Shown piece by piece: positions 1 through 10,450 of a DNA stretch of 10,450 nucleotides. The stretch's first letter is position 1. Each line of letters begins with the position of its first letter. Source of the DNA: Oligoflexus sp. (GTDB lineage: Bacteria > Bdellovibrionota_B > Oligoflexia > Oligoflexales > Oligoflexaceae); NCBI GenBank assembly GCA_041736305.1, contig JBGSTX010000205.1, positions 1-10,450 of the forward strand, in the 5' to 3' direction. Both the position numbers and the translations under genes were made by a program. The notes beneath the pieces are model-generated. The model searched no databases. It had not been told where the DNA came from and saw only the letters and a program-made list of their open reading frames with translations.

Positions 1-1005
1 TCGGGTTGTGGCAAGTCCACTCTCTTGCGGACGATCGCGGGGCTCGAAGAGGCGACTGAGGGCGAGATATTCATCGCTGGACGCAACGTCACTAATCTCC
101 AACCGCGCGAGCGAGATATCGCGATGGTTTTCCAAGACTACGCGCTCTATCCGCACATGACCGTTCGCGATAACCTAGCTTTCGGACTGCGCATGCGAGG
201 CGCTAACGCCAGCACGATTGACGAAGAAATCAATCGGGCTGCTAAAATCCTCAAGATCGACAGCTATCTGGATCGCAAGCCCGCCCAGCTCTCCGGCGGA
301 CAGCGGCAGCGCGTAGCGATCGGTCGCGCCATCGTTCGACGAGCCAGTCTTTTTCTGTTCGATGAGCCGCTATCCAACCTCGACGCCAAGCTGAGGGCGC
401 AGACTCGGATCGAACTTGCTGACTTGCATCAGAAGATCGGTGCAACTTCTGTTTACGTAACTCACGATCAGGTCGAAGCGATGACGCTCGCCGATCGCAT
501 CGTCGTCCTGCAAGGGGGCGTCATCCAGCAGATGGGCGCTCCGCTCGAACTCTATAATAAACCCGCTAATAAATTTGTGGCCTCGTTCATCGGCAGTCCG
601 ACTATCAACTTCTTCAACGGCACTCTGAGCCGCGATGCAGGCCGCACTCTTTTTCGCGTGGGTGATTTCACCTTTGATTTCTCCCAGGCGCCGGCACCCG
701 CGAAGCCAGGTCCCTACACGCTTGGTCTGAGGCCTGAAGCGATCAAAGTACTTGGTAAAAGCGGACGCGAGGCCAGCGGTCAGGTCGATATGCAAGTCGA
801 AGTCCTTCTGAAAGAACCTCATGGGCACGAAGTGCATATGGTCGGCCAGATCGCAGGTCAGCAGGTCTTGATCCGTAGCGCCAACCCGCAGAGACTCCTC
901 ATGATCAACGAAGCTAAGCGCGGTGACAAGCTACCTTGCACGATCGATCGCGAAGCGTTGCACTGGTTTGCCCCTGACGAGATTGGTCTGAGGATTACGG
1001 TCTAA
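1..1005 (+). CDS. malK: Carbohydrate ABC transporter ATP-binding subunit (MalK/MsmX/UgpC family), 5'-truncated by the window edge
   Basis: Frame 1 is open from base 1 and reads [10 protein letters not shown] (Walker A), so the true start is upstream of the window and the ORF-track start at 25 is not real. It also has the Q-loop [13 protein letters not shown], signature LSGGQRQR, Walker B/D-loop [12 protein letters not shown]-loop [15 protein letters not shown] and a C-terminal TOBE-like region (LGLRPE). The symbol is a family-level call. Confidence 0.95.
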
Positions 1006-1049
1006 AGCCCCATATTTTTTCTTTTTTTGGCAAGGAGCCGCGTCCAAAT

Positions 1050-3239
1050 ATGCTGCAATTGACTCTCGCTCGCGACCAACTGCTTACCGGCTATGGTACT
1101 CAAATGGACCCCAGCGTCGACCTCTCTTATTCGGGCCAACCCGGAGATGGATGTCGTCCTAGTATTTTCTTTGGGCCCTCGCGCGATGCGCTCAATCTCA
1201 TTACCCGCCGCCTCCATGCAACCCTCTTGCTCGTGCCTAAGCAACTCGAAGATCTTGAAACTCGGGTGTGGGTCGTTGCTCTACCTGCTGGCGATCCCGG
1301 CATTGCCAAACTTTGGCGAGAGCAGAGTCTAGGTCTCGGCCAGCAGATTCGGCCTCTCGTCCGCTATGCGAGTTTGGTTCAAAACGAAAGTGAACTGGAA
1401 CGCGACGCCGACGTATATCATCAGCAGTTTTCCCTCAAAGACCAGGATCTGCCTCCAGCGCTGAGAGATTTAGCCCTCCGCACTCTGGCGACGATCGATG
1501 GCGATAGTCTACGCGAAGAATGGCGCCTGACCGGACTGAGCTCCGACTGGAGCGCATCCTTAGTTTACTGGTTTCAAGCTGAAATCGGCGCCTCGCTCGA
1601 AATGCAAAGTACTCATTACGATGAAAAATCCGGGTCCATAGCTGCCTTCCGAGGTCCGGTTTGCTTTGGCATTCAGTCTACTGAATTGAACCAAAACCGC
1701 GCCCTTCCCGTTCGCTTTGCAGAGACCGGCACGGGGCAACATGGTCTCGCTGCACAACGTTTCGCCGATCTTCTGCGCAGCACCTGGGCCGAGGCGAATA
1801 CGATCGGCTTTCAAAAAGCCGGCGCGTCCACGCAAGAGCCTCGCTGGCTGCCGCTCGAGCCCCGTTCTATTACGAGTCACGGCGCAGCCGACGCTTTGAT
1901 CTGCTGGCAGCTGCCGGAAACTGGAGCTTTTGAGCTGCGTTTTCGCCTAGTCGAAGAGCTTCAGGACCTCCGCGACGCACTACCACCTTCGCCGTGGACC
2001 CGTATGCGCCAGGCGGATCAGGAATGGCTGAAGCGGCAGAAGCCTGCTCCCTCTCATGTGAAAGCAGCTGATCAGAGTCTCTATTACCGCACTCTGCTCG
2101 TCCTGCGCCAGATGCAGGACCCTGAAGGCGGGATTATTGCCGCCCCTGAATTTCATTACGCACTCACGCACTGCGGAGGCTACGGCTACTGCTGGGGTCG
2201 CGATGCGGGATTTATTTCCTATGCGATGGACGTCTGCGGCATGCACGAAGAGTCGGCGCGATTCTATCGTTACATGCAGCGTTGCCAGAGCCGCGATGGA
2301 AGTTTTCTCCATCGCCACGATATGGATGCGAATCTTGGTGCGAGCTGGGGGCTGCTCCAGCCCGACGAGACCGGCAGCGTACTCTTCGGTCTGTGGCAGC
2401 ACGTCAAGCTATCGGAAAACCGCGCTTTAGCTACAGAACTCCGGACGATGGTCGAGCGAGGTGCCGATTGGTTGGCCAAAGCGCGGCACAGCTCCGATCC
2501 CGAGCTACCTATAGAAGGCCACGATCTCTGGGAAGAACGTGAAGGCGTGCATCTCTATACTGTAGCTTCCATGGCTGCTGGTCTGCAGAGCGCGATTGAT
2601 CTCTATAAATATATGAACTGGGCCCCTCCCTACACATGGACCGAAGCCGCCGACCGCTTGCAGGCGCTCTGCGCTTCGCCGCGATTTATAGAGCGGAAAG
2701 GCGATTCCTATACCTTCAACAGGACTCTGCGCCGACGCGTCTCTGGATCTCAAGTCGCGCAACTCGAGCAGATGGGTCTGAACGTTCTCAGAGAGAAAAG
2801 CCCCGGAGGCCGGGTCCTCTACGAAATCGAATCCGATCAGGTTTTCGACATTTCGCAGCTGGCAATACAGTACCCCTATCATATCGTCGAAGATAAGACC
2901 TTACCGGGTGCAGTCGACGATTTGATCGAGAGTCTTTACGCAAGACTTTGGCGTCCGGGACAAGGCGGCATCGGCCGCTATGAATCCGACTACTATCGTG
3001 ATGGCAATGCCTGGGTTTTGACAACCCTGTGGCTGGCGCTTGGTGCGGCAGCTCAAGGCAAAACCGAAATAGCTAGAAGCTGCTGGCAGTGGGTCCTGAA
3101 TCATACTCCAGCCGAAGGTCTTCTACCGGAGCAAATCGATCCGGCAAGCGGGAAACCGAGCTGGGTGCTACCTCTGACCTGGTCCCATGCGATGTTTGCT
3201 CTAGCTATTCATCAGTTACCAAAAGAGGTTTTGACATGA
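1050..3239 (+). CDS. Glycoside hydrolase family 15 (glucoamylase-like), probably cytoplasmic, 729 aa
   Basis: GH15 motifs in the C-terminal ~390 aa: GGIIAAP, YGYCWGRDA, QPDETG, DLWEERE (general-acid region), GGIGRYESDYY, GNAWVLTTLW, LLPEQID (general-base Glu) and PLTWSHAMF. RBS AAGGAG at 1032-1037. No evident signal peptide. Confidence 0.92.
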   Translation: MLQLTLARDQLLTGYGTQMDPSVDLSYSGQPGDGCRPSIFFGPSRDALNLITRRLHATLLLVPKQLEDLETRVWVVALPAGDPGIAKLWREQSLGLGQQIRPLVRYASLVQNESELERDADVYHQQFSLKDQDLPPALRDLALRTLATIDGDSLREEWRLTGLSSDWSASLVYWFQAEIGASLEMQSTHYDEKSGSIAAFRGPVCFGIQSTELNQNRALPVRFAETGTGQHGLAAQRFADLLRSTWAEANTIGFQKAGASTQEPRWLPLEPRSITSHGAADALICWQLPETGAFELRFRLVEELQDLRDALPPSPWTRMRQADQEWLKRQKPAPSHVKAADQSLYYRTLLVLRQMQDPEGGIIAAPEFHYALTHCGGYGYCWGRDAGFISYAMDVCGMHEESARFYRYMQRCQSRDGSFLHRHDMDANLGASWGLLQPDETGSVLFGLWQHVKLSENRALATELRTMVERGADWLAKARHSSDPELPIEGHDLWEEREGVHLYTVASMAAGLQSAIDLYKYMNWAPPYTWTEAADRLQALCASPRFIERKGDSYTFNRTLRRRVSGSQVAQLEQMGLNVLREKSPGGRVLYEIESDQVFDISQLAIQYPYHIVEDKTLPGAVDDLIESLYARLWRPGQGGIGRYESDYYRDGNAWVLTTLWLALGAAAQGKTEIARSCWQWVLNHTPAEGLLPEQIDPASGKPSWVLPLTWSHAMFALAIHQLPKEVLT

Positions 3240-4471
3240 AAAAGACGATGCGTTTCGTCCTGGGAATGGCTCTGCTAGCAGCGACCGGTGCTCGCGCGCA
3301 GGACTCGGTGAAAATCAACTTCTGGGAACAAGATCCACCGGCCACCGCCGCTGAGATCGACAAGTGGATTACCGTATTCCAGCAGCAGAACCCTAAGATA
3401 AAGATAATTCGCCAGCACTATGAGAACGAGGAGCTGCGCACTAAATTCCTCCGCTCCTCGGTGACCGGCGACGGCGCGGACCTGGTTTATGGCCCGAACG
3501 ATATAGCCGGTGTCTTTGCCACCGCTGGTGTCATCCAGCCCGTCGACGACATCGTTAAAGATGGTGGTTTCACCCCAGCCGCGCTCGAAATGACGAAGCT
3601 CAATGGCAAAGTTTACGGTGTGCCTCTCAGCGAAGGCGCCCACCTTGTGCTCTACTACCTCAAAGACAAGGTGAAGGAGCTTCCGAAAGACACCGCGGGC
3701 TTGATCAAGCAAGCGAAGGAATTTACCAATCCCAAAGAAAACAAATACGGTCTGGCCTTCTTTCAGTCGGAACCATTCTGGTTCGTAGCTTTCCAAGGCG
3801 GCTTCGGCGGCTGGCCGCTGCAGACCAAGGGCGATCGAAGTAAGGTGACGATCGATACACCTGAAACACGGAAGGCTTTGCAGTTTCTGGTCGACCTCAA
3901 AGATAAAGAGAAGATTCTGCCGAAGGAGTGCAATTACGATTGCGCCAAGAACATGTTCCTCGGCGGACGGACTCTCTTTCATATCAGCGGTGACTGGGAG
4001 CTGAAGAGTTACAAAGACAAGTTTGGAGATAACCTTGGCATCGCTCCTCTTCCTATTATCACCGAGACGGGCAAAGCGATGACCCCGATGTTAGGTGGTC
4101 GCTTCCTCTATGTGAACGCCAAAACCAAGGGTCCTCAGCTTGAGGCCGTGAAGAAGTTCGCGCAGTTTGTGAATTCGAAACTGGTCCAGCTGCGGATTGC
4201 GACTCAACTCGACAGTATTCCGGTGTCTCAAGAAGTGCGGAACGATCCAGCTGTTACGTCCAACGCCCTGCTTATGAGCAGCATCGCGGCAGCCGCTCAA
4301 GCCAAGCCGATGCCTCCTCAGGTGGAGATGCGCGCCGCTTGGGATGGCATGCGCATCATGGTTCAGCGTGCAATGTCGGGTCAAGAGACCGTGGCCGTGG
4401 CCGTTAAAACAGGACAGAAAGCGGCTGACGAAGCTCTAAAATCTATCCAACGTCCAGCGACGGCTCGTTAA
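3236..4471 (+). CDS. malE: Periplasmic sugar-binding protein of the ABC transporter (maltose/maltodextrin-binding MalE-like), 411 aa
   Basis: ATG at 3236 overlaps the GH15 stop (ATGA) and has GAGG at 3225-3228. Sec/SPI signal peptide MKKTMRFVLGMALLAATGARA. Family motifs GDGADLVYGPND, NGKVYGVP and ISGDW, plus PMPPQVEMRAAW, which resembles the MalE C-terminal MPNIPQMSAFW. The substrate is inferred from family and from the GH15 neighbour. Confidence 0.9.
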   Translation: MKKTMRFVLGMALLAATGARAQDSVKINFWEQDPPATAAEIDKWITVFQQQNPKIKIIRQHYENEELRTKFLRSSVTGDGADLVYGPNDIAGVFATAGVIQPVDDIVKDGGFTPAALEMTKLNGKVYGVPLSEGAHLVLYYLKDKVKELPKDTAGLIKQAKEFTNPKENKYGLAFFQSEPFWFVAFQGGFGGWPLQTKGDRSKVTIDTPETRKALQFLVDLKDKEKILPKECNYDCAKNMFLGGRTLFHISGDWELKSYKDKFGDNLGIAPLPIITETGKAMTPMLGGRFLYVNAKTKGPQLEAVKKFAQFVNSKLVQLRIATQLDSIPVSQEVRNDPAVTSNALLMSSIAAAAQAKPMPPQVEMRAAWDGMRIMVQRAMSGQETVAVAVKTGQKAADEALKSIQRPATAR

Positions 4472-4499
4472 TTTTTAGGGCTTGGATGGGAGGGGAAGA

Positions 4500-5804
4500 A
4501 TGAACTTATCTTTGACACCAGCACTGTGGGAAATTCTCCGACTCGGCGGCGTCCTCTTGCTGCTCCTGAGCGTGAGCTATGCCTATCTGTGGCTCAACTA
4601 TAAGCTATGGGCCTATAAGCTCTATCTCCCCTGCAAGATCCTACTCGGCATCAGTTTAGGGCTCTCCGTCAAGGGTTTCAACGCCTCTTGGCTTACCGTG
4701 GCCTTTGCAACCCTGGTTCCTGTGGCGGTTGGGTTCTATTTTCGCTTCCGTCTCAAGGGGCGCTTTCATACGCCCGCTTACTTTCTAACACCGGCGGCTG
4801 TGGGTATACTCCTCCTCTTTCTCTATCCGCTGCTTTACGAGCTTTATCTCTCGTTCCACGACCTGAATCTCCGAACTTTTTCGCAGTGGATCAATGAAGG
4901 TCGGGCGCCCCTCGCCGGGTCTTTTGGTTTGGATAATTATTTTGAAGTCTTTCGCGAACGCGCCACCGGACAGGGTTTTTTGGTAGTATTTGGCCGAACC
5001 ATTCTCTGGACGGTGATAAACCTCGTTTTTCACGTGGGCATAGGATTGATCCTGGCCCTCCTTCTCAACACAGCGGGTTTGAAGGCCAAGAACATCTACC
5101 GTTCTCTCCTCACTCTCCCCTGGGTTATGCCGCAGGTCATCGCTGTTCTCGTCTGGCGCTCCGACTTCGATGAGAGCGTGGGCTTCATCAACAAATTCAT
5201 CATCGTGATGAATCGCCTCTTTTCCTTCGAGTGGGGCGGAACCGTCGTTGAACCTTTGACCTGGATCGGCTTTCAACCTCAGGCTTGGTTTCTCAATCCG
5301 GCTTCTCTCTTCGCTGCAGCCTGTATCGTCAATATCTGGCTAGGCGTACCTTTTATGATGATCAATGCTCTTGGAGCTCTCCAGTCCATACCGAAAAGCG
5401 TCTACGAAGCGGCCTCGATCGATGGGGCGCGAGCCTGGCAGCGCTTCTATCATGTTACCCTGCCCCTGCTCAAACCAGTGATGGTCCCAGCGACGATGCT
5501 CGGTGCCATCTGGACCTTCAATAACCTCAACGTCATAGTTCTCATGACAGATATGGGACGTTATGAGGGTGCCGACATCCTGGTCTCTGATCTCTATAAG
5601 CAGAGCTTCACCTACTACCGCTACGGTTTTGCGGCCGCCTACTCATTTGTGATCTTCGCGATACTCTGCGTGTTTACCTATGCGCAATCGCGATTGGGCC
5701 AAGAATCGAAGCCTAGCAAAAAAGAACAAGATGCGGCTTTCAAAGGCTTGAAAAAATCCGGCCTGCCGCCTTCCAAAGAACTCGGCTCCATGGGGGTACA
5801 GTGA
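4500..5804 (+). CDS. malF: Sugar ABC transporter permease (MalF-like), 434 aa
   Basis: Multiple hydrophobic segments, GLDNY motif, LPWVMP, and EAA loop SIPKSVYEAASIDGARAWQRFYHVTLPLLKP; also FNNLNVI and YGFAAA. RBS GGAGG at 4489-4493 favours ATG 4500 over TTG 4482. Confidence 0.92.
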   Translation: MNLSLTPALWEILRLGGVLLLLLSVSYAYLWLNYKLWAYKLYLPCKILLGISLGLSVKGFNASWLTVAFATLVPVAVGFYFRFRLKGRFHTPAYFLTPAAVGILLLFLYPLLYELYLSFHDLNLRTFSQWINEGRAPLAGSFGLDNYFEVFRERATGQGFLVVFGRTILWTVINLVFHVGIGLILALLLNTAGLKAKNIYRSLLTLPWVMPQVIAVLVWRSDFDESVGFINKFIIVMNRLFSFEWGGTVVEPLTWIGFQPQAWFLNPASLFAAACIVNIWLGVPFMMINALGALQSIPKSVYEAASIDGARAWQRFYHVTLPLLKPVMVPATMLGAIWTFNNLNVIVLMTDMGRYEGADILVSDLYKQSFTYYRYGFAAAYSFVIFAILCVFTYAQSRLGQESKPSKKEQDAAFKGLKKSGLPPSKELGSMGVQ

Positions 5805-6832
5805 TGGCTCTGTCGAATAAGGCCTCTTTGCCTCGACTCCTTTTCGTTCATCTTATCCTCTGGGCGGCCTGCCTCGTCGCCACTTTTCCTGTGCTCCGCG
5901 TCGTTGCTATATCGTTTCGAAACACGGACACCGTGAGCAGCTCGGAGCAGCTGAACTTTCCTCCTCGTGGTCAGGCTACCGTCGCTGACTACCTGAAGTT
6001 CTTCGGCAACGCTCTAGTTCCCACCGAAATAGTCGCTGCATTTACCGAGCAGGATTCACCTGAGAAAGCTGCCAGCGAGACCGCAGCTCCGATAGCTAAC
6101 GCTGACGATCCCTTTGCCAGTCTCGATGCCGCCAGCTCACAGAAGTCGACGCGAACCTGGTACTCCAACTACAGCGACCTCTTCACAAAATATCTCTTCG
6201 TGCAATGGATCTATAACTCCCTAGTTATTTCCCTCACAGCCTCTTTGATCGGCGTTTTTCTGGCAGCGTCTGCGGCCTATGCGTTTGCTAGATTTGAGTT
6301 TCCTGGTAAAAAGTTCGCTTCGGCGCTCCTTTTCATGACGCAAATGATACCCGCACCGCTCATGATTATTCCCGTTTACCTCGTCATAAAAAGCCTCGGC
6401 CTCGGCAATACCTACGCCGGTCTCATCATCGCGCTCTCGGTTACGATCCTGCCCTTTTCGATCATGATCCTGAAGGGCTACTTCGAGACTGTACCCAAGA
6501 GTCTTGAAGAAGCGGCGCGAGTCGATGGCTGTACGGCAACTTCGGCGTTTTTCAGAATCCTCTTGCCTCTGTCCACTCCGGCTCTGGCGATCGCTTTTCT
6601 CTTTGCTTTCACGAATGCCTGGAGTGAATTCCTGCTCGCCTCGACTCTCATCGATTCGATCGAACTCAGACCTTGGACGCTCGGTCTCATGGAATTTAGC
6701 GGCAGCTACGACGCGCGCTGGGGCATATTTGCAGCAGGCTCGGTTGTCATTGCCCTACCCAGTATGGCTCTATTTCTCTATTCCTCCAAATATGTCATCT
6801 CCGGTCTAACGGTTGGCAGTGTGAAAGGTTAG
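5804..6832 (+). CDS. malG: Sugar ABC transporter permease (MalG-like), 342 aa
   Basis: The start overlaps the previous stop (GTGATG: GTG 5801 or ATG 5804). Motifs WIYNSL, AAYAFARFEFPGK, EAA loop VPKSLEEAARVDG, AWSEFLLA and the typical C-terminus SGLTVGSVKG. Confidence 0.93.
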   Translation: MALSNKASLPRLLFVHLILWAACLVATFPVLRVVAISFRNTDTVSSSEQLNFPPRGQATVADYLKFFGNALVPTEIVAAFTEQDSPEKAASETAAPIANADDPFASLDAASSQKSTRTWYSNYSDLFTKYLFVQWIYNSLVISLTASLIGVFLAASAAYAFARFEFPGKKFASALLFMTQMIPAPLMIIPVYLVIKSLGLGNTYAGLIIALSVTILPFSIMILKGYFETVPKSLEEAARVDGCTATSAFFRILLPLSTPALAIAFLFAFTNAWSEFLLASTLIDSIELRPWTLGLMEFSGSYDARWGIFAAGSVVIALPSMALFLYSSKYVISGLTVGSVKG

Positions 6833-6868
6833 AGCTTGCTATGTGTTTGCGACAGGTGCAAATTTCGC

Positions 6869-6898
6869 GTGACAAAGCCGCGTAGGCCTGATTAAATT
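6869..6898 (+). promoter_or_regulatory. Possible sigma70-type promoter for the HTH gene (GTGACA-N18-TAAATT)
   Basis: GTGACA at 6869-6874 and TAAATT at 6893-6898 lie in the 92-bp gap upstream of RBS GAGGAG (6913-6918). This is a motif match only. Confidence 0.35.
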
Positions 6899-6924
6899 GA
6901 GCAAAAGTCAACGAGGAGAGTGTG

Positions 6925-7686
6925 ATGGCATCCAAAGCGCTTTTGGCGGAGCTGCAAGCTGCTATAGCGAGCTATTTGGAAAATCACAAAAACTTGAGTA
7001 TACAGTCGATTTCTAACAAGACCGGCGTCAGCTACTCAACGATTCGTCGTATCCTGCAGAACGAAGCGAACGACGTTCGAGACGAGACTATACTCTCCCT
7101 CATCCTTGTCGTGATGCCTCAGGCTCAACGTCTGCAGTTTCTGCAGACCTACTACCCTTCGCTGGGAGCTCTGCTCCGCGAGAGTCAGGCTATCGACAAT
7201 CCGGCGATGGATCACTTCAAACTTCGACTCTATCGCTTCAAAGACCCGCATAACTACATTTTGAAAATGGCTCTGACAGAGCAGGGTACGACCCGTAAAG
7301 ATATCTTTCGCCTTTTGGGCGAACGGGGACTATGCGCTCTCGATGAGATGCTCGACGATAAATTCTTGCAAGAAGACCGCGTGAATCGGATCAGCCACCC
7401 CGACCGCGGCTCTTGTATGATGAACGCCGACGACATACTGCATCAGGTAAAAAAAGACGCCGATTACTTCGATAAATCGATGGTGGGATCCCAATTTGCG
7501 CGCTTGGCCCATCTCTCGGCGTCTCTCAGCCTGTCGGCTTACAAGGAGCTGGTCGACCTCGTTAGCGAATTCATCAAAAAGAGTGATAGGCTGAAAGAAG
7601 CTCCTCAGAACCAGGGCGTCGTCCCCGTTTTTATCGATGTCATGGTCAATACTTACGATAGGGCTTCCATTACAGGAGTGAGTTGA
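6925..7686 (+). CDS. Putative DNA-binding protein with N-terminal XRE-like HTH and TIGR02147/DUF4423-like architecture, 253 aa
   Basis: RBS GAGGAG 6 nt before ATG 6925. The N-terminal LSIQSISNKTGVSYSTIRRILQNE fits an HTH pattern. The central TTRKDIFRLLGERGLCALDEMLDDKFL is winged-helix-like. The C-terminal LSASLSLSAYKELVDLVSEFIKK...VPVFIDV resembles DUF4423-type tails. The family assignment is by eye. Confidence 0.7.
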   Translation: MASKALLAELQAAIASYLENHKNLSIQSISNKTGVSYSTIRRILQNEANDVRDETILSLILVVMPQAQRLQFLQTYYPSLGALLRESQAIDNPAMDHFKLRLYRFKDPHNYILKMALTEQGTTRKDIFRLLGERGLCALDEMLDDKFLQEDRVNRISHPDRGSCMMNADDILHQVKKDADYFDKSMVGSQFARLAHLSASLSLSAYKELVDLVSEFIKKSDRLKEAPQNQGVVPVFIDVMVNTYDRASITGVS

Positions 7687-8057
7687 TGCGCGCAGCTACT
7701 TTAACTTTGGTGGCGACTCTGTGGTTCTCCACAGCTATTGCCTCTCCCCGCAATGGTGAGACAGGAATATTGATCGTCGTAAAGCGCTTTGAAACCAGAA
7801 TCGATGGTCTAAACCACCAAACCTTCGTCATCTGCACCGACCAATGGCAAGAGATCAATCATGCTCTCGACCAAGGTCAGCCTACCAGGATCTTCCTCAA
7901 CAATATTGGCTACTATGATGTTGTCGTGAACGAGAAGGGTAAGCTCACGCTCCTACCGCTCGTCGAGAGCTCGGAAATCGAATCGAGCCATGAAAGCTTT
8001 TCTCTTGTTCCTCGCGACTGCCCCTTCGCTTTGTCGAAATCCGACTCTGACTGCTGA
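7686..8057 (+). CDS. Hypothetical secreted protein, 123 aa
   Basis: ATG overlaps the upstream stop (TGATG), with RBS AGGAG at 7674-7678. The N-terminus MRAATLTLVATLWFSTAIA-S looks like an SPI signal peptide. Three Cys. No recognised domain. Confidence 0.7.
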   Translation: MRAATLTLVATLWFSTAIASPRNGETGILIVVKRFETRIDGLNHQTFVICTDQWQEINHALDQGQPTRIFLNNIGYYDVVVNEKGKLTLLPLVESSEIESSHESFSLVPRDCPFALSKSDSDC

Positions 8058-8074
8058 TCGCCTCAAAATCCCTA

Positions 8075-8103
8075 ATAAAAAGGGCCTGCAGAAAGCAGGC
8101 CCC
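8075..8103 (-). terminator. Rho-independent terminator for minus-strand transcripts
   Basis: Perfect 8-bp GC-rich stem gggcctgc (8082-8089) / gcaggccc (8095-8102) with a 5-nt loop. On the minus strand it is followed by TTTTTATT. There is no U-tract on the plus strand. Confidence 0.85.
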
Positions 8104-8259
8104 TGAAACCAAGAGATCAAACCTCAACCTTTGGACGATAGGAAAAACTTCCCGCCACCCGCACACAATTTTCCACGATTCACCAGGAAAACATCTTCAG
8201 CAGTCAACTGAAGTCTCAGGACCCATCTCTGCAACAGCACGATTTTCACACGATCTTTT
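8075..8259 (-). ncRNA. Candidate structured small RNA (~185 nt), family not recognised
   Basis: Bounded by its own promoter (8294-8266) and terminator (8103-8075). No credible ORF. Three local hairpins plus a closing long-range helix can be seen by eye. The ends are estimates. Confidence 0.55.
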
Positions 8260-8265
8260 TTTTAC

Positions 8266-8294
8266 ATTAAAAATCAGAGCGCCTTACTTGTCAA
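8266..8294 (-). promoter_or_regulatory. Sigma70-type promoter TTGACA-N17-TTTAAT with AT-rich upstream element
   Basis: Minus strand: perfect -35 TTGACA (8294-8289), 17-nt spacer, -10 TTTAAT (8271-8266; alternatively TAATGT with a 19-nt spacer). AT-rich AAAATATTGCTTTTTAT lies immediately upstream. Confidence 0.65.
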
Positions 8295-8313
8295 ATAAAA
8301 AGCAATATTTTCG

Positions 8314-9330
8314 CTAAGTGGGATCTGTTTCTTCCGTTCCTGGCTCACTGCGGAGACGTCGTATGACGTTGATCGCGATTAAAGTCCGTACCAAATTGGT
8401 CGGATGAAAACTGAGACTGACCTTGTCGCCCTGTTTTTTTAGCTCTATGAGATTGATCTTTTCAGCTAGGTCGATCGCTCCCTGATCAAGCGGCACCTTC
8501 ATCAGATTCTCAAATTGCTCCGCAAGAATCGTGAGATCGGTCGAGTAAGCCTTATTAGGATCTGCACCGGTCTTAGCCACGTATTCCCGCAAAGCAAAGA
8601 GTACCTTACGCTGCTTGAAGGGGATCGCTGTCTGCACCATCTTCTTAAACTTGCCGCTCCGCGAAGATCGCACAAAATCCGCGTACCACTTCAATCGCAG
8701 GGCAGCGGCCAGCGAGATCACTTCTTTATTGTGATCAGGCTCCAACTCGACCTTCATGAGACCGGTATTCTTGAAAATTTCCACCACATGGCTTAGGACG
8801 CTCGCTTCATAAGAAAGGCAGTTGCCGATGGTTAGCATGATGTCGCCCAGGAAGAGGACCTCGCGTCCATCCGCTAGGCGTTTCGCGCGAGAAGGACCCA
8901 ATTCGGCGAGGCTGTCAGCGATTTGCGTGGAAATGGTCAGCTGATCGAGGCCGCGATGCAGGAGATCGTTCTTTTCCTGCAGCGCTCGTGCGAACTGGTC
9001 GTTGATCTGTTCGAGTCGGGTGGTGAATTCCTTGAGAACCACCTGTACCCACCGTGGCAGGTTCTGCAAGGGGTCCTGGCCCACCGTCCGTGAGATGAGC
9101 TGCCCCTCCACATGGGTCCGTGCGCGGGCTGAGGCGAGCCTCTGACCAGCGTTGAAGAAGGTCAGCATCCCGATGACTTCGCCGCTGCCTTGCACCGTGA
9201 GGAGGACCTCACCGAGAGGAGTGTCCTTGAAAACCTCGACGCTCCCCTCTTTGATCATGAGCATTGAGTCGCCAAGATCGCCCTGCTTGAAGATAAGTTC
9301 GCCAGGTTCAAATGTCTTGATTATTTCCAT
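8314..9330 (-). CDS. Cyclic nucleotide-binding domain protein (Crp/Fnr-like N-terminus) with an extended C-terminal region, 338 aa
   Basis: N-terminal cNMP beta-roll pattern FEPGELIFKQGDLGDSMLMIKEGSVEV...GEVIG...RLASARA, followed by a C-helix (VVLKEFTTRLEQINDQ). RBS AAGGA upstream of ATG 9330. Confidence 0.85.
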   Translation of the reverse strand: MEIIKTFEPGELIFKQGDLGDSMLMIKEGSVEVFKDTPLGEVLLTVQGSGEVIGMLTFFNAGQRLASARARTHVEGQLISRTVGQDPLQNLPRWVQVVLKEFTTRLEQINDQFARALQEKNDLLHRGLDQLTISTQIADSLAELGPSRAKRLADGREVLFLGDIMLTIGNCLSYEASVLSHVVEIFKNTGLMKVELEPDHNKEVISLAAALRLKWYADFVRSSRSGKFKKMVQTAIPFKQRKVLFALREYVAKTGADPNKAYSTDLTILAEQFENLMKVPLDQGAIDLAEKINLIELKKQGDKVSLSFHPTNLVRTLIAINVIRRLRSEPGTEETDPT

Positions 9331-9354
9331 AGGTCTTTCCTTTTGATCAGAACT

Positions 9355-9363
9355 ATCTTAGCA
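9355..9363 (-). promoter_or_regulatory. Possible extended -10 promoter (TGc-TAAGAT) for the cNMP-domain gene
   Basis: The minus strand reads TGCTAAGAT, ending 24 nt before the ATG. The -35 match is poor (TCGAGC). Confidence 0.35.
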
Positions 9364-9436
9364 AATAGGAGCAGACGGCTCGATCCCAAGCTGAGCATTT
9401 AACCTATTCTTGAACCCCCAGCTGAGGAATTCACCT

Positions 9437-10450
9437 ATGCCACGTGATATTGTAGTTCGTTCGCCCTTCGAGCAGAGCGTCCTAGCTGAATTTTCTTTTC
9501 ACAAAGCAGCCGAAGTCGAAGAGCGCGTGCAGAGAGGCTATGCCTTAGCAGCCGCGCGTCGTCCTCTCCCAAAAGCCGAGCGTCTCCAGATTCTCGAGAA
9601 ACTAGCCGGACTCTTGGCAGAGAATGTCGAAGACCTGAGTCACCTCATAGCCCGCGAAGGTGGCAAACCGCTTAAAGATGCTAAAGTTGAGGCTCAGCGA
9701 GCTGTACAAGGCGTCAAAGCTGCCGCAGCAGCTCTCTACGAGTGGGGAGGTCATGAGATCCCAATGGGCCTCAATGCGGCCTCTCAGCATCGACTGGCCT
9801 TTACGCGACGTGAGCCGCGGGGTCTGGTCTTGGCCCTCAGCGCCTTCAATCATCCACTGAATTTAATCGTGCACCAGGTCGTGCCGACCGTTGCCGTAGG
9901 CTGTCCGGTCCTTATAAAACCGGCAGCGAAGACTCCGCTCAGCTGCATGCGTTTTTTAGAACTGCTGCAAAAAGCTGGTCTTCCCGACGGCTGGTGTCAG
10001 CTTCTCCTTATCCCGAATGATGTGACTGAAAAATTAGTGCAGGACGAGCGTATCGCTGCACTCTCGTTTATCGGCTCAGCCAATGTCGGCTGGAAGCTTC
10101 GTTCGCTGCTGGCACCTGGAACGCATTCTATGCTTGAACACGGTGGTACGGCCCCGGTGCTCGTCATGGATGACGCCGATCTCGAGCAGGCTATCGATCC
10201 TCTGGTCCGTGGGGCTTTCTACCACGCAGGTCAGGTTTGTGTGTCAGTTCAAAATATCTTTGTCCATGAGAAGCTGCTCGACACCTTTTGCGAACGCTTC
10301 AAGTCTCGCACTTTGAGTCTAAAGGTAGGGGATCCGCTCCTGCCTGATACCGACGTCGGGCCTTTGATCAAAGCAGAAGAAGTCGAGCGAGTAGAAAAGT
10401 GGGTGAACGAAGCTATCGCTGGCGGCGGCAAGGCAATTCTAAAAGGCGAA
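9437..10450 (+). CDS. NAD(P)+-dependent aldehyde dehydrogenase (RL0313/ALDH21-related subfamily), 3'-truncated by the window edge
   Basis: Absent from the ORF track because there is no stop in the window. Manual translation from ATG 9437 (RBS GAGGA at 9424-9428) gives MPRDIVVRSPF...EGGKP...REPRGLVLALSAFNHPLNLIVHQ...KPAAKTPLS...SFIGSANVG...LEHGG (catalytic Glu)...FYHAGQVCVS (catalytic Cys)...VGDPLLPDTDVGPLI. The frame is open to base 10450. Confidence 0.95.
   Translation, partial: MPRDIVVRSPFEQSVLAEFSFHKAAEVEERVQRGYALAAARRPLPKAERLQILEKLAGLLAENVEDLSHLIAREGGKPLKDAKVEAQRAVQGVKAAAAALYEWGGHEIPMGLNAASQHRLAFTRREPRGLVLALSAFNHPLNLIVHQVVPTVAVGCPVLIKPAAKTPLSCMRFLELLQKAGLPDGWCQLLLIPNDVTEKLVQDERIAALSFIGSANVGWKLRSLLAPGTHSMLEHGGTAPVLVMDDADLEQAIDPLVRGAFYHAGQVCVSVQNIFVHEKLLDTFCERFKSRTLSLKVGDPLLPDTDVGPLIKAEEVERVEKWVNEAIAGGGKAILKGE

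Follow-up and report, generated by a model that had tools for sequence, protein, structure and literature searches.

A candidate small RNA gene with its own promoter behind a cNMP-domain gene, apparently confined to Oligoflexus

Organization of the locus

The window analyzed here, that is, the whole 10,450-nt stretch of Oligoflexus sp. DNA, is contig C267 of an assembly of 5.02 Mb in 392 contigs. Its minus strand carries a gene for a 338-aa protein with a cNMP-binding domain, and between the stop codon of this gene and a convergent gene on the plus strand the sequence reads as a compact candidate transcription unit, with promoter boxes, a region of about 185 nt, and a terminator:

8314-9330, minus strand: cNMP-domain gene (338 aa), from the ORF list, with a Pfam cNMP_binding domain and a predicted-fold match to Bd2879
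8316-8314, minus strand: stop codon (TAG) of the cNMP-domain gene, read from the sequence
8295-8313, minus strand: AT-rich tract CGAAAATATTGCTTTTTAT (19 nt, 14/19 bases A or T), a possible UP-like element
8289-8294, minus strand: -35 box TTGACA, starting 19 nt past the stop codon of the cNMP-domain gene
8288-8272, minus strand: promoter spacer of 17 nt, read from the sequence
8266-8271, minus strand: -10 box TTTAAT, 17 nt downstream of the -35 box
8255-8262, minus strand: predicted transcription start, at ~8259, 7 nt past the -10 box as placed by promoter geometry
8128-8259, minus strand: variable 5′ domain of the RNA, unalignable between clades, with local hairpins (for example, 8213-8195)
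8106-8127, minus strand: invariant 22-nt core UUGAGGUUUGAUCUCUUGGUUU (22 invariant columns in 22/22 homologs), the proposed working region for pairing or binding
8082-8102, minus strand: terminator hairpin GGGCCUGC-UUUCU-GCAGGCCC, with arms at 8102-8095 and 8089-8082 and the loop at 8094-8090
8075-8081, minus strand: T run (UUUUUAU, with TTTTT at 8081-8077), the predicted 3′ end
7683-8057, plus strand: next gene, convergent, from the ORF list

The terminator appears in a consensus scan at 8104-8080, with 10 pairs, 7 of them G-C, in front of the T run, and so bears out the strong intrinsic terminator that a sequence-only reading of the window had proposed; 2-3 unpaired nucleotides separate the 22-nt core from the hairpin. 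If transcription begins where the boxes predict, the RNA would span 8259-8075 and measure ~185 nt; 115-235 nt is predicted for its relatives. A look-up of sequencing runs for window 7700-8700 listed no RNA run, and one run of DNA or unknown type matched 0.34 of the sampled words. The consensus scan found no terminator-like site between 8314 and 8294. Because the 19-nt gap is too short to hold a terminator of its own, the cNMP mRNA would share its terminator with the small RNA (sRNA), an arrangement for which the sequence-only reading had named DapZ and MicL as precedents. The cNMP mRNA can hardly end before the sRNA terminator, and the RNA would overlap the 3′ UTR of that mRNA. It is no leader or riboswitch of a downstream gene, because the gene at 7683-8057 is convergent on the plus strand.

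Occurrence and sequence constraint

BLAST of 8060-8330 against related genomes, a comparison that the sequence-only reading had suggested, recovered one match per genome in 13/13 congeners and none in other genomes of the family and order (0/27); the alignment to the congeners is limited to the last ~80 nt (query positions ~181-264). With the metagenomes included, one copy each is present in 14/14 Oligoflexus genomes (the genus being taken from record titles) and in 8 further metagenome contigs, which makes 22 copies. The core, TTGAGGTTTGATCTCTTGGTTT (window 8127-8106), is identical in 14/14 genomes and lies directly before the terminator; all 22 of its columns are invariant across the 22/22 distinct copies, and over these loci the neighboring cNMP protein retains only 45-64% identity. 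A terminator hairpin is present in 22/22 homologs (8-11 bp, -16.0 to -19.5 kcal/mol, 21 distinct sequences) and is followed by a run of at least four T residues in 21/22, the remaining locus (L010) ending at a contig end; these folds were computed for each sequence separately, since MAFFT sets clade C one column out of register. The core always has the same orientation, between promoter and terminator, and the flanking genes are syntenic, with no signs of insertion at the site. No alignment between clades was possible for the 5′ part of the RNA, of which every clade has retained 70-190 nt.

A covariance model of the 3′ module gave one match per genome in 14/14 genomes of the genus, at 63.6-85.1 bits; secondary matches within the genus, considered as paralogs, were rejected as coding or partial matches. 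The other matches in the family search (22 genomes) scored at most 24.2 bits, and among 117 non-genus Bdellovibrionota genomes the model found no credible copy (best 26.2 bits), the seven best matches outside the genus being coding sequence or noise on inspection. The core 19-mer occurs in 11 records among 185,579 species, each represented by one genome, and these records are titled Oligoflexus sp., Oligoflexus tunisiensis Shr3, Oligoflexaceae, Bdellovibrionota, and, in one case, Proteobacteria MAG. Among metagenome contigs it turned up in 13; 9 of these are true homologs (8 distinct after duplicates were merged), and 4 were rejected as chance matches within unrelated coding sequence. Downstream of the cNMP orthologs in three genomes of two other genera (G015, G018, and G021; 39-42% identity), other genes follow, and no promoter-terminator unit was seen. 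By the BLAST, 19-mer, and covariance-model searches, the RNA gene appears to be single-copy and confined to Oligoflexus among the genomes searched.

Promoter architecture

The sequence-only reading had placed a near-consensus sigma70 promoter about 20 nt past the stop codon of the cNMP gene. The two boxes, the 17-nt spacing, and the AT-rich tract all stand, and the boxes recur in 20/21 homologs, but "near-consensus" was slightly generous: the -35 box matches the consensus at 6/6 positions and the -10 box at 5/6, and the base missing from the latter, the A at position 2, is usually the most conserved one. The promoter is absent from the consensus-scan list of the window because the scan demands this A, which TTTAAT lacks. 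The combination TTGAC[AT]-N17-TT[TA]AAT is rare, with just 4 occurrences on both strands of the entire 5.02-Mb assembly. A slightly wider pattern, TTGAC[AT]-N17-[TA]T[TA]AAT, lies upstream of the core in 20/21 evaluable homologs, a count that is descriptive, the regular expression having been written after the sequences were seen; all 20 have a spacing of exactly 17, and L003, where a contig end cuts the locus, was left out, which makes 21 of the 22 copies evaluable. Across 12 genome copies, identity is 92% in the hexamers, as against 50% in the spacer and 54% in the flanks. Counted from the end of the -10 box, the core follows after 67-70 nt in one clade, after 91-98 nt in another, and after 132-187 nt in the clade to which the window belongs. 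The cNMP genes of the same genomes have more canonical-looking boxes, TTGACG-N17-TATAAT or TAAGAT.

Short direct repeats with a 10-bp period adjoin the -35 box in several relatives, as AGATT-N5-AGATT in clade C and as AATCT-N5-AATCT or AATCC-N5-AATCT in L004 and L005, of another clade (AATCT being the reverse complement of AGATT); no direct repeat lies by the -35 box in the window's own copy. These repeats may be taken as a lead toward a binding site, and nothing beyond that. The upstream element AGATTCNCTRAGATTTT was found in its exact form at the sRNA promoter only, and with two mismatches it gave 4-16 matches per genome vs 3-12 for the control.

Coding capacity, folding, and known RNA families

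Six ORFs of at least 20 aa overlap 8060-8300, and the longest one inside the RNA, at 8249-8124, would encode 41 aa; it is without a counterpart. The two frames closed by the UGA triplets of the core are both without an ORF in 10/22 copies, and the other copies would encode peptides that do not resemble one another. Because ORFs ending at these triplets are absent or unalike in this way, with no conservation among the 22 homologs, the 41-aa ORF was rejected as a gene, and the stretch of ~185 nt indeed lacks a credible ORF, as the sequence-only reading had held.

The 185-nt RNA has a minimum free energy (MFE) of -58 kcal/mol (z = -1.91), and 9/200 shuffles fold as well; the stability of the fold is a weak signal, which comes mostly from the terminator. 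A structure common to all clades was not found across the whole RNA; the 3′ module alone is conserved, and its RNAalifold consensus is weak (-3.58 kcal/mol). Conservation in relatives, on which the earlier proposal had been staked, supports it: core and terminator are present in 22/22 copies and the promoter in 20/21. In clade C, the RNA is predicted to form a long 5′ stem, in which some of the changes are compensatory, together with a second hairpin in which CCUCA pairs with UGAGG of the core, UUUGAUCUCUUGGUUUU is left free, and the terminator comes next; L002 and L003 have a CCUCAA/UUGAGG pairing as in clade C. In clade B, the 5′ end of the RNA pairs with the core through many G-U pairs, and for the window RNA a long-range fold is predicted that accounts for 0.08% of the ensemble.

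The sequence-only reading had recognized no known RNA family, and a search of the window against Rfam 15 agrees, giving no family at its gathering score. The best sub-threshold match, at 8066-8149, is to suhB/mmgR (RF00519), with 22.4 bits vs a cut-off of 41 and E=0.05 in a 1.1-kb search. MmgR/suhB, an alpha-proteobacterial sRNA, resembles the Oligoflexus RNA in its hairpin, its conserved single-stranded pyrimidine-rich stretch, and its terminator, but the 22.4-bit match rests mostly on the terminator, and where the model has a conserved C-rich cCUCCCUA before the terminator, the Oligoflexus RNA has GAUCUCUU. ARAGORN found no tRNA or tmRNA, and no riboswitch in Rfam matched in the window.

The neighboring regulator gene

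The cNMP protein contains a sole Pfam domain, an N-terminal cNMP_binding domain (residues 5-75, E=5.5e-16), and sequence searches of NCBIfam and the PDB gave no further information on its C-terminal 220 aa. An AlphaFold model made with 26 homologs (mean pLDDT 87.3) finds its best fold match in the PDB in 9sfa, "Cyclic nucleotide binding transcription factor Bd2879" (337 columns, E=1.3e-16). The published account describes Bd2879, a Bdellovibrio protein, as a putative transcription factor with an N-terminal nucleotide-binding domain and two winged HTH domains (PMC12750041). Bd2879 of Bdellovibrio bacteriovorus and the window protein belong to the same length class and share a fold, with a cNMP-binding domain and two HTH domains; they differ in sequence, with 16-17% identity in the structural alignment, and in the C-terminal zinc-finger tail described for Bd2879 (PMC12750041), which the window protein (338 aa) lacks. 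The product of the window gene is probably a cyclic-nucleotide-dependent, Bd2879-like regulator, and because the model matches Bd2879 over its whole length, we place the RNA gene behind a probable regulator of this kind.

The large majority of copies have the cNMP gene upstream of them on the same strand, and where gene and copy are adjacent, the stop codon of the gene precedes the -35 box by 19 nt (in the window) to ~30 nt. Two exceptions argue for an independent unit. In G012, another gene separates the cNMP gene from an intact promoter-RNA unit that retains the upstream element, an arrangement seen from the ends of contigs C86 and C177, which share that element. In the metagenome contig L092, the RNA unit is kept with its promoter and upstream element, and the 414 nt over which the contig extends upstream of the core showed no cNMP gene. 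A further copy, that of G011 (locus L009), has a deletion of ~90 nt relative to five close relatives, which has taken the upstream element, the promoter, and the first ~35 nt and has left the core and the terminator right behind the cNMP stop codon. There the RNA could be made only as a 3′ UTR, and the deletion is an argument that what matters is the 3′ module and that this module can also be supplied as a 3′ UTR. The deletion could be an assembly artifact, as G011 is a MAG with 8% contamination.

Candidate targets and protein partners

In the window genome, 63 perfect complements to the core at k=11 (12 of them self) compare with 13-56 in five shuffles and 17 with the reversed core and were not judged an enrichment, and the complementary k-mer matches to the core are mostly coding (AAGAGATCAAA). 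Runs of at least 10 pairs, with G-U allowed, were likewise not enriched in this genome (8689 vs 3663-10778 in six shuffles). Candidate pairing sites near crude start codons of the window genome, 138 of them, were ranked, and the translation initiation regions of other window genes were unremarkable vs 1500 random windows.

Conservation of complementarity in orthologous mRNAs was compared across the genus for three candidates, the flagellin RBS, rpoN, and the cNMP 5′ UTR, and each was rejected as a target. At the flagellin RBS (G000:C5, CAGGAGGTCAGACC), a 14-nt pairing is possible in G000, with -23.1 kcal/mol vs -11.8 to -16.4 in 13 orthologs, which keep ACAGGAG only. The rpoN start region reaches -21.3 kcal/mol vs -7.6 to -15.2 in 12 orthologs, and the cNMP gene's own 5′ UTR reaches -19.5 kcal/mol vs -10.2 to -15.2 in 8. 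The pattern CARGAGRTCARACC has 21 matches genus-wide, of which 14 are the sRNA gene, and its backwards control has 0. The other 7 comprise three RBSs, three sites antisense to one conserved coding sequence, and one other site; the three RBSs are non-orthologous and belong to flagellin and to C142 in G000 and to a lipocalin-like gene in G013. No conserved target emerged from this genus-wide pattern, and its mild excess over the backwards control stays unexplained. For pairing with or mimicry of rRNA, the rrn operon of O. tunisiensis gave at best -21.0 kcal/mol vs shuffle minima of -18.2 to -25.0, and a likeness of the core to the 5′ end of 16S (GAGUUUGAUCCUGG) was set aside as chance level.

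Base-pairing sRNAs usually have Hfq as their partner. Hfq (PF17209) was found in 0/4 Oligoflexus genomes, including one assembled into a single contig at 94% completeness, and in 5/14 named genomes searched as a control. CsrA is encoded in 4/4 Oligoflexus genomes searched, and csrA lies elsewhere in the genome, not at the sRNA locus. GGA motifs number 0-5 per predicted RNA among 20 RNAs, two of which are without any, and the core holds none.

Proposed function and alternatives

Taken as a whole, we consider it probable that window 8259-8075 encodes a trans-acting sRNA specific to the genus, which has its own promoter and works through the invariant stretch. The components of this reading deserve different degrees of trust: we are confident that the locus is a genuine gene for a non-coding RNA, driven by its own promoter, whereas for action by pairing through the invariant stretch the chances seem to us about even. 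The sequence-only reading had gone as far as proposing, within the 3′ UTR of the cNMP gene, a non-coding unit that is complete and has its own promoter, and the conserved promoter, core, and terminator support this proposal. Transcription itself, the 5′ end, action in trans, and an anti-Shine-Dalgarno-like mode of pairing are what we infer from these features. In the mechanism that we propose, a sigma-70-type promoter belonging to the sRNA, 19 nt past the stop codon of the Bd2879-like gene, would drive its synthesis, and the sRNA would end at the terminator that the upstream cNMP mRNA must also use. The functional module would be the 3′ end, with the 22-nt core by the terminator, and the 5′ domain would be free to evolve. 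The invariant stretch would most likely serve as a seed through which the RNA pairs in trans with several mRNAs: the GAUCUCUUGG part of the core could pair, with G-U pairs included, with the Shine-Dalgarno-containing CCAGGAGAUC, and Shine-Dalgarno sites of the CCAGGAGAUC type that pair with GAUCUCUUGG are found at three RBSs in two genomes. Such pairing could (i) block translation initiation or (ii) change mRNA stability, in either case without Hfq. A freely evolving 5′ domain, an invariant stretch by the terminator, an own promoter, and a single copy form the usual pattern of multi-target base-pairing sRNAs, and it is because the conservation follows this pattern that we read the RNA as a multi-target regulator acting in trans.

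The same features could instead mark a cis-acting element in the 3′ UTR of the cNMP mRNA, with a part in termination, processing, or stability and with the "promoter" boxes serving, for example, as an operator; we think this clearly unlikely. Since a terminator would not fit between the stop codon and the -35 box, the mRNA must extend through the element, and at most loci the unit does stand behind the cNMP gene on the same strand, but in G012 unit and promoter are intact even though another gene separates them from the cNMP gene, and in L092 the 414 nt upstream of the core yielded no cNMP gene. The -10 box departs from the canonical form, yet hexamers that are 92% identical around a spacer at 50%, and exactly 17 nt apart, have the signature of a promoter. 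G011, where core and terminator directly follow the stop codon and the promoter is gone, would suit a 3′ UTR element, whereas the 70-190 nt of 5′ domain in every clade would be needless for a pure terminator element. In a variant of this explanation, the active RNA would be cut from the 3′ UTR of the mRNA (type II, CpxQ/SroC-like) and have no promoter start of its own. CpxQ/SroC-type sRNAs are cut from mRNA 3′ UTRs, and the promoter-less G011 copy is like them in that it could only arise by cutting from mRNA; the Oligoflexus RNA differs from them in having its own promoter in 20/21 evaluable copies.

That the RNA is a sponge or decoy whose 22 nt form a site for CsrA or another RNA-binding factor seems to us distinctly improbable. 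The invariant stretch is longer than most seeds, the complementarity and ortholog searches found no mRNA target, and CsrA is present in 4/4 genomes with Hfq in 0/4, but nothing links the locus to csrA, which is located elsewhere in the genome. RNAs of the CsrB/RsmZ type carry many GGA loops; because the RNAs considered here have 0-5 GGA each, two of them having none, and the core is without GGA, a CsrB-like sponge appears unlikely. Scarcely credible, in our estimation, is an element that works as DNA (a recombination or attachment site, or a regulator's operator) or a gene for a small protein. One copy per genome and strict invariance would suit a DNA element, yet the core is without dyad symmetry, keeps a constant orientation between promoter and terminator, and sits among syntenic flanking genes with no signs of insertion; the 41-aa ORF at 8249-8124 is what a small protein would have in its favor, and ORFs of this kind are absent in 10/22 copies and unalike in the rest. 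We therefore retain the trans-acting sRNA as our preferred reading. Beyond it, a Bd2879-like factor might bind the repeats by the -35 box and switch the non-canonical sRNA promoter, so that the RNA and its neighbor would form one signaling module; this is conceivable, if on the unlikely side.

Relation to known sRNAs and significance

DapZ and MicL of enterobacteria are sRNAs with their own promoters inside or behind an upstream gene whose terminator they share, and they act with Hfq. The Oligoflexus locus is like theirs in that its promoter lies within ~20 nt of the upstream stop codon on the same strand, that no terminator intervenes and mRNA and sRNA would share one, and that the conserved, presumably functional part is at the 3′ side by the terminator. 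It differs in having no sequence relation to them and in belonging to the Bdellovibrionota; DapZ and MicL use Hfq, whereas an Hfq gene was not found in 4/4 Oligoflexus genomes. Lineage-specific sRNAs are common, and the Oligoflexus RNA is an ordinary kind of bacterial regulatory RNA, with no departure from known principles.

A full-text literature search limited to Oligoflexus sRNA found nothing on regulatory RNAs of Oligoflexia, and judged by that search and by Rfam 15, the locus is the first well-supported sRNA candidate for Oligoflexia, with a clear anatomy. The cultivable type strain O. tunisiensis Shr3 (G006) carries the RNA gene, predicted there to give an RNA of ~118 nt at about G006:C1 2715969-2716086 on the plus strand, and this makes the proposal directly testable. 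The candidate would be an sRNA that apparently works without Hfq and is linked to a regulator sensing cyclic nucleotides, whose Bdellovibrio relative Bd2879 has been solved structurally. If the signaling module existed as outlined, the sRNA would carry a cAMP/cGMP signal to the post-transcriptional level in a lineage without Hfq, and its 22 invariant nucleotides would act either on many RBS regions together or on a conserved protein.

Repeats beside the sRNA promoter and the cNMP-domain regulator

In clade-C and clade-B copies of the predicted sRNA (window 8259-8075, minus strand, a copy that shows no such repeat), the promoter is adjoined, upstream of its -35 box, by direct repeats with a 10-bp period, which take two forms:

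AGATT-N5-AGATT, upstream of the -35 box: clade C (loci L010, L011, L012, L013, L014, L088, L092 and L098)
AATCT-N5-AATCT, upstream of the -35 box: two clade-B genomes (loci L004 and L005)

The clade-B motif AATCT is the reverse complement of the clade-C AGATT, and the 17-nt clade-C element, in its exact form, has the sRNA promoter as its sole place of occurrence in five genomes. The gene preceding the sRNA in the window (8314-9330, minus strand) encodes a cNMP-domain protein whose AlphaFold model, compared with the PDB, finds a full-length structural match in Bd2879 of Bdellovibrio (PDB 9sfa); PMC12750041 ascribes to Bd2879 two winged HTH domains and a putative role as a cyclic-nucleotide-binding transcription factor. 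A protein homologue search returned ~40 relatives, almost throughout from Oligoflexus-like sources and annotated as Crp/Fnr-like and no further. The direct repeats may be the site of this cNMP-domain regulator.

Some copies depart from the arrangement seen in the window. An extra gene, beginning ATGAAAAAACAACTGGC, separates the cNMP gene from the sRNA promoter in genome G012, where we join the end of contig C86 to the start of C177 because the upstream element is common to both contig ends. The metagenome contig L092 reaches 414 nt upstream of the core, the invariant 22 nt (window 8127-8106) directly before the terminator hairpin, and this stretch yielded no cNMP gene. Locus L009 (G011:C998), compared with L010, L011, L013, L088 and L098, carries a deletion of ~90 nt in which the promoter is lost together with the element upstream of it and the initial ~35 nt of the RNA, and its cNMP stop codon is followed directly by core and terminator; the deletion may be genuine or may have arisen in assembly.

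Other genes of the window

1-6832, plus strand: sugar-uptake cluster, upstream of the HTH regulator gene
6922-7686, plus strand: HTH (DeoR-like) regulator gene
7683-8057, plus strand: 124-aa ORF, convergent to the sRNA

The cluster encodes an ABC ATPase with MalK/TOBE domains, a GH15 glycoside hydrolase, a solute-binding protein and two permeases. The regulator, at 74-85% identity in the window's clade and clade B, overlaps by 4 nt the 124-aa ORF, which matches no Pfam or NCBIfam family and is conserved, adjoining the regulator, at 39-43% identity.

RNA-binding regulators and flagellin

Across the 14 genomes of the genus, the pattern CARGAGRTCARACC has seven matches apart from the sRNA gene versus none for its backwards control, a slight excess; three of the seven lie exactly at the RBSs of non-orthologous genes, and three are antisense to one conserved coding sequence. 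Hfq (PF17209) was not found in any of the four Oligoflexus genomes searched (G000, G002, G003 and G006), and CsrA is present in all four. Flagellin-like matches number about 4-9 per genome. Within the one orthologue group compared (L103-L116, orthologues of G000:C5:3235-4158), the 5' UTRs have in common a conserved hairpin, the sequence ATGACAGGAG at the RBS and, upstream, a CTAAA...CGAAA pair that resembles a sigma-28-type promoter. Another flagellin paralogue is located ~10 kb from csrA in G002, G003 and G006. Taken together, the 5' UTR and RBS features and this proximity to csrA suggest that flagellin is under CsrA-type control.
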